The position numbers and the translations under genes were made by a program. Under the pieces are notes generated by a model that saw only the letters and a program-made list of their open reading frames with translations, ran no database searches and was not told the origin of the DNA. From positions 1,952,001 to 2,016,000 of the forward strand of contig CAWBKB010000001.1 in the NCBI GenBank assembly GCA_963789265.1: a stretch of 64,000 nucleotides of DNA, written 5' to 3'. Positions 1 to 64,000 of the stretch are shown here, one piece after another (position 1 is the first letter of the stretch; each line of letters starts with the position of its first letter). Origin of the DNA: an uncultured delta proteobacterium (GTDB lineage Bacteria; Desulfobacterota; Desulfomonilia; Desulfomonilales; Desulfomonilaceae).

Positions 1-186
1 CCTCGAGTGATGAAGAGCCGCTAGAGGCTATCTCCGCGCAGGCGTGGCCGCCATCTTACGGGGAAAGCGACAGTCTGACCCAAGATGTCTCCCATGATAG
101 TTCTCTGCACAAACTTGACCGATAATCCGCTACTTTCCGCAGTTATTCCTGCCTCTCGGATGCTCTCCCCCCCGGAGAAAAAGATC

Positions 187-215
187 TTGACACGTCCGGG
201 GTGGGGTGTTACTAT
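187..215 (+). promoter_or_regulatory. sigma70-type promoter of the atp operon
   Basis: TTGACA (187-192), 17-nt spacer, TGn extended -10, TACTAT (210-215), upstream of atpF'. Confidence 0.75.
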
Positions 216-357
216 GCGCATTCATTCTTAATTTGGGTCTCAGACAACATCCTTTTTCAACAAAATCAGATAGTTGTAAGTCAAGTGGCTGGTGGGTTCC
301 GACGTCCGGAGGAAGCCGGACTATTGTAAAACTTTGCTAATCCGGGAGAATACGTCA

Positions 358-786
358 GTGATACAACTAAATATCACTCTTTTCATCCAGGTGATCAATT
401 TCCTTGTTCTCTTAGTCCTTTTGGATATCCTGCTTTACAAGCCCGTGATGGCTAAGATACGGGAAAGAGAAGCCCAGATCCGCAAAGACCAGGAAAAAGC
501 TACTGAACTGGAGCAAAAGGTTCTGGATCAAGAGAACCGGCATCAGCAAGAACTTGCCAAGGCTAGGCAGACGGCAGCCGAAGAAAAAGTGGCTCTTTTA
601 GCGGAGGCTAAGAAGAAAGAAGCACATGCCCTTGAGAAAGCCCGAACTGAAGCTTCCCGCATCGTCGACGACATGAAAGCTTCAATTCAGACGGACGCAG
701 AGGAAGTCCGGAAGAGCTTGAAGGCTCAAATGACTCCTCTTGCTCTGTCAATTACCGAAAAGGTCCTGGGGAGGGCGATCTCATGA
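358..786 (+). CDS. atpF: F0F1 ATP synthase subunit b'
   Basis: N-terminal TM (ITLFIQVINFLVLLVLLDILLYKPV) followed by coiled coil; first gene of the atp cluster; GTG start at 358 within ORF 292..786. Confidence 0.9.
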   Translation: MIQLNITLFIQVINFLVLLVLLDILLYKPVMAKIREREAQIRKDQEKATELEQKVLDQENRHQQELAKARQTAAEEKVALLAEAKKKEAHALEKARTEASRIVDDMKASIQTDAEEVRKSLKAQMTPLALSITEKVLGRAIS

Positions 787-1354
787 AGGTTTTTAAGAAG
801 GCACCGCTCTTATTGCTTCTGTTTCTCGTGCTCTTTGCAAGTACAGCCTTAGCCGCCGAAGAGCCGTCTGGCGGGTCCTGGACCGCATGGATGATGCTCT
901 GGAGAGTGATCGACTTCCTGGCATGCGTCGTGCTTATAGCATATTTTGTCAAGAAACCCCTTTCTAACTTCTTTTCCGAAAGACAGGCTCAGATTCGAAA
1001 AGACCTGGAGGATGCCCGAGAGCAGCGCGACCGGGCTGAGCGAACAATCGGAGAGTATGAAAAGAAGATAAGCCAAATGGAACAAGAGCTCGAGAAGATG
1101 CGCGGAGAGTTGCGTAAAGCCGCGGATGCCGAGAGCGTAAAGGTTGTCTCCAATGCCGATAGAATGGCTACAAGCATGATCGAGGCCGCAAGACTGGCCG
1201 CAGAGCAGGAAGTCCGCAAAGCCAGGATTGCTCTAAGAAATGAGTCGGTGGACCTTGCGGTGAAATTGGCCGAGTCGCTCATTCGAGAGAAGATAAACGA
1301 AGACGACCGCAAGAGGATTGTAGAAGAATACCTCGTTAAGGTCGGGGGTATAAA

Positions 1355-1358
<4 letters not shown>
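783..1358 (+). CDS. atpF: F0F1 ATP synthase subunit b
   Basis: WRVIDF..YFVKKPL TM plus coiled coil; deltaproteobacterial-type N-terminal extension; operon position. Confidence 0.92.
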
Positions 1359-3427
<2,069 letters not shown>

Positions 3428-3490
3428 TCATTTTGTAGATGACGGCTGCACAAACATCTTCGTGACTCAGCCGTTGATATAGAGGTCGAT

Positions 3491-5864
<2,374 letters not shown>

Positions 5865-5877
5865 TGGGGAGAAGTCC

Positions 5878-6291
5878 ATGTCGGAAAAATTCAAAGTCGA
5901 ACTTGTGACCCCCACCAGGGTTGTGCTCGATCAGGAAGTTGAAGAAGTAATAGCACCGGGGATCATGGGTGAGTTTGGGGTCTTAATTGGCCACACACCC
6001 ATGCTGACGTTTATTAAACCCGGCACCCTCTCTTATCTCGAGAATGACAAGTTTACAAGGTTCGCTGTGGGAGAAGGCTTTTGCGAAGTCTTGGCTGACC
6101 GTGTGTCCGTGCTGGTTGATGAAGCTTACGCGGTTGAGGAATGCGAAGCCACAGCGATTACTTCGGAGATTCAGTCGCTCGAAGAGAGGCTCGTTGCACT
6201 GGATCCAGCAGCGGATCCTGAAGGTTACCGAAGATTGACCGGTAAGCTGAAGGTGGCCCGGGCCAAACTTTCCCTTTGCAGCGGAGGCTGA
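5878..6291 (+). CDS. atpC: ATP synthase F1 subunit epsilon
   Basis: ELVTP...PGIMGEFGVLIGHTP; ATG at 5878 after GGGGAG. Confidence 0.96.
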   Translation: MSEKFKVELVTPTRVVLDQEVEEVIAPGIMGEFGVLIGHTPMLTFIKPGTLSYLENDKFTRFAVGEGFCEVLADRVSVLVDEAYAVEECEATAITSEIQSLEERLVALDPAADPEGYRRLTGKLKVARAKLSLCSGG

Positions 6292-6323
6292 GTCAGTCCG
6301 GTTCTTCAGTAGCGATGAACATC

Positions 6324-6375
6324 AGGCCCTGGCCCGCTCGGCTTGCCGAATCTACCGGTCAGGGCCTTCTGTTTT
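6324..6375 (+). terminator. probable intrinsic terminator of the atp operon
   Basis: GGCCCTGGCC...GGTCAGGGCC inverted repeat followed by TTCTGTTTT. Confidence 0.5.
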
Positions 6376-6405
6376 GGACACATTGTGGGGGCAGACATCT
6401 GAAAG

Positions 6406-6603
6406 TGTCTCAAAATCGAGGCATGAACGAAATTCATAGCACGAAATTCCCCCACCCTGCCCCTCTCCCAAAGGGCGAGGGCACTCTGATAGCTGCCTTG
6501 ATACAACTCCCTCTTCCTCTGGGAGGGCTGGGGTGAGGGCACCGAAAAAGCCCACCAGCCTTAATCGTGCCACGATTCCGGGCATCAAAATCTTTTTAAG
6601 ACA
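6406..6603. mobile_element. MITE family A (~200 bp) carrying a BoxC-like palindrome, copy 1
   Basis: Ends TGTCTCAAAA / TTTTAAGACA; colinear with 45215-45413, including ATCGTGCCACGATTC..GCATCAAAATC. Confidence 0.7.
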
Positions 6604-6629
6604 ATTCCATCTTGCCTGCTATTCGTTAG

Positions 6630-6777
6630 GCCGGACTTCGATCCGGGCTATGTAGGGGCGGACACATGGGTCTGCCCCTACAATTGATGCCAGCGTACGC
6701 GGGTATGACGACATGCGAGGGCGAGTCTGCCCCCCTACCCTAAACACGGTGTCACTTGTTTGGAAACGAATCGGTAT
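6630..6777. repeat. Composite REP-like block (GTAGGGGC...GCCCCTAC) ending in the family-B terminal sequence CGGTGTCACTT...GAATCGGTAT
   Basis: Near-colinear with 39785-39960; related ends at 33754-33784 (reverse) and 35894-35923. Confidence 0.75.
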
Positions 6778-6912
6778 GACTCCTCTCAAGGACACAGTTG
6801 CACTGGAATTCGGGCACAACTGACGAAGTATCCAAAAAGCTTCTTGACTATTTGGGGTAAATAGATTAAGTAATGAATTCATAGAGTTGATGTTCAGCTT
6901 CAAACGGTGGTC

Positions 6913-7582
6913 ATGACCGATACCAAAGACGATCCCAGCCAGTTTAGCTGCCCGTATTCAGCCGGCGTGGAATTGGAACACGTCTTGAGCAAGGCCGAAG
7001 CCCTTATTGAAAGGGCCGATTTGGAGGAGGCACTGGAATTGCTCACGGTTGCGGAGAAGAGGTACGTGCGTGCGGCTAAGCTATTCGATTTGCTTGGTGA
7101 CGTACTCCTCCGATGCGACCGGATCGAAGAAGGGGTAAGGTACAAGACCCTTCATGAAGTGTTGAAGGGAACCTTCAGAATAGCGACTGACGAGGCTGCC
7201 GTGTGTGCGAGCCGTACCTCTAAGCATCGCAGATCCGGACCGCGCCGCCGACTCGCCGACCCAGCCGATCCGGCAAAGGTCTTGCTCCAATGTTGGCAAA
7301 GGAGGCAGTGTCCCTTGCAGAGACCCCGAAAAGGTGGTCGAGTCCGGTGATTTCGTGCCCTTGACTTCAGCAATGGGGCATGAATTTATGCGCCAAGGGC
7401 ATTTTGATCGCGCTTTGGAAATATTCACAGTTCTTGCCGCGAGGAACCCTGAAGACCGATCCTTAAATGAAGCCAAGGAGAAGGCTCGTAAGAAAAGCCG
7501 TCAATCTGCAATCCTGGAAGTGCTTCAACGCTGGCTGGGTAGGATTGAGCAAATGAAATCCAGTCGGCCCTCAGAAGCATGA
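6913..7582 (+). CDS. Tetratricopeptide-repeat protein (one +1 frameshift between ~7205 and 7340)
   Basis: TPR-like helices in 6907..7350 and TSAMGHEFMRQGHFDRALEIF...LQRWLGRI in 7205..7582; abuts the peptidase gene. Confidence 0.7.
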
Positions 7583-8664
7583 ATCCTCAGTTGTTTTCAC
7601 TTCACGAACGCCTGCCAGGGCTAGGGGTGGATGCACTCCTATTTAATACGTCTGAATTATTGTATTCCACCAACCTTCAGTACTTGAGCGGTTTCACCGG
7701 TTCGGACGCCACCGTGCTGTTGACTCGGACCGAACGCCACCTCTTCACGGACGGAAGATATAAGACGCAGGTGGGACAGGAAGCACAAGGCTTTCGCGTT
7801 CACGTGAGTCGCAATAAACTCGCATCGTTGGCCCGCATGATTACCACGGCTCGACTGCGCAAGCTTGGGATCGAATCATCTCGGGTCAGTTACGAATTTG
7901 TGGCTCACTTGCGGGACAGACTGCCGCAAGTCGAGGTCATCCCGTTGCGGCGCAGTTTTATTGAACGTCTTCGGGTGCACAAGACGGACGAGGAAAGGCA
8001 GAAGATTAGAGAAGCCGCTGCGATTGCCTCTTCAGCCTGCCGAAAGGTGATCGACGGAGGGCTTGTGGGCAAAAAAGAGACAGAGGTGGCCGGCGAGCTG
8101 GAGGCCCTTTTTCGGGGCGCAGGGGCCGAAGCTATAGCATTCGATACAATAGTTGCTTCCGGGGAGCGCAGTGCCTTGCCTCATGGAAAGGCATCAGAGC
8201 GTATTATCGGACCGAATCAGCCGGTCGTTATTGACTATGGGTGCCGCTTCCAGGGCTACAACAGCGATGAGACGGTCACGTGCGTCACCGGATCCCCTTC
8301 GTCGGAACTGGCCAGGATTCACCAGGCGGTGTATGATGCCCATAATAAGGCACTCGACTCGGCCAAAGTCGGCGTGCGTGCACGCGCTTTGGATGGTGTG
8401 GCAAGGGACTCCATCGAGAAGGCCGGCTATGGGCGGTACTTCCTTCACGGTTTGGGACATGGCGTGGGGATGGAGGTTCACGAACCCCCTTACCTGTCGC
8501 CGCGAGGTCGGGGAGTTCTCGAGGAAGGCATGGTTTTCACCATAGAGCCGGGGATTTATATTGAGGGCGTAGGAGGAGTTCGCCTGGAAAGCCTTGTATT
8601 CCTTGAACGAACAGGGCCCGAACTACTTTCCCGGATGTCCAAGGGTCTTATTGTTTGCGGCTGA
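7579..8664 (+). CDS. Xaa-Pro aminopeptidase/dipeptidase (M24B)
   Basis: YLSGFTGS, TDGRY, ALPHG, DYG..YNSD, HGLGHGVGMEVHE, TIEPGIY, GVRLE. Confidence 0.95.
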   Translation: MNPQLFSLHERLPGLGVDALLFNTSELLYSTNLQYLSGFTGSDATVLLTRTERHLFTDGRYKTQVGQEAQGFRVHVSRNKLASLARMITTARLRKLGIESSRVSYEFVAHLRDRLPQVEVIPLRRSFIERLRVHKTDEERQKIREAAAIASSACRKVIDGGLVGKKETEVAGELEALFRGAGAEAIAFDTIVASGERSALPHGKASERIIGPNQPVVIDYGCRFQGYNSDETVTCVTGSPSSELARIHQAVYDAHNKALDSAKVGVRARALDGVARDSIEKAGYGRYFLHGLGHGVGMEVHEPPYLSPRGRGVLEEGMVFTIEPGIYIEGVGGVRLESLVFLERTGPELLSRMSKGLIVCG

Positions 8665-8773
8665 CAGTCCAACCCGGCCGAAACTTGCAAGGAATTCGGC
8701 TGTCTCTATCCATAAAGTTCGGAGCTATCCAAAGTAAACTAATCATGATCATTCTTTGAGCAGGGGAGGACGT

Positions 8774-9334
8774 ATGTATTCAACTCCTGATTTTCGGAAG
8801 GGCCTCAAGATTGAGTTGAATGGAGAGCCCTTTATTATCGTAGATTTTCTCCATGTAAAACCGGGGAAGGGTGGTGCGTTTATCAGGACGACGTTAAAAA
8901 GCCTGATTAGCGGAAACGTCATAGACCGGACGTTCCGATCGGGTGAGAAAGTCGATAAGCCCGACCTCGAAGAAAAGGAAATGCAATATCTATATGAGAG
9001 CGAGGGCCAATTCCACTTTATGGATAGTGAAACGTACGAGCAATTGTTTCTCACCGAAGGGCAATTGGGAGACGCACTGAATTATCTCCAAGAAAATGTC
9101 ACAGTTACCGTACAGTTTCACAACGGCAAACCGATAGGCGTCGAGGTACCGATTTTTGTGGAACTGTCCGTGGCTTCCACTGAACCCGGGCTCAAAGGTG
9201 ACACGGCGGGCGGAGCCACGAAGCCGGCCACGCTGGAAACAGGGATGACCATACAGGTCCCGCTTTTCGTAAACGAAGGCGATGTATTGAAGATCGACAC
9301 GCGCACCGGGAAATATATCGAGAGGGTGCGATGA
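8774..9334 (+). CDS. efp: Elongation factor P
   Basis: HVKPGKGGAF, KPATLETG, VPLFVNEGD..KIDTRTGKY. Confidence 0.98.
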   Translation: MYSTPDFRKGLKIELNGEPFIIVDFLHVKPGKGGAFIRTTLKSLISGNVIDRTFRSGEKVDKPDLEEKEMQYLYESEGQFHFMDSETYEQLFLTEGQLGDALNYLQENVTVTVQFHNGKPIGVEVPIFVELSVASTEPGLKGDTAGGATKPATLETGMTIQVPLFVNEGDVLKIDTRTGKYIERVR

Positions 9335-9697
9335 TCATATTTCTTGGACACAGTCAGCAGGCAACAGTTCACCGCGGAGAACGCAGAGACGGCCGAAAAA
9401 CCTATTTTTTCTGCGCGTCTGTGCAAAGGGGCAGGACGCATTCGGGCCTATACAGTGAGAGCAATGGCAACCTGACTTTGCGAGGCAAAGTGTAACACGC
9501 GGAGCTGAATGAAGTATTTTTCCTCTCTGCGTTCTGTGTTTACTGATTGCCCGCTAAGCGGCTGCGTAAAGTTCATGCCTCACCATAGCGGCCTGCATGA
9601 ACTGAATCCGATCTTGCATTCGTATCTATGATCGGGATCGTGCACAGGTCGCGGGTCTCACGCAGACCCAACAGATCAGCTCAAGAAGGAACGACCA

Positions 9698-11431
9698 ATG
9701 GATACCTTGGGCCTTGTAGTTCACGACGAACAGACTTTTCTTAACAAAGTCGTGAACAGCGGCACGGAACGGGGGATCTTTACCCGTGACAGAGCGGATG
9801 AGATCATTAGGATATCCGTGGCCATGGCCAACAAGTACGTCCTTCAGAAAGGCGTAGATTTTCGATCCACAGAGGAGTTGGTCAAAGTTCAGGAAACTAT
9901 CTTGAAGTTAATAGGAGTCGGCCTTGAGATCCGGAGTAAAGGCGAGGTAGAAACCGGCGTAGACCTGCTCATGGACGCGTCACCGGTAGATCTGTTCCGT
10001 TTGGCGTACACACGGGTGGAAAAGTTGCGTGACAGTTGGAGGTTGCTTCTTCGCGACCACAGTATCGAAATTCTCGTCAGCCCAGGCGAGTATCAATGCT
10101 TGGCCGACATCACCTGCCAGCGACTTTCCGAAATGAGCATCTTCACGGAATCGGAACTCCATTCTATCCGCTCCCTGACCTTGGATGACGAACTCTTTGC
10201 CACTCTCGGACTGGTCGAATACTATGAGACCGAGTTGGAGCAATATCAGTTCGGACTAAGACTCAAAGCAATCCTGCCCTTCAACTTGCTTAATCGGTCA
10301 GCCTCCGTTCGGGCAGAGAATCTGGCTGAAGTCGATTCCATAAGAAGCGCTCTCATAAGCACTCTAGTCATATCCTATTACGCTGAATCCGATGATCCGG
10401 TTGCAGTGACGATGCAAGACGTGCGCTATTTTCTGGCAGCGCTGGACCCTACCGGAACAACCGACCTTTTTCCCGAGGAACTCGAGAACGCGGTCGTGGA
10501 TGTTATACACGAATTGGGCGAAGGGCTTGACGAGCAGGAAGCTTCTCTTTTGGCCAAGGAGATTATAGGGACGGCTCACAACCTTCTGGAGACTGTAATT
10601 CAAGAATGGGATACTGCGAATTCCAAGTCGGAAAGTGTGTTCTTTAAGAGATGGTCCCGTCTCGTCATATTGGCGGACGCGCCGGATCCAATCAACCGCT
10701 TGCTCTCTTCGGATGAGCTGTTGGACGAATTCGATTTCGAGATGCTCCTCAATCAGCTTCTGAGCCTGCCGGAGAAAGACGCCTTCAAACTCATTGAAAA
10801 ACTGCCGTGGGATCGGATGCCGCCGGAGCAAATCATACGGATGTTTCACCAGGCACACTCCTATCAGGAAGTCTTTGCGAAGAACATCTTCTTGAGGGGT
10901 TTCAGTGCGGTGGAATTGCTGGAGCTCGTGGAAGCGGTTGACCATGAGGTTTTCGAGTATTTGACCCCAGCTCTCGAGAAATTTCTGGGCGAAACGTCTT
11001 TCAGCCTTGAAGATTTGGAGATCCTGGCCACCCTGCCCCATCCAGAGGCCGCGACCCTGCTTCGAATGGCAGTCCCCCCGGCCGAATATGATGCCAAGCG
11101 GGCCCTTGAAGAGTTCAGGGACGCGTCGGATACGGTTCGTCAGGTCTTGTTTCATTCTTGCATGCGAGCCGATTTCTTCCCACGGATTTTCGAGTTGGCG
11201 TGGTCACTAGACCCGAATTTTGTCAAACGTGAAGTGAAAACCATCCCGGCCCCGCGAATCGGTCAGTTTCTCCTTGCTGCGGGGGGCGATCACAGACCGA
11301 AGGTTGAAATCAAAAAGGAAAGTCGGGAAGGCAAGCTTCAGTTTCAGTCAAAGGACTTGAACAGCCTGTTCAGATCTCTTCCCGCGACCAAAAAGAAAGC
11401 CGCTGTGAAATTCTTCACCAAGGAATCGTGA
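9698..11431 (+). CDS. Hypothetical acidic, helical protein (577 aa)
   Basis: Long uninterrupted ORF with AAGGA RBS; D/E/L-rich; no motif recognised with confidence. Confidence 0.85.
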   Translation: MDTLGLVVHDEQTFLNKVVNSGTERGIFTRDRADEIIRISVAMANKYVLQKGVDFRSTEELVKVQETILKLIGVGLEIRSKGEVETGVDLLMDASPVDLFRLAYTRVEKLRDSWRLLLRDHSIEILVSPGEYQCLADITCQRLSEMSIFTESELHSIRSLTLDDELFATLGLVEYYETELEQYQFGLRLKAILPFNLLNRSASVRAENLAEVDSIRSALISTLVISYYAESDDPVAVTMQDVRYFLAALDPTGTTDLFPEELENAVVDVIHELGEGLDEQEASLLAKEIIGTAHNLLETVIQEWDTANSKSESVFFKRWSRLVILADAPDPINRLLSSDELLDEFDFEMLLNQLLSLPEKDAFKLIEKLPWDRMPPEQIIRMFHQAHSYQEVFAKNIFLRGFSAVELLELVEAVDHEVFEYLTPALEKFLGETSFSLEDLEILATLPHPEAATLLRMAVPPAEYDAKRALEEFRDASDTVRQVLFHSCMRADFFPRIFELAWSLDPNFVKREVKTIPAPRIGQFLLAAGGDHRPKVEIKKESREGKLQFQSKDLNSLFRSLPATKKKAAVKFFTKES

Positions 11432-11441
11432 GAAATTATCA

Positions 11442-11780
11442 ATGAAAGCCGAGCGCTTTGAAAAAATGATGGACGGCATCAAGTGGGGTGAGGATTACCT
11501 AAAAGGCCTAGCAGAACCCTCTCGAAAGCATGCGGTATCCGTCAAGATACCCGACGTAAAGGGCATTCGCGGCAAACTCAAGGTGTCTCAGGGCGAATTT
11601 GCCTCGATGCTTGGTATCAGCGTACGGACTATTCAGAACTGGGAACAGAAGCGCCGAGTACCCGAAGGTCCGGCACGGGTCCTCCTGGAAGTGGCAGCAA
11701 GCTATCCGGATATGCTGCGTGAAGTGTCTCAGAGGATGTCGCAGAAAAGAGCAGAACAACGCGTCGACGCCAAGAACTAA
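11442..11780 (+). CDS. XRE-family HTH protein (HigA/NadS-like)
   Basis: IRGKLKVSQGEFASMLGISVRTIQNWEQKRRVPEGPARVLL. Confidence 0.88.
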   Translation: MKAERFEKMMDGIKWGEDYLKGLAEPSRKHAVSVKIPDVKGIRGKLKVSQGEFASMLGISVRTIQNWEQKRRVPEGPARVLLEVAASYPDMLREVSQRMSQKRAEQRVDAKN

Positions 11781-11967
11781 TGCAGATCTTGACCCGCTGT
11801 GGGTAATCTCCGCTCTATGTCGATTGTAGCCTTAAGTCGATTTTTTCCCGTTTAGGCACCATTGGATCACTATTCAGTTACGCGGCGGAATTATCAATTC
11901 CCTGTCATGGCTAAGAGTGAAATCGCGCGTCCTGCATGAAAGCAATCCGCGCCTTGGTGCAGGAATT

Positions 11968-12070
11968 GTCATCCCGGCGTACGGCGCCTCGCGGGGCAGA
12001 CTGGACCCCGGATCAGAGTCCGGGGTGACGGCATCAAGCGCCGTAGGATGCTGGTGACACCGCATGGCAT
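11968..12070. repeat. REP-like palindromic unit (CTGGACCCCGGATC.GAGTCCGGGGTGACGGCATC)
   Basis: About 70 bp shared with ~26887-26957. Confidence 0.75.
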
Positions 12071-12185
12071 GTCTGGGTGCCACGGATCTGGGCTTTGTCA
12101 GATCCGTGCCGGATTTAGTCGAATCTTCACGGTTTGATCGCGCATCGGCGTACCGCTCGGGCTCAAACCCGGCCCGCACTACCAA

Positions 12186-13979
12186 TCACGCATAATGCTG
12201 GTATTCGGGGTAGTACATGAGAGATTTGATCGCGGCGGCCAAATCGTCCGGCTTAGGACTGCGGGCAAGACCTCGCTGATACGCCAGTTCAGCCACCTCG
12301 ATAGCAATGGACAAGGAAACGTCCCTGATGTTGCGCAGCGGAGGATAAACACTTCCCTGTCGGAGATCCGCTTCGGACACATGATGCGCCAGAGTTCTAG
12401 CGGCAACGAGGAACATGTCATCAGTAACGTGTTTCGCGCCACAAGCCAATACGCCTAGCCCGATACCTGGAAAGATGTACACGTTATTGCCTTGTGTAGG
12501 TACGAACGTCTTTCCGTGAACCGTGACCGGATCAAAGGGGCTACCGCTTGCAAAGACCGCCCGACCCTGAGTCCAAGTGTATGCCTCCTCAGCAGTGCAT
12601 TCGGTCTTGGAAGTCGGATTGGACAGGGAGAAAATAATGGGCCTCTCGTTAAGCTCCGCCATGGTCTCCAGAACCGGTCGTGTGAACATACGTGGCTTTG
12701 CCGACACCCCGATAATCGCCGTGGGCGTAAGCGCCTTAATGGCATAAAGAAAGTCCGCTATCGGTTCATAATCGTGCGCATATAGAAGCTTGTGCTCCGT
12801 GAGATCGGTCCGGCTTTTTACGACAAGACCTTTCGAATCGACAAACCAGCATCTCTGACGGGCCTCATCTTCAGTCAATCCCTCATCAATCATTGCAGAG
12901 ACCAGCAGGTCCCCGGTGCCGAGTCCGGCTTCGCCTGCCCCAAGAAAGAGGAATTTGTGGTCACTGAGTTTGCCTCCGGTTATTCGCACGGATGAGTAGA
13001 GCCCGGCTACGGTAACTGAAGCCGTACCCTGAATGTCGTCATTGAAGCAGCAGATCTCGTTCCGATATTTCTGTAGGATACGGAACGCATTCTGATTGGC
13101 AAAATCTTCGAACTGGATTAGTGCTCCGGGGAATTCATCCTGCACCGCGTTGACGAACTCATCAATCAAGTCGTCGTATGCCTTCCCTCGCAAGCGGCGT
13201 TGCTTCAGGCCGATGTACAGGGGACCATTGAGCAGCTCTTCGTTTTCCGTGCCCACATCAAGTGTAACCGGCAGCACCTGATACGGATGGATTCCGCCGC
13301 ACGCAGTATAGAGCGTAAGTTTTCCCGACGGAATTCCCATACCGTGGGCGCCGACGTCTCCGAGGCCGAGGATTCGCTCTCCGTCGGTAACCACGATGAC
13401 TCGAGTGTCCTGAATTCGTGGGTTGCGAAGGACATGGGCAATTCGCCCCCTATCGTTTGCTGTAATAAACAGGCCGTGAGGTCTGCGGAAGATACCGCTG
13501 TACTCCAGGCATGCCTGCCCCACCGTGGGGGTGTACACGATAGGCATTAGTTCTTCGATGTTATCAATGATCATCCGGAAGAACAACGTCATGTTGCGAT
13601 CCTGAAGACCGGCCAGAAAGATGTACTTGTCCAGATTGGTGGTCTTCCTTCTACAGTTTCCGAGGACGCGCACAAGCTGCTCTTCCATGGTGTGGACGCG
13701 GGGGGGCAGGAGACCTCGAATACCTAATGCATCACGTTCCGCCTCGGTGAAAGCAGTGCCCTTATTGAAAGCCGGATCTCTGAGCACGGCAACACCAAGC
13801 GGGAGACGCACCATAAGTTGTTTTGAGTCCTTTTTAGGCGAGACATCCGACACTGAGCCTGTTGTCTTGGAGGGTTCGCCTGTGCGGGAGCCCGGCTGCG
13901 CTGAGTCGCGAGGGCTCTTCAATTGAGGTTTGGAGGAATGACCCGCGTTATCTCTTGCGTCGCCTGTTGGGTTGCCCAT
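12186..13979 (-). CDS. maeA: NAD(P)-dependent malic enzyme (large MaeA/SfcA type)
   Basis: FNKGTAFT, PIVYTPTVG, VVTDGERILGLGD, QFEDF, FNDDIQGT, GAGEAG, LSNPT; the start may lie downstream of the low-complexity N-terminus. Confidence 0.95.
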   Translation of the reverse strand: MGNPTGDARDNAGHSSKPQLKSPRDSAQPGSRTGEPSKTTGSVSDVSPKKDSKQLMVRLPLGVAVLRDPAFNKGTAFTEAERDALGIRGLLPPRVHTMEEQLVRVLGNCRRKTTNLDKYIFLAGLQDRNMTLFFRMIIDNIEELMPIVYTPTVGQACLEYSGIFRRPHGLFITANDRGRIAHVLRNPRIQDTRVIVVTDGERILGLGDVGAHGMGIPSGKLTLYTACGGIHPYQVLPVTLDVGTENEELLNGPLYIGLKQRRLRGKAYDDLIDEFVNAVQDEFPGALIQFEDFANQNAFRILQKYRNEICCFNDDIQGTASVTVAGLYSSVRITGGKLSDHKFLFLGAGEAGLGTGDLLVSAMIDEGLTEDEARQRCWFVDSKGLVVKSRTDLTEHKLLYAHDYEPIADFLYAIKALTPTAIIGVSAKPRMFTRPVLETMAELNERPIIFSLSNPTSKTECTAEEAYTWTQGRAVFASGSPFDPVTVHGKTFVPTQGNNVYIFPGIGLGVLACGAKHVTDDMFLVAARTLAHHVSEADLRQGSVYPPLRNIRDVSLSIAIEVAELAYQRGLARSPKPDDLAAAIKSLMYYPEYQHYA

Positions 13980-14129
13980 GAAATTCTCCTGTTCAGGGGA
14001 CCGAATCTTGGACCTTGAGAAACAACGTTTTGTCGCGGTTTCACCTTACCACAATTTTCAGCGCGATGATAAAGGAGATCCGACAGCTCGCGAAATTCGG
14101 TCAGGGGCGCCCGTGTATCCGGCTAGGCT

Positions 14130-14363
14130 TCAAAGTGCCGGGCTCGGGCGGGCCCTGTCCCAGCTTATCAATGAGCTTGGGCTGGCGGCAAACTGACACG
14201 CACCGCGAATAATCCCCGGGTACGTCGAGCGATCATAGGTAAGTTGGCAACTTTGCGGACACTGTCCTTGATCGTAAATACCAGCGCCGGCGAATTGCGT
14301 AAATGTCAAAGCGGCCGCTATTATGACGCAAAAAGTGATCAATACTAATCCTGTTCCTGACAT
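14130..14363 (-). CDS. Small secreted Cys-containing protein (possible frameshift at ~14215)
   Basis: GGAGAG RBS, signal-peptide-like N-terminus ending AGA, CPQSC motif. Confidence 0.55.
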   Translation of the reverse strand: MSGTGLVLITFCVIIAAALTFTQFAGAGIYDQGQCPQSCQLTYDRSTYPGIIRGACQFAASPSSLISWDRARPSPAL

Positions 14364-14607
14364 GGCAAACTCTCCGCTGCTCCGCGCCGCAATTTCGCAT
14401 GGCCCCTTCCCCCTCTTTCTTATAAATATGGTGTCTGAACGGAAAACTGCAAGAGTGTGATTAATGAGATGCGGAGATTCCTAAAGATTATGACCTAATT
14501 ACTTCTTTTCGCAAATATGGTGTCTTGTTTCGAGCCTGGTGCCAGCGTATTTCCGAAACGCAGGTACTAAGTCATGGTTTTCGTAAATACGGTCACGTAT
14601 TTTCACG

Positions 14608-14686
14608 TTAGAGATTGCTTCGTCGTTTCACTCCTCGCAATGACATTCCCACTACCTGTCATTGCGAGCGAAGCGAAGCAATCTTC
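14608..14686. repeat. REP-like GTCATTGCGAG/GAAGCAATCT double palindrome
   Basis: Same family as 34460-34557 and 58071-58167. Confidence 0.8.
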
Positions 14687-14749
14687 TTCAGGGCCGGGGT
14701 CTTAACGTCACCGTATTCTGGTACCGTAGCCGTCATTCCCGCGGACGCG

Positions 14750-14930
14750 CATTTGCGTTAAGTTAAGCGTGATGCGTAATAAAAACTGCCGTTCAGCATG
14801 TAGGATGTGCTGAACCCTGCCAAGGCAGGGGAAGCGCATCGGCCGCGTCAGCGCTCCGTCTTACACAATCGATGCGCTTCGCTTCGCTCAGCACATCCTA
14901 CGAAATTGCTGCTTAACTTAACGCGAATTG
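14750..14930. mobile_element. MITE family C with 9-bp target-site duplication, inserted in a REP palindrome
   Basis: TIRs CATTTGCGTTAAGTTAAGC / GCTTAACTTAACGCGAATTG; flanking direct repeat GCGGACGCG at 14741-14749 and 14931-14939; internal GTAGGATGTGCTGA...TCAGCACATCCTAC doublet. Confidence 0.85.
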
Positions 14931-15176
14931 GCGGACGCGGGAACCCAGTAAGACCGGCCTCCCCGCGGGACGCGGGGTTGTTCACGAAACGCCGGCAGGG
15001 ACGCCGGCGCTACCGTGCAATTGGTACCGTAATCATGAAACTCTGCACTAAGTACTATAAAGCCTAAATCCGGTTCCGTATTCTGGTAACATCGCTGTCT
15101 TTCTCGCGTACGCAGGAATCGAGAAGGCCGGCTCTAGAGAATGACTTTCAGCCATCGTGCGTCCATCAGCCCTTCC

Positions 15177-16973
15177 TCACCTTGCGGCTCGCTGCAAGCG
15201 CTCTTCGAGGTGGGCCAACTCTTGATGCAGCCCGTCAGGAAGCCTGTCGCCGAATTGTTCGAAATGCTCCCGGATGAGAGGCACCTCAGACAACCACTCG
15301 TCAATATCCACTTTCAGCAGTTCGTCCATGGCAGAAGGCTCTACGGTAAGACCCATAAGATCGAGTGAGTCAGGAGCGGGCAAACGGCCGATTGGTGTCT
15401 CGATCGCCTTTCCTCTGCCGCTCACGCGTTCGAAAACCCACTTGAGTACCCGGCTGTTCTCGCCATATCCCGGCCACAGGAATCTTCCGTCGGAGTCCTT
15501 GCGGAACCAATTGACATAGTAGATTCTTGGCAATTTGTCCGCTTCAGCGCTCGCACCGATTCTCAGCCAGTGCGCGAAATAATCCGCCATGTGATAGCCG
15601 CAGAACGGAAGCATTGCCATCGGATCGCGCCGCAGCCGACCCACCTTCCCCGCCGCGGCAGCGGTGGTTTCGCTGCTCGTGATCGATCCAAGAAAAGTCC
15701 CGTGTTGCCAACTCAATGCCTCGGTAACCAGTGGTATCACTGTGCCGCGGCGCCCACCAAAGAGGATCGCGTCTATGGGCACGCCGTTGGGATCTTCCCA
15801 CTCCGGAGCGATGGCAGGACATTGCCTTGCCGGGGCCGTGAAGCGAGCATTCGGATGCGCCGCGTTTCGCCCGCACTGGGGCATCCATCGCCGTCGCAGC
15901 CAGTCCGTCAACTCGGCTGGTTCCTCCTCTGTCAGCCCTTCCCACCACACGTCGCCTTCCGGCGTAATAGCGCAATTGGTGAAGATTGAATTTTTGCAAG
16001 CTGTTAGTACCGCATTAGCATTTGTTTTCATACTGGTGCCCGGGGCTACGCCGAAGAAGCCCGCCTCGGGGTTGATCGCATATAGCCTTCCATCCGAGCC
16101 GAACTTCATCCATGCAATATCGTCGCCGATGGGCTCCACCCGCCACCCCGGAATGGTGGGGATCAGCATGGCAAGGTTGGTTTTGCCGCAAGCAGACGGA
16201 AACGCTCCGGTTATGTAGCGTACTTCACCTTCAGGGCTGACCAGTTTGAGGATCAGCATGTGCTCAGCCATCCAGCCCTCATCACGAGCCTGGACACAGG
16301 CGATGCGAAGCGCATGGCACTTCTTCCCCAACAGTGCGTTGCCCCCATACCCGGACCCGTAGGACCAAATCTCTCGCGTTTCCGGGAAGTGGCATATATA
16401 CTTTTCTTTTGCATTGCAAGGCCAGGGAACGTCGGGAGTCCCGGATTCGAGTGGCGCTCCAACCGAGTGGAGCCCCTTCACGAACTCGCCGTCCTCTCCG
16501 AGCACGTCCAGGACGTCGGTCCCTACGCGGGTCATGATGTGCATGTTGGCCACGACATACGGCGAATCCGTGATCTCCACTCCTATCTTGGCAATGGGTG
16601 AGCCCGTAGGCCCCATACTGTAAGGAATCACGTACATCCGTCGACCCTTCATAGAGCCTGCAAAAAATCCGGAAAGTTTGGCCTTCATTTCCGCGGGGTC
16701 CGCCCAGTTGTTTGTCGGCCCTGCGTCTTCTTGCAGCCTCGAACATATAAAGGTCCGGTCTTCAACGCGAGCCACGTCGGCAGGGTCCGAGCGGATATAG
16801 ACACTGTTCGGCCGTCTGGACGAATCCATTGGCATGGCGGTGCCGGTGTGAATCATCACTCGCAGCATTCGCTGATATTCCTCTTCCGTACCTTCACACC
16901 AGCGGATCCGTTCCGGCCGACACATCTGAGCGACCTCTTCGACCCATTCTGCCAACTTCTTGTGCCTGATCAT
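15177..16973 (-). CDS. pckG: Phosphoenolpyruvate carboxykinase (GTP)
   Basis: [57 protein letters not shown]. Confidence 0.98.
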
Positions 16974-17266
16974 TCTGACTCCTCATGCGGGCGCGCAATA
17001 CAGCTTCGCGGCACGACCCATTATCGCTCCCAACGGATTCGCGGTCATGGCCTATGCCCCCGTGGCCCGACGACTTGCATTGCAAAGACGCCCCTGTTTT
17101 CCGTGTTCGGCCCTGAAAATGGGCAAGTCGGTATTTTATTCCTTTTCCTTGCTTTAGAGCAAATGCTTTTTCCAGTGCAGGCGTTCTACCTTGCCTTGGT
17201 CCGATGCAGTCTAACCCCTCAAATCTGTTGGGCAACTGTTGCCTTTTTTGCACAAAACAGGTACCA

Positions 17267-18112
17267 ATGGTTGCTGTCCGTCGTAAAAGCCTGGAAGCTG
17301 ATGCTTACCGGTCGCGGCCTCTTTGTCCCGGAGCCCGGTCGCAGGTGTCATCCGGGTCTCAGTCTTCGTGTGCAAAGGAAACAAGAGACTTGCCTTCCAG
17401 ATCGGTTTGGTTCGCGGCCGCCGCGGTCATAATATGTTCCACATGGCTGGCGGCATGCATCCCGGCTATCTTTGGCACGAAACAGAAGGCAGCGGGCGAT
17501 GGACCTGACAGCAGCCCATCACACCTCTCGAAGTCTACACACCCCACTGACCGGAAGCCCAGTTTGGCGGCCGGAAATTCCGGTGCCGGGGTACGGCGAG
17601 CCGGTTCGGGAAGTTCTACGCATTCCTTTGAGGCCGCGGCCAAGACGACGCGAGGTTCGAAGCTCTGGGCGGAACAAGGTGCCTCGGTCCGGATCGATCC
17701 CGGAAAACAAGAGACCGGCTCCAAAGAGGAAAAGCGCCCTGCAGGGGAATCATCCTCTCTCGCCAAAGCCGGCTCAAATGTACTTTCGAAGGCAGCGCCC
17801 CGATTCAAGAGACACAATCACGAAAAATACACTGAAAAGATTAGGAACAAAGCCAAAGACAAGGTGAACAAAGAAAGGACCTGCACTTATGCAACACTTT
17901 GCAGAGATTCCACCACCGATGAATGGTCGTTGTGGATCTACCGCTCTGAAGCTAAGACTTATCGATTCGTTGCCTACTCATGGGACGAAGTAGATGAAAA
18001 ATGGGAAAAATCTTTCGAGTCGGACAAACGTCCTCTTTCGGGCCTTAAACATCATCTTGAATTCACCGCCGTGGGCAAAGATTGCCAGATCCTGAAGGGC
18101 AGGAAGCGTTGA
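17267..18112 (+). CDS. Hypothetical lipoprotein with a low-complexity linker (start uncertain)
   Basis: Hydrophobic stretch ending in lipobox-like LAAC; S/G/K-rich linker; globular C-terminal domain. Confidence 0.6.
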   Translation: MVAVRRKSLEADAYRSRPLCPGARSQVSSGSQSSCAKETRDLPSRSVWFAAAAVIICSTWLAACIPAIFGTKQKAAGDGPDSSPSHLSKSTHPTDRKPSLAAGNSGAGVRRAGSGSSTHSFEAAAKTTRGSKLWAEQGASVRIDPGKQETGSKEEKRPAGESSSLAKAGSNVLSKAAPRFKRHNHEKYTEKIRNKAKDKVNKERTCTYATLCRDSTTDEWSLWIYRSEAKTYRFVAYSWDEVDEKWEKSFESDKRPLSGLKHHLEFTAVGKDCQILKGRKR

Positions 18113-18241
18113 CATCAGTTCACGGTAAACCCGCAAACCGCGAGGCGAATAGGACAAAAATCTCTGCAATTGTTGTATACTCAATAAACCGGAGGCTTGA
18201 AAGTTTGTCGTTGTGACATTTGAGTCTCAAACTTCCTGCTG

Positions 18242-18943
18242 ATGAAGGAGGTTCAACTCGTGTCAGCAATTCATAATCGTTATTTTCCCGACCAAATGCG
18301 AGTTCCCTGCAATACCGCTCTGAAATTGCTGCTCTTTGGCTTCTTCGTCGCATCTATTTCCGGTCACTTCTCCAGTTCGGCCGCGCTCGGTCTTCAGACG
18401 AGAGAGGAATGCGACAAATGTTGCCAGCACCAGGGCTTCGATGAATATTACACGGAACAGTGTAAACTGAAGTGCTTTCGAAATCACGACCATTGCGTTG
18501 GGCAAAAGTCGATGCGAACGCCCGCTGCTAAGCCTTCTGTCCAAGCACCCGCGCCACAGCCCCCGCCCTCGGTCCAAGCGCCACCACAACGCCCGCCCTC
18601 GGCCCAAGGACCGCCTCAACGCCCCCCTTCGGCCCAAGGACCACCTCAACGCCCGCCCTCGACCCAAGGACCACCACAACGCCCGCCTTCGGCCCAAGGA
18701 CCCGGACGTGAGCATAAGGGAACCGCGTTCAGATGGCCCAATCCCCTGAATCTGGTCCCTGGACGAGAACGTGAAGCTGCGGCACAGATTTTGGCCATCA
18801 ACGGAATTCCGCCTCAGAATCCCAGCTATGCGGCTGCTTTGCAGAGCGTGACCAATGTCTTGATGAACTTTGCGCGGGCCCATCCATCCGGCGGCAGGCT
18901 TCCGACGTCACAACTGGAACACATCCTGCGACAATTGAGGTAG
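18242..18943 (+). CDS. Secreted protein with Cys-rich N-domain and proline-rich repeats
   Basis: Signal peptide, CDKCC...CKLKC...C, (PPSAQGPPQR)n. Confidence 0.75.
   Translation: MKEVQLVSAIHNRYFPDQMRVPCNTALKLLLFGFFVASISGHFSSSAALGLQTREECDKCCQHQGFDEYYTEQCKLKCFRNHDHCVGQKSMRTPAAKPSVQAPAPQPPPSVQAPPQRPPSAQGPPQRPPSAQGPPQRPPSTQGPPQRPPSAQGPGREHKGTAFRWPNPLNLVPGREREAAAQILAINGIPPQNPSYAAALQSVTNVLMNFARAHPSGGRLPTSQLEHILRQLR
18562..18704 (+). repeat. 30-bp coding tandem repeat (~5 units, PPS[AVT]Q[GA]PPQR)
   Basis: Repeated CCCGCCCTCGGCCCAAGGACCACCTCAACG-like units. Confidence 0.9.
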
Positions 18944-19044
18944 TCAAAGGGCGTCCCCGGCAAACGACCCCGCAATGGAGTGCGAGAAGGCATATTGTTG
19001 TCACTCCGGTCAGGCTCCCGCATCGTGAGAACACAAGACCGTTA

Positions 19045-20986
19045 TTGATGAAGCTTCCATTGCAAATCGGACTAGCGACAGCTATTTGGACAGCGGTAAC
19101 GGCTATCCTGCTAGTTATGCCTGTGCCGCACCTTTCGGCCTCGAACTCCCCTGCGAAGACCGATAGTTCTCACCGACCGCAATTGATTCCATCACCGGCG
19201 GCGGATACAACCGAATCAGCCCCACTCTACCCCACCTGGTGGGGCAGCCCCCCGGCAATACCGAAGCAAGTTCCCTGCAAGGACCCCGGGAAGTGCGTCA
19301 CGTGCCATGAGAAGACTTCAAGCATGGACATGAAACACGCGGTCGCATGTACCCGGTGCCACGGAGGAGACGCTCAAGCTAAGGACAAAGACGCTGCTCA
19401 TGCCGGCCTGATCAAAGATCCCGGCGATCTGAAGAAGGTCAACAAGACTTGCGGAAAATGTCACCCGGAAAAGGCGCGCAGGGTAAAGCATTCTGCTATG
19501 GCACTGGCCCCGAGAATGATCAACCAGACTCGATTCGCTTTCGGCGCACAAAAAAGCCCTGAAGCCAAATGCGCAACCATCGACATCGGCGAGCTGAAGC
19601 AAGTCCCCGATCCGGCCGTTTCTCAGAAACCTCGGAGATGATTTATTGAGGCGCTCATGTCTGAGATGCCACCTTTACACAAAAGGTTCGCAGCGTTGGG
19701 GGGAACATCGCGGTTTGGGATGCTCGGCATGCCACATTGCTTACCCGAATAGCAGCGATGGGAAGCCGCGTGCCCACGCTGTGGTTCGGGATGCCGGGAT
19801 TACCGCGTGCCTGAAATGCCATAACTCCAACCACGTCGGAGCAGATTATGTCGGGCTGTTCGAAAAAGATTTCGACCGCGGCTTCAGATCCCCAGTCACA
19901 CAGGGACATCAAGCCCACAGAATTTATGGGTCCGAGCAGCACCGCCTGATGCCTGACGTTCATTTCCGCGCCGGCATGACATGCATGGTTTGTCATACGC
20001 TGGATGAGGTACATGGCACTGGAGAAATCCCCCGCTCGCCGTACAACCACGTAAAGATTTCCTGCAAGGGTTGCCACGTTCGCGGAGATCATCCGGCCAT
20101 TCACAGAAAAAATAACGGGGAAATGATCTTGGCCCGAGGAATAGAGCGAAAAGTTCCCGCTTGGAATCCGCAGACTATCCCGCACAGTATAAAAATTCAC
20201 CGGGAGAAGCTCAAATGTTCCGCGTGCCATGCTGCCTGGTCGTTTCAGGATTACGGCTTCCACCTCATGCTGGAGGAAAGAGCTGATTACTGGAAATGGG
20301 CCACCACCGCGGCCCAAAATGATCCGCAGGTGCAGAAGCTTCTGAAGCGCGAGATTGGCACTTATGCGGAATTGATACCTCCTTCAGGAGGGCGGATACC
20401 TCCGAAACCGACTGATAAATGGGACCCACCGGTTACAAGGGATTGGCTCACGGGCGAATCGCGGCCGGGCGCGTGGTTCAGAGGTTTCACCGAAAGAATA
20501 TGGTCCCATCCTCCTCTCGGCTTGGATCGCCGCGCCAAGGTTTCCATAATGCGCCCAATGTATCAGTACGTGATTTCGCACGTGGATGCCGATAGCAATT
20601 TGCTTTTGGACCGCGAAATTCCAACTACCGGCGCCGGTCACCCCTCATTGATAATCAATCCGTACTCTCCGCACACCATTGCACCAAAAGGAAGGGCCTG
20701 TCAGGACTGCCACGGCAGTCCGAAAGCCGCGGGCCTTGGAGAGGGCCGCATGGGCATCGAGAAACCGGGATTCAGATCGGTATGGAGACGCGAGTCCCAG
20801 ATCCCGGGGCGCAAGTTCCTTTGGGATGCGCTTGTGGACGGGAAGGGCAACCCGCTTCAGTGGAGCAGCCACCCGTCCGCGGGCCCCTTGGACGCTGAAA
20901 CGGTCAAGCTGCTGCTCAACCCTCCACCTCGTCAGCGGGCCGAGTGGTCCAGATATTTAAGCGGGAACCGCAGCAGCCGACCTTGA
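19045..20986 (+). CDS. Exported multiheme cytochrome c, 10 CxxCH (one +1 frameshift near 19629)
   Basis: Signal peptide; CVTCH, CTRCH, CGKCH, then CLRCH, CSACH, CLKCH, CMVCH, CKGCH, CSACH, CQDCH; removing one A gives SQNLGDDLLRRSCLRCH. Confidence 0.9.
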
Positions 20987-21011
20987 CAGTGGTCAGGCTC
21001 AAAGGTATCCT
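20983..21011 (+). promoter_or_regulatory. sigma70-type promoter of gatCAB
   Basis: TTGACA, 17-nt spacer, TATCCT. Confidence 0.65.
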
Positions 21012-21074
21012 ACAATACTCGATTTTCAAGCCTGGGTGGTTGTCTTTACTCGGTACTTTCACAGAAGGTCAAAC

Positions 21075-21362
21075 ATGAAAATCACGCGTGAACAAGTCGA
21101 TTATGTAGCCCTTCTTGGCAGATTGGCTCTTGAACTTGAAGAAAAGGAAAAATACCTGGGTCAATTGGACGATATTCTCAAATATATGGATATGTTGGCC
21201 GAAGTACCCACTGACGACGTGGAACCCATGGCTGGCCCGGTCCAACTTTACACGCCATTGAGAGAGGATGAAGTCAAGCCCTCGCTTCGCGTGCAGGAGG
21301 CCCTCGCGAATGCCCCGGACCGGCACGACACATCCTTTCGGGTGCCCAAGGTCATAGAATAG
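21075..21362 (+). CDS. gatC: Asp/Glu-tRNA amidotransferase subunit C
   Basis: MKITREQVDYVALLGRL...LREDE...LANAP...FRVPKVIE. Confidence 0.95.
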   Translation: MKITREQVDYVALLGRLALELEEKEKYLGQLDDILKYMDMLAEVPTDDVEPMAGPVQLYTPLREDEVKPSLRVQEALANAPDRHDTSFRVPKVIE

Positions 21363-21390
21363 ATGAACCATTCGAACGAGGAATGATACG

Positions 21391-22851
21391 TTGGCAAATC
21401 TTCATCAAATGACTGCCACCGAACTCGCCCGAGTTCTTCGAGAGAAGAAGGCGAGCTCCGTCGAGATCACCAAGGCTTTCCTGAGTCGAATCGAAGCGCT
21501 TGAAGCAAAGGTCCACGCATTCATTACTGTTGCACCGGAACTCGCACTGGACATGGCCAAGGAAGCCGATCGCATGTTGGCCGGCGGACAGGGACGGCCA
21601 TTGACCGGAATCCCTATCGCGGTCAAGGACAACATGTGCATTAAAGGGCTCAGAACCACCTGCGGATCGAAAATCCTTCAGAATTTTTTTCCCCCTTATG
21701 ACGCGGAGGTGGTGCGTCGTTTACGCAAAGAAGGCTTGGTCATCCTGGGAACCGCAAACTGCGATGAATTTGCAATGGGATCTTCCACGGAGACTTCCTA
21801 TTGGGGAACAACCCATAACCCCTGGAATCTGGACATGATCCCGGGTGGTTCAAGTGGGGGCTCGGCCGCGGCTGTGGCGGCTGGAGAAGCAGTTGTGTCG
21901 CTGGGGTCGGACACCGGCGGTTCCATCAGGCTGCCCGCGGCTTTTTGTGGAGTAACAGGGATAAAGCCTACTTATGGAGCAGTCTCCCGCTACGGGCTGG
22001 TTGCGTATGCATCGAGCCTCGACCAGATTGGCCCAATCAGCCGCGATGTTCATGACTTGGCCCTGCTTCTGAACTTGCTATGCGGTCATGACCCGAAGGA
22101 TTCCACCTCCGTTCCCAGGGCGTACCCGGACTTTGCAGAATTCCTCGAGAAACCCGTCAAAGGTATGACGCTGGGTCTTCCCAAAGAATTCTTTAACAAA
22201 CTGACCAACGCGGACGTGGAAAAAGTTATCGCGGAGACGCAATCGGTTTTCCGCGGACTTGGCGTGAGCTTCGTGGATCTGTCACTGCCGCACCTTGATT
22301 ACGGTATTGCCGCCTATTACATCATAGCTCCCAGCGAGGCTTCGTCAAACCTGGCACGATATGACGGCGTCAAGTACGGCCACAGGGCCGCCAAGTTCGA
22401 CAGCATGATCGACATGTATTGCAGGACGCGCGCCGAGGGCTTCGGCCCGGAAGTAAAACGGCGCATCATGCTGGGAACTTACGCGCTTTCATCAGGGTAC
22501 TACGACGCTTATTATTTGAAAGCCGCAAAGGTGCGCACGCTCATCACGCTGGACTTCAAGAAAGCTTTCGAGAGTTGCGACGCTATCCTATGTCCAACCG
22601 CGCCGTCTCCGGCTTTTGCAATCGGCGAGAAGATAGACGACCCGATCCAAATGTATCTTACGGACGTTTTCACCATCCCTGTCAACATGGCAGGCTTGCC
22701 CGGCATGGCCATTCCGGCCGGCTTTTCCACGGACGGACTACCCGTAGGGTTGCAACTTATTGCTCCACACTTCGAGGAAGCTCGACTGATCCAACTGGCT
22801 GCGGCTTTCCAGAAAGAGACCGATCATCATCTAAAAAGACCCCCGTTATAG
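21391..22851 (+). CDS. gatA: Asp/Glu-tRNA amidotransferase subunit A
   Basis: Amidase signature [42 protein letters not shown]. Confidence 0.98.
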
Positions 22852-22860
22852 GATCAACCT

Positions 22861-24308
22861 ATGGAATACGAAGCTGTAATAGGACTGGAGATCCACGCTC
22901 AACTTCTTACCGATTCCAAGGCGTTCTGCTCCTGCACGACTCGCTTCGGATCGGAGCCCAATTCGAATACCTGCCCTATATGCCTGGGGATGCCGGGCGT
23001 TTTACCGGTTTTGAATCGAAAAGCCCTCGAATTTACCATTCGCATGGCCTTGGCATGCAACTGCGATATCAAAGAAGTCAGCAGATTTGCTCGAAAAAAC
23101 TATTACTACCCGGATCTCCCCAAGAATTACCAGATTTCACAATATGAACTTCCCGTGGCTGAACACGGATGGGTGGAAGTCGAAACAGAAGAGGGAATAA
23201 GACGCATAAGACTTACCCGAATTCACATGGAAGAGGATGCGGGAAAACTAATCCATGACGAAAACAAGCCCGTGTCGTATGTGGACCTTAACAGAACCGG
23301 CGTCCCCCTGATCGAGATTGTCTCCGAGCCCGAGATTCGCTCGCCGGAAGAAGCAGCGGCGTACTTGCGTGCGTTGCGGGCGATACTCGTATACCTCGAA
23401 ATCTGTGACGGCAACATGGAGGAAGGGAGTTTCCGCTGCGACGCAAACGTTTCTATCCGCCCGAAGGGAGAAACGTACCTGGGCGTGAAGACCGAACTCA
23501 AGAACATGAACTCTTTCAGAAACGTTCAGCGAGGGCTCCAGTACCGAAATCGATCGGCAAATCGTTCAGGCAACGGAAGGGGAAAAAATCATCCAGGAAA
23601 CTCGGCTCTTTGATGCCGCCACCGGGATGACCGTGTCCATGAGGAGCAAGGAACAAGCACACGATTACAGGTACTTCCCCGATCCGGACCTGTTGCCGGT
23701 GCACGTGGACCCGGAACTGGTGGAACGTATTAAGAGCGAACTCCCTGAACTACCCTCGCAAAAGAAAGATCGTTTTATCAAGAAGTTCGGGATACCACCT
23801 TATGACGCGGGAGTGCTCACCGCTTCCCGTGCAATGGCTGCATACTTTGAGGACACGGTGAGCCGGTTCCCCAGTCCAAAGATGGTAAGCAACTGGATCA
23901 TGACGGAACTCATCGAGAGAACTCAAAGGCGAAGAGTCCCGCATAAGCAGTTGCCCGGTCTCGCCCAACCAGATGGCCGACCTGCTCAAATTGATTGACG
24001 ACGGAACCATCTCGGGAAAGATAGCCAAGACAGTTTTTGAAGTGATGTATGCGACCGGTAGAGATGCCCGAGCTATTATAGAAGAAAAGGGCCTGGTGCA
24101 GGTTTCCGACACTGCCGAGCTGACAGCGATAATCAGCAAAATCCTGGATGATAATCCCGGTGAGGTCGCGAAATTCCTGGCAGGGAAGACCAAGGTCATG
24201 GGTTTCTTCGTAGGGCAAGTGATGAAGGCCACAAAAGGGAAGGCGAATCCTGCTGTCGTCAACCAAGTACTCACCAAAGAATTGAACTCCCGCTCGCTTG
24301 ACATGTGA
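22861..24308 (+). CDS. gatB: Asp/Glu-tRNA amidotransferase subunit B (two +1 frameshifts, ~23545 and ~23914)
   Basis: [49 protein letters not shown], distributed over three consecutive frames. Confidence 0.96.
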
Positions 24309-24487
24309 CACTCAAAGATTGATTATAAATTCGGTGTACATCTGTGCACTTCACCAACACCAACGTGCATTTGCAGGTTCTCCTGAAAATAGATACAGGG
24401 ATTTCCATGCAAGCCGGTTCGGAGGTCCCTGTGTTGCAGTGTGTGTTGTCGAGATCTTACATACGGCCGAGGTGACTCTTAGGTCAT

Positions 24488-24554
24488 GTGGGGCAGGCTT
24501 TCCAGCCTGCCATGAGCCAGGTTAAGGAGCAAACAGGCTGGAAAGCCTGCACAT
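24488..24554. repeat. REP-like doublet GCAGGCTTTCCAGCCTG / CAGGCTGGAAAGCCTGC
   Basis: Inverted pair of short palindromes in intergenic DNA. Confidence 0.7.
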
Positions 24555-24685
24555 GGGCATAACAGCATTTCCGCCGGCATCGGAATGTTCATCAGTCGAG
24601 ACAAAAAGAGCTTGAAAGTCAGTGCGCTAAAATGGCATAATAGAAAATTGCGGCCACTACACACAGAGGTTCCACCCAACAGAAA

Positions 24686-25108
24686 ATGGAAACAAAGCCC
24701 ACAAAAATAGTTGTGTACTATTGCCATAATCTCGGGCTCTTTCAGAACGGAGATCAGAAGGACTTTGCCCGATCGCGGCCCGGCCTCAGCCTTGTCGCCA
24801 TCCCCTGCTCCGGGAAGGTCGAAGCTCACCACCTGCTCAAGACAATGGCCTCGGGTGCTGAAGGAGTTCTCATCCTTGCATGCGCGGAGAAGGCCTGCCA
24901 GTACCTGGAAGGGTCTATGCGTGCCCGCAAGCGGGTTGGTTACGCCAAACGCTGGCTGGAACAAATCGAAATCGAACCTGAAAGGCTGGAATTTGTCAAC
25001 TTTCCCCGCGGGGACGAGGAGACATTGGATCGAACTTTGAAGGAATTTGCTTCTAAATTGGAATCGTTCAGTCACAAGCCCGCCATCGCGAATGCCAAGG
25101 CTAGTTGA
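24686..25108 (+). CDS. mvhD: MvhD-family [2Fe-2S] hydrogenase iron-sulfur subunit
   Basis: YYCH, IPCSGKV, GAEGVLILAC..AC.YLEG, IEPERL. Confidence 0.88.
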   Translation: METKPTKIVVYYCHNLGLFQNGDQKDFARSRPGLSLVAIPCSGKVEAHHLLKTMASGAEGVLILACAEKACQYLEGSMRARKRVGYAKRWLEQIEIEPERLEFVNFPRGDEETLDRTLKEFASKLESFSHKPAIANAKAS

Positions 25109-25212
25109 CGACCCTTCAACCCTGAATTGGCTCCCGCCTGACTAAACCGGTAAAGGGCTCAGCAAGAGAGACCGCTAGTACCGGCTGTTCCGGCCAACCA
25201 AGGAGGAAGTCT

Positions 25213-25881
25213 GTGATTGTTGCGGAGCTTAAGCAAGTAAGTGAAATCAGGAAGATGATCGACAGGTATTCGTCAATCCTCGTGGTTGGATGCGATTCCT
25301 GCGTGGCAGAGTGCGCGGCGGGCGGCCGCAAGGAAACAATGCTTCTCGCAGCCGCTCTGAAGCTCTCCTACAAGAATGACAACCAGAACCCCACGATAAC
25401 CGACGCATGTCTGGATCGCCAATGTGTAGATGACTTCATCGAAGGGATTGCGCATCAGGTCCCGGAACACGATGTGATCCTCTCTTTGGGTTGCGGCGCG
25501 GGCGTCCAGGCCTTGGCCCGAGTTTACACGGACAAGCCCATTATCCCTGCTCTGGACACGCTCTTCATAGGCGAGACCGAGATGAGGGGGATTTGGCAGG
25601 AGAATTGTCTTGGTTGCGGTCAATGCAAACTGGGCTACTTCGGCGCGGTATGCCCGGTAACACGATGTTCCAAAAAGCTTATGAACGGACCTTGCGGCGG
25701 GTCCAAGGGCGGCCGGTGCGAGGTTCACCCGGACATTCCTTGTGGCTGGGAGATGATAATGCGCCGCTTGGAGACCTTGGGAGAGTTGGACAGACTCAAA
25801 GAGTACGTGCCGCCGGTGAACTGGTCAACATCTCACTCGGGCGGACCACGTCGCGTTGTCAGGGAGGATCAAAAACCGTGA
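25213..25881 (+). CDS. metV: Methylene-THF reductase Fe-S/Zn subunit MetV
   Basis: GCDSCVAEC, RQC, CGAGVQ, CLGCGQC, CPVTRCSKKLMNGPCGG, CGW. Confidence 0.92.
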   Translation: MIVAELKQVSEIRKMIDRYSSILVVGCDSCVAECAAGGRKETMLLAAALKLSYKNDNQNPTITDACLDRQCVDDFIEGIAHQVPEHDVILSLGCGAGVQALARVYTDKPIIPALDTLFIGETEMRGIWQENCLGCGQCKLGYFGAVCPVTRCSKKLMNGPCGGSKGGRCEVHPDIPCGWEMIMRRLETLGELDRLKEYVPPVNWSTSHSGGPRRVVREDQKP

Positions 25882-26798
25882 AGACCGAAAGCCGTCTCGA
25901 AAAGGTCCTTAGCGCAGGACATTTTGCCGTGACCGCAGAGTGCGGCCCGCCCAAAGGCGCCGACGTCGCGGCGCTCGAAATAAAGGGAAAAATTCTTCTG
26001 AATCGCGTCGATGCGGTCAATGTTACCGACAATCAGACAGCCATTGTAAGAATGTCTTCCCTGGCCGCTTGCACGATCTTGAAAGGGCTCGGGCATGAGC
26101 CGATCCTTCAGATGGTTACCCGAGATCGGAACAGGATTGCACTCCAGAGCGATCTCTTCGGAGCTTACGCTTTGGGAATCCGGAATGTCCTGTGTCTCAC
26201 TGGAGACCACCACTGCTTCGGCAACCAGAAGGAGGCGGCGGGCGTCTTTGATCTCGATTCCATTCAGCTCTTGAAGACGGTTCGAGACATGCGGGACCAG
26301 GGGAAAATAATCGGCGGCGAAGACATTCAGGTTCCTCCGAAACTGTTTATCGGCGCTGCTGCAAATCCCTTTGCGGACCCGCCGAACTGGCGGGTGGTCA
26401 GACTTGCCAAGAAAGTCGCGGCAGGTGCGGATTTCATCCAAACGCAATGCGTGTTCAACTTGGACCGTTTTTCAGAATTCATGAATCAGGCTCGCGATAT
26501 GGGGCTAACCGAACAAGTGAGCATCCTGGCCGGAATTACACCCATGAAAGGTGTGGGCATGGCCCGTTACATGGCGTCCAAAGTCGCGGGAATGGATGTG
26601 CCCGAAGATACTATCAAGAGAATAGCCGGAGTTCCCAAAGATAAGCAGGCTGACGAAGGGATCAAGATCGCAGTGGAGACGATCCAACAGGTCCGCGAAA
26701 TCAAAGGAGTGGCCGGAGTCCATCTCATGGCCATAGAGTGGGAGCAGAAAGTGCCGGAGATCCTCGAAGCAGCAGGGCTGGCCGAAAGGCCTGCCTAA
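25878..26798 (+). CDS. metF: 5,10-methylenetetrahydrofolate reductase
   Basis: VTAECGPPKG, NVTDNQ, TRDRNRIALQSDL, LCLTGDH, KKVAAGADFIQTQ; GTG start overlaps the metV stop. Confidence 0.95.
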   Translation: MKTESRLEKVLSAGHFAVTAECGPPKGADVAALEIKGKILLNRVDAVNVTDNQTAIVRMSSLAACTILKGLGHEPILQMVTRDRNRIALQSDLFGAYALGIRNVLCLTGDHHCFGNQKEAAGVFDLDSIQLLKTVRDMRDQGKIIGGEDIQVPPKLFIGAAANPFADPPNWRVVRLAKKVAAGADFIQTQCVFNLDRFSEFMNQARDMGLTEQVSILAGITPMKGVGMARYMASKVAGMDVPEDTIKRIAGVPKDKQADEGIKIAVETIQQVREIKGVAGVHLMAIEWEQKVPEILEAAGLAERPA

Positions 26799-26842
26799 TG
26801 CTGTTGAATTAAGGTGCCGACCCTGGATGGGGCACCCTATCC

Positions 26843-26957
26843 GTCATTCCTGCGCATGCAGGAATCCAGTCCCGCAAGACGCACGGCTGGACCCCGGATC
26901 GAAGTCCGGGGTGACGGCATCGAGTGACGTAGGGTGCTGGTGACGCCGCATGGCATG
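26843..26957. repeat. REP-like unit GTCATTCCTGCG..GCAGGAATCCAG...CTGGACCCCGGATC..GTCCGGGGTGAC
   Basis: Palindromic; second half shared with 12001-12070. Confidence 0.75.
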
Positions 26958-27114
26958 CGGAGAAACCGCACCAATTGCGGAGGATAAATAGCGTCTCCTG
27001 CTTCGAGTCCAGGATCACACAGCGGCCTGAAGGACTCTTCGCTAGTTCAACAGTATTGGAAAGACTAGCCGTCCCATAAACGGCTGAGACGTTCTCGTGT
27101 AAAAGAGTCGGACG

Positions 27115-28506
27115 ATGCCTAAAAAATACCACATCGATGTTCATAACACTCCGAACCGATATCCCGTGATAGGTCGATCCGGTATTGTGGACTGGGGTGA
27201 AGGTTGTCTGAAGTGTGCAAAATGTGTCAAACTTGAATGCGTATACGATGTGTATCGTCAAAGATACTTTTCAGCGGATATAATGAGCGATACCATCGAC
27301 GAGCTCTGCAAGGGATGCTTCCGTTGCGTACAGGGCTGTCCGAAGCGCTTGATCCACAAGACAATTAATCCGGAGTATGAGAAACTCGGAGACGACGTTT
27401 ATACACCGGATATCATCGCTATCACCTGGGAACAAGCCAAATCCGGCAAGATTCCCGTTTCGGGTGCGGGTTACGGCGGCTCTTTTTCCGGCCCCGGTTT
27501 CGACTCCATGTGGACGGATATGAGCGAGATCGTCCGGCCCACCAGAGACGGCATACACGGTCGGGAGTACATTTCCACTGTCATCGACATCGGTCGTAGG
27601 CAATCCGTGCTTCAGTTCGACCGGGATGGAAAACTCCTCTCCGAACCGCTTCCTTCCATCAAGGTTCCAATACCCATTCTTTTTGACATTCTCCCTTTTG
27701 GCGATCTCTCCTCGGAAGTCTGGGAGGCAATGGCTGCGGCCGCTGCCCGAATCCAGACGCTCATGGTAGTTCCCGAGCTTCAGGCAAAAGAATTGTCGCA
27801 TCATGCACACTCCTTTGTTCCTTTCCTGGAAAGTGACCGGATCGATTACGAGTGGGTGAAGGGATTCCAGATGGTGGAAATCCCGGACATGCCCGGTTCC
27901 CTCGCAACGATGGCCTCTCTGAAGAGTGCCAAGCCTGAGTTGCTGGTGTCGATTCGTATGCCTGCGATTTCTTCTCAGGAGAATCTCCGTCGCGTAATCG
28001 AGTTCGCCCGAGCCGGGGTTGATCTCATACACTACGTTGCAGACGAGAGAGGATACGAGCCAGGAGTCACAAACGGTCTCCACCTCAAGGACATCATAAA
28101 AGAGGTTCACACCGCCCTTCTCCAGGAAGGATTGAGAGATGAGATCACCTTCATGGCATCCGGTGGTATCGCAATGGCCGAGCATGTCATCAAATCAATG
28201 CTCTGCGGTGCGAACCTAGTGGCGGTCGATGTCCCACTCTTAATCGCCCTTGAATGCCGCGTATGTCGCAACTGCCGTGAAGAGGCGGAATGCCCGGTTC
28301 GCATAGCAGAAAGCAACTCCCGGTGGGGTTCCCAACGAATAGTCAATCTTATGGGAGCATGGCACAATCAGATGCTGGAGATGATGGGAGCTATGGGTAT
28401 TCGTGAGGCGAGAAGATTAAGAGGTGAGCGGGGCCGCGTCATGTTTATGGAAGATCTTGAGAACGACACGTTCGCTCAGCTTTTTGCCCATCGCGATTCA
28501 TTATAA
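27115..28506 (+). CDS. Ferredoxin-fused glutamate synthase FMN-domain-like protein (degenerate paralog)
   Basis: CLKCAKC..C and CKGCFRCVQGCP; GFDSMWTDMSEIVRPTRDGIHGRE; ASGGI; CRVCRNC; lacks GEGG and QGAKPG. Confidence 0.85.
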   Translation: MPKKYHIDVHNTPNRYPVIGRSGIVDWGEGCLKCAKCVKLECVYDVYRQRYFSADIMSDTIDELCKGCFRCVQGCPKRLIHKTINPEYEKLGDDVYTPDIIAITWEQAKSGKIPVSGAGYGGSFSGPGFDSMWTDMSEIVRPTRDGIHGREYISTVIDIGRRQSVLQFDRDGKLLSEPLPSIKVPIPILFDILPFGDLSSEVWEAMAAAAARIQTLMVVPELQAKELSHHAHSFVPFLESDRIDYEWVKGFQMVEIPDMPGSLATMASLKSAKPELLVSIRMPAISSQENLRRVIEFARAGVDLIHYVADERGYEPGVTNGLHLKDIIKEVHTALLQEGLRDEITFMASGGIAMAEHVIKSMLCGANLVAVDVPLLIALECRVCRNCREEAECPVRIAESNSRWGSQRIVNLMGAWHNQMLEMMGAMGIREARRLRGERGRVMFMEDLENDTFAQLFAHRDSL

Positions 28507-28519
28507 GGGACGGTCCTCA

Positions 28520-30056
28520 ATGGATTATAAGAACGTATGGAGCGAGGTCCCTCGCGCGGAAGTTGTAAATACGCCGTCGAGGTTCGGCCACGCCCTGGGA
28601 AAGTATACGGTAGTTGTCTCGGACGCCTGCAACGACTGCTTGAAGTGCGTGGCTGTCTGTCCGGAAAGCGTGTTCGCCGCTCAAGGAGGGAAGCTCAATC
28701 CTCCCAGGGACCATCTCTGCCTTGGCGTTGATTGTTCCGCAAAATCGAACCGCTGCGTGCGCAACTGCCCGGCGGGCGCAATTAGGGTGGGACTGAACCC
28801 CAGTTCCCGCGCCCTGGGTGACAAAAGATGGACGTCCGATCTTCTCATGAGCACTTGGTACATGGCCGGAAACCGGCTCGCTTCCCAAAAATGGCATTGA
28901 ATATCGGATTGGCGCGTCCAAAGGCGGATTTGACAAGTTGCGCTTTGTTTTTCCCAAGAAATTGCCGAAACCAGGTTTGGACAAGGCCAAGATCGACACG
29001 TCCGTCTGCCTTAACAAGAGAGGTGACGGCAGACCGAAAATCACGATTCCCATTCCGATTTACGGCGGCGGCATGTCATTCGGGTCCATCAGTCAGATCA
29101 CCATGCTGAGCCGGATCAGAGCGTTCGCCGCATGGGGTTCATTCACTTGTACCGGCGAAGGCGGTTATCCCGAGGTCCTATACCCGTTCGACGATCACAT
29201 CATCACTCAGGTAGCCACAGGACTCTTCGGAGTAAGGGAAGAGACCATTCAGCGAGTGAAGATCGTTGAATTCAAGTATGCTCAGGGCGCGAAGCCCGGC
29301 CTGGGAGGACACCTTCTCGGCCCAAAAGTCACCGAAGCTGTGGCGAGGATAAGGGAAACGATTCCCGGTTCGTCACTTTTCAGCCCTTTTCCGTTTCACT
29401 CGGTGTACTCCGTTGAAGACCACAAGAAGCATATCGACTGGATCAAGGCAGTCAACTCCGGAGCGTTGGTTTCGGTGAAAGTATCAACTCCGTCGGATGT
29501 CGATATGGTCGCGGTGGGCTCTTACTACGCTGGGGCACACATCATTCACATTGACGGATCGTACGGCGGAACCGGAGCCGCGCCGGAGGTAGCGAAGAAG
29601 AATATCGCCATGCCGGTGGAGTATGCGATTCCTAAGGTCCACAACTTTCTCGTGAATGAGGGAGTACACGATCACATCACGCTCATAGCTTCAGGAGGAA
29701 TCCGGACAGCCTACGATATCGCGAAAGCTATAGCTCTCGGCGCGGATGGTGTTGTCACCGGGACATCCGAGCTGGTCGCTCTTGAGTGCATCCGTTGTCA
29801 TAACTGTGAAAGCGGCCGTGGTTGCGCCCACGGTTTGGCCACCACCGACCTGGAGCTTGTAGGGCTGATGGATCTTGCCTGGGGCAGCCAACGCATTATC
29901 AACATGCTCAAGTGCTGGGGCGATCAATTGAGAGAAATCCTGTTCCGATTCGGCATGTCCAGCATCAGAGAGCTAACCGGCAGGACAGACGTCCTTGCTC
30001 ATCTGGACTACAACTCCGACGTGCCGGATGACGATATTCGCCGGCAGGTTGGATGA
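28520..30056 (+). CDS. Ferredoxin-fused glutamate synthase FMN-binding subunit (one +1 frameshift near 28868)
   Basis: CNDCLKCVAVCP; GGMSFGS, TGEGG, QVATGLFGV, EFKYAQGAKPGLGGHL, ASGGIR, CIRCHNC. Confidence 0.9.
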
Positions 30057-32728
30057 GGTGGAAGATGAATCACAGCGGCTCCTTTGCTGAAAAAATATTG
30101 GCCGGTCGCCTCAGAGAATTCGGACCCGTCGACTTTGATCGCAACGTCAAACCCTCAGACGAGGGTGGCTGCGGTGTTACAGGGTTCGCGTCCAACGTGC
30201 CTCTGGCCGGCAGGCATATCTTCGAACCGTCGGTTCGGATGCACAACCGCGGAAACGGCAAAGGCGGCGGCATAGCGGCTGTGGGTATGAATCCCGATAT
30301 GCTGGGAGTCACCCGCGAAGTCCTTGATTCACATTACATTCTTAATGTGGCCCTGCTGGACCCGGAATGCCTCGAATCTCTGAAAGAGACCCTGATCACT
30401 CCTTTCTTTCAGGTAGCCAAAGAAGAGATAATCGGCCACGTGCCCGATTATCGTTCAATCGAAGGTCTCGAAGTGAAGCCCCCCGACATTTGGAGGGCCT
30501 TCGTGAGGGTGAAGCCCGGGCCACTGAAGCAATTCATCGAAGAGAACGGCTTGCAGGGCATGCCGGAGAGATATGCCGAAGACGAGTTTGTGAGCCGTAA
30601 CAGCGCTCGCCTCAACAAGAAGTTTTACAGTTCTCTTGGAGAGAAAGCAGCCTTTGTGCTTTCCCACGGGCGAAACGTCATGATCTTGAAGATCGTGGGT
30701 TATGCCGAAAACGTGGTCAGATATTATAAGCTCGAAGACTTCCAAGCTTATGTCTGGATCGCCCATCAGCGCTATCCCACACGCGGACGAGTGTGGCATC
30801 CGGGCGGGGCTCACCCTTTCACGGGTCTCAACGAAGCCCTAGTCCACAATGGGGACTTTGCCAATTACCACGCGACCACCGAGTATCTCAAGCAGAGGGG
30901 ACTCGTACCTCAGTTCATGACGGATACCGAGGTCAGCGTCATGCTGTTCGACCTCTGGAGCCGCGTCTACGGGTACCCGCTTGAAGTGATTATCGAGGCA
31001 TTAGCTCCCACCGGTGAACTCGACTTTGACCTGCTTCCGGCCGAGAAACAGGTTCTTTACGAGAGGGTCCAGTCCACGCACATCCATGCGTCGCCTGACG
31101 GCCCGTGGTTCTTCATTATCGCTCGCAACATTCCGGAAACCAATACGTATCAGCTCCTCGGGATTACCGACACATCCATGTTGCGGCCTCAGGTGTTTTC
31201 CTTGTACGACGGAGAAGTCCAGATCGGCCTTGTCTGTTCGGAAAAACAAGCCATAGATGCGACCCTCCGATCTCTTGCCTCCGAAGACCCGCGCTTCAGC
31301 CCGGTCGCTGACAAGTACTGGAATGCGCGCGGCGGTTCTTCCTCGGATGGCGGTGCGTTCATGTTCGACGTGACTCCGGGTGACAATGGTTCGCACTCGC
31401 TGGCCTGCTTCGATAAATTTGGGAAACAAGTTGAGGTAGAACCTCGTAAGCCTCTGGACATCACCCTGCCTGTCGTTCAGCCGGATGGCTACGAGGCCGA
31501 AATCGAGCCTCTTCTGACCGCGGCCCTCAAATACAAAGATGCAGGGAAGATCCTCGGTGTGTTTCGAGCGCACGCCGCTTCCTGGGATTACAACAGCTTA
31601 AGGTGGGTTGTCCGCCGACTCGGCCGTAAGGCACGCCATGACAAAGAATTTCTTGGCCTGATCATCGACGCTTTAACCCTGATTTTGGACAGACGCTTTC
31701 CCATAGCGGAAAAGAAGCGCTCCGCAGTGATCCGCATTGTAACAGATGAACTCTACTCGGTTTTTAAAGCGTTGCCCAGAATTAGCGATCCGATCAACAT
31801 AGGCTACTTCAGTCTCTTGGATTTTGAGACGCGCAAGGACCTACGGCCGCCTATCGCCATAGAGCGTACGCTGGTGGTGGACGCGAAGGATTTTGAACCC
31901 GAAGGTGACTATTGCGATGCAGTCCTTATCGCGGATGCGTATCGTCTCGGCTGGAGGAAATTCATCGTCTTCGACCTCCGGGGGCAACGTTTTGAGGGTT
32001 GCGGCTTCGGTCCATTGACTGCGGATGTTAAGGTCGACTTGTACGGCTCCTCTGGCGATTACGCAGCCAGCGGCATAGATGGAATGGAGCTGCACATTCA
32101 CGGCAATGCTCAGGATCAGTTAGGCCAGATAATGAAGCGAGGGCTGCTGGTAATTCATGGGGACGTCGGCCAGTGCTTCATGTACGGCGCCAAAGGCGGA
32201 GCCACCTTTGTCCTGGGAAATGCAGCCGGACGGCCCCTCATAAATGCTGCCGGACATCCTCGTGTGGTGATCAACGGCACCGCTCTGGATTTCCTTGCGG
32301 AAAGCTTCATGGCAGGAGATCCGCTCAATGGCGGCGGATTTGTCATCGTAAACGGCCTCACCATGGACGAAGACGGCCGCATTATCTTCTTGGAACGTCC
32401 CTACCCCGGCTCGAACCTCTTCTCCCTCGCATCAGGTGGTGCGCTGTACATACGTGACCCGCATCGGACCACGGTTGAGGAGCAGTTGAACGGCGGGCGC
32501 TACTCCGAACTTTCCGAAGCGGACTGGGACCTGATCCATCCATATCTTGTCGAGAATGAAAAGCATTTCGGCATCAGAGTGGACCAGCTCCTCACTGTGG
32601 ACGGCGTACGGCGGACTCCTCAGGAGGTCTATCGCAAGGTGGAAGCGGTTCCTCTGGCAGTGTTGACACAAATCCCCGATACTGACGATTCGGTCTGGGA
32701 CGCGAAAGCGGCACGAGCTGCGGTTTAG
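30053..32728 (+). CDS. Glutamate synthase-like class II glutamine amidotransferase plus GXGXG domain subunit
   Basis: EGGCGV (Ntn Cys), AHQRYPT, AHPF, VHNGD, TDTEV, DGPW; C-terminal GXGXG beta-helix (HGNAQD, GDVGQ..MYGAKGG). Confidence 0.9.
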   Translation: MRWKMNHSGSFAEKILAGRLREFGPVDFDRNVKPSDEGGCGVTGFASNVPLAGRHIFEPSVRMHNRGNGKGGGIAAVGMNPDMLGVTREVLDSHYILNVALLDPECLESLKETLITPFFQVAKEEIIGHVPDYRSIEGLEVKPPDIWRAFVRVKPGPLKQFIEENGLQGMPERYAEDEFVSRNSARLNKKFYSSLGEKAAFVLSHGRNVMILKIVGYAENVVRYYKLEDFQAYVWIAHQRYPTRGRVWHPGGAHPFTGLNEALVHNGDFANYHATTEYLKQRGLVPQFMTDTEVSVMLFDLWSRVYGYPLEVIIEALAPTGELDFDLLPAEKQVLYERVQSTHIHASPDGPWFFIIARNIPETNTYQLLGITDTSMLRPQVFSLYDGEVQIGLVCSEKQAIDATLRSLASEDPRFSPVADKYWNARGGSSSDGGAFMFDVTPGDNGSHSLACFDKFGKQVEVEPRKPLDITLPVVQPDGYEAEIEPLLTAALKYKDAGKILGVFRAHAASWDYNSLRWVVRRLGRKARHDKEFLGLIIDALTLILDRRFPIAEKKRSAVIRIVTDELYSVFKALPRISDPINIGYFSLLDFETRKDLRPPIAIERTLVVDAKDFEPEGDYCDAVLIADAYRLGWRKFIVFDLRGQRFEGCGFGPLTADVKVDLYGSSGDYAASGIDGMELHIHGNAQDQLGQIMKRGLLVIHGDVGQCFMYGAKGGATFVLGNAAGRPLINAAGHPRVVINGTALDFLAESFMAGDPLNGGGFVIVNGLTMDEDGRIIFLERPYPGSNLFSLASGGALYIRDPHRTTVEEQLNGGRYSELSEADWDLIHPYLVENEKHFGIRVDQLLTVDGVRRTPQEVYRKVEAVPLAVLTQIPDTDDSVWDAKAARAAV

Positions 32729-32839
32729 AGCAATTTCCAAGCAATGATGTCCCCGCGGTTCGCTGCCTAGTATTTTAAGGTGTCAGCACGACGTTCTTGC
32801 AGATAGCTGAATAACGTCACCCTCTCGTAAGCGAGAACC

Positions 32840-32887
32840 TGTAGGGGCGAATGGCATTCGCCCAGGGCGACCGCCGGGCGCCCCTAC
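32840..32887. repeat. GTAG-type REP doublet
   Basis: GTAGGGGCGAATGGCATTCGCCC...GGGCGCCCCTAC; similar copy at 35784-35833. Confidence 0.8.
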
Positions 32888-33017
32888 CATGCTGGATCGA
32901 AGTCCGAGGTGACGGTTCCATTCTCCAAACCGGATAAGAATTCTTGCGTCTTTTGCTATAAAGGAGATATCGGGGTCAATCGCATAAGGAATGTGCCCCT
33001 CTTCAGCCCTCAATTAC

Positions 33018-33779
33018 ATGCCCGAAAATACCGAGCATAGAAAACGGCAGGATTCATTGATTTCAGCAGAAGAAAACCGCGCGATGTTCGACAGGATCGC
33101 GGGCTACTACGACGGGACCAATAAGATCCTTTCCCTGGGATTGGACGGCTTCTGGCGTCGTCGTGCGGTCCGATCTCTTTCCCCTCACGCCGGCGGGAAA
33201 TACCTCGATGTGGGATGCGGCACAGGCGATGTCTCTATTGAGATCCTCAAGCAAGCGCCCGGAAGCACTGTAGTCGGCATTGACCCTTCTGACAAAATGG
33301 TTGAAATAGGCCGGGACAAGGTCAATGGCGCCGGCCTTCAGGACGCGATCTCGCTGGGCATCGGCGACGTCCTCGATCTCGATTTCCCCGACAATTGCTT
33401 TGATGGGGCAATAACTTCCTTTTGCATAAGGAATGTGACGGATCGAACGCGGGGCCTCGCGGAGATTTGCAGAGTTGTCCATCCGGGCGGCCTGCTGGTC
33501 ATCCTGGAGCTTACCGAGCCTTCCGGTCCTGTGATGAAGCCTCTATTTAGAATCTACGCCAACGTGATCATGCCCATTGTTACAAAGGTAATGTCTTCGG
33601 TCTCCGCGTATCGGTATCTGTCGGATTCGATGGCTCATTTCCCCCGAGCTGAAACATTTCTCAACCTCATGGCCGAGACCGGTTTTGTCGGTACCCGGCA
33701 CACGCAAATGACCGGCGGAATTGTGACTCTATTTGTGGGACAAGTACCTTCTGATACCGATTCGCATCCGAGTAAGTGA
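33018..33779 (+). CDS. ubiE: UbiE/MenG quinone C-methyltransferase
   Basis: MFDRIAGYYD..N..LSLG...WRR, LDVGCGTGD, FCIRNV, AYRYLSDS. Confidence 0.92.
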   Translation: MPENTEHRKRQDSLISAEENRAMFDRIAGYYDGTNKILSLGLDGFWRRRAVRSLSPHAGGKYLDVGCGTGDVSIEILKQAPGSTVVGIDPSDKMVEIGRDKVNGAGLQDAISLGIGDVLDLDFPDNCFDGAITSFCIRNVTDRTRGLAEICRVVHPGGLLVILELTEPSGPVMKPLFRIYANVIMPIVTKVMSSVSAYRYLSDSMAHFPRAETFLNLMAETGFVGTRHTQMTGGIVTLFVGQVPSDTDSHPSK

Positions 33780-33884
33780 CACCGTGTTTCCGGTGGGGGC
33801 GGGTTTCAAACCCGCCCTTACACGTCGTCATGCACGCGGACGCGGGCATCCGGTATTGCGTCGGGCATGGCCCGACCTACCTCC

Positions 33885-34054
33885 CATAGGCGCTAACTTA
33901 ACGGCATGCTTTGGACCCGTAAGATCCCCTCACCCTGCCCTCTCCCGCCAGGGGAGAGGGTTTTCAGAATCTCCTCCCTCGATGGGAGGGGCCAGGGGGA
34001 GGGTGACAGCCTATTGGAATTTCTATGCACGGTTACAATAAGTTAACGCCTATG
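33885..34054. mobile_element. MITE (family C-related) carrying a BoxC-like palindrome
   Basis: TIRs CATAGGCGCTAACTTAA / TAAGTTAACGCCTATG; internal CCCCTCACCCTGCCCTCTCCC..GGGGAGAGGG. Confidence 0.78.
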
Positions 34055-34459
34055 AGGCGGAGCCTGGGAACCAGGAAACAAATTGTTCGATACGGAAGTC
34101 GAGATTACAACAAAAGGGCTTGGAAAGTCAACAAGAAGTGCAGGATCTCGGGCCGGGGCCCGCATCGATCCGCGGCATGTAGGGGCGGACACGCGGGGCC
34201 GCCCCTACAATTGATTCCCGCAGTACACACCACCGGGTATTTTCAGGTGAAGCGCGGGAGAACCGCATCATTCGAGTCATACCACGCCTTTGGCGTGGTT
34301 CATTCCGCATCATACGGAATTGTTTCGCGTTCCCGGGCTCTGCCCGGGAATGCCTGCGTTGGAGGCTCTGCCTCGACTATGGTAGTGAAATAAAGGCAGT
34401 TTGCGGGCAGAGCCCGCGAGATATGAGTTCCCAGGCTGAGCCTGGGAACCAGGAGAATG

Positions 34460-34557
34460 GACGGAAAATTGTCGTTGCGAGGAGCAAAGCGACGAAGCAA
34501 TCTCGGTTCTGGGCGCTCTCCGGCAATGAGATTGCTTCGCTTTGCTCGCAATGACAA
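34460..34557. repeat. GTCATTGCGAG-family REP-like double palindrome
   Basis: Near-identical reverse complement of 58071-58167. Confidence 0.85.
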
Positions 34558-34735
34558 TCTCTTGCCGCGCGTAAGTGAATGCTTACTGTGCCGGCTTTTC
34601 TACTTGACAGGTACAGTTGCAGGTGGGAGCTTAATGGCAGGACAATGAGCGGTCATGCTGACATGTCTTATGAGATGCTGATATTGCAAATGTTCCTTTC
34701 TGTCCGAAGCCAAAGCCAAGGAACTCAATCGAACA

Positions 34736-35209
34736 ATGAAGCCTACGGTATACATTGAGACCACGGTGATCAGCTATCTCACTGCAAGACCGAGTCGTGA
34801 TTTGATCATCGCGGCCCACCAGCAAATCGCACATGAGTGGTGGAACACCGCACTACCCAATTTCGAGCCCTTCATTTCCCCCATTGTATTGGAAGAGATA
34901 TCAAGAGGAGATACGAATGCGATAGCTTTGAGATTCGAGAGTATCTCCGATCTTACTCTTTTGGAGGTCTTGCCGGAGGTACGCGATCTTGCAGAGTCAT
35001 ACTTTTCCGCAACAGAAATCCCTGAGAAAGCAAGAGCAGATTCGTATCATCTCAGTTTAGCCTCCTGGCATGGCATGGATTTCTTGGTTTCTTGGAATTG
35101 TACCCACATCGTAAGTGGTAGAGTAAAGAAGATTATCGAGCAGATTAACTCCGTGTATGGGATAAGAACTCCGATAATCTGCACTCCGGAAGAACTCATG
35201 GAGGCCTGA
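34736..35209 (+). CDS. PIN-domain (VapC-like) toxin
   Basis: VYIETTVISYL, acidic PIN residues (EEI, DSYH, DFLVSWNCTHI), C-terminal ICTPEEL. Confidence 0.88.
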   Translation: MKPTVYIETTVISYLTARPSRDLIIAAHQQIAHEWWNTALPNFEPFISPIVLEEISRGDTNAIALRFESISDLTLLEVLPEVRDLAESYFSATEIPEKARADSYHLSLASWHGMDFLVSWNCTHIVSGRVKKIIEQINSVYGIRTPIICTPEELMEA

Positions 35210-35210
35210 C

Positions 35211-35399
35211 ATGTCGAGAGATCCTATAATAGACGAAGTCCGGAGGATTCGGCACGAGATCGAAGCGGAGTGCCAGGACGACCCTCACAAGTACTATGAA
35301 CATGTCCGGGGCATTCAAGGGCAATACAAGAATCGACTTGTCCGGCGGAAGCCGCAACCGGCTCTGCCAGAACACCAATTGCCAATCCAGAGCCGGTAG
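35211..35399 (+). CDS. Small probable antitoxin partner
   Basis: GGAGG RBS; starts 1 nt after the PIN gene; DPIIDEVRRIR pattern typical of partners of this PIN family. Confidence 0.7.
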   Translation: MSRDPIIDEVRRIRHEIEAECQDDPHKYYEHVRGIQGQYKNRLVRRKPQPALPEHQLPIQSR

Positions 35400-35453
35400 G
35401 ATTTGGCGGAGCTGCGGAACGCGGATTTTGTTTCTCGTTCCCGCGCTCTGCCC

Positions 35454-35630
35454 CATAGGCGCTAACTTAACGATTTATTCCCCCCTTTCGTAAAGGGGGG
35501 CCAGGGGGGATTTTAGGATAACCTATTGAAAATCCCCCTAAATCCCCCTTTAGAAAAGGGGGACTTTGATGGCCCTTAGCCCGTTGGACCTTCTCAGAGG
35601 TAACGAGATGCTCTTAAGATAGCGCCTATG
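35454..35630. mobile_element. MITE (family C-related) carrying a CCCCCCTT..AAGGGGGG palindrome pair
   Basis: TIRs CATAGGCGCTAACTTAA / TTAAGATAGCGCCTATG, same as 33885-34054 but with a different interior. Confidence 0.78.
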
Positions 35631-35987
35631 AGGCTGAGACGCGGAACTAGAATACGATAGTAATCGCGGGATAACAAAATGACTTGGTGGCGACGGGCAT
35701 CCTGCCCGTCCGTCAGCGACAGGCTGTCCCGCGTCTCGCGGGACTGACCGCCATTCGTCATCCTGGCCCCTTATTCCGGTATGGTAGGGGCGAATGGCAT
35801 TCGCCTTGGGCGACCCCCGCCGGTCGCCCCTACAGTTCCCCGCGTAGTCGGACACGACGACACGTAGGGGCGGGTTTAAAACGCGCCCCTACTCGGTGTC
35901 ACTTGCTTGATAGCGGGCGGTATTAGATGGACAATCCGCTGAAAAGTTTCGCTCACTTATGACCTTTACATATTTCTGATTCGTGGG

Positions 35988-37613
35988 CTATTTCTTCATG
36001 GATCTGACTATAGGCTTCCCCTTCCTTATCCTGACATCGAGTACCTTGGGTTCACTCGAAACTATGCGAATATTCGGCACAGATCTCTTAGAAGGGTTTA
36101 ATCCCGCAACTACCGGGAGCACAGCAGTATAGATACCTGGTGGAAGAGTGATCTCCTCTCCGGGGTTGACGCTGAACACGCCCCCATGATCGCCACGGAC
36201 TTCAATCTTCTCCACAGTCCGAGTCTTCAGGAGTTTCGCATACCTGGAGATGGCCGAATCCACATCGGCCGGTCTGTCCACCGTCAGTAAAAGGCCGTTG
36301 GTCTTGTCGACAACGTGCGAGTAGCCTGCCTGAGTCTTTTTCCTCATCCCAAGACCGACCACATCGACTCCGATCTTGTCCTTGCCTGTGTATTGCTTAG
36401 CCGCCCTGGCGACCTGCTTGGAAGCACACCTCGTCGTGCCTGCCGTCACAATTACTATCCTTGGCCTCAGGGTCTCGATACCCCCGAAATCCTTCTTCAA
36501 CGAATATGCAGCCGCAGCGCACGGATTGTTACGGCCTCCAAAGTCCGCGCGGTCCAACTTGTCCTTCAGGTGCGAAAAGGGTGAAGTAGTCCAATCGTAA
36601 AGTATATGGCTCAGGCACATCTCTCCCCGCCGCTTCTTACTCCCATTCGGCTGCGTGCACAGAAAGTCTCTTACCGCAATCTTTGATCCCGGGGTCAGGT
36701 GTCCGGCTAACTTCGCCACAAAATTTTCAGCCGACTGCCTCCTTGACGGAGTCCAGGGCTTGACTTTACGAGCCATCACAACCGAGTCGTCCAGGATCAC
36801 CATCAACCCCCATTTGGTGGGTGTTCCGGAATACTTGTGGATCCTAACAAGCAGCGATCCGGGCAACTGAAACTGTTCCGGCTTACCGGCTTCCTGGGAT
36901 GAACGATTTTTGCTCTTCGCAGCCGATTCGGTAACACTCTTTTTCAGCGCTCGTGCTTCCGCTAACTTGGCTGTCTTCTCATGGTGGGGCGACGGTACCG
37001 TGTCCCAACTTGAAAGTCCGGGAACCGAAGGCTTGCCGGGAACGCGTTTAGCCTTTTTCGCAGACTTCCCTCGTTTCTCGGTTGCGGTCGCACCAGGCTC
37101 CCTCGTAACAATTACAGGAGTTTCAACGGTTTTGGGACCGGAGCCTGTATTAGTTTCGGCCTTTGAGGGCGGTGTCACCCTCGCTTTGTTTGATTTAGGC
37201 ACCTCTTGTCCCGGCTTCGGCGCAGGGGGAGGAGGCTGTTCGGAGGGCGCGGTCTTCGGTGCATTTTCTGAACCGGCCGAATGTGATTTTTCAAGCGACG
37301 GTAGTAGAACTTTAGAGGCGTTCACCGGACTCGCGCCCACGCCTTCGAAGAGGTTGGTCGGGGAGAACAGATTGTTCTCCGGAACCCGACTAAATACAGG
37401 CGCAAGTTGCCGGCTCTCAACGGAGGGACTTTTGTGGCGAATCACCGGGACGAGGATACCCAGAACGTACCCCACTACCAACGCGACCGCCAATGCAGCC
37501 GCTACACCTATGGCCTTCAAGGGCAGGTCCTTGGCGCTTTTCTTATTGGAAACCGTAGACGACCCTGCTTTCTGGGCTTTTCTTTGCTTGTCGTCGAGGG
37601 GTTGATCCGCCAT
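35988..37613 (-). CDS. Membrane-anchored protein with P/K/S-rich linker and degenerate vWA domain
   Basis: TM (AIGVAAALAVALVVGYVLGILV), ILDDSVVM, IVIVTAG, VDVVGLG; start MADQ after AAGGGGG. Confidence 0.75.
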   Translation of the reverse strand: MADQPLDDKQRKAQKAGSSTVSNKKSAKDLPLKAIGVAAALAVALVVGYVLGILVPVIRHKSPSVESRQLAPVFSRVPENNLFSPTNLFEGVGASPVNASKVLLPSLEKSHSAGSENAPKTAPSEQPPPPAPKPGQEVPKSNKARVTPPSKAETNTGSGPKTVETPVIVTREPGATATEKRGKSAKKAKRVPGKPSVPGLSSWDTVPSPHHEKTAKLAEARALKKSVTESAAKSKNRSSQEAGKPEQFQLPGSLLVRIHKYSGTPTKWGLMVILDDSVVMARKVKPWTPSRRQSAENFVAKLAGHLTPGSKIAVRDFLCTQPNGSKKRRGEMCLSHILYDWTTSPFSHLKDKLDRADFGGRNNPCAAAAYSLKKDFGGIETLRPRIVIVTAGTTRCASKQVARAAKQYTGKDKIGVDVVGLGMRKKTQAGYSHVVDKTNGLLLTVDRPADVDSAISRYAKLLKTRTVEKIEVRGDHGGVFSVNPGEEITLPPGIYTAVLPVVAGLNPSKRSVPNIRIVSSEPKVLDVRIRKGKPIVRSMKK

Positions 37614-37634
37614 GATAGCCCCCTTTTGAGGTCC

Positions 37635-37992
37635 GGGGCGAGCAGTAAGCCGAATCCTGTTCCCGGCAAGCCGGGTGGCGATCATTCATCTAGGACGACG
37701 GTTACCCGCCGCCTCAAGCGACCTACCCGGAAGCATCGGACGGGCCGCCCTCGAGCGCTTCCCTATTCGGTCTTGCTCCGGATGGGGTTTACCTGGCTTC
37801 TCGTGTTACCACGGGAACCGGTGAGCTCTTACCTCACCCTTTCACCCTTACCTCCGGAATCACCGGAGGCGGTCTGCTTTCTGTGGCACTTTCCTTGAGG
37901 TTACCCTCACCGGGCGTTACCCGGCATCCTGCCCTTCGGAGTTCGGACTTTCCTCCCGCGCTTAATCGCGCCGGCGATCGCCTTGCTGCCCC
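37635..37992 (-). ncRNA. rnpB: RNase P RNA (type A)
   Basis: Minus strand reads GAGGAAAGTCCGAACT..., AGTGCCACAGAAA..AGACCGCC, GGTAAACCCC, GAACAGGATTCGGCTTA; P1 ends pair. Confidence 0.97.
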
Positions 37993-38122
37993 AGACACTG
38001 CGCCTTATATGACATGCGGCGAAAAAAAGCAAGCTATCAACCAACCGAAAATCCTTGAAATACTAACAATTGTATTGTAGGATCTAAGCGGTTTATGAGC
38101 TTCTTGTCAAAGGAAGCAGGTT

Positions 38123-39637
38123 ATGCTCCGATATCAATCTGTTGCAATTTTCCTCCTCTTCGTGATCCTCACTTTTTCCAATGCCTATGGTGCGGTCGGT
38201 TTAGCGGATCAACTGAAGTACTATAATTTCAATTTGTACCCCATTCCTTGCCGAGCCAATAATATGATTCTGCGCGACCTCAAGGGACGTGAAATTAGTC
38301 TGGCAGGGCTCCGAGGAAAAGTGGTTATCCTAAATTTTTGGAAAGTCGATTGTCATCCTTGTTCCATGGAAAAGCCCATTTTGGAGAGAATTTACCGCAA
38401 AAATGCGCCTCGCGGCCTCGAAATCGTGGCAGTGAATCTTGTTGACAGCAGAGATCGAATACTCAACTACGTTCAAAGAGGCGGATACAGCTTCACTTTC
38501 GCGTTTGATCCAACCCAGCGGTTTTCAATCAGACAACAGGCTCTGAGATCCGGGGTGCCGGCCACTTTCGTGGTGAATTCAAATTCCGAGGCTATATACG
38601 AGGTTCCGGGCGTGCCGACCACTTATTTGATCAATCGGCAAGGTGAAGTGGTAGGAAACGCCATCGGGCTTACCAACTGGGAAGAGCAGCCGCTGACGAA
38701 CTTGCTGGAATCGCTGCTGGGTCGGACTCCTGTGATAGCCGCACAGAATTCCGGCTCGTATTCCGGGGCAGCACAGCAGGGGCCGGTTCAGGCACCGCGG
38801 ACAGCGGGCTCGAGCCGAGGGAGAGAGCAAGGACCGCGGGTCTCTCCGGAGGTCCGAGTACAAGCATCTCCGCAGGCAGGCAGCCAGAAAGAGGCAGCGC
38901 TTCCCTTCCAACCTTCGAAAGCCCCCCGGAGGCCGGTGACCAACACGCCGGCCGTGTCTCAGGGCTCGCGCGGCCCAAGCTCCGTTCAAGCCCCTACTCT
39001 GCCGCAAGCATATCAGCCGCCGCAATCGGCTCTACGCACTCATAAGAAGCACGAACCAACGCGTTCCGTCAGAGCTAAGCAAAGGACTCCGAGAGCCTAC
39101 AATCCCTCGGCAAACGTATCCCGGTCATCAATCAAGCCGCCGACAATCGGGGCCGTCGGCTCGCGAAGACCTCTCGCTGTGACAAATCATTCGGCTGCCG
39201 TTGCACCCCGGCCCTTCGGCTCGACCGTTCCTTCTACAGCCCCGGGCTCCAGCCAAATGCCGTATCTGCCTCCCGCAAGACCTTATGATACTTCGAGTCC
39301 ATCACCGCTACGTGCAGGAACGAATGTGGTCCCGGACAAGAACGGCACCGTGACAGCCAGAATTCCCGCCAATGGTCCCTATCCCGGGTTCGATCATTTT
39401 GGCACGACCGGAAGATCAGCCACCCTCCCGCCGGCGCAGCCCCTAAGCCCCAGTAACCCGTTCGGTGGATTTATCCTGGATTCATTCGGAAGAACTGCTC
39501 GGCAAGTTACGCGAAGCGGGCCGCCTCGAGCTGTGGATCAACCCGCCTCGTCAATATTCGGACAAATAGGCAAAGATGTTCAAGACTTGGCGTCGGGGAT
39601 CAAGGACTCGGTAACCAGGATTACGCCCAGACAATGA
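38123..39637 (+). CDS. TlpA/ResA-like thioredoxin-fold protein with a long Pro/Ser/Arg-rich C-terminal tail
   Basis: Signal peptide, LRGKVVILNFWKVDCHPC, GVPTTYLINRQG; ~300-aa low-complexity tail. Confidence 0.85.
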   Translation: MLRYQSVAIFLLFVILTFSNAYGAVGLADQLKYYNFNLYPIPCRANNMILRDLKGREISLAGLRGKVVILNFWKVDCHPCSMEKPILERIYRKNAPRGLEIVAVNLVDSRDRILNYVQRGGYSFTFAFDPTQRFSIRQQALRSGVPATFVVNSNSEAIYEVPGVPTTYLINRQGEVVGNAIGLTNWEEQPLTNLLESLLGRTPVIAAQNSGSYSGAAQQGPVQAPRTAGSSRGREQGPRVSPEVRVQASPQAGSQKEAALPFQPSKAPRRPVTNTPAVSQGSRGPSSVQAPTLPQAYQPPQSALRTHKKHEPTRSVRAKQRTPRAYNPSANVSRSSIKPPTIGAVGSRRPLAVTNHSAAVAPRPFGSTVPSTAPGSSQMPYLPPARPYDTSSPSPLRAGTNVVPDKNGTVTARIPANGPYPGFDHFGTTGRSATLPPAQPLSPSNPFGGFILDSFGRTARQVTRSGPPRAVDQPASSIFGQIGKDVQDLASGIKDSVTRITPRQ

Positions 39638-39739
39638 TTTGAAAGCAATCCATTATACGCCTTAGAGCGGTTATCGAATTTCTTGAAGTAATCTCAGACC
39701 AATGGTGGCCAAACGAGTGACAATCCTGGAAAGGATATG

Positions 39740-39960
39740 GTGGGACAGGCATTCTGCCTGTCCCGCGTCCCGCGGGATCACCCCGGACTCCGATCCGGCC
39801 TATGTAGGGGCGGACCTGCGTGTCCGCCCAGGGCAGACACATGGGTCTGCCCCTACAATTGATGCCCGCGTGCGCGGGCATGACGACAGGCAATCCCGCC
39901 TCCTGGGCGGGACTGTCCCACTGAAAACGCGGTGTCACTTGTTTAAAAGTGAATCGGTAT
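39740..39960. repeat. Composite nested REP block with family-B terminal sequence
   Basis: GGACAGGCATTCTGCCTGTCC, GTAGGGGCGGAC...GCCCCTAC, CGGTGTCACTT...GAATCGGTAT; matches 6630-6777. Confidence 0.78.
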
Positions 39961-39994
39961 CGGACCGCTATCCGATGCATCCAAAGGAATTTCT

Positions 39995-41578
39995 GTGCAA
40001 CTGGAAGACATAGACCGAGATTGGGATCTAATCGTGATCGGCGGCGGAATCACCGGCGCGGGGATTCTATGGGAGGCGACGCGACTCGGCCTGAGGACTT
40101 TGCTTGTCGAGCAGAAGGATTTCGCGTGGGGAACATCCAGCCGATCCGCCAAATTGGTTCACGGTGGCCTCCGATACCTCAAGGAAGGGAAATTCTGGTT
40201 AACCTGGGAGTCGGTTAGAGACCGTGAAAGGTTGCTGAAGGAGGCGCCGGGACTCGTCGAGCCTCTTGAGTTCCTCATGCCGCTATATGAAGGAGCAGGG
40301 CCCGGAAGGCTTGCCATGAAGGCCGGTCTAATGGTGTACGACCTGATGGCCGGCACGACGCGACATGGATTCGTGCCGGCCGCGGAAATCGCCTCTTTGA
40401 TTCCTGGTATCAAACGAGAGGGCCTGAGAGGCGGGTTTCGCTTCATGGATGCCCAGGTGGATGACGCGCGGCTCGTACTGCGGATCGTTCGGGAGGCGAT
40501 CCGAGCCGGTGCATCTGCAACGAACTACACGTCCGTGGTGGAATTGAGCCGCGATGCACGCGGCCGCGTTGTCGGAGCGGTTCTGGAAGACACTGAAACA
40601 CGCAGTACAAGGGAAATTCAAGCGCGAGCGGTGATCAATGCTACCGGTGTCTGGGCCGAACGGTTGCACCGCTCCCCCGAACCGGGTAAGCATCTTCGAC
40701 CGTTGCGTGGAAGCCACCTAGTCTTTCCCCGATCTGTATTGCCTGTCGATCAGGCTATTGCCTTGATACATCCGACGGACCGTCGCCCGGTATATGTTCT
40801 GCCGTGGGAAGGAGCGGTCCTGTTCGGCACCACGGACCTGGACCATACAGAGGACCTGTCTGTGGAGCCTTCCATCACCATTGAGGAAGCATCATATCTT
40901 ATGGAATGCCTCAGAGACTTTTTCCCATCCTTGGGAATTTCGCAGGCTGACTGCCTGTCCACTTTTTGTGGGATAAGACCCGTGCTTAGCGCAGGGAAGC
41001 TCGACCCTTCCAAGGAATCGCGAGAGCACGTCGTCTGGGTGGACAACGGATTGGTAACTGTCACAGGAGGCAAACTTACCACTTTTTACCGGCTGGCCGC
41101 GGACGCTCTAGCCGCTGCCAAGCCTTTTCTGTCAGGAGCTGCCGGCAAACCACAGAGTCGTCCTCTCTTCGCTCGGCCCACTGAATTGACCGAGCCCGCG
41201 AAGGCGATTCCCGAACACTTGGCAACTCGCCTCTTCGGACGATATGGGCTGGATGCGCTGGATTTGCTGAGCATGGCCCATCCGGAAGACTTGGAAGCCA
41301 TACCGCATTCCCGAACTTTATGGGCCGAGTTGCCCTTTGCCGCGAAGTTTGAGCAGGTGCGACACCTTTCCGACCTGTTGCTCAGGCGAGTTCGCATCGG
41401 CCTTTTGACCCCGCTAGGTGGAGAGGATTTGATGGGGCGGATCAGGTCTCTTTGCGAACCGTCGCTCCCTTGGGACGCCAACCGATGGGACGACGAGATA
41501 GGGACTTACCTGCGTCACTGGAAGACCGCTTACGGCGTACCGGAAGGAAAAGGCGAGCATAGTGTCGCGTCCCGCTAA
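39995..41578 (+). CDS. glpD: FAD-dependent glycerol-3-phosphate dehydrogenase/oxidase family
   Basis: VIGGGITGAG, DFAWGTSSRSAKLVHGGLRYL, DDARL, NATGVW, GTTD, GGKLTT. Confidence 0.9.
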   Translation: MQLEDIDRDWDLIVIGGGITGAGILWEATRLGLRTLLVEQKDFAWGTSSRSAKLVHGGLRYLKEGKFWLTWESVRDRERLLKEAPGLVEPLEFLMPLYEGAGPGRLAMKAGLMVYDLMAGTTRHGFVPAAEIASLIPGIKREGLRGGFRFMDAQVDDARLVLRIVREAIRAGASATNYTSVVELSRDARGRVVGAVLEDTETRSTREIQARAVINATGVWAERLHRSPEPGKHLRPLRGSHLVFPRSVLPVDQAIALIHPTDRRPVYVLPWEGAVLFGTTDLDHTEDLSVEPSITIEEASYLMECLRDFFPSLGISQADCLSTFCGIRPVLSAGKLDPSKESREHVVWVDNGLVTVTGGKLTTFYRLAADALAAAKPFLSGAAGKPQSRPLFARPTELTEPAKAIPEHLATRLFGRYGLDALDLLSMAHPEDLEAIPHSRTLWAELPFAAKFEQVRHLSDLLLRRVRIGLLTPLGGEDLMGRIRSLCEPSLPWDANRWDDEIGTYLRHWKTAYGVPEGKGEHSVASR

Positions 41579-41739
41579 CAACTTGCGTATCCGATGATGT
41601 GAGCCCTTCGGGGAAGTCTTGACAAAACGGATGAGGCCCGGCATGCCGTGCCTCGCATGAGCATAGGACCATACAGCAAAAAGTGGTTCCCGAAAGAACT
41701 GTCGTCACTCGTGGTGCGGGTCGGCACCTAATTTAGATT

Positions 41740-41810
41740 GGTGGGACAGTCCCGCGAGGCGCGGGACAGCCTGTTTATTGTGGACGACGGGCAAGATGCC
41801 CGTCCCACTC
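41740..41810. repeat. REP-like block, reverse complement of ~35684-35750
   Basis: GTCCCGCGAGGCGCGGGACAGCCTGT...GACGGGCAAGATGCCCGTC. Confidence 0.7.
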
Positions 41811-41940
41811 CAAGATGCCCATCCCCACTGTGCGGGATGTCCGTCCCCACCAAATCATTTTCTTTTTCCGTGATTACTTTTGAGACTCCCTATAAGATCA
41901 CAATTTCAGTACGCATTACTAAGGATGAAAGGCCAAAGCC

Positions 41941-43515
41941 ATGGCCGACGTTTTGCTAGCCATTGATTGCGGCACCCAGAGCTTGCGGTCTCTTCTGTTC
42001 ACGGCTCAAGGAGAGCTTCTGGACAGGGCCGCGGTTCAGTACGAGCCGCACTTTAGAACCAAACCGGGCTGGGCCGAGCAAGACCCTAACCTCTTCTGGC
42101 GTAGCGTTTGTGAGACGTGCCAAACCTTAAAGGCACGTTCTCCTCAAATTTTCGAGCGAATCGCCGGAATCGGGGTGACCAGCCAGCGAGATAGCATGGT
42201 GAACCTGGACGAGAAAGGCGCCCCGTTGCGCCCAGTTATCACCTGGTTGGATCAGCGCAAGGCGGACGGCGTTTACTTTCCGTCTGCGCCCATGAGATTG
42301 GCTTACCGCGTGGTCGGAATGGCAGAGGCGGTCAGCAAACTTCAGGCAGACGGCAAGTGCAACTGGATCAGGCAACACCAGCCCGAAATATGGGAGCGGA
42401 CGCACAAATACCTTCAAGTTTCAGGCTTCCTGAACTTCAAATTGACGGGCGAATTCAGGGATTCGGTTGCCTCTCAGATCGGCCACATCCCTTTCAACTA
42501 CAAGAAATTCCAATGGGCCTCAAAACATGAGTTGGCTAGCAAGCTCTTTCCCGTGGAGCCGAGTAAGCTACCGACAGTGGTCAAACCCGGGGAGTTGATC
42601 GGCGTGGTTTCCGGGGAATCTGCCTCGGAAACGGGCATCCCGGAGGGCCTACCGGTGATTGCGTGCGGGTCGGACAAGGGTTGCGAGACTATCGGCGTGG
42701 GCGTGCTGAACGAAAGTTCCGCGAGCTTGAGTTTCGGCACTACTGCAACAGTCCAAACCACCACGAGGAAATATTTTGAGCCCATTCGCTTCATGCCGGC
42801 TTACCCCGCTCTGATTCCGGGCCACTACAACCCGGAAGTAGAAATCTTCAGGGGTTACTGGATGATCACCTGGTTCAAGAACGAGTTCGCGCACAAGGAG
42901 GTCATGGAAGCGCATGACCGAGGCGTGTTGCCCGAACAGATGCTCGATGACCTTCTCCGCGAGATCCCCGCGGGCTCATCGGGGTTGCTTGTGCAGCCCT
43001 ACTGGGGCCCGGGTCTGAAACACTCTGAGGCAAAGGGGTCGATGATCGGTTTCGGTGATGTCCACAGAAGACCTCATGTGTACCGCGCCGTCATAGAAGG
43101 ACTGGGGTACGCCCTGCTGGACGGATTGGACCAGATGGAGCGAGCCGGCAAATTCCGACCCGAAAGAATCGCGGTCTCCGGCGGCGCTTCTCAGAGCAAT
43201 GAAGTCTGCGGCATTACTGCGGACATCTTCAATCTGCCCCTGTTAAAGGGGGCAACGCATGAAACAGCGGGATTGGGCGCAGCCATCGTTACGGCCGTGG
43301 GGCTCGGTATGTACCCGTCGTTTGATTCAGCCATCCAAAGCATGGTGAAGTACCGGAGGACATTCGAGCCGAACCCTCAAAATGCCGCAATCTACAGAGA
43401 ACTGTATCACCGAGTTTACCGCAAGATCTACCCTGCGCTACAACCACTGTACGAACAAATCCGAGAAATCACGGGATATCCCGAAAAGATCGGAACCAGC
43501 AGGAGAGGAGCATAG
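41941..43515 (+). CDS. FGGY-family carbohydrate kinase
   Basis: AIDCGTQS, PGWAEQD, TSQR, WLDQR, SFGT, RAVIEG, VSGGASQS. Confidence 0.93.
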   Translation: MADVLLAIDCGTQSLRSLLFTAQGELLDRAAVQYEPHFRTKPGWAEQDPNLFWRSVCETCQTLKARSPQIFERIAGIGVTSQRDSMVNLDEKGAPLRPVITWLDQRKADGVYFPSAPMRLAYRVVGMAEAVSKLQADGKCNWIRQHQPEIWERTHKYLQVSGFLNFKLTGEFRDSVASQIGHIPFNYKKFQWASKHELASKLFPVEPSKLPTVVKPGELIGVVSGESASETGIPEGLPVIACGSDKGCETIGVGVLNESSASLSFGTTATVQTTTRKYFEPIRFMPAYPALIPGHYNPEVEIFRGYWMITWFKNEFAHKEVMEAHDRGVLPEQMLDDLLREIPAGSSGLLVQPYWGPGLKHSEAKGSMIGFGDVHRRPHVYRAVIEGLGYALLDGLDQMERAGKFRPERIAVSGGASQSNEVCGITADIFNLPLLKGATHETAGLGAAIVTAVGLGMYPSFDSAIQSMVKYRRTFEPNPQNAAIYRELYHRVYRKIYPALQPLYEQIREITGYPEKIGTSRRGA

Positions 43516-45231
43516 GTGAAGCACGGCGACGAATTCTATCCCGATTGGACCAGCGAGCCTCCAAGGGAGAGAACTTACCGCTCTATTTTTAAGTGGGGCG
43601 ATCCTAAAGGTTTCAAGCACCCCAACCCCAGACTGTATCGGCTTTTGAAAGAAAAGCTCGACATGACTGATGAAGACTTCGCGGTCAAGAAACATACTGG
43701 CGATGAAAACGTTCGTGTCAGTCAGGCGGTGCGCCTTTCACAGGAACAAATAGATGTGTTTCGACAGTTGGTAGGCAAAGAAAATGTCGAGCAGGACGAT
43801 TTCGCACGCGCCCGGTTTGGCACCGGCAAGACAACAGAAGAAGCCATGATGCTCAGGGATGAAGCAATCGGCCCGGTCGCTGATCTGGTGATTCATCCCC
43901 GTGATAAACACGATGTCTCTGCCGTGGTAACTTACTGTAACCAGGAAAAGATTCCCTTATACGTATTCGGCGGCGGCTCTTCGGTTACGCTCGGACTTCA
44001 GCCTGTCAGGGGGGGAGTCACTTTAGTAATGAGCACCCACATGAACCGGGTGGTCGAATTCAACGAGACCAATCAAACTGTCGCTGTGGAAGCGGGTATC
44101 ATGGGGCCCGATTACGAGAAGGCGCTCAACAACGCACCAGAGTTGTTCGAGGCTCGCCGTAGATATACCTGCGGCCATTTTCCTCAATCGTTCGAATATT
44201 CGACAGTCGGGGGCTGGATCGTGACGCTTGGCTCCGGCCAGGAATCATCCTATTACGGCGACGCATGCGATCTCGTGGTAAGCCAGGAATATGTGACGCC
44301 GAAGGGCTCGTTCAAGACCGCTGATTACCCGGCAGCAGCCACCGGACCCAAAGTGAACGACATCATGAAGGGGAGCGAAGGGGCGTTTGGCGTGCTTGTA
44401 GGCGCCACTCTCAGGGTGTTTCGGCAGTTGCCCGAGAACCATCAGGATTTCGGATTCATGTTTCCCAACTGGGATGCCGCACTGGATGCGGCCAGGGAGA
44501 TCAGCCAGGGGCAATTCGGCCTGCCAGCCATGTTCAGAGTCTCAGACCCTGAAGAGACCGATGTGGCCTTGAAGCTGTACGGGATAGACGGGTCGATCGT
44601 GGATAGATTTTTGCGCCTGCGCGGCCTTGAACCTGCCTCGAGGTGTCTAGGCATCGGGCGCAGCGTGGGTGAACGAAGGTTTGCGAAAAACGTGAAACGC
44701 AATGCTCGCAAGATATGTCGTCAACTCGGCGCCATGTATTTGACGGGCTATCCTGTAACACGGTGGGAGCACGGGAGGTATACCGATCCGTATATGCGCG
44801 AGGATCTGAACGATTACGGAATTGTAATCGACACTCTCGAAACCTCGGTGAGTTGGGATACGATCAACAGGGTATGGCGCGGGGTGGCCGCGTATGTGAA
44901 AAGCAGGCCGCATACTATCTGTATGACGCACGCATCCCATTTTTATCCACAAGGCACGAATCTCTACTTCATTTTCATCACAAGGACTGCGGATCTCTCC
45001 GATTACCGAAAATTTCACCGCGGCGTCATCGATCAGATTGAACGGCACGGTGGCTCGCTGAGCCATCATCACGGCGTGGGCAAAATGATGGCCCCGTGGA
45101 TGGAGCAGCATATAGGATCGGAGCAGATGGAGGTCCTCCGGGCACTCAAACGACACTTTGACCCGAACAATATCATGAATCCAGGCGGGACTTTGGGGCT
45201 GGATCTTGAGAAACTGTCTCAAAACCCTTGA
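43516..45231 (+). CDS. FAD-binding oxidoreductase, alkyl-DHAP synthase-like (VAO/PCMH family)
   Basis: FGGGSSV, GHFPQSFEYSTVGGW, GSEGAFGV, DTLETS, HASHFY, LSHHHGVG, DPNNIMNPG. Confidence 0.9.
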   Translation: MKHGDEFYPDWTSEPPRERTYRSIFKWGDPKGFKHPNPRLYRLLKEKLDMTDEDFAVKKHTGDENVRVSQAVRLSQEQIDVFRQLVGKENVEQDDFARARFGTGKTTEEAMMLRDEAIGPVADLVIHPRDKHDVSAVVTYCNQEKIPLYVFGGGSSVTLGLQPVRGGVTLVMSTHMNRVVEFNETNQTVAVEAGIMGPDYEKALNNAPELFEARRRYTCGHFPQSFEYSTVGGWIVTLGSGQESSYYGDACDLVVSQEYVTPKGSFKTADYPAAATGPKVNDIMKGSEGAFGVLVGATLRVFRQLPENHQDFGFMFPNWDAALDAAREISQGQFGLPAMFRVSDPEETDVALKLYGIDGSIVDRFLRLRGLEPASRCLGIGRSVGERRFAKNVKRNARKICRQLGAMYLTGYPVTRWEHGRYTDPYMREDLNDYGIVIDTLETSVSWDTINRVWRGVAAYVKSRPHTICMTHASHFYPQGTNLYFIFITRTADLSDYRKFHRGVIDQIERHGGSLSHHHGVGKMMAPWMEQHIGSEQMEVLRALKRHFDPNNIMNPGGTLGLDLEKLSQNP

Positions 45232-45413
45232 ACCGAGCTAAATCGTAACACGAAATCCCCTCACCCTTTCCCTCTCCCAAAGGGCGAGGGGACTCAAAGA
45301 GCCGCTTTGGTGCCCCAACCCTCTCCCTCTGGGAGAGGGTTGGGGTGAGGGCAACGAAATTCACACCACGCCTATCGTGCCACGATTCTGCGCATCAAAA
45401 TCGTTTTGAGACA
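45215..45413. mobile_element. MITE family A, copy 2 (supplies the stop codon of the upstream gene)
   Basis: Perfect TGTCTCAAAA / TTTTGAGACA ends, internal BoxC-like repeat, colinear with 6406-6603. Confidence 0.78.
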
Positions 45414-45576
45414 GCCTCTTTAGCGTGGTGTTGCAGAACCATTTTATGTTTCGTGACTGCCGAGGATAGGGCCGGCACCACGGAACGACTGCCCTTAGAT
45501 CCGCCGGAAACAACGGTCGTTCCTGCCTTTGGTACTAATCGCACATTTGAGGCCGCCTTGAAGTTGGCGTCTTGGC

Positions 45577-46125
45577 CTACAGAGGCTCGATCTTGGTGAA
45601 TGGGTCCATTCTTACAATCACGCTCTGATTGAACATCCGAACCGACAGGGCTAGTTGCCGCTCTGCTCGGCGCTGGACAACCACGCCTTCGGTTCCCTCC
45701 AGCGGGCCGGAAAGAATCAATACTCGCCTCCCGGGAACCAGTCCGGGCTTCACCAGCAGATCCTCGCCCGTCTCGATTGCTCGTGCGATAGCATGCAGTT
45801 CGCTTACGAACCTCTCCTGGTCTTCAACCTTGATGATCCGCACCAGCTTCTTACTGTCATAGAGCAAGTTGTGCTTTTCCCGATCAAGAGCAAAACAGAG
45901 ATAGCCACTGAATAGGGGTGCTTGAATTGTTCGAATCCTGCGCCAGTATCCCACCTTCTTCTTGCGCTGATACAGGGGCAGGTAATAGCTGATATTACGA
46001 TTCAAGAGATATGTGGCTACCTGCCTTTCACAATTGGGCTTGACGTGCATTACCCACCACGCGCCTAAATCTTCATCCAGAGGCCGATCTTCCGGATACC
46101 TGGCTTTTACCGTTTCTTTGACCAT
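45577..46125 (-). CDS. NusG-paralog transcription antiterminator (UpxY/RfaH-like)
   Basis: WWVMHVKPNCE, YLPL, PLFSGYL NGN domain; PGRRVLILSGPLEGTEG KOW motif. Confidence 0.9.
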   Translation of the reverse strand: MVKETVKARYPEDRPLDEDLGAWWVMHVKPNCERQVATYLLNRNISYYLPLYQRKKKVGYWRRIRTIQAPLFSGYLCFALDREKHNLLYDSKKLVRIIKVEDQERFVSELHAIARAIETGEDLLVKPGLVPGRRVLILSGPLEGTEGVVVQRRAERQLALSVRMFNQSVIVRMDPFTKIEPL

Positions 46126-46206
46126 TAACTCGGTTTTCCTATGACAGACTAACGAAGCAACCCCGACCCGCGGTGGTCGGATCTTACATCAGTATGCCGT
46201 GATTGC

Positions 46207-47613
46207 TCAATTGTAGAGCGCTTTCGAGATAGACAACTCCATCTGGGTCGCGCTTCTCCATCTTTTTGCAGGTTCTTTTTCCAGGCATTTGAGAATCATG
46301 GCGTCCAACCAGGCTGGAATTGTGAACTTGTGCACTCTTGGCGGAACCGGAAATGTCTTCAGATGAGCAAAACCATATTCGTCCGTATTTGAGGCCGAGA
46401 AAGGCGATTTGCCCGTCAATAACCTGTAAAGCAAAACACCCACTCCATAGATGTCCACGGAAAAGGCGTTAAGTGATTTGGGCTCCAGTAGAAAAGCTTC
46501 AGGAGCGAGGCACGAAGGGTCAACCGCAGGTTCTTCCGAAAGTCGGCGCCTGTGGCCGCGAAGGTCAATCAAAGATTGCAGGACCCCGCAATCCATAAGC
46601 TTCACCACTTTCTTCCGGTCATCAAAGAGGAATGAGGAAAGCTGGAGGCTGAGGTGTGGCAGCCGTCGCACAACACCGTCTGTTCCGCGATGCAGGTGAG
46701 AATAGCCGACACTGTTCAGGATCTGGGGTAGCAATTCCATGATCATATCGAGGGACAAGCCCTCCGGCTCCTGCCGAACAAGTGTCTCCAGGCTCATGGA
46801 ACCATATTCGTGAACGAGTGCCTGATGCCCTTGCAAGCTCGCCGATCCGTAAACCTTTATGACGTTTGGATCAACCATTGTTGATTGATATTGGATTATT
46901 CTCTGGAGCATTAGACCGAGATCCGCACCCTCGGCCACACAAGAGTCAAACACTCTAAGGGACAAGTTAGGGCCTTTATCATCCGCGGATCCGATCTCAT
47001 ATAGGGCAGCATGTGGGGCTGCTGCAATGATGCGGTTAAGTTCGTAATTCTCTCCGTCAACACCCGTGAGGGTCCCGGGCAACAATGAAAATTGTTCAAC
47101 ACGCATTCCCACCAGCTTGAGCCAGTCTGCGGACACGCGGGAGTGCGTCGGCACAGCGTCCTCAGATGGGGTCTGAAGCGGGCCGTTTGGCAGCTCGACT
47201 GCTTTTGGTGAAAACGCGCTCGCGGCTGAACCAAGACCTTCGCCTATGATCTCTTGTGCTGGAACAGGGGAGTTGCCTGGCGGAGATTCGCCTCTGGTGC
47301 TGGTTGCGCGGGATCTGGCGACTTCAGTCCCACATGCGGGGCAGCGATGGAAAGGATGCGGGTGCATGTGGCTGCAAACCGGGCAATGGTACAACGACTT
47401 TAAGAACCGTTTTTCTTCATGGATTTCTGCTTCTTCAACGATCCTGTTTCGGGTGAAATATTGCTCCTTGGTTATGACTCCTTCGTTCATGAGTTTCTTA
47501 ATGATGACAACCATTTGATTGGGTTTAAGCTGGTGCTTCGCGAGCAAATCTCGGTCCTTCACTCCGCGACAGTAGTCCGCAACAAATTCCCGAATATCAA
47601 CCTTGACACTCAT
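46207..47613 (-). CDS. Hanks-type kinase-fold protein, probably a pseudokinase, with N-terminal helical domain and Zn ribbon
   Basis: CPVC..CPAC; LAPE, DIYGVG, LTGKSPF, KCLEKEPAKRW retained; catalytic motifs altered. Confidence 0.85.
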   Translation of the reverse strand: MSVKVDIREFVADYCRGVKDRDLLAKHQLKPNQMVVIIKKLMNEGVITKEQYFTRNRIVEEAEIHEEKRFLKSLYHCPVCSHMHPHPFHRCPACGTEVARSRATSTRGESPPGNSPVPAQEIIGEGLGSAASAFSPKAVELPNGPLQTPSEDAVPTHSRVSADWLKLVGMRVEQFSLLPGTLTGVDGENYELNRIIAAAPHAALYEIGSADDKGPNLSLRVFDSCVAEGADLGLMLQRIIQYQSTMVDPNVIKVYGSASLQGHQALVHEYGSMSLETLVRQEPEGLSLDMIMELLPQILNSVGYSHLHRGTDGVVRRLPHLSLQLSSFLFDDRKKVVKLMDCGVLQSLIDLRGHRRRLSEEPAVDPSCLAPEAFLLEPKSLNAFSVDIYGVGVLLYRLLTGKSPFSASNTDEYGFAHLKTFPVPPRVHKFTIPAWLDAMILKCLEKEPAKRWRSATQMELSISKALYN

Positions 47614-47690
47614 CCTTCGCACCTGCAGCGTGTCGGAGCCCTAACCACGCGAGGAGAACCTGGTCCTTGGGATTTCAACCGCCGGCATCT

Positions 47691-47960
47691 CTAGTGCCCG
47701 CGAAGCTGATGCTCCCACCATTGGATATCCGAATGAACAAGACCTGACGTATCATTTGACTTTAGGATATCATCTATCCACGCCAGAGATTCATCCGGAG
47801 TGTGGCTGTAAATCCTATCCCATGCTTTTCCTCCGGCAATCCCGAAAAGCAGAACCGTCACCACAGCGTTCGCGAAGTCTTCGGGAACCTCTCCCGGAAT
47901 GTGCAACCGGCGCTCAGAGGCCATCATCTTCATCCTGACAATCTTCGATGAAATAGCCAA
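47691..47960 (-). CDS. Small hypothetical protein
   Basis: 89-aa ORF, co-oriented and just upstream of the pseudokinase. Confidence 0.45.
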   Translation of the reverse strand: MAISSKIVRMKMMASERRLHIPGEVPEDFANAVVTVLLFGIAGGKAWDRIYSHTPDESLAWIDDILKSNDTSGLVHSDIQWWEHQLRGH

Positions 47961-48563
47961 CTATACTGTGCGACGATCAGGGAACTCCAAATGTAATCCC
48001 CCTCCTTACCAGCCAAAAGAAATTTTTGACAAAGGACGCAATTCCCCTTCCCCTGCCCGGCGTCAGCAGTCAAACGACGGTCCACAGCCGACGAGCTTGT
48101 GAAGCCGCTCCGGAAAGGGCCCTCCTTCCAATGGACCCGGCGAGCACCGTGTGATGAAACCATCTCGGGGAACGCTCCGCAGTGTTCGCGAGCACTTGCG
48201 CCTTACGTTCCTTCATATAATAATGCACTGAGACCTCTTTTCACAAGAGATGCTGCTAGGTGGCATCATAATTCGAGGAGGCCCGAGCAGAGAGAAAGGG
48301 TAGCGGGAGAAACAAAATTGCGATTATTTCGCCGGAAAAATGATTCACCACCCGGTTTTCGGTTCACCGGCTTCGCACTTCCTCTACCACTCTTCTTCGA
48401 AAAATAACCCGCTTGTCAATATTCGATCAAGATGATAACCTGCACTATGTCACGTTTTGCTGCAAAGATCTCTCATTTCGAGTTATAGCATTTCACGTCA
48501 AGAATGTTGGCCGCGCCTTGGGTAAGGTCTCAAACTTTCGGAGCATTTTCAAAGGAGAATGTC

Positions 48564-49622
48564 ATGGGTATATGGGATTTTGTAAAAGAGGAACTCATAG
48601 AGGTAATCTCCTGGCTGGATGACACGGAAGATACCCTCGTGTGGCGTTTTCCGCACGAGGGTCGCGAGATAAAGATGGGTGCCAGGCTTACCGTGAGAGA
48701 GGCTCAGGCCGCGGTCCTAGTCAATGAAGGGCAGCTTGCGGACGTCTTCACTCCCGGGCTTTACACTTTGACCACGCAGAACATGCCTGTGCTGACCAGA
48801 CTGCGATCCTGGAAGTACGGGTTTGAGTCACCATTCAAAGTAGACGTATATTTTGTGAGCACTCGCAATTTCCTCGATCTGAAGTGGGGAACCCAGAACC
48901 CCATCATGATGCGGGATGCTGACATGGGTGTAGTTCGACTAAGGGCTTTCGGCACTTACAACATCCGCGTAACGCAGCCCGGTACATTCATCAAACAGGT
49001 AGTAGGAACTGACGGGTGCTATACCACTGAGGAAATCGAAGGACAACTTCGAAGTATGCTGGTATCGGCTTTCAGCGGTATGCTCGGCTCATCCAAGATC
49101 GCTGCTCTGGATCTGGCCGCAAATTATGGAAGCATGGGAGACCAGGCCAAGACCTCCATGCAGCCGAATTTTCAAAATTACGGGATTTCTCTGAGCCGAT
49201 TTGTAATCGAAAATATCTCTCTCCCTCCCGAGGTCGAGAAGATGCTGGACACTCGCTCTCAGATGGGCATTGCGGGGGACATGGGTCGTTTCACGCAATT
49301 CCAGACGGCCCAGGCAATCCCTGAAGCGGCGCGTTCAGGCGGAGCGGGAGGATTTACCGGAATGGGGGTCGGCGTGGCAATGGGTCAACAGATGGCCGGC
49401 GCGATGGCAGCAGGCCTCTCACAGTCAAAAGCGGAGTCTCCGTCCACTCCTCAGCCTCAGGCCCAGGGGAAATTTTGTGGCCAGTGCGGAAAGCCGGTAG
49501 GTGCGGATGCGAAGTTCTGCCCTGAATGTGGGGCTCCACAGAGTGCCAATTGCCCTAAGTGCGGAAAGACCAATACCTCGGACGCACGATTCTGTCAGGA
49601 GTGCGGAGAGAAGTTGAAATAG
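48564..49622 (+). CDS. SPFH/band-7 (YdjI-like) protein with double zinc ribbon
   Basis: LTVREAQAAV, PGLYTL.TQNMP, KWGTQNP, LRAFG; C-terminal CGQC/CPEC/CPKC/CQEC; AAGGAG RBS. Confidence 0.92.
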   Translation: MGIWDFVKEELIEVISWLDDTEDTLVWRFPHEGREIKMGARLTVREAQAAVLVNEGQLADVFTPGLYTLTTQNMPVLTRLRSWKYGFESPFKVDVYFVSTRNFLDLKWGTQNPIMMRDADMGVVRLRAFGTYNIRVTQPGTFIKQVVGTDGCYTTEEIEGQLRSMLVSAFSGMLGSSKIAALDLAANYGSMGDQAKTSMQPNFQNYGISLSRFVIENISLPPEVEKMLDTRSQMGIAGDMGRFTQFQTAQAIPEAARSGGAGGFTGMGVGVAMGQQMAGAMAAGLSQSKAESPSTPQPQAQGKFCGQCGKPVGADAKFCPECGAPQSANCPKCGKTNTSDARFCQECGEKLK

Positions 49623-49630
49623 GCCGGGCT

Positions 49631-50326
49631 TCACAATAAGGGCAGAAGCGGACACTGTTCACAAAGAGGTTTTTTCTTACAGTAGTGATGCCCCGCATCC
49701 ACCAGTTGCGCATGAAAGTCATTGAATAGTGTCACATCCGAGGGCAAGTTCGTCTCGAATAGCTGCCTAATGGTGTCGTAATCGGCATTTTCGGTCACGA
49801 GACCGTGACGGTAGAAGATTCTTTTGGTGTAGGCGTCCACGACAAAGATTGGCTTGCCGGCGGCATAGAGAATGATGCTGTCCGCGGTCTCTTTTCCGAT
49901 GCCCTTTATGGAAAGCAATTCCGCTCGCAACAGAACAATCAGTTTGGAAAAGAGCGATTCCAAATCCCCGCCATGTTTTTCCACGAGATGATTTACAAAA
50001 TTCCGCAGTCGTAGCGCTTTCACATTGTAATAACCTGCGGGTCTGATGATTTCCGAAAGCTCCTCGTGAGCGGTACGATATATCGTGAACGGATCGAGCA
50101 CACCTGCGGCTTTGAGATTGCCGATGGCCTTTGCCACATTATTCCATGATGTATTTTGAGTCAGCACTGCTCCGACGCACACTTCGAATGGAGAGTTTGC
50201 GGGCCACCAGTTTCGGGGGCCGAAACGTTCGCGCAGTGCTCGGTACATTTGCATCAAGAGAGTTCGAGTGGCGGCCTTCTTTATGGGCGGCCTATCCTGG
50301 TAGGTTCGCAGAGCAACCTGCTTCAT
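49631..50326 (-). CDS. Endonuclease III-related HhH-GPD protein
   Basis: WWPA.SPFEV.VGAVLTQNTSW, LLSIKGIGKETADSI, FVVDAYT, C-terminal CKKKPLCEQCPL. Confidence 0.92.
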   Translation of the reverse strand: MKQVALRTYQDRPPIKKAATRTLLMQMYRALRERFGPRNWWPANSPFEVCVGAVLTQNTSWNNVAKAIGNLKAAGVLDPFTIYRTAHEELSEIIRPAGYYNVKALRLRNFVNHLVEKHGGDLESLFSKLIVLLRAELLSIKGIGKETADSIILYAAGKPIFVVDAYTKRIFYRHGLVTENADYDTIRQLFETNLPSDVTLFNDFHAQLVDAGHHYCKKKPLCEQCPLLPLL

Positions 50327-50420
50327 ACCGTAACACTTTGCCTTGCTTGTGGATGTAATCGGGTAGTTTACAATAATTACCGGCTCTGAATTCGACTGTC
50401 AACTTAGGACGCCTTCAGAC

Positions 50421-50558
50421 AGTGTCCTAATTTGGGACACATTGGGCGGTCTCTACAAACCGTTACCCCGGACATCGATCTGTGGTCCAGTCCCGCGGAA
50501 CTCGGGATGGATTCCGGCGTTCGCCGGAATGACGGCCAGTAAATTAAATTAGGACACT
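50421..50558. mobile_element. MITE-like element with perfect 13-bp TIR
   Basis: AGTGTCCTAATTT / AAATTAGGACACT enclosing the palindrome GGATTCCGGCGTTCGCCGGAATGAC. Confidence 0.65.
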
Positions 50559-50639
50559 ACCCACCTTCGATCAAAATGGACTCGACACAACCGTTTTGGT
50601 ATAAAGAGGGTTCCTCCAATTCATTTCGGAGTTTGTATC

Positions 50640-51218
50640 GTGCTTCACATGCAGGTGCTTGTTCTTGCGCTGATGCCGCTCTTATCCGGCGTTGTTCCCC
50701 ATGGCGGCGAAATGGTTTCCCCTCTGGAACTGTTGGGAATTGAAAACCGCATTACATCCGACTTCATGGCCGGGACCTGGAAGTCCTCCGATGAATTTTT
50801 TCGATGGGGCGTGACCGACAAGGAAAAGGCGAAAGTAAGGTCTTTCAGGGGGCACGCGTTTATGGCGCTGCATAAGGACGGTGCCATGCGCATGATTAAT
50901 CTCTTCAGGCCGTCCGAAGGGCGATGGGACATTTCACCTGATGGGGTAGTAATCTTCGATCCCCGGCATTTCGAACGCGGGTCCCAGCTATTACCTGTGA
51001 AGAAACGGGATAAGGATAGGATTTGGCTCCTGCTTCCCTTCGCGGGAGGAGCCACGGGAATCGGTATGGTCCGGGTACCTGATGGGGAGATGCCCTCCGC
51101 CGACACGCACGTAGTCACGGATCAGAAGAAACGCACGAAGAATTTGTATCGCGGCCGTGTTCCCGTCAGAGAAAAGCCTGAAACCCCGACCACGCCCAGC
51201 GACGGGCCCAAGACCTAG
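50640..51218 (+). CDS. Hypothetical exported protein
   Basis: GGAG RBS, hydrophobic N-terminus, GTW..GRW pattern suggesting a lipocalin-like beta fold. Confidence 0.65.
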   Translation: MLHMQVLVLALMPLLSGVVPHGGEMVSPLELLGIENRITSDFMAGTWKSSDEFFRWGVTDKEKAKVRSFRGHAFMALHKDGAMRMINLFRPSEGRWDISPDGVVIFDPRHFERGSQLLPVKKRDKDRIWLLLPFAGGATGIGMVRVPDGEMPSADTHVVTDQKKRTKNLYRGRVPVREKPETPTTPSDGPKT

Positions 51219-51260
51219 GAGCCTGACCGTGGGCAATCCACGAACGTGGTCCGAGCCCTG

Positions 51261-51788
51261 TTATGGGAATGAGTTGTTAGTAGACTTGGGGGACGATTTT
51301 GAACCTAACCCACGACGACATTTAAGCTGCCGATCTTTTTCCAAGATTCTCATCAGGGCTGCTCTCAAATCCTCGTCTTTAATCGGCTCCAGCACCTGGC
51401 GCACCATTCTGGTATCCTTCTCGGTAGGGGGCGACGGGGCGTCCGCTTGAGGCTCGGGAGGTTTTGCTCGCGCCCAGGAACGCTGGTGAAATCGGATGTC
51501 GGTGATTGCCGCAACACGTTTCGGGAGGCAGGAGTTGATCTTTTCGAGAAGCACGTTCTTTATCGCGGCAATTTCGTTCATCCAGACGGAAGAGTCCACG
51601 GCCACGTAGAGTGTCGAGCCAACAAGCTTCTCCGCCTGAGCGTGGGTTGACACGGGGGCTTCGACAATCTTGGGCCACAACTGAATCACATTGTGGCGGG
51701 AAAGAGCAGATTGCAGTCCAAGACTGTTAAGAACTTTCCGAAGGGCTGCTCCTGCTGCTACCGGCTTGCTGTGAATGCGATATTTCAT
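51261..51788 (-). CDS. DUF721/DciA-family protein
   Basis: WPKIV..VSTHAQA...TLYVAVDSSVWMNEI...LLEKIN...ITDIRF. Confidence 0.85.
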   Translation of the reverse strand: MKYRIHSKPVAAGAALRKVLNSLGLQSALSRHNVIQLWPKIVEAPVSTHAQAEKLVGSTLYVAVDSSVWMNEIAAIKNVLLEKINSCLPKRVAAITDIRFHQRSWARAKPPEPQADAPSPPTEKDTRMVRQVLEPIKDEDLRAALMRILEKDRQLKCRRGLGSKSSPKSTNNSFP

Positions 51789-51849
51789 GGCAAATGGGTG
51801 GAAGCGGCCCTGGGGCGGCGTCCGTCAGCTCGTGAAATTGTCCGAACGA

Positions 51850-52335
51850 TCACGCGCATTCGGATGGATCTCCTTGGATCTTGGAAATTGCGTGCTCCAA
51901 GGCCGGCAGAACAGCTTGCAGGTTCTCAAGGGCCCCTTTGGGGCTTCCCGGCAGGTTGATTATCAAGGTCCGCCCGCGGACACCGGCCACGGCTCTGGAA
52001 ATCATCGCGTGCGGCGTCTTTGGCAGCCCGGCCAGCCGCATGGCCTCCGCCATCCCGGGTACAAGCCTCTCCACCACGGCCATGGTCGCTTCAGGTGTAA
52101 CATCTCGCGGTGAGAGACCGGTACCGCCGGTGGTCAATATGAGATCCGCGCCGTTCTCGTCAGCCCAAGAAATCAACTTGCTGCTGATTGCTTCTTTCTC
52201 ATCCGGAACGACAGCGCTCCAAGGCACATCAATACCGGCCGATTGAAGCATTCCAATCAGTTGGGGCCCCGAGGCATCGCTTCGCAACCCTTGGGCGGAC
52301 CGGTCACTAACCGTTAAGATTGCCGCACGCAACAT
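51850..52335 (-). CDS. mog: Molybdopterin adenylyltransferase (MogA/MoaB)
   Basis: ILTVSD, VPDE, TTGGTGLSPRDVTPEAT, INLPGSPKG. Confidence 0.95.
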   Translation of the reverse strand: MLRAAILTVSDRSAQGLRSDASGPQLIGMLQSAGIDVPWSAVVPDEKEAISSKLISWADENGADLILTTGGTGLSPRDVTPEATMAVVERLVPGMAEAMRLAGLPKTPHAMISRAVAGVRGRTLIINLPGSPKGALENLQAVLPALEHAISKIQGDPSECA

Positions 52336-52729
52336 GTTTGGCGAACCCTGTATCGCTCTCGCCGTATCCCTCTGTCCGGGGAATGCCCCGCTCGAAGTGG
52401 CGTACCTGCATATCGCCCGATTCCAGTGCCTGTTTAAGGAATCCGGCAGCCTTCCACGGATTCACTTTCGAACCGCACGTGAAGATATCGACTGCCGCGT
52501 ATCCGTGTTCGGGCCATGTATGAATTGTCAGGTGAGACTCGGCGATAACCACAACGCCGGATACACCCTGAGGGTTGAAATCCTGAAATGCAGTTTTCAG
52601 AACAGTAGCTCCCGCGACTTCTGCCGCTTGAGACATGATTTTTTCCAGGTAATCAAGGTTGTCGATTTTTTGCCTGTTACAGGACCAAAGCTCGATCAGA
52701 AGATGAATACCTAAGGCTTTCATCGTCAT
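52307..52729 (-). CDS. speD: S-adenosylmethionine decarboxylase proenzyme
   Basis: LGIHLLIEL, PQGVSGVVVIAESHLTIHTWPEHGYAAVDIFTCG (ES self-cleavage site). Confidence 0.96.
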   Translation of the reverse strand: MTMKALGIHLLIELWSCNRQKIDNLDYLEKIMSQAAEVAGATVLKTAFQDFNPQGVSGVVVIAESHLTIHTWPEHGYAAVDIFTCGSKVNPWKAAGFLKQALESGDMQVRHFERGIPRTEGYGESDTGFAKHVACGNLNG

Positions 52730-52903
52730 CCCCCGTACCGAGTCGGCTGTTTGCCTCTCGAAGAAATTGTTACCAAAAATTTACGGCCAGCAACCCGTCT
52801 TCGCAAATCGCTGACTGGGGAACATGGCCTGCCTCCGATGCCCTTAGATTCGACCGCTATGCAAATAGCCTTCAGGGATACTCCCCTTCCCTGGGCACAC
52901 GGT

Positions 52904-52932
52904 AAAAAAAATTGAGGAAGCCGACTTCCTCA
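52904..52932 (-). terminator. Intrinsic terminator/attenuator in the speD leader
   Basis: Minus strand TGAGGAAG-TCGG-CTTCCTCA (perfect 8-bp stem), then A and 8 T, ~175 nt upstream of the speD start. Confidence 0.8.
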
Positions 52933-53010
52933 CCAGTGCAGGTCAGGGTCTCAATCTTACGAGGAGGAAACCACTGGTTTCCCCGCTCAGGTCAAACCCT
53001 CCAGTCACAG
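52904..53010 (-). promoter_or_regulatory. Candidate cis-regulatory RNA (riboswitch/attenuator) upstream of speD
   Basis: Nested stems AGGGUUU/AGACCCU and GGGGAAACC/GGUUUCCUC; duplicated UGACCUG and ACUGG words; directly followed by the terminator. Confidence 0.55.
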
Positions 53011-53446
53011 ATTTTGTATGAGCGAAAGCGAGAAAAGAGGTACAAGCATCCCAACCGGAGGGGCAATATTCCCCGCAAAGAAGCTGCAAGGAAAGGATGT
53101 GAATCTTTTTCCGGTTCATCTGCCTGCCCCAGGGCGGTAAGCCCTTTTGATGAGTAAAACGTACCTATCTGTCTTTTTTTCTTGTCACTTGTCAAGCAAA
53201 AAAGATCCCTTTCGCGCCCTCATTTAACCTCGGTAAAATACCGTCTTCTCTTTAGCTTCGGGCCAAGGGATAGACCAGGAAAAAAAGACGCCTCAGGCCG
53301 AAACGCACGCGCAGACGACCTCTTCAGCGCCCTTAATGGAGTGCTTGATCAAAATCTTTTTGCCGAAGTCATAATAACTCAAGTTTCACTATCTGACAAT
53401 ATGCTTGTCACGCATTCACAAAACTGTGGCCGGTGGCGCCTGATCA

Positions 53447-54328
53447 TCATGTAGCCGGGGGACAAAGCCTAGCGAGACGGGCCGGTTCACCGCATCTGTG
53501 GCAGGTTTCTCGGCACGGGTCAAGGCGCGCCCGGCAGCGCCCGCAAAATCTGGGAGCATCGGTTTCCAGGAGGGGCACGGGGAACCCGCACCGACCGCAT
53601 TTTTCAGAAACTTCCGGTGTGTAAGCGCCGCAATTGGGGCAAGAGATCAACGGGCCCTCCCCCAACCGCGTGAAGGAATGGTTCTTCCGAAATTCTTGAA
53701 TCCTATAGTTCATGAGCCAGCCCATAAACGCCATAAGGGGTATTAAGTAGAGCATGGCCGTGCCGGGATAGGCCGCGACGAGGAAATTGTAGAATCCATG
53801 CAGGCAGGCAGCGACCAGGAACCCTTTGGTTATGGTCAAGAGCTCTCCCTCTCGCTGAAAACGTGCTAAGCCCATCGAATAGCCCCACATGGCGGCAAAC
53901 ATCACATGAGCAGGGGTGGCAAAAACCGCCCTGGGCACAACAATTGCCGGCCCGAGCATACCCATGTATATCGTGTTCTCCACCGATGCAAAGCCGAGAG
54001 CAGCAGTTGCGGAATAGACCAGTCCGTCAATCGGCTCCCGGAAATCGCTGCTCCTGTAAATGGAAATCCAGACTGCGGCCAGCTTGAAAAACTCTTCGAT
54101 CGGGCCGATCAGCAAAAAACTTACTTCTGCAGACCGTAAAAGCGTTGGCTGACGAAGTCCGGCACCTGTTAGATTTTCAACCACAAATGTTGGAATGGTG
54201 CACGCGCACCCGCACAAGAACACGCGAATGATATTCTCGAAGGACCTCAAATTGTTATGCGCCTTCCGATGAAAATACCACAACCATATCAATCCGGGCG
54301 TTAGCCCGAGAATCGGAAGAGCCGTCAC
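53447..54328 (-). CDS. PrsW-family intramembrane glutamic protease with C-terminal zinc ribbons
   Basis: GPIEEFFK, EPIDGLVY...LGFASVEN, PAH, LHGFYN; CPNC/CGRC/CGRC/CHRC. Confidence 0.9.
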   Translation of the reverse strand: MTALPILGLTPGLIWLWYFHRKAHNNLRSFENIIRVFLCGCACTIPTFVVENLTGAGLRQPTLLRSAEVSFLLIGPIEEFFKLAAVWISIYRSSDFREPIDGLVYSATAALGFASVENTIYMGMLGPAIVVPRAVFATPAHVMFAAMWGYSMGLARFQREGELLTITKGFLVAACLHGFYNFLVAAYPGTAMLYLIPLMAFMGWLMNYRIQEFRKNHSFTRLGEGPLISCPNCGAYTPEVSEKCGRCGFPVPLLETDAPRFCGRCRARLDPCRETCHRCGEPARLARLCPPAT

Positions 54329-54539
54329 AATATCATTACCTCGGAATTGACATTCTTGACCCCGGACCGTATAACACAGTGCCAGGAAAGAGCCAAGTCT
54401 TCGGAGAATTGCGATCGGTAAGTAAGTTGCGAAGACCTTTTCAGAGCTTTTATGGCCATAGTGTGAAAAGCGGGTCGCCGACACCGTAGTGGAGCCGGCT
54501 ACTGCGCACTCTACCGGCCCACAACTTCAGAAATTCAGT

Positions 54540-55607
54540 ATGACCGTATCTGCAGTCCAATTTCAATCTACGTGCTCTCCAGGCGACCAATTGGTTAGAT
54601 TGGAGGGCCTGGTAAAGTATTTTCCCGTTAAAGGAAGCTTCTTTCAGCGAGAAGACCTGCAGGTTCATGCTGTGGATGGCGTTGACCTCGAGATTTGCAA
54701 AGCAGAAACTCTGGGCTTGGTCGGTGAAACCGGTTGCGGCAAGACAACTCTGGGAAGGCTGATTCTAAGGCTGGAAAAGCCGACGTCCGGGCGTGTTCTA
54801 TTCGAAGGCGAGGATATAAGCTTCGCCGGAAGATCTGCGATGAGACAGGTGCGGCGCAAGCTGCAGGTCATCTTTCAAGACCCGTATTCGTCGCTTAACC
54901 CGCGGAGAACAGTCGAAAATATTATCATGGAGCCCTTGATCATTCATCGGATAGGAACCCCTTCTCAGCGACGAGAGAAGGTCCGGTCCCTAATGAACGA
55001 GGTCGGTTTGAGGGCGGAGTATTTGAAACGCTACCCTCACGAATTCTCGGGAGGACAGAGGCAGCGAATAGGTATCGCGAGGGCGCTGGCACTGAATCCC
55101 AGCCTGATTATTGCGGACGAGCCTGTATCTGCCTTGGATGTGTCAATCCGTTCGCAGGTGTTGAATCTAATGGAGGACTTGCAGGAAAAGTACGGATTAA
55201 CCTACCTCTTTATTTCGCACGACCTCTCTGTGGTGGAGCATATCTCGGACCGGGTCGCGGTAATGTACTTGGGAAAAATTGTCGAGATAGGATCGAAAGA
55301 GGATATTTACGCTCGACCGCTGCACCCGTATACCGAAGCACTACTCAGTGCTGTCCCTATTCCCGATCCCAAGTTACGGCGAAAAAGAATAATTCTGGAG
55401 GGCGATGTTCCGAGCCCCATTGATCCGCCGGCCGGCTGCCGTTTCCACCCCCGTTGCTGGTTACGGATTCCGGTGTGCACAGAGGTGGTACCTCTTTTGC
55501 ACGAGGTCGGTGCTGGCCACGCGGCAGCTTGCCACGTCCGAGCGCCGGCTTTCTCGGAAAATGAGCTTGAAGCCATGATGCCGCCGGCAATTCGGCCTAC
55601 TCATTGA
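54540..55607 (+). CDS. Oligopeptide/dipeptide ABC transporter ATP-binding subunit (OppF/DppF type)
   Basis: [54 protein letters not shown]. Confidence 0.95.
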
Positions 55608-55634
55608 ATTTTTGTGCCACTCTCGCGCAAATCC

Positions 55635-56457
55635 CTACGAATTACCGGTATCTCCATCCATGCCAATCATTTGCATCAGCCATTGGAGGGATTCCAGAAG
55701 CCGGCACCACTTTTCTTCCATGATGGGCGCACACTGTTCAATCCTGAATTTCCCCAGGAAAAGCCCCATGGCGAATTCCATGCAATTTTGTTTGCCGCAG
55801 CGCTTGCAGTCGGTGGATGGAAGTCGCTTGAAGATTTCGATGGCTCCGATTCCCTGACGACGTTCTTTGTCAGGCTCCAAGCTGTACCCGCGAGTCCCAG
55901 GCTGAAATTACGAGATCGATCAAAGAACGCAACATTATCCACACGTCCAGCAGATTGTCTGCCCTGCAAATCACGAAACCATTCCGCGAAATGGCCAGCA
56001 GCCTGTGCTCCTCTTCAAAAGCGAGGACCGGGACCTCAAACCTGTAAGATCCACCCCTTATGAATCTGGCCATCAACGGAATCAACGCAGCCAAACTGTT
56101 CCTGGGAACCGCCTCGACTCTCAGTTTCAGAGGATCGGTGAGACTCGGGCGAACAGTTGACACTGTCAGAGTTCCCAGGGCTTCAATCCACTTGCTGTCG
56201 GGTGGAGGGGCTTTAGTAAGCTCGCTCGTCACCGGTCGGTAGGGAATGATGCCGCTGACAGCTACGTCCCCTTCTCTGAGTTCTTCAGCCAATGACTTTG
56301 GCCCGCCGCTGACGACAATTGTAGGGGCTACCAGCCCAAGGCAGAACGTAGGCGGTTGAACCACCGACACGGTTGCTTTCATAGAGTCGATGAACCGCCG
56401 GCCCTTTTCAAACGACACCTGATCGGGAAAGATGATTACTTGAGCCATGCCTCTCAA
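55635..56457 (-). CDS. Fe-S-binding domain protein (one +1 frameshift near 55879)
   Basis: C-terminal LPSTDCKRCGKQNCMEFA...C motif; ORFs 55870..56457 and 55635..55880 join on removing one base. Confidence 0.75.
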
Positions 56458-56621
56458 GAAACACTAAGAGTACCTTGAAGTCAACGGAAAGTGGTGATGG
56501 CAATAGTTCACCGCTGAGATAGACATTGGAGTTTAGCGGTGGTATAGCCTAGTTCTGTGACTTGCTGACAACCTCCGACGGGTGCCGGTCGCCGGCTTGA
56601 GGCTCCCACCTGATCTTTCAT

Positions 56622-57956
56622 GTGAATGTGTTTCCACTGAAGAAAGAGTTCAAGGAGTATGGGGTGATTCGATCGTCTGAGGGAATCCTATTTGGACATC
56701 CGAAAGGACTCTACATACTGTTTTTGACCGAGATGTGGGAACGATTTTCTTTCTACGGCATGCGGGCTCTCCTCGTTTATTACATGATCAAGCAGCTTAT
56801 GTTCTCTCAAGCAGAAGCTTCCCAAATATACGGCTTGTACACGGGTCTCGTTTATCTGACACCTCTTTTCGGCGGCATTTTAGCCGACCGTGCCCTCGGA
56901 CAACGTAGGACGGTGATTATAGGCGGGGTGTTGATGGCAATCGGGCATTTCCTGATGGCATTCCAGTCAATGTTCTTCCCCGCTCTCTTGTTTTTAATTC
57001 TTGGAAATGGCGCATTCAAGCCGAACATATCCACGCAAGTGGGCAGCCTCTACTCTCCCGGAGATCCACGTAGAGACAGGGCCTTCAGCATATTCTATGC
57101 CGGCATTAACCTTGGGGCTTTCTTTTCTCCGCTGGTTTGCGGCACATTAGGCGAACTTTATGGATGGCATTATGGGTTTATGGCGGCGGGCATAGGCATG
57201 GTTGTCGGACTCACAATTTATCTCCTCGGTCAGCGCTGGCTTGCACCCGACCTCTTGACTGAAATAGGACTTGAAGGAGAAAAAGCGACAGCGCCTCTCA
57301 CCGCACAAGAAAAGAACAGAGTCTGGAGTTTGATTGCGATATGTCTGTTCAGCGTGGCCTTCTGGGCGGCTTATGAACAACAGGGCAATACAGTCGCGCT
57401 TTGGGCCGACGCGGACACTAACCGGTATCTCTTTGGTTGGGTGATTCCCGCGTCATGGTTTCAGTCTGTCAACCCGGCTCTGATAATTCTCGGGACACCG
57501 CTGATTACGTCTCTTTGGGCATGGCAGTCAAGAAGACAAAAGGAACCGTCAGCAGTCGCAAAGATGGCCTTTGGCTGCTTCCTGCTTGCATCCGGCTTCC
57601 TACTCATGGTCCCGGCGGCCAGGCTGTATGCCGTGGCAGGGAAGCCCGTCAGTATGCTATGGCTGATTCTTTTCAATCTGTTCGTGACGGTCGGCGAGTT
57701 GTACCTTTCGCCGGTGGGGCTTTCGCTGGTTACCAAACTGTCGCCGCCTCGTATGGTCTCCATGTTGATGGGAGTCTGGTTCTCTTCAGCGTTTATTGGG
57801 AACTTCGCAGCGGGTTTTTTGGGCCGCTACTGGGAAGAGATACCCAAGGACGTATACTTCCTAATGATCGCCGCTGTGGCTTTTTCTGCGGGATTGGCTA
57901 TCATGGTGCTCCTGAAGACTCTGAAACGGAGCATCGGATCTACGGACAGCGCGTAA
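56622..57956 (+). CDS. POT/PTR-family proton-dependent peptide transporter
   Basis: GHPKGL...EMWERFSFYGM (ExxERF), GNGAFKPNIS, FYAGINLG, WFQSVNP, GELYLSPVG. Confidence 0.96.
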   Translation: MNVFPLKKEFKEYGVIRSSEGILFGHPKGLYILFLTEMWERFSFYGMRALLVYYMIKQLMFSQAEASQIYGLYTGLVYLTPLFGGILADRALGQRRTVIIGGVLMAIGHFLMAFQSMFFPALLFLILGNGAFKPNISTQVGSLYSPGDPRRDRAFSIFYAGINLGAFFSPLVCGTLGELYGWHYGFMAAGIGMVVGLTIYLLGQRWLAPDLLTEIGLEGEKATAPLTAQEKNRVWSLIAICLFSVAFWAAYEQQGNTVALWADADTNRYLFGWVIPASWFQSVNPALIILGTPLITSLWAWQSRRQKEPSAVAKMAFGCFLLASGFLLMVPAARLYAVAGKPVSMLWLILFNLFVTVGELYLSPVGLSLVTKLSPPRMVSMLMGVWFSSAFIGNFAAGFLGRYWEEIPKDVYFLMIAAVAFSAGLAIMVLLKTLKRSIGSTDSA

Positions 57957-58070
57957 GCTCGAGTTGACCGGTGCCAGCGGATGTAGTAACAGCACGTGTC
58001 CCTCAGGTGCGGAAACCGGCGGAGTGTGTAACCTTTAAGGTATCTGGAGTCATCGATCTGTTCCAACCGG

Positions 58071-58167
58071 TGTCATTGCGAGCGAAGCGAAGCAATCTCA
58101 TTTCTGGAGAGCGTCCAAAACCGAGATTGCTTCGTCGCTTTGCTCCTCGCAATGACAATTCCCCGTC
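58071..58167. repeat. GTCATTGCGAG-family REP-like double palindrome
   Basis: Near-identical reverse complement of 34460-34557. Confidence 0.85.
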
Positions 58168-58311
58168 CGTAAGTGAATCGTTACCAGGGTGTGCGCTCAC
58201 GCCTTGCAAATGAGGGAGAAGTATGGTTTGGATAATTACTATCCACTTTTGGGCAAGTGCCGTGGAAGCTCCTAACATTCTTCCCGCCCGAAGAGTCGAA
58301 CTGGGACATCG

Positions 58312-59751
58312 ATGCAAGATTTCAAAGAATTGATCTATTCGGTAAGTGCAGTCAACATATTGGATATTGCGATCATCGCGTCTCTTATCTATTTTGTCTT
58401 AGCCTGGCTCCAGGGTACCCGCGCATTCCAAATCCTGGCCACTCTTCTCGGAATTGGCCTGACCTACTTGGCAGCTTCCGCCTCCGGGTTAATACTTACT
58501 TCCATTTTGTTCCAATATTTGTGGGCCGCAATTATCGTTGTTCTCGTCATAGTCTTCCAACCTGAAATAAGGGAAATGCTTGATAAAGCATCGCCGATAC
58601 GCTATTTGAGCGGACGGCAGCCTGTCGATGTTAAGCCTGTCATAATTGACGAGATGGTTAGAGCCGTGGCTGAGTTGGCCCGTTTGAAGATGGGGGCGCT
58701 GATAGTATTTCAGAGGCTGGACAGGCTCGACAATACCATTTTGAAAGGCAGACTTCTCGATTGCCTTCTCTCGGCCGAAGCTCTGGTAATGATTTTCCAG
58801 AAAGCTTCTCCACTTCACGATGGGGCAGTGCTCATATCAGGCGACAAGATCAAAGCTGCCAGTTGCGTGCTCCCGTTGTCGTTAAAAGAGGACCTAAGCT
58901 CCTATTACGGCACCCGGCACCGGGCAGCCCTGGGTCTTACCGGGAAATCTGACTCCGTGTGTGTGGTGGTGTCTGAGGAACGAGGTGAAGTTTCCCTGGT
59001 CGAGGGAAAGGAAATCACGAATTACAAAAAAAAGGGGGAATTCCGGCAAGCACTTGAACGCCGGTTAGTGCCTGGAGAGGCGTCGGCAAAAGATACGGCC
59101 ACCGGCCCGAGGCGGAGTTGGATCACATCGAACTGGGGCTTGAAAATCCTTGCTCTGGGTACCGCCGTCTTTCTATGGTTTATCGTCGTCGGTCCCCGGC
59201 ACTCTGAAGTCGGAATGTCTGTGCCGATTCAGTACACTAATCTGCCGCCTACGATGGAAATCACAGGTACCTGGATGGATCGCATCGACGTCATGATAAG
59301 GGGTTCCGGTTCGGGGCTGGCCAGCTTGACACCTGGTTCTGTAAGAGCAGTTGTGGATCTGAGCGGTGTACTCCCCGGCTTGAACTATTTCAGGATAACC
59401 AACAAGAATCTGCTCGTCCCCCCGGGTATCGCCATATCGCAGATCCGGCCTTCCGACCTCCACCTCAACATAGAAGCAGCCTCCACGAAGAGTATCGGCG
59501 TGGTTCCGACCTTGGCCGGAGCTTTACCGGAGAACACAAAAGTCACCGTTACCCCCCCGGCAGTTCGCATAAGGGCAGCGCAAGGCGATCTAAAGAAAGT
59601 GACCTCAGTGACTACCGAACCCGTAAACGCCTCGGAATTGATCGCGAAGAAAAAAATCGTTACCCACGTAGTGGTGAAGCCGGACGGCCTCAGAATCGAC
59701 TCGATCGAGCCCATTCAGGTGACTGTTAAGCTTGCAGAGGAAAAGCCTTGA
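58312..59751 (+). CDS. cdaA: Diadenylate cyclase CdaA fused to a YbbR/CdaR domain
   Basis: 3 TM, FQPEIR, LHDGA, GTRHRAALG, VSEERG; then NWGLKILAL TM and YbbR-like beta domains. Confidence 0.92.
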   Translation: MQDFKELIYSVSAVNILDIAIIASLIYFVLAWLQGTRAFQILATLLGIGLTYLAASASGLILTSILFQYLWAAIIVVLVIVFQPEIREMLDKASPIRYLSGRQPVDVKPVIIDEMVRAVAELARLKMGALIVFQRLDRLDNTILKGRLLDCLLSAEALVMIFQKASPLHDGAVLISGDKIKAASCVLPLSLKEDLSSYYGTRHRAALGLTGKSDSVCVVVSEERGEVSLVEGKEITNYKKKGEFRQALERRLVPGEASAKDTATGPRRSWITSNWGLKILALGTAVFLWFIVVGPRHSEVGMSVPIQYTNLPPTMEITGTWMDRIDVMIRGSGSGLASLTPGSVRAVVDLSGVLPGLNYFRITNKNLLVPPGIAISQIRPSDLHLNIEAASTKSIGVVPTLAGALPENTKVTVTPPAVRIRAAQGDLKKVTSVTTEPVNASELIAKKKIVTHVVVKPDGLRIDSIEPIQVTVKLAEEKP

Positions 59752-59790
59752 ATTTATTGGAGCGAACAGGCACATGATTGAGGATTGTTC

Positions 59791-60843
59791 ATGAGTGGCC
59801 GGCCGGGTAAACTCACAGGCCTGCTCGACTTTGTGGGACGGACGTTCAGAGCAGACCTTGCAATGGACCTGGGAACCGCCAACACGCTCATTTACGCGAG
59901 AGGGAAAGGCATAGTCGTAAATGAACCTTCTCTGATAGCGATTGACACTCGCACGGGCAAGACCGTTGCGATCGGGCGGCCGGCCCGAGAGTACATTGGA
60001 CGCGGCCCGGCCTACATCAGGACCGAACGGCCTCTTCGAAACGGGGTCATCGCAGATTTCGACGCAGCCATGTCCATGATAAAGGGCTTCTTGGCCAAGG
60101 CATTCACACAGCGATTTTGGGTACGGCCGCGCATTGTAATAGGCGTGCCGTCAGGAATCACCCAGGTAGAAAAAAGGGCTGTAAAGGACTCCGCATACGA
60201 GGTTGGAGCCAACCGCGTGTTTCTTCTTGAGGAACCCATGGCCGCAGCGCTCGGAGCGGGCCTGGATGTGGATCTCCCCGGTGGAAGCCTGGTCGTGGAT
60301 ATTGGGGGAGGCACCACGGAGGTGGCTGTCATCTCCCTGTACTCCACAGCATATTGTGAATCCATACGGGTGGCGGGAGACGAAATGGATGAGGCTATCA
60401 TGCGCTATCTTCAGCGCAACATGCACCTTGAAATAACCCCCTCGCTCGCCGAAAGGATTAAGATAAGGATAGGCAGCGCGGTTCGGACCAATGGGACACC
60501 GATAATGACAGTGACGGGCAAAGAACTGGGCCGTGGAGGCCCCCGAACTGTAAGCCTGAACTCGTCAAATATAAGCGAGGCTCTTGAAGAAACAGTGGAC
60601 GCCATTCTGGACACAATTCGCAGGGCTTTGGAGAACGCCCCGCCTGCTCTCCTTTCGGACGTCGAGGAACGGGGGCTGACTTTGACAGGCGGCGGTGCCC
60701 TCTTGGCCGGCTTGGACAGCCTCATAAGTAAAATGACTGGAATCCCTGCATATCTGGCGGATGACCCCCTAACATCAGTTGTACGGGGCTGCGGAATGGT
60801 AATAGAAGACCTTAAGCGCTGGGAAGGAACTTTTGTGGCGTGA
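59791..60843 (+). CDS. mreB: MreB-family actin-like protein
   Basis: MDLGTANTL, NEPS, PSGITQVEKRAV, EEPMAAALGAGL, VDIGGGTTEV, LTGGGALL. Confidence 0.93.
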   Translation: MSGRPGKLTGLLDFVGRTFRADLAMDLGTANTLIYARGKGIVVNEPSLIAIDTRTGKTVAIGRPAREYIGRGPAYIRTERPLRNGVIADFDAAMSMIKGFLAKAFTQRFWVRPRIVIGVPSGITQVEKRAVKDSAYEVGANRVFLLEEPMAAALGAGLDVDLPGGSLVVDIGGGTTEVAVISLYSTAYCESIRVAGDEMDEAIMRYLQRNMHLEITPSLAERIKIRIGSAVRTNGTPIMTVTGKELGRGGPRTVSLNSSNISEALEETVDAILDTIRRALENAPPALLSDVEERGLTLTGGGALLAGLDSLISKMTGIPAYLADDPLTSVVRGCGMVIEDLKRWEGTFVA

Positions 60844-60846
60844 CTG

Positions 60847-61054
60847 ATACCGATTCGCTTTCCAGCAGATGACAGAAGTTTGCAATCAGCGATAAATACA
60901 GCACGGATCTGACAATGCCTACCATAAGACCGGAGATGGCACCCGGGACCTCATGAATGGAAGCCGGGTACCGCTGACCCGGGCGCGGTCATGGCGCCAG
61001 ATCGGTGCCATTTGCTGTTTGCTGATTCTCACCTATTTGAGAGCGAACTAGTAT
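60847..61054. mobile_element. MITE-like element with family-B-related ends
   Basis: ATACCGATTCGC left end (as at 33754) and GCGAACTAGTAT right end; palindromic interior. Confidence 0.55.
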
Positions 61055-61166
61055 TAACGGACCTTTCTCGGTCATTTTAGCTCACGCAAGACCGGACCCA
61101 GCGAAACCCAGATCAAATCGGCCAAAACCTAACTAGTTGTTTCGACAGAACAAGAAGAAGGCAGCT

Positions 61167-61610
61167 ATGGACTCACGAGATCGAGAGTTGCTCAATTTGA
61201 TTCAGGCCGCGTTCCCCGTTGAGCCGCATCCTTACATGGTCATAGCCGAAAAGCTCGGGATGGACCAAGAGGAGGTTTTGGCCCGAATCGACAACCTGAA
61301 AAGGCAGGGAATAATCAGACGAATCGGAGCTTCCATCAATTCCAGGCGAGTCGGCTTCGTGAGCACGCTCCTAGCAGCTCAGGTGCCTGACGAAAAGTTT
61401 GAATCGTTTGTGCAAACCGTTAACTCATGCCCGGGGGTTACCCACAATTACCAAAGAACGCATGCGTACAATGTGTGGTTCACACTTATTGCATCGTCCC
61501 GGACCGAAAAGGAACGCATCATTCAGGAACTGATCCAAACAACACGCGTCGAGATCCTGGAACTCCCGGCAAAGAGGATCTTCAAGATCAGAGTGGATTT
61601 CAGATTCTAA
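61167..61610 (+). CDS. ahbA: Siroheme decarboxylase alpha subunit (AhbA/NirD-like, Lrp/AsnC fold)
   Basis: IQAAFPVEPHPY, GIIRRIG, STLLAA, PGVTHNYQR...YNVWFT, FKIRVDF. Confidence 0.88.
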   Translation: MDSRDRELLNLIQAAFPVEPHPYMVIAEKLGMDQEEVLARIDNLKRQGIIRRIGASINSRRVGFVSTLLAAQVPDEKFESFVQTVNSCPGVTHNYQRTHAYNVWFTLIASSRTEKERIIQELIQTTRVEILELPAKRIFKIRVDFRF

Positions 61611-62741
61611 GGACGGGACGGCACGCTCAACCGGGACGTTCTCTGTTTGCTTGCGGTTTCCAGTGATTTTCGAAACTGGTGTTCCATCTGATCGACGGCC
61701 GACATGACCCCAGTTTCCGGGTCATCCAGAAGCGACAGCTTCATCTCATCGAGATATGAATAAATACTTTTTTTAAGAATGGGCTTGTTTTCCGCAACAG
61801 TGCTGGCATGATCCCATACATCCCAGATGATGATCCCAACACCGACGATCGGCCCCAGAGAACTTCCCCCCAACTTTCGCAGCCACCTTTCCACCCGTCT
61901 TGGCGGCAAGCTTGGCCATAGTCTTGGCCGCTATTTTTTCCCCCAGTCCGGCTCCAACGCCTGCCAGCGCCTTGCCCTCAAAAGTCCCTATGATTTTCCC
62001 TGCAAGGACCACTGTGCCGGCAGCCGTAGAGGCATACAATGCCTTGAGCGTGATAGGAACATTTCTCCCGCTCTCTATCATGGACGACTGTCGTGAAATA
62101 TCGGCAATGTAGTCTTGCCAATCAGCGGGGGTTACATTATATCGTTTTGGTATTTCGGCTACGAGCGATCGCAGATTGTGCAGGTAACGCTCTAGAGTTG
62201 CAGCCTGAATCCGCTCGAGTTGCAGTTGAGATGTCTGAGGTTGAAGGACCCGGGAGGCAAACTGTGACTGAAATTCCTCGGTACTTTCTTCCGCGGCAGT
62301 AGGTTGGTCGGAAGCCACCCAGTGTATTGCACCGTAATAGAGAGCTTTTGCGCCCCGTATCTGAGTATTCCAATAGCTGAAATACCAGTCTAGGAAATCG
62401 TTATCGACGCGCTCCTTCAACCCCTTTTCCCACTTGTCTAGCCGCGAGAGCGCGTATTGTCGGGCGTCTGCTCGCGCGTTGGCCAGCGCTTCTTCCACCG
62501 CCTTGTCCAGTTTATTGTACACGGGTGGGACAGGCCGGGATTCCTCCTTTGTCGGATTCTTCGCCTGGGTCAGACCTCCTGCCGATTTCCCACTCAAAAA
62601 AAAGTGATACCCCAGACCTGCGATGATGATGAAAGCCACAAACGACCAGATCAACAAGCTGGCGGCTTTAATAAATTGGGTTATTGCCGTCAGCCGGCCG
62701 GCCTTTTCGGCATTGTTCGGACAAGGAGTCTTTTCGTCCAT
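61607..62741 (-). CDS. Hypothetical membrane-anchored helical protein with Gly/Ala/Lys-rich segment (one +1 frameshift near 61860)
   Basis: ORFs 61773..62741 and 61607..61909 join as KVGGKFLGPIVGVGIIIWDVWDH. Confidence 0.7.
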
Positions 62742-62770
62742 CGCCGTTCCCCTTCGGTCATGGCGGGCCG

Positions 62771-63478
62771 TTATGTCTTGCGGCCGGAAGCAGTGCGGAT
62801 GAGGTCAAGGAAGTTTACATAAACAGCTTGAGCATTGCGTTCCAGGTCGTTCCGGATTTCACGAAAACGGTCCATCACATCCGATATTTTAACCTCTCGA
62901 GAGTCTCCGAACCAGTCCGAGAGGATCTGTTCAGTCACCTCCAGATGGAACTGGAGACCGAGCGCGTTTCTGTAGCGGAAAGCCTGGTGAGGGCAATCCG
63001 TGGAGGCTGCAAGCAGGATCCCGTCCGCGGGGACGTGGAACATGTCTCCATGCCACTGCAGCACTTCCAATGAGGCGGGAAGGCCTTTTAGCATGGGGTC
63101 CTTCTTGCCGCGGTCCGTGAGTGTCACACGGCCCCACCCTACCTCCTTTTTGGGCGACTTCGTCACAGGAGCGCGGGCAGCTTTTGCGATCATCTGGGCG
63201 CCAAGACATATTCCCAGCGTGGGAATGTCCGCTTCGACAGTCTGCTGGAGAAACGCCGTCTCCTCACTGAGGAACGGGTACCGATCCTCCTCATAGACAT
63301 TCATGGGGCCGCCCATGGAAATTACAGCATCAAATCCGCTGAGATCCTGATGAAGACGATCCCCCGCATAAAGGCGGACCGTACGAGTTTCGGCTCCTGC
63401 CGACTCCAAAAAAGCGCCAAGAGACCCGGGACCCTCTGATTCAACGTGTACGATCACGATTATCTTCATTGCCGTCAT
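62771..63478 (-). CDS. Class I glutamine amidotransferase (GMP-synthase-like, stand-alone)
   Basis: [33 protein letters not shown]. Confidence 0.93.
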
Positions 63479-64000
63479 TCCTTAATCTGATAATTAATAT
63501 AACGATTAGTGATGGGCAAGCGCCTGTCCTTGCCAAAGGCTTTGGGAGTAATCTTAATGCCGGGGGGAGCCTGGCGACGCTTGTATTCGTTTCTATCCAC
63601 CAGGCGCACCACATCTTTCACAGTATCGGGATCAAAGCCCTCGATCTCACCAGGGGTCTTGTCTTCTTCCACGTAGGCACGGAGGATCGGATCGAGAACA
63701 GCGTACGGTGGAAGGGAATCCTCGTCCTTCTGATCCGCCCTAAGCTCCGCTGAAGGCGCCCGCTCGATGATACCCTGCGGTATAAGGTTTCTCCCGGATT
63801 TCTCGTTTATATAGTTGCTAAGTTCGTACACGACCGTCTTGGGAACATCTTTCAGCACAGCAAAACCGCCGGCCATGTCGCCGTAGAGAGTACAATAGCC
63901 TACGGCGGTTTCACTCTTGTTTCCCGTGGTCAGGACCAACCAGCCGAACCTGTTTGAGAGCCCCATGAGAATGTTCCCTCGGATACGGGCCTGGAGATTC
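63475..64000 (-). CDS. nadE: NAD+ synthetase, C-terminal part (truncated by the window edge)
   Basis: [50 protein letters not shown]. Confidence 0.96.

Follow-up and report, generated by a model that had tools for sequence, protein, structure and literature searches.

We lean towards reading the element at positions 53010-52904 of the minus strand as the 3' end of a translated leader open reading frame (uORF) that would control speD in cis. A leader frame acting on speD in this manner would be a leader-peptide attenuator, and a translating ribosome, rather than a riboswitch, probably sets speD output. The element lies in the window, that is, the whole 64,000-nucleotide stretch of Desulfomonilaceae DNA that was analysed. 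A ligand-sensing non-coding RNA had been proposed at these positions in a preliminary description, and that proposal is not supported: 53010-52943 turned out to be codons 37-58 and the stop codon of a conserved single-copy uORF. The promoter, leader and gene are laid out as follows, in the direction of transcription.

53195-53190, minus strand: TTGACA, -35-like hexamer of the leader promoter, with a T-run 5' of it (leader alignment).
53144-53132, minus strand: 5' hairpin GGGC-TTACC-GCCC, just 5' of the uORF ribosome-binding site (sequence); relatives have a hairpin there with other stem letters (GGGGC/GCCCC, AGAGGC/GCCUCG and GGGGUU/CUCCCC, by inspection).
53119-52943, minus strand: uORF of 58 codons plus TGA, MNRKKIHILSLQLLCGEYCPSGWDACTSFLAFAHTKSVTGGFDLSGETSGFLLVRLRP-stop (MNRK...LSGETSGFLLVRLRP-stop; ORF list, peptide profile and pN/pS by frame).
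53002-52997, minus strand: GGAGGG, a Shine-Dalgarno-like purine box inside the uORF at codons 40-41 (Gly-Gly), whose GGG pairs with CCC of codon 58.
52988-52961, minus strand: H1, the inner hairpin, codons 44-53 (LSGETSGFLL), 12 bp with one bulge (covariation, shuffles); in the window sequence its arms are GAG.GGGGAAACC (52988-52976) and GGTTTCCTC.CTC (52972-52961), with loop AGT.
52960-52943, minus strand: codons 54-58 (VRLRP) and stop TGA (pN/pS by frame, no gaps, fixed stop site).
52932-52904, minus strand: H2, TGAGGAAG-TCGG-CTTCCTCA (52932-52913), followed by A and T8 (52911-52904; terminator scan).
52903-52730, minus strand: distal leader, a structured spacer of about 175 nt (conserved spacing, end block).
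52760-52739, minus strand: nearly invariant distal-leader hairpin CGAGAGGC...GCCGACTCG (leader alignment).
52734-52729, minus strand: speD Shine-Dalgarno box GGGGGA (sequence).
52729-52307, minus strand: speD, encoding the proenzyme of a class 1b S-adenosylmethionine decarboxylase (TIGR03330 at 148.6 bits, cut-off 75.65).

The preliminary description had read the element as a leader RNA built on two duplicated words and a stem enclosing the inner hairpin, which the window sequence contains as given here.

53005-53001 and 52937-52933, minus strand: the two copies of ACTGG.
52994-52988 and 52945-52939, minus strand: the two copies of TGACCTG.
53000-52994 and 52951-52945, minus strand: the enclosing stem arms AGGGTTT and AGACCCT.

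All the strings that it quoted lie on the minus strand where it had placed them, and its spacings were correct (175 nt to speD, about 515 nt to the PrsW stop). The open reading frame that spans the whole element up to 52943 was overlooked in it. Its placement of the element in the speD leader rather than at a gene end was borne out, the best-conserved intergenic block being found there, with 75-79% identity between 53021-52908 and the corresponding DNA of other genera. The 121-nt fold has a predicted energy of -41.5 kcal/mol (z = -2.33), and 3 of 200 shuffled sequences were equally stable. Among the speD leaders of the family the block is conserved and H1 carries compensatory changes.

We infer translation of the uORF from its evolutionary signature. 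The frame is free of internal stops in all 60 matches to the peptide profile, compared with 256 and 93 stops in the two other frames, and it ends at a single fixed position at which the three stop codons interchange (TAG 25, TGA 20 and TAA 6, of 60). An ATG stands at the aligned start in 56 of the 60, preceded at 4-16 nt by a Shine-Dalgarno-like 4-mer in 45 of these 56, and 44 of the 56 frames have exactly 58 codons. In four loci the frame does not run cleanly from ATG to stop: one is 2 nt short, and the other three, from genomes of a single genus, lack an in-frame ATG. Nine of the 60 extend 5-7 codons past the usual stop. Eight of these have a 5-codon extension and stop at a UGA that either opens the H2 core stem or precedes it by 2 nt, and the ninth stops at a UAG within the H2 loop.

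Selection along the frame was measured by pN/pS in 65 sequence pairs of 70-99.5% nucleotide identity, which are not independent of one another. Codons 2-35 gave 0.81 in frame and 0.82 and 0.81 out of frame, in such a way that the first 35 codons appear neutral as a peptide, yet their frame and length are maintained. By contrast, codons 44-53 gave 0.34 in frame against 1.20 and 1.20 out of frame, and codons 54-58 gave 0.10 in frame (21 synonymous and 6 non-synonymous differences), against 0 synonymous and 26 non-synonymous differences in frame +1 and a pN/pS of 0.43 in frame +2. This pattern shows purifying selection at the amino-acid level on codons 44-58, in the correct frame only, although amino-acid and RNA constraints coincide in codons 44-53, so the low value there may partly stem from H1. 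From H1 to codon 58 the alignment has no gaps in 59 rows. Among the 44 peptides of standard length, 31 close with Arg/Lys-Pro-stop and 13 have Ser instead of Pro as the last residue; Arg57 is replaced by Lys in 11. Two hallmarks of arrest leader peptides are therefore present, namely a short leader frame 5' of speD on the same strand and conservation at the C-terminal end, the part that would lie in the exit tunnel. Base composition also differs along the frame, with a C/G ratio of 1.41 in codons 1-36 versus 0.73-0.82 downstream.

The last 15 codons of the uORF contain H1, and comparison among relatives supports H1 as a conserved hairpin with compensatory base changes: 91% of its alignment cells are paired, 8 of its 12 pairs are changed on both sides, and it is more stable than dinucleotide shuffles (mean z = -2.97, with 52 of 59 below -2). 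RNAalifold on raw MAFFT alignments returned H1 alone, or H1 together with a long-range CCUCC:GGGGG pairing. The AGGGUUU:AGACCCU stem enclosing it stood in part, since 4-5 bp are kept (GGG:CCC and its neighbours) whereas the middle pair is open in 52 of 59; the resulting 4-bp helix is 89% paired, and 6 sequences carry a change on both sides of one pair. The duplicated words UGACCUG and ACUGG are present in the window but are not conserved even within the genus, as relatives read TGACCTC, and ACGGG, TCGGG or GCGGG. An alternative fold that paired GACU with AGUC of the terminator is equally unconserved within the genus, the loops of relatives reading GCCG, GCTG or GCTC, and the argument for a switch drawn from the repeated words and this fold is lost with them.

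The stop codon of the uORF lies 10 nt before H2, in such a way that codons 54-58, the stop and the next 10 nt make up the 28-nt gap between the two hairpins in the window. H2 has 8 bp there, 4 of them G-C, followed by A and T8, and it has the make-up of an intrinsic terminator in the window only. A hairpin 3' of the uORF stop is found in relatives too, with a median of -12.8 kcal/mol and a mean z of -1.69 (43 of 59 below -1); the base of the best hairpin is at most 10 nt from the stop, or overlaps it, in 49 of 60. Six of the 8 H2 pairs are changed on both sides, with only 69% paired in one register. The label of leader attenuator, already used in the preliminary description, fits the window, where the element closes with a textbook terminator, but only 7 of 60 genomes have a U-run (at least 6 U of 9) after this hairpin, and intrinsic termination can therefore not be the output across the family. 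We considered and rejected the idea that ribosomes at CCC-UGA move on, by programmed +1 frameshifting or by read-through, to the UGA that opens H2, since this second stop is not a conserved feature: the window and three congeners have it in the +1 frame, another genus has it in the 0 frame, and two congeners, which read CGAGGAAG, lack it.

This arrangement could also work as a trp-type attenuator without a ligand-binding peptide, a reading that we regard as unlikely. H1 would be the 1:2 pairing, H2 the 3:4 terminator, and a 2:3 pairing the antiterminator. A ribosome lingering on segment 1, at the GGAGGG box and the H1 barrier, would allow 2:3 to pair and transcription to read through, and one reaching the stop would allow H1 and H2 to form and transcription to end. 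Purine 5' arms and pyrimidine 3' arms are kept in both hairpins, which makes 2:3 pairing possible, and a GGAGG occurs within 22 nt 5' of H1 in 50 of 56 sequences, 6-7 nt from segment 1. The 2:3 pairing is strong in the window's genus, where U-runs also occur (-18.7 to -24.4 kcal/mol, z -2.8 to -4.6, in five relatives); in the window itself it reaches -15.3 kcal/mol (z -1.1). The 1:2 pairing, for comparison, lies at about -18. Over the whole family, however, 2:3 does not outperform shuffled sequence (mean z -0.37, 18 of 60 below -1), the U-run is lacking in most genomes, and, Leu-Leu at codons 52-53 apart, no run of codons for a sensed, pathway-related amino acid is conserved; after its start codon the window's peptide contains no Met. 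Moreover, codons 54-58 lie outside all four segments, and their strong selection at the amino-acid level would be left unexplained.

We hold it to be very unlikely that the hairpins bind a metabolite or a protein as an RNA switch, with the frame incidental or serving to unfold the RNA. The covariation of H1 is real, and the leader is long, at about 470 nt, with structure over its whole length. A helix between the start-codon region and codons ~21-24 shows visible compensatory variants. At fixed positions this helix is 54% paired, against 30-47% for slid partners, and its duplex energy is weakly better than that of shuffles (mean z -0.93), which is suggestive, and only suggestive, of a real helix. 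The last ~45 nt 5' of speD are at least 90% conserved. Together with the neutral but length-constrained first half of the frame, these features make a sensor RNA elsewhere in the leader possible. Against an RNA switch stand the frame open in all 60 matches with its interchanging stop codons, and the low pN/pS of codons 44-58 in the correct frame only. The flagged stretch also differs from a generic riboswitch, a non-coding aptamer whose conserved unpaired letters form the ligand pocket, in that its conserved unpaired letters are codons 54-58. Finally, cmscan of 52600-53600 on both strands at E <= 10 found no Rfam family at gathering score, including those covering SAM riboswitches, the speF leader and sRNAs; the 4 matches below gathering score were P24 (17 versus 100 bits), sroE (14 versus 51) and two human lncRNA models.

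In the distal leader, pairing of the H1 3' arm (CCUCC) with the speD Shine-Dalgarno sequence (GGGGG) was no stronger than with shuffled arms (-12.0 versus -12.0 kcal/mol, mean z -0.01) and was dropped. Folding of the whole leader with a ribosome at the stop or at segment 1 gave no consistent change in Shine-Dalgarno pairing in 7 genomes, and a local anti-Shine-Dalgarno pairing of the window's fold, GUUCCCC:GGGGGAU, is not conserved in other genera. A mini-ORF after GGAGGC-N-GGCCATG (about 52827 in the window) is not a gene, since its ATG is AAG in several genera. The true start of speD is probably its second ATG, at 52723; the first is out of frame in a relative (locus L036). SpeD is the sole PF02675 match in the window's genome, which has one PF01564 spermidine-synthase match elsewhere.

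In the genomes searched with a peptide profile the uORF is confined to one family. A profile made from 16 peptides found one uORF per genome in 60 of 70 Desulfomonilaceae genomes, in 21 of 26 genera, and none in 52 genomes of the sister family or in 393 other genomes sampled from the phylum. Among the 10 genomes that it missed, two do have the uORF (G077, found with a 56-peptide profile, and G080, found by eye and with a covariance model), a query with the window's SpeD gave no speD match in seven, and in the last one a contig end truncates speD. Scanning genome contigs with an 18-nt pattern gave 57 loci, most of them titled as Desulfomonile, Desulfomonilaceae, Desulfomonilales, Syntrophaceae or 'delta proteobacterium' MAGs; about 12 come from unrelated taxa, which fits a rough estimate of about 100 chance matches (17 fixed bases, 596 Gb). 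In 58 of the 60 profile loci speD lies downstream on the same strand, and the remaining 2 run off contig ends; spacing is 165-217 nt in 57 of the 58 and 403 nt in one.

We give very little credence to an independent small gene, for a small protein or a small RNA, that merely adjoins speD, with the speD promoter 3' of 52904: the unit in the window does have promoter-like and terminator signals of its own, and the peptide has occasionally been annotated by gene callers as a hypothetical protein (34 clusters, none with a Pfam domain), but the uORF was never found away from speD in the 58 loci with downstream DNA or in G077 and G080, the spacing is nearly fixed, most genomes lack the terminator U-run, amino-acid-level selection is absent over two thirds of the peptide, which is unlike a functional small protein, and a consensus scan called no promoter-like site between 52904 and speD. 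That scan did not call the leader promoter either, whose CTTGACA is at least 90% conserved in 58 aligned leaders and visible in 16 of 16 upstream regions.

The leader-peptide attenuator that we favour builds on the uORF, its linkage to speD, the peptide-level selection at its C-terminus, the covariation of H1 and the geometry of the hairpins. The leader transcript would begin past the conserved TTGACA promoter and carry the 58-codon frame, of which the first ~35 codons would act as RNA and spacing and not as peptide, and the last ~15 residues (LSGE...FLLVRLRP) would form a conserved nascent-peptide module. A ribosome with the stop codon in its A site would almost exactly fill the 28 nt, with H1 behind it and H2 ahead, and in other genomes a ribosome at the stop would cover the lower stem or the 5' arm of H2. 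A small molecule of the SAM/polyamine pathway may determine whether the nascent peptide slows or arrests the ribosome as it reaches the stop or the position just before it; we infer this stalling, and likewise which ligand is sensed, in which direction speD is regulated and whether transcription or translation is the output. The dwell time and position of the stalled ribosome would then determine whether H2 forms, which in the window's genus would act as an intrinsic terminator, and the same ribosome may also gate Rho loading on the C-rich first half of the uORF. In the window the H2 core begins just beyond the expected footprint of a terminating ribosome, so a stalled ribosome would not obviously block the terminator there.

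S-adenosylmethionine decarboxylase is the committing step of spermidine synthesis, and its control by a peptide uORF in animals and plants is the textbook example. Known bacterial leader peptides of the pathway are SpeFL, for speF, and MdtU, for a spermidine exporter; the literature searched held none for speD and no earlier description of this uORF. If true, a speD leader peptide would be the third polyamine-pathway peptide of the arrest type, unrelated in sequence to the other two and found in a phylum far from theirs. The uORF also illustrates RNA-level constraint in one half of a frame and peptide-level constraint in the other, and the uORF and its hairpins merit annotation in Desulfomonilaceae genomes, where the alternative is intergenic DNA or a riboswitch candidate.

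Among the closest known systems are leader peptides of the same pathway. In the account given in 10.1101/604074 and PMC7815308, the ribosome and nascent SpeFL peptide of the E. coli speF-potE leader capture ornithine and stall just before the stop, which affects Rho and mRNA structure. Leader position, C-terminal conservation and pathway are, on that account, common to the present uORF, which differs in its length (58 codons versus 34), in its target (speD, not speF), and in having a covarying internal hairpin and, in the window, an intrinsic terminator. MdtU is outlined in PMC7815308 as a 34-codon uORF in the mRNA of the E. coli spermidine exporter mdtJI, which must be translated for spermidine to induce the exporter, with Rho involved and conservation mainly C-terminal. 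As outlined there its architecture is very close to the present one, although target gene and taxon are others and here the 3' region of the uORF pairs with the speD ribosome-binding site no better than shuffled sequence does. In hhalign comparisons of the 56-peptide profile with the E. coli K-12 peptides, no homology was detected to SpeFL (probability 0.25%, 1 aligned column) or MdtU (0.15%, 1 aligned column).

Output of the tryptophanase operon (tna) is Rho-dependent. Its leader peptide TnaC is described in PMC8450073 and PMC8429421 as arresting at the stop with Pro as the last residue, through ligand-dependent inhibition of the release factor; the Arg/Lys-Pro-stop of most standard-length peptides here resembles this ending, whereas TnaC has 24 residues against 58. 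The leaders trpL, hisL and pheL share with the present one a frame overlapping segment 1 and, in the window's genus, four segments and a U-run. They differ from it in that the uORF has no cognate codon run, its peptide sequence is under selection, and 2:3 pairing and the U-run are not conserved family-wide. In trpL the stop lies between segments 1 and 2, while here it comes after segment 2.

The eukaryotic AdoMetDC uORFs (MAGDIS of mammalian AMD1 and that of plant SAMDC) are likewise peptide uORFs 5' of an S-adenosylmethionine decarboxylase gene, in another domain of life and with scanning initiation. MAGDIS acts through a polyamine-dependent stall at termination. Regulation of AMD1 by arrest peptides is the topic of PMC13025110, and the plant SAMDC family is placed among polyamine-responsive uORFs in the account of PMC3426882. 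We propose, tentatively, that the present uORF is an independently arisen bacterial counterpart, in which the peptide …LSGE…FLLVRLRP-stop would sense a polyamine-pathway metabolite at termination and set speD expression, and the RNA of the first half (start-codon helix, C-rich tract) would gate initiation or Rho access. If so, one half of a single 58-codon frame would be read as RNA and the other as peptide, which would make the frame a two-layer sensor. Sensing of polyamines by the bacterial uORF would mean convergence with its eukaryotic counterparts and not descent, and a speD leader peptide of this kind would offer a testable case of convergence in AdoMetDC control between bacteria and eukaryotes.

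The stretch at window positions 52904-53010 (minus strand), described preliminarily as a candidate riboswitch or attenuator in the speD leader, is in our reading the 3' end of a leader-peptide attenuator upstream of speD, an assignment we hold with moderate confidence. A 58-codon frame missed in that description, with the sequence MNRKKIHILSLQLLCGEYCPSGWDACTSFLAFAHTKSVTGGFDLSGETSGFLLVRLRP*, was found in the ORF list on the same strand. The layout of this leader ORF (uORF) in the window is:

53119-52943, minus strand: uORF, 58 codons
52988-52961, minus strand: inner hairpin H1, codons 44-53 of the uORF
Inside the second TGACCTG, minus strand: uORF stop codon
52932-52913, minus strand: hairpin H2, the terminator stem, beginning 10 nt past the uORF stop
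52911-52904, minus strand: T8

The sequence features reported earlier for the window are confirmed. The inner hairpin lies where it had been placed, the proposed terminator is there as a hairpin with its T8 and is also terminator-like by consensus scan, and the suggested Rfam check by cmscan (Rfam 15, 52600-53600, E up to 10) returned no score near gathering. The enclosing stem, AGGGTTT (53000-52994) with AGACCCT (52951-52945), exists in the window, but just GGG:CCC plus one or two pairs are kept across the Desulfomonilaceae; the duplicated words TGACCTG and ACTGG are likewise present but lack conservation even among genomes of the same genus (congeners), and the alternative GACU/AGUC pairing is not conserved even there. 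A 121-nt stretch folds with -41.5 kcal/mol (z = -2.33), 3 of 200 shuffles being equally good. Neither Pfam nor NCBIfam contains a match to the uORF peptide, which in a collection of 5.8 billion proteins forms 34 clusters, every one unnamed or a "hypothetical protein".

A DNA search of the 471-nt leader against 40 relatives matched it whole in five of six congeners (78-89% identity) and blockwise in ten genomes from other genera within the family, where the best-conserved block was the one containing the flagged element (53021-52908, 75-79% identity); no hit in the 16 genomes of the sister family went below E = 0.002. From a conserved ATG (MNR/MDW/MIR...), the 16 upstream regions share an open frame, which in 15 of them stops after ...FLLVRLRP despite indels and in the sixteenth continues for 5 codons. 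A 16-peptide profile found a single strong match, stop-free inside, in each of 60 of the 70 genomes of the order and family (21 of 26 genera), and none in 52 genomes of the sister family in the same class. With a 56-peptide profile, six matches were obtained among 401 genomes sampled from the phylum, all within Desulfomonilaceae, with none in the 393 sampled outside it, and the record titles of contig pattern matches include Desulfomonile, Desulfomonilaceae and Desulfomonilales; as far as sampled, the uORF is restricted to Desulfomonilaceae. Ten family genomes were missed by the 16-peptide profile: one (G077) has the uORF by the 56-peptide profile, another (G080) carries a divergent copy that inspection by eye and a covariance model both picked up, seven (completeness 73-97%) show no speD match with the window SpeD as query, and in one a contig end cuts speD. 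Of 60 uORF loci, 58 have speD downstream in the same orientation, at 165-217 nt in 57 and 403 nt in one, and the remaining two run off their contigs. With the missed genomes so accounted for, the uORF is present wherever the family's speD and its upstream DNA are readable, and both its existence and its linkage to speD are well supported.

The window SpeD matches TIGR03330 with 148.6 bits (cut-off 75.65) and is the sole AdoMet_dc match in its genome, which has one spermidine-synthase match elsewhere. Its assignment as a SAM decarboxylase is putative, given that some SpeD homologues are described in PMC10407285 as having turned into arginine or ornithine decarboxylases. As the first ATG is out of frame in a relative's leader (L036), translation of speD probably begins at the second (52723). 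In all 15 sister-family loci (L148-L162), speD has no long leader and follows, at a distance of 9-53 nt, a gene encoding an HTH_3 + Cupin_2 regulator, so that the two neighbouring lineages appear to control speD differently. On its other side, the window speD end is overlapped by 29 nt by a MoaB/MogA-type molybdenum-cofactor gene (51850-52335, minus strand), an unusual partner that is probably co-transcribed in view of the overlap. The interval separating the PrsW stop from the speD-leader promoter contains a promoter-like TTGTCA-17-TATTAT (53399-53371, minus strand, matching at 10 of 12 positions) and, 3' of it, a terminator-like hairpin with T7 (53306-53288, minus strand); conserved among congeners only, this unit may be a small transcript of its own, ~85 nt long, or just the terminator of PrsW.

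That the uORF is translated is suggested by several of its features. An ATG occupies the aligned start in 56 of the 60 loci, with an SD-like 4-mer 4-16 nt upstream in 45 of them, and exactly 58 codons lead to the last conserved codon in 44 of the 56 (56-62 in the others). The stops at the conserved end are 25 TAG, 20 TGA and 6 TAA; another nine loci read 5-7 codons beyond this point, the eight 5-codon extensions stopping at a UGA that opens the H2 core stem or lies 2 nt before it, and the ninth at a UAG in the H2 loop. The other two frames hold 256 and 93 stops across the same stretch; their absence from frame 0 is partly by construction, and the profile search separately reported no internal stops. 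Three genomes of one genus (L081-L083) lack an in-frame ATG, CTG or ATT after a GGGAGA box being possible starts. At locus L077, from a MAG (G068), the uORF is 2 nt shorter than in genus relatives and its frame is broken, leaving the conserved ATG out of frame with the conserved C-terminus, by a genuine frameshift or by misassembly.

pN/pS along the uORF by frame (65 sequence pairs of 70-99.5% nucleotide identity; pairs are non-independent and all three frames use the same pairs)
Codons 2-35: in frame 0.81; frame +1 0.82; frame +2 0.81
Codons 44-53: in frame 0.34; frame +1 1.20; frame +2 1.20
Codons 54-58: in frame 0.10 (21 synonymous, 6 non-synonymous differences); frame +1 0 synonymous, 26 non-synonymous; frame +2 0.43

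These values indicate that the first two thirds of the peptide vary freely with frame and length retained, and that the last ~15 residues are under selection at the amino acid level.

H1 is 91% paired, with two-sided changes at 8 of its 12 pairs; these include the variants GAGCUG:CAGCUC and GAGCGG:CCGCUC, double changes that alter the peptide too. Against shuffles the mean z of H1 is -2.97, with 52 of 59 below -2. A second hairpin 3' of the stop occurs in essentially all genomes (median -12.8 kcal/mol; mean z -1.69, 43 of 59 below -1); it shows two-sided changes at 6 of 8 pairs but is only 69% paired in a single register. The U-run behind it reaches at least six U in nine positions in 7 of 60 genomes and at least five in 13, the U8 of the window being the strongest of the set. 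No indels were found in 59 aligned sequences from the last H1 pair to codon 58, and in the window the gap between H1 and H2 is exactly 28 nt (52960-52933). The footprint of a ribosome extends ~12 nt 5' and ~15 nt 3' from the first base in the P site, so that a ribosome whose A site holds the stop codon fits this gap almost exactly. Of 60 genomes, 49 have the base of their most stable hairpin no more than 10 nt from the stop or overlapping with it, and 8 have it at 11-14 nt; in the remaining 3, the selection fell on another hairpin, 21-23 nt away.

The chief alternative is a trp-type attenuator with the 3' arm of H1 pairing to the 5' arm of H2. In five relatives of the window's genus this pairing is strong (-18.7 to -24.4 kcal/mol, z -2.8 to -4.6), and it reaches -15.3 kcal/mol (z -1.1) in the window itself, but family-wide it is at chance level (mean z -0.37), and such an attenuator gives no account of the selection on codons 54-58, so we regard it as rather doubtful. 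A sensor RNA elsewhere in the speD leader is possible, with two candidate regions. The uORF start codon and codons 2-3 (AUGAACCGG, 53119-53108) are complementary to codons ~21-24 (CCGGUU, ~53056-53050, minus strand), with matching double changes in other genera such as UGAUCCGAAA:GUUCGGAUUC and AAUGGACUGGACU:CGUCCGGGUCCGUG, although this helix is weak against shuffles (mean z -0.93, 15 of 56 below -2). The last 45 nt 5' of speD are nearly invariant; here a hairpin CGAGAGGC...GCCGACTCG, then GTAC, then GGGGGATGACGATG (52760-52721, minus strand) is near-invariant across the family's genera and much more conserved than the other distal leader. A pure riboswitch at 52904-53010 is unlikely, as this stretch overlaps a conserved uORF, and that earlier reading gives way to the leader-peptide attenuator.

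The components observed for the leader-peptide attenuator are a translated-looking ORF tied to speD, a constrained peptide C-terminus, a covarying H1, an intrinsic terminator in the window, and H2 positioned where the front of a terminating ribosome would be. We propose that the C-terminal nascent peptide would slow or arrest the ribosome at or near the stop, depending on a metabolite of the pathway, and that its dwell time would set H2 formation, ribosome queuing over the first half of the uORF, or both. Pro-stop and UGA-C are poor termination contexts. Codons 1-36 (53119-53012) have family-wide 27% C and 19% G (C/G 1.41, versus 0.73-0.82 in the remaining leader downstream), a composition that resembles a Rho loading site, and this C-rich, G-poor half may serve as one. 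What TnaC, SpeFL and MdtU each respond to is a substrate of the protein they regulate; on that model SAM or putrescine would be an inducer, whereas on the model of the eukaryotic AdoMetDC uORF spermidine would instead act as a repressor. Our proposals on stalling, on the ligand and on the sign of regulation are hypotheses.

Neither a leader peptide nor a riboswitch of bacterial speD was described in the full-text literature searched, although subscription journals or supplements could hold one. We liken the uORF to the ligand-sensing leader peptides of polyamine genes, yet it falls outside the MdtU and SpeFL families (hhalign probabilities 0.15% and 0.25%, respectively). SpeFL (10.1101/604074) is one close case, and the closest architecture is that of MdtU, described in PMC7815308 as a 34-codon uORF with C-terminal conservation and the involvement of Rho and spermidine.
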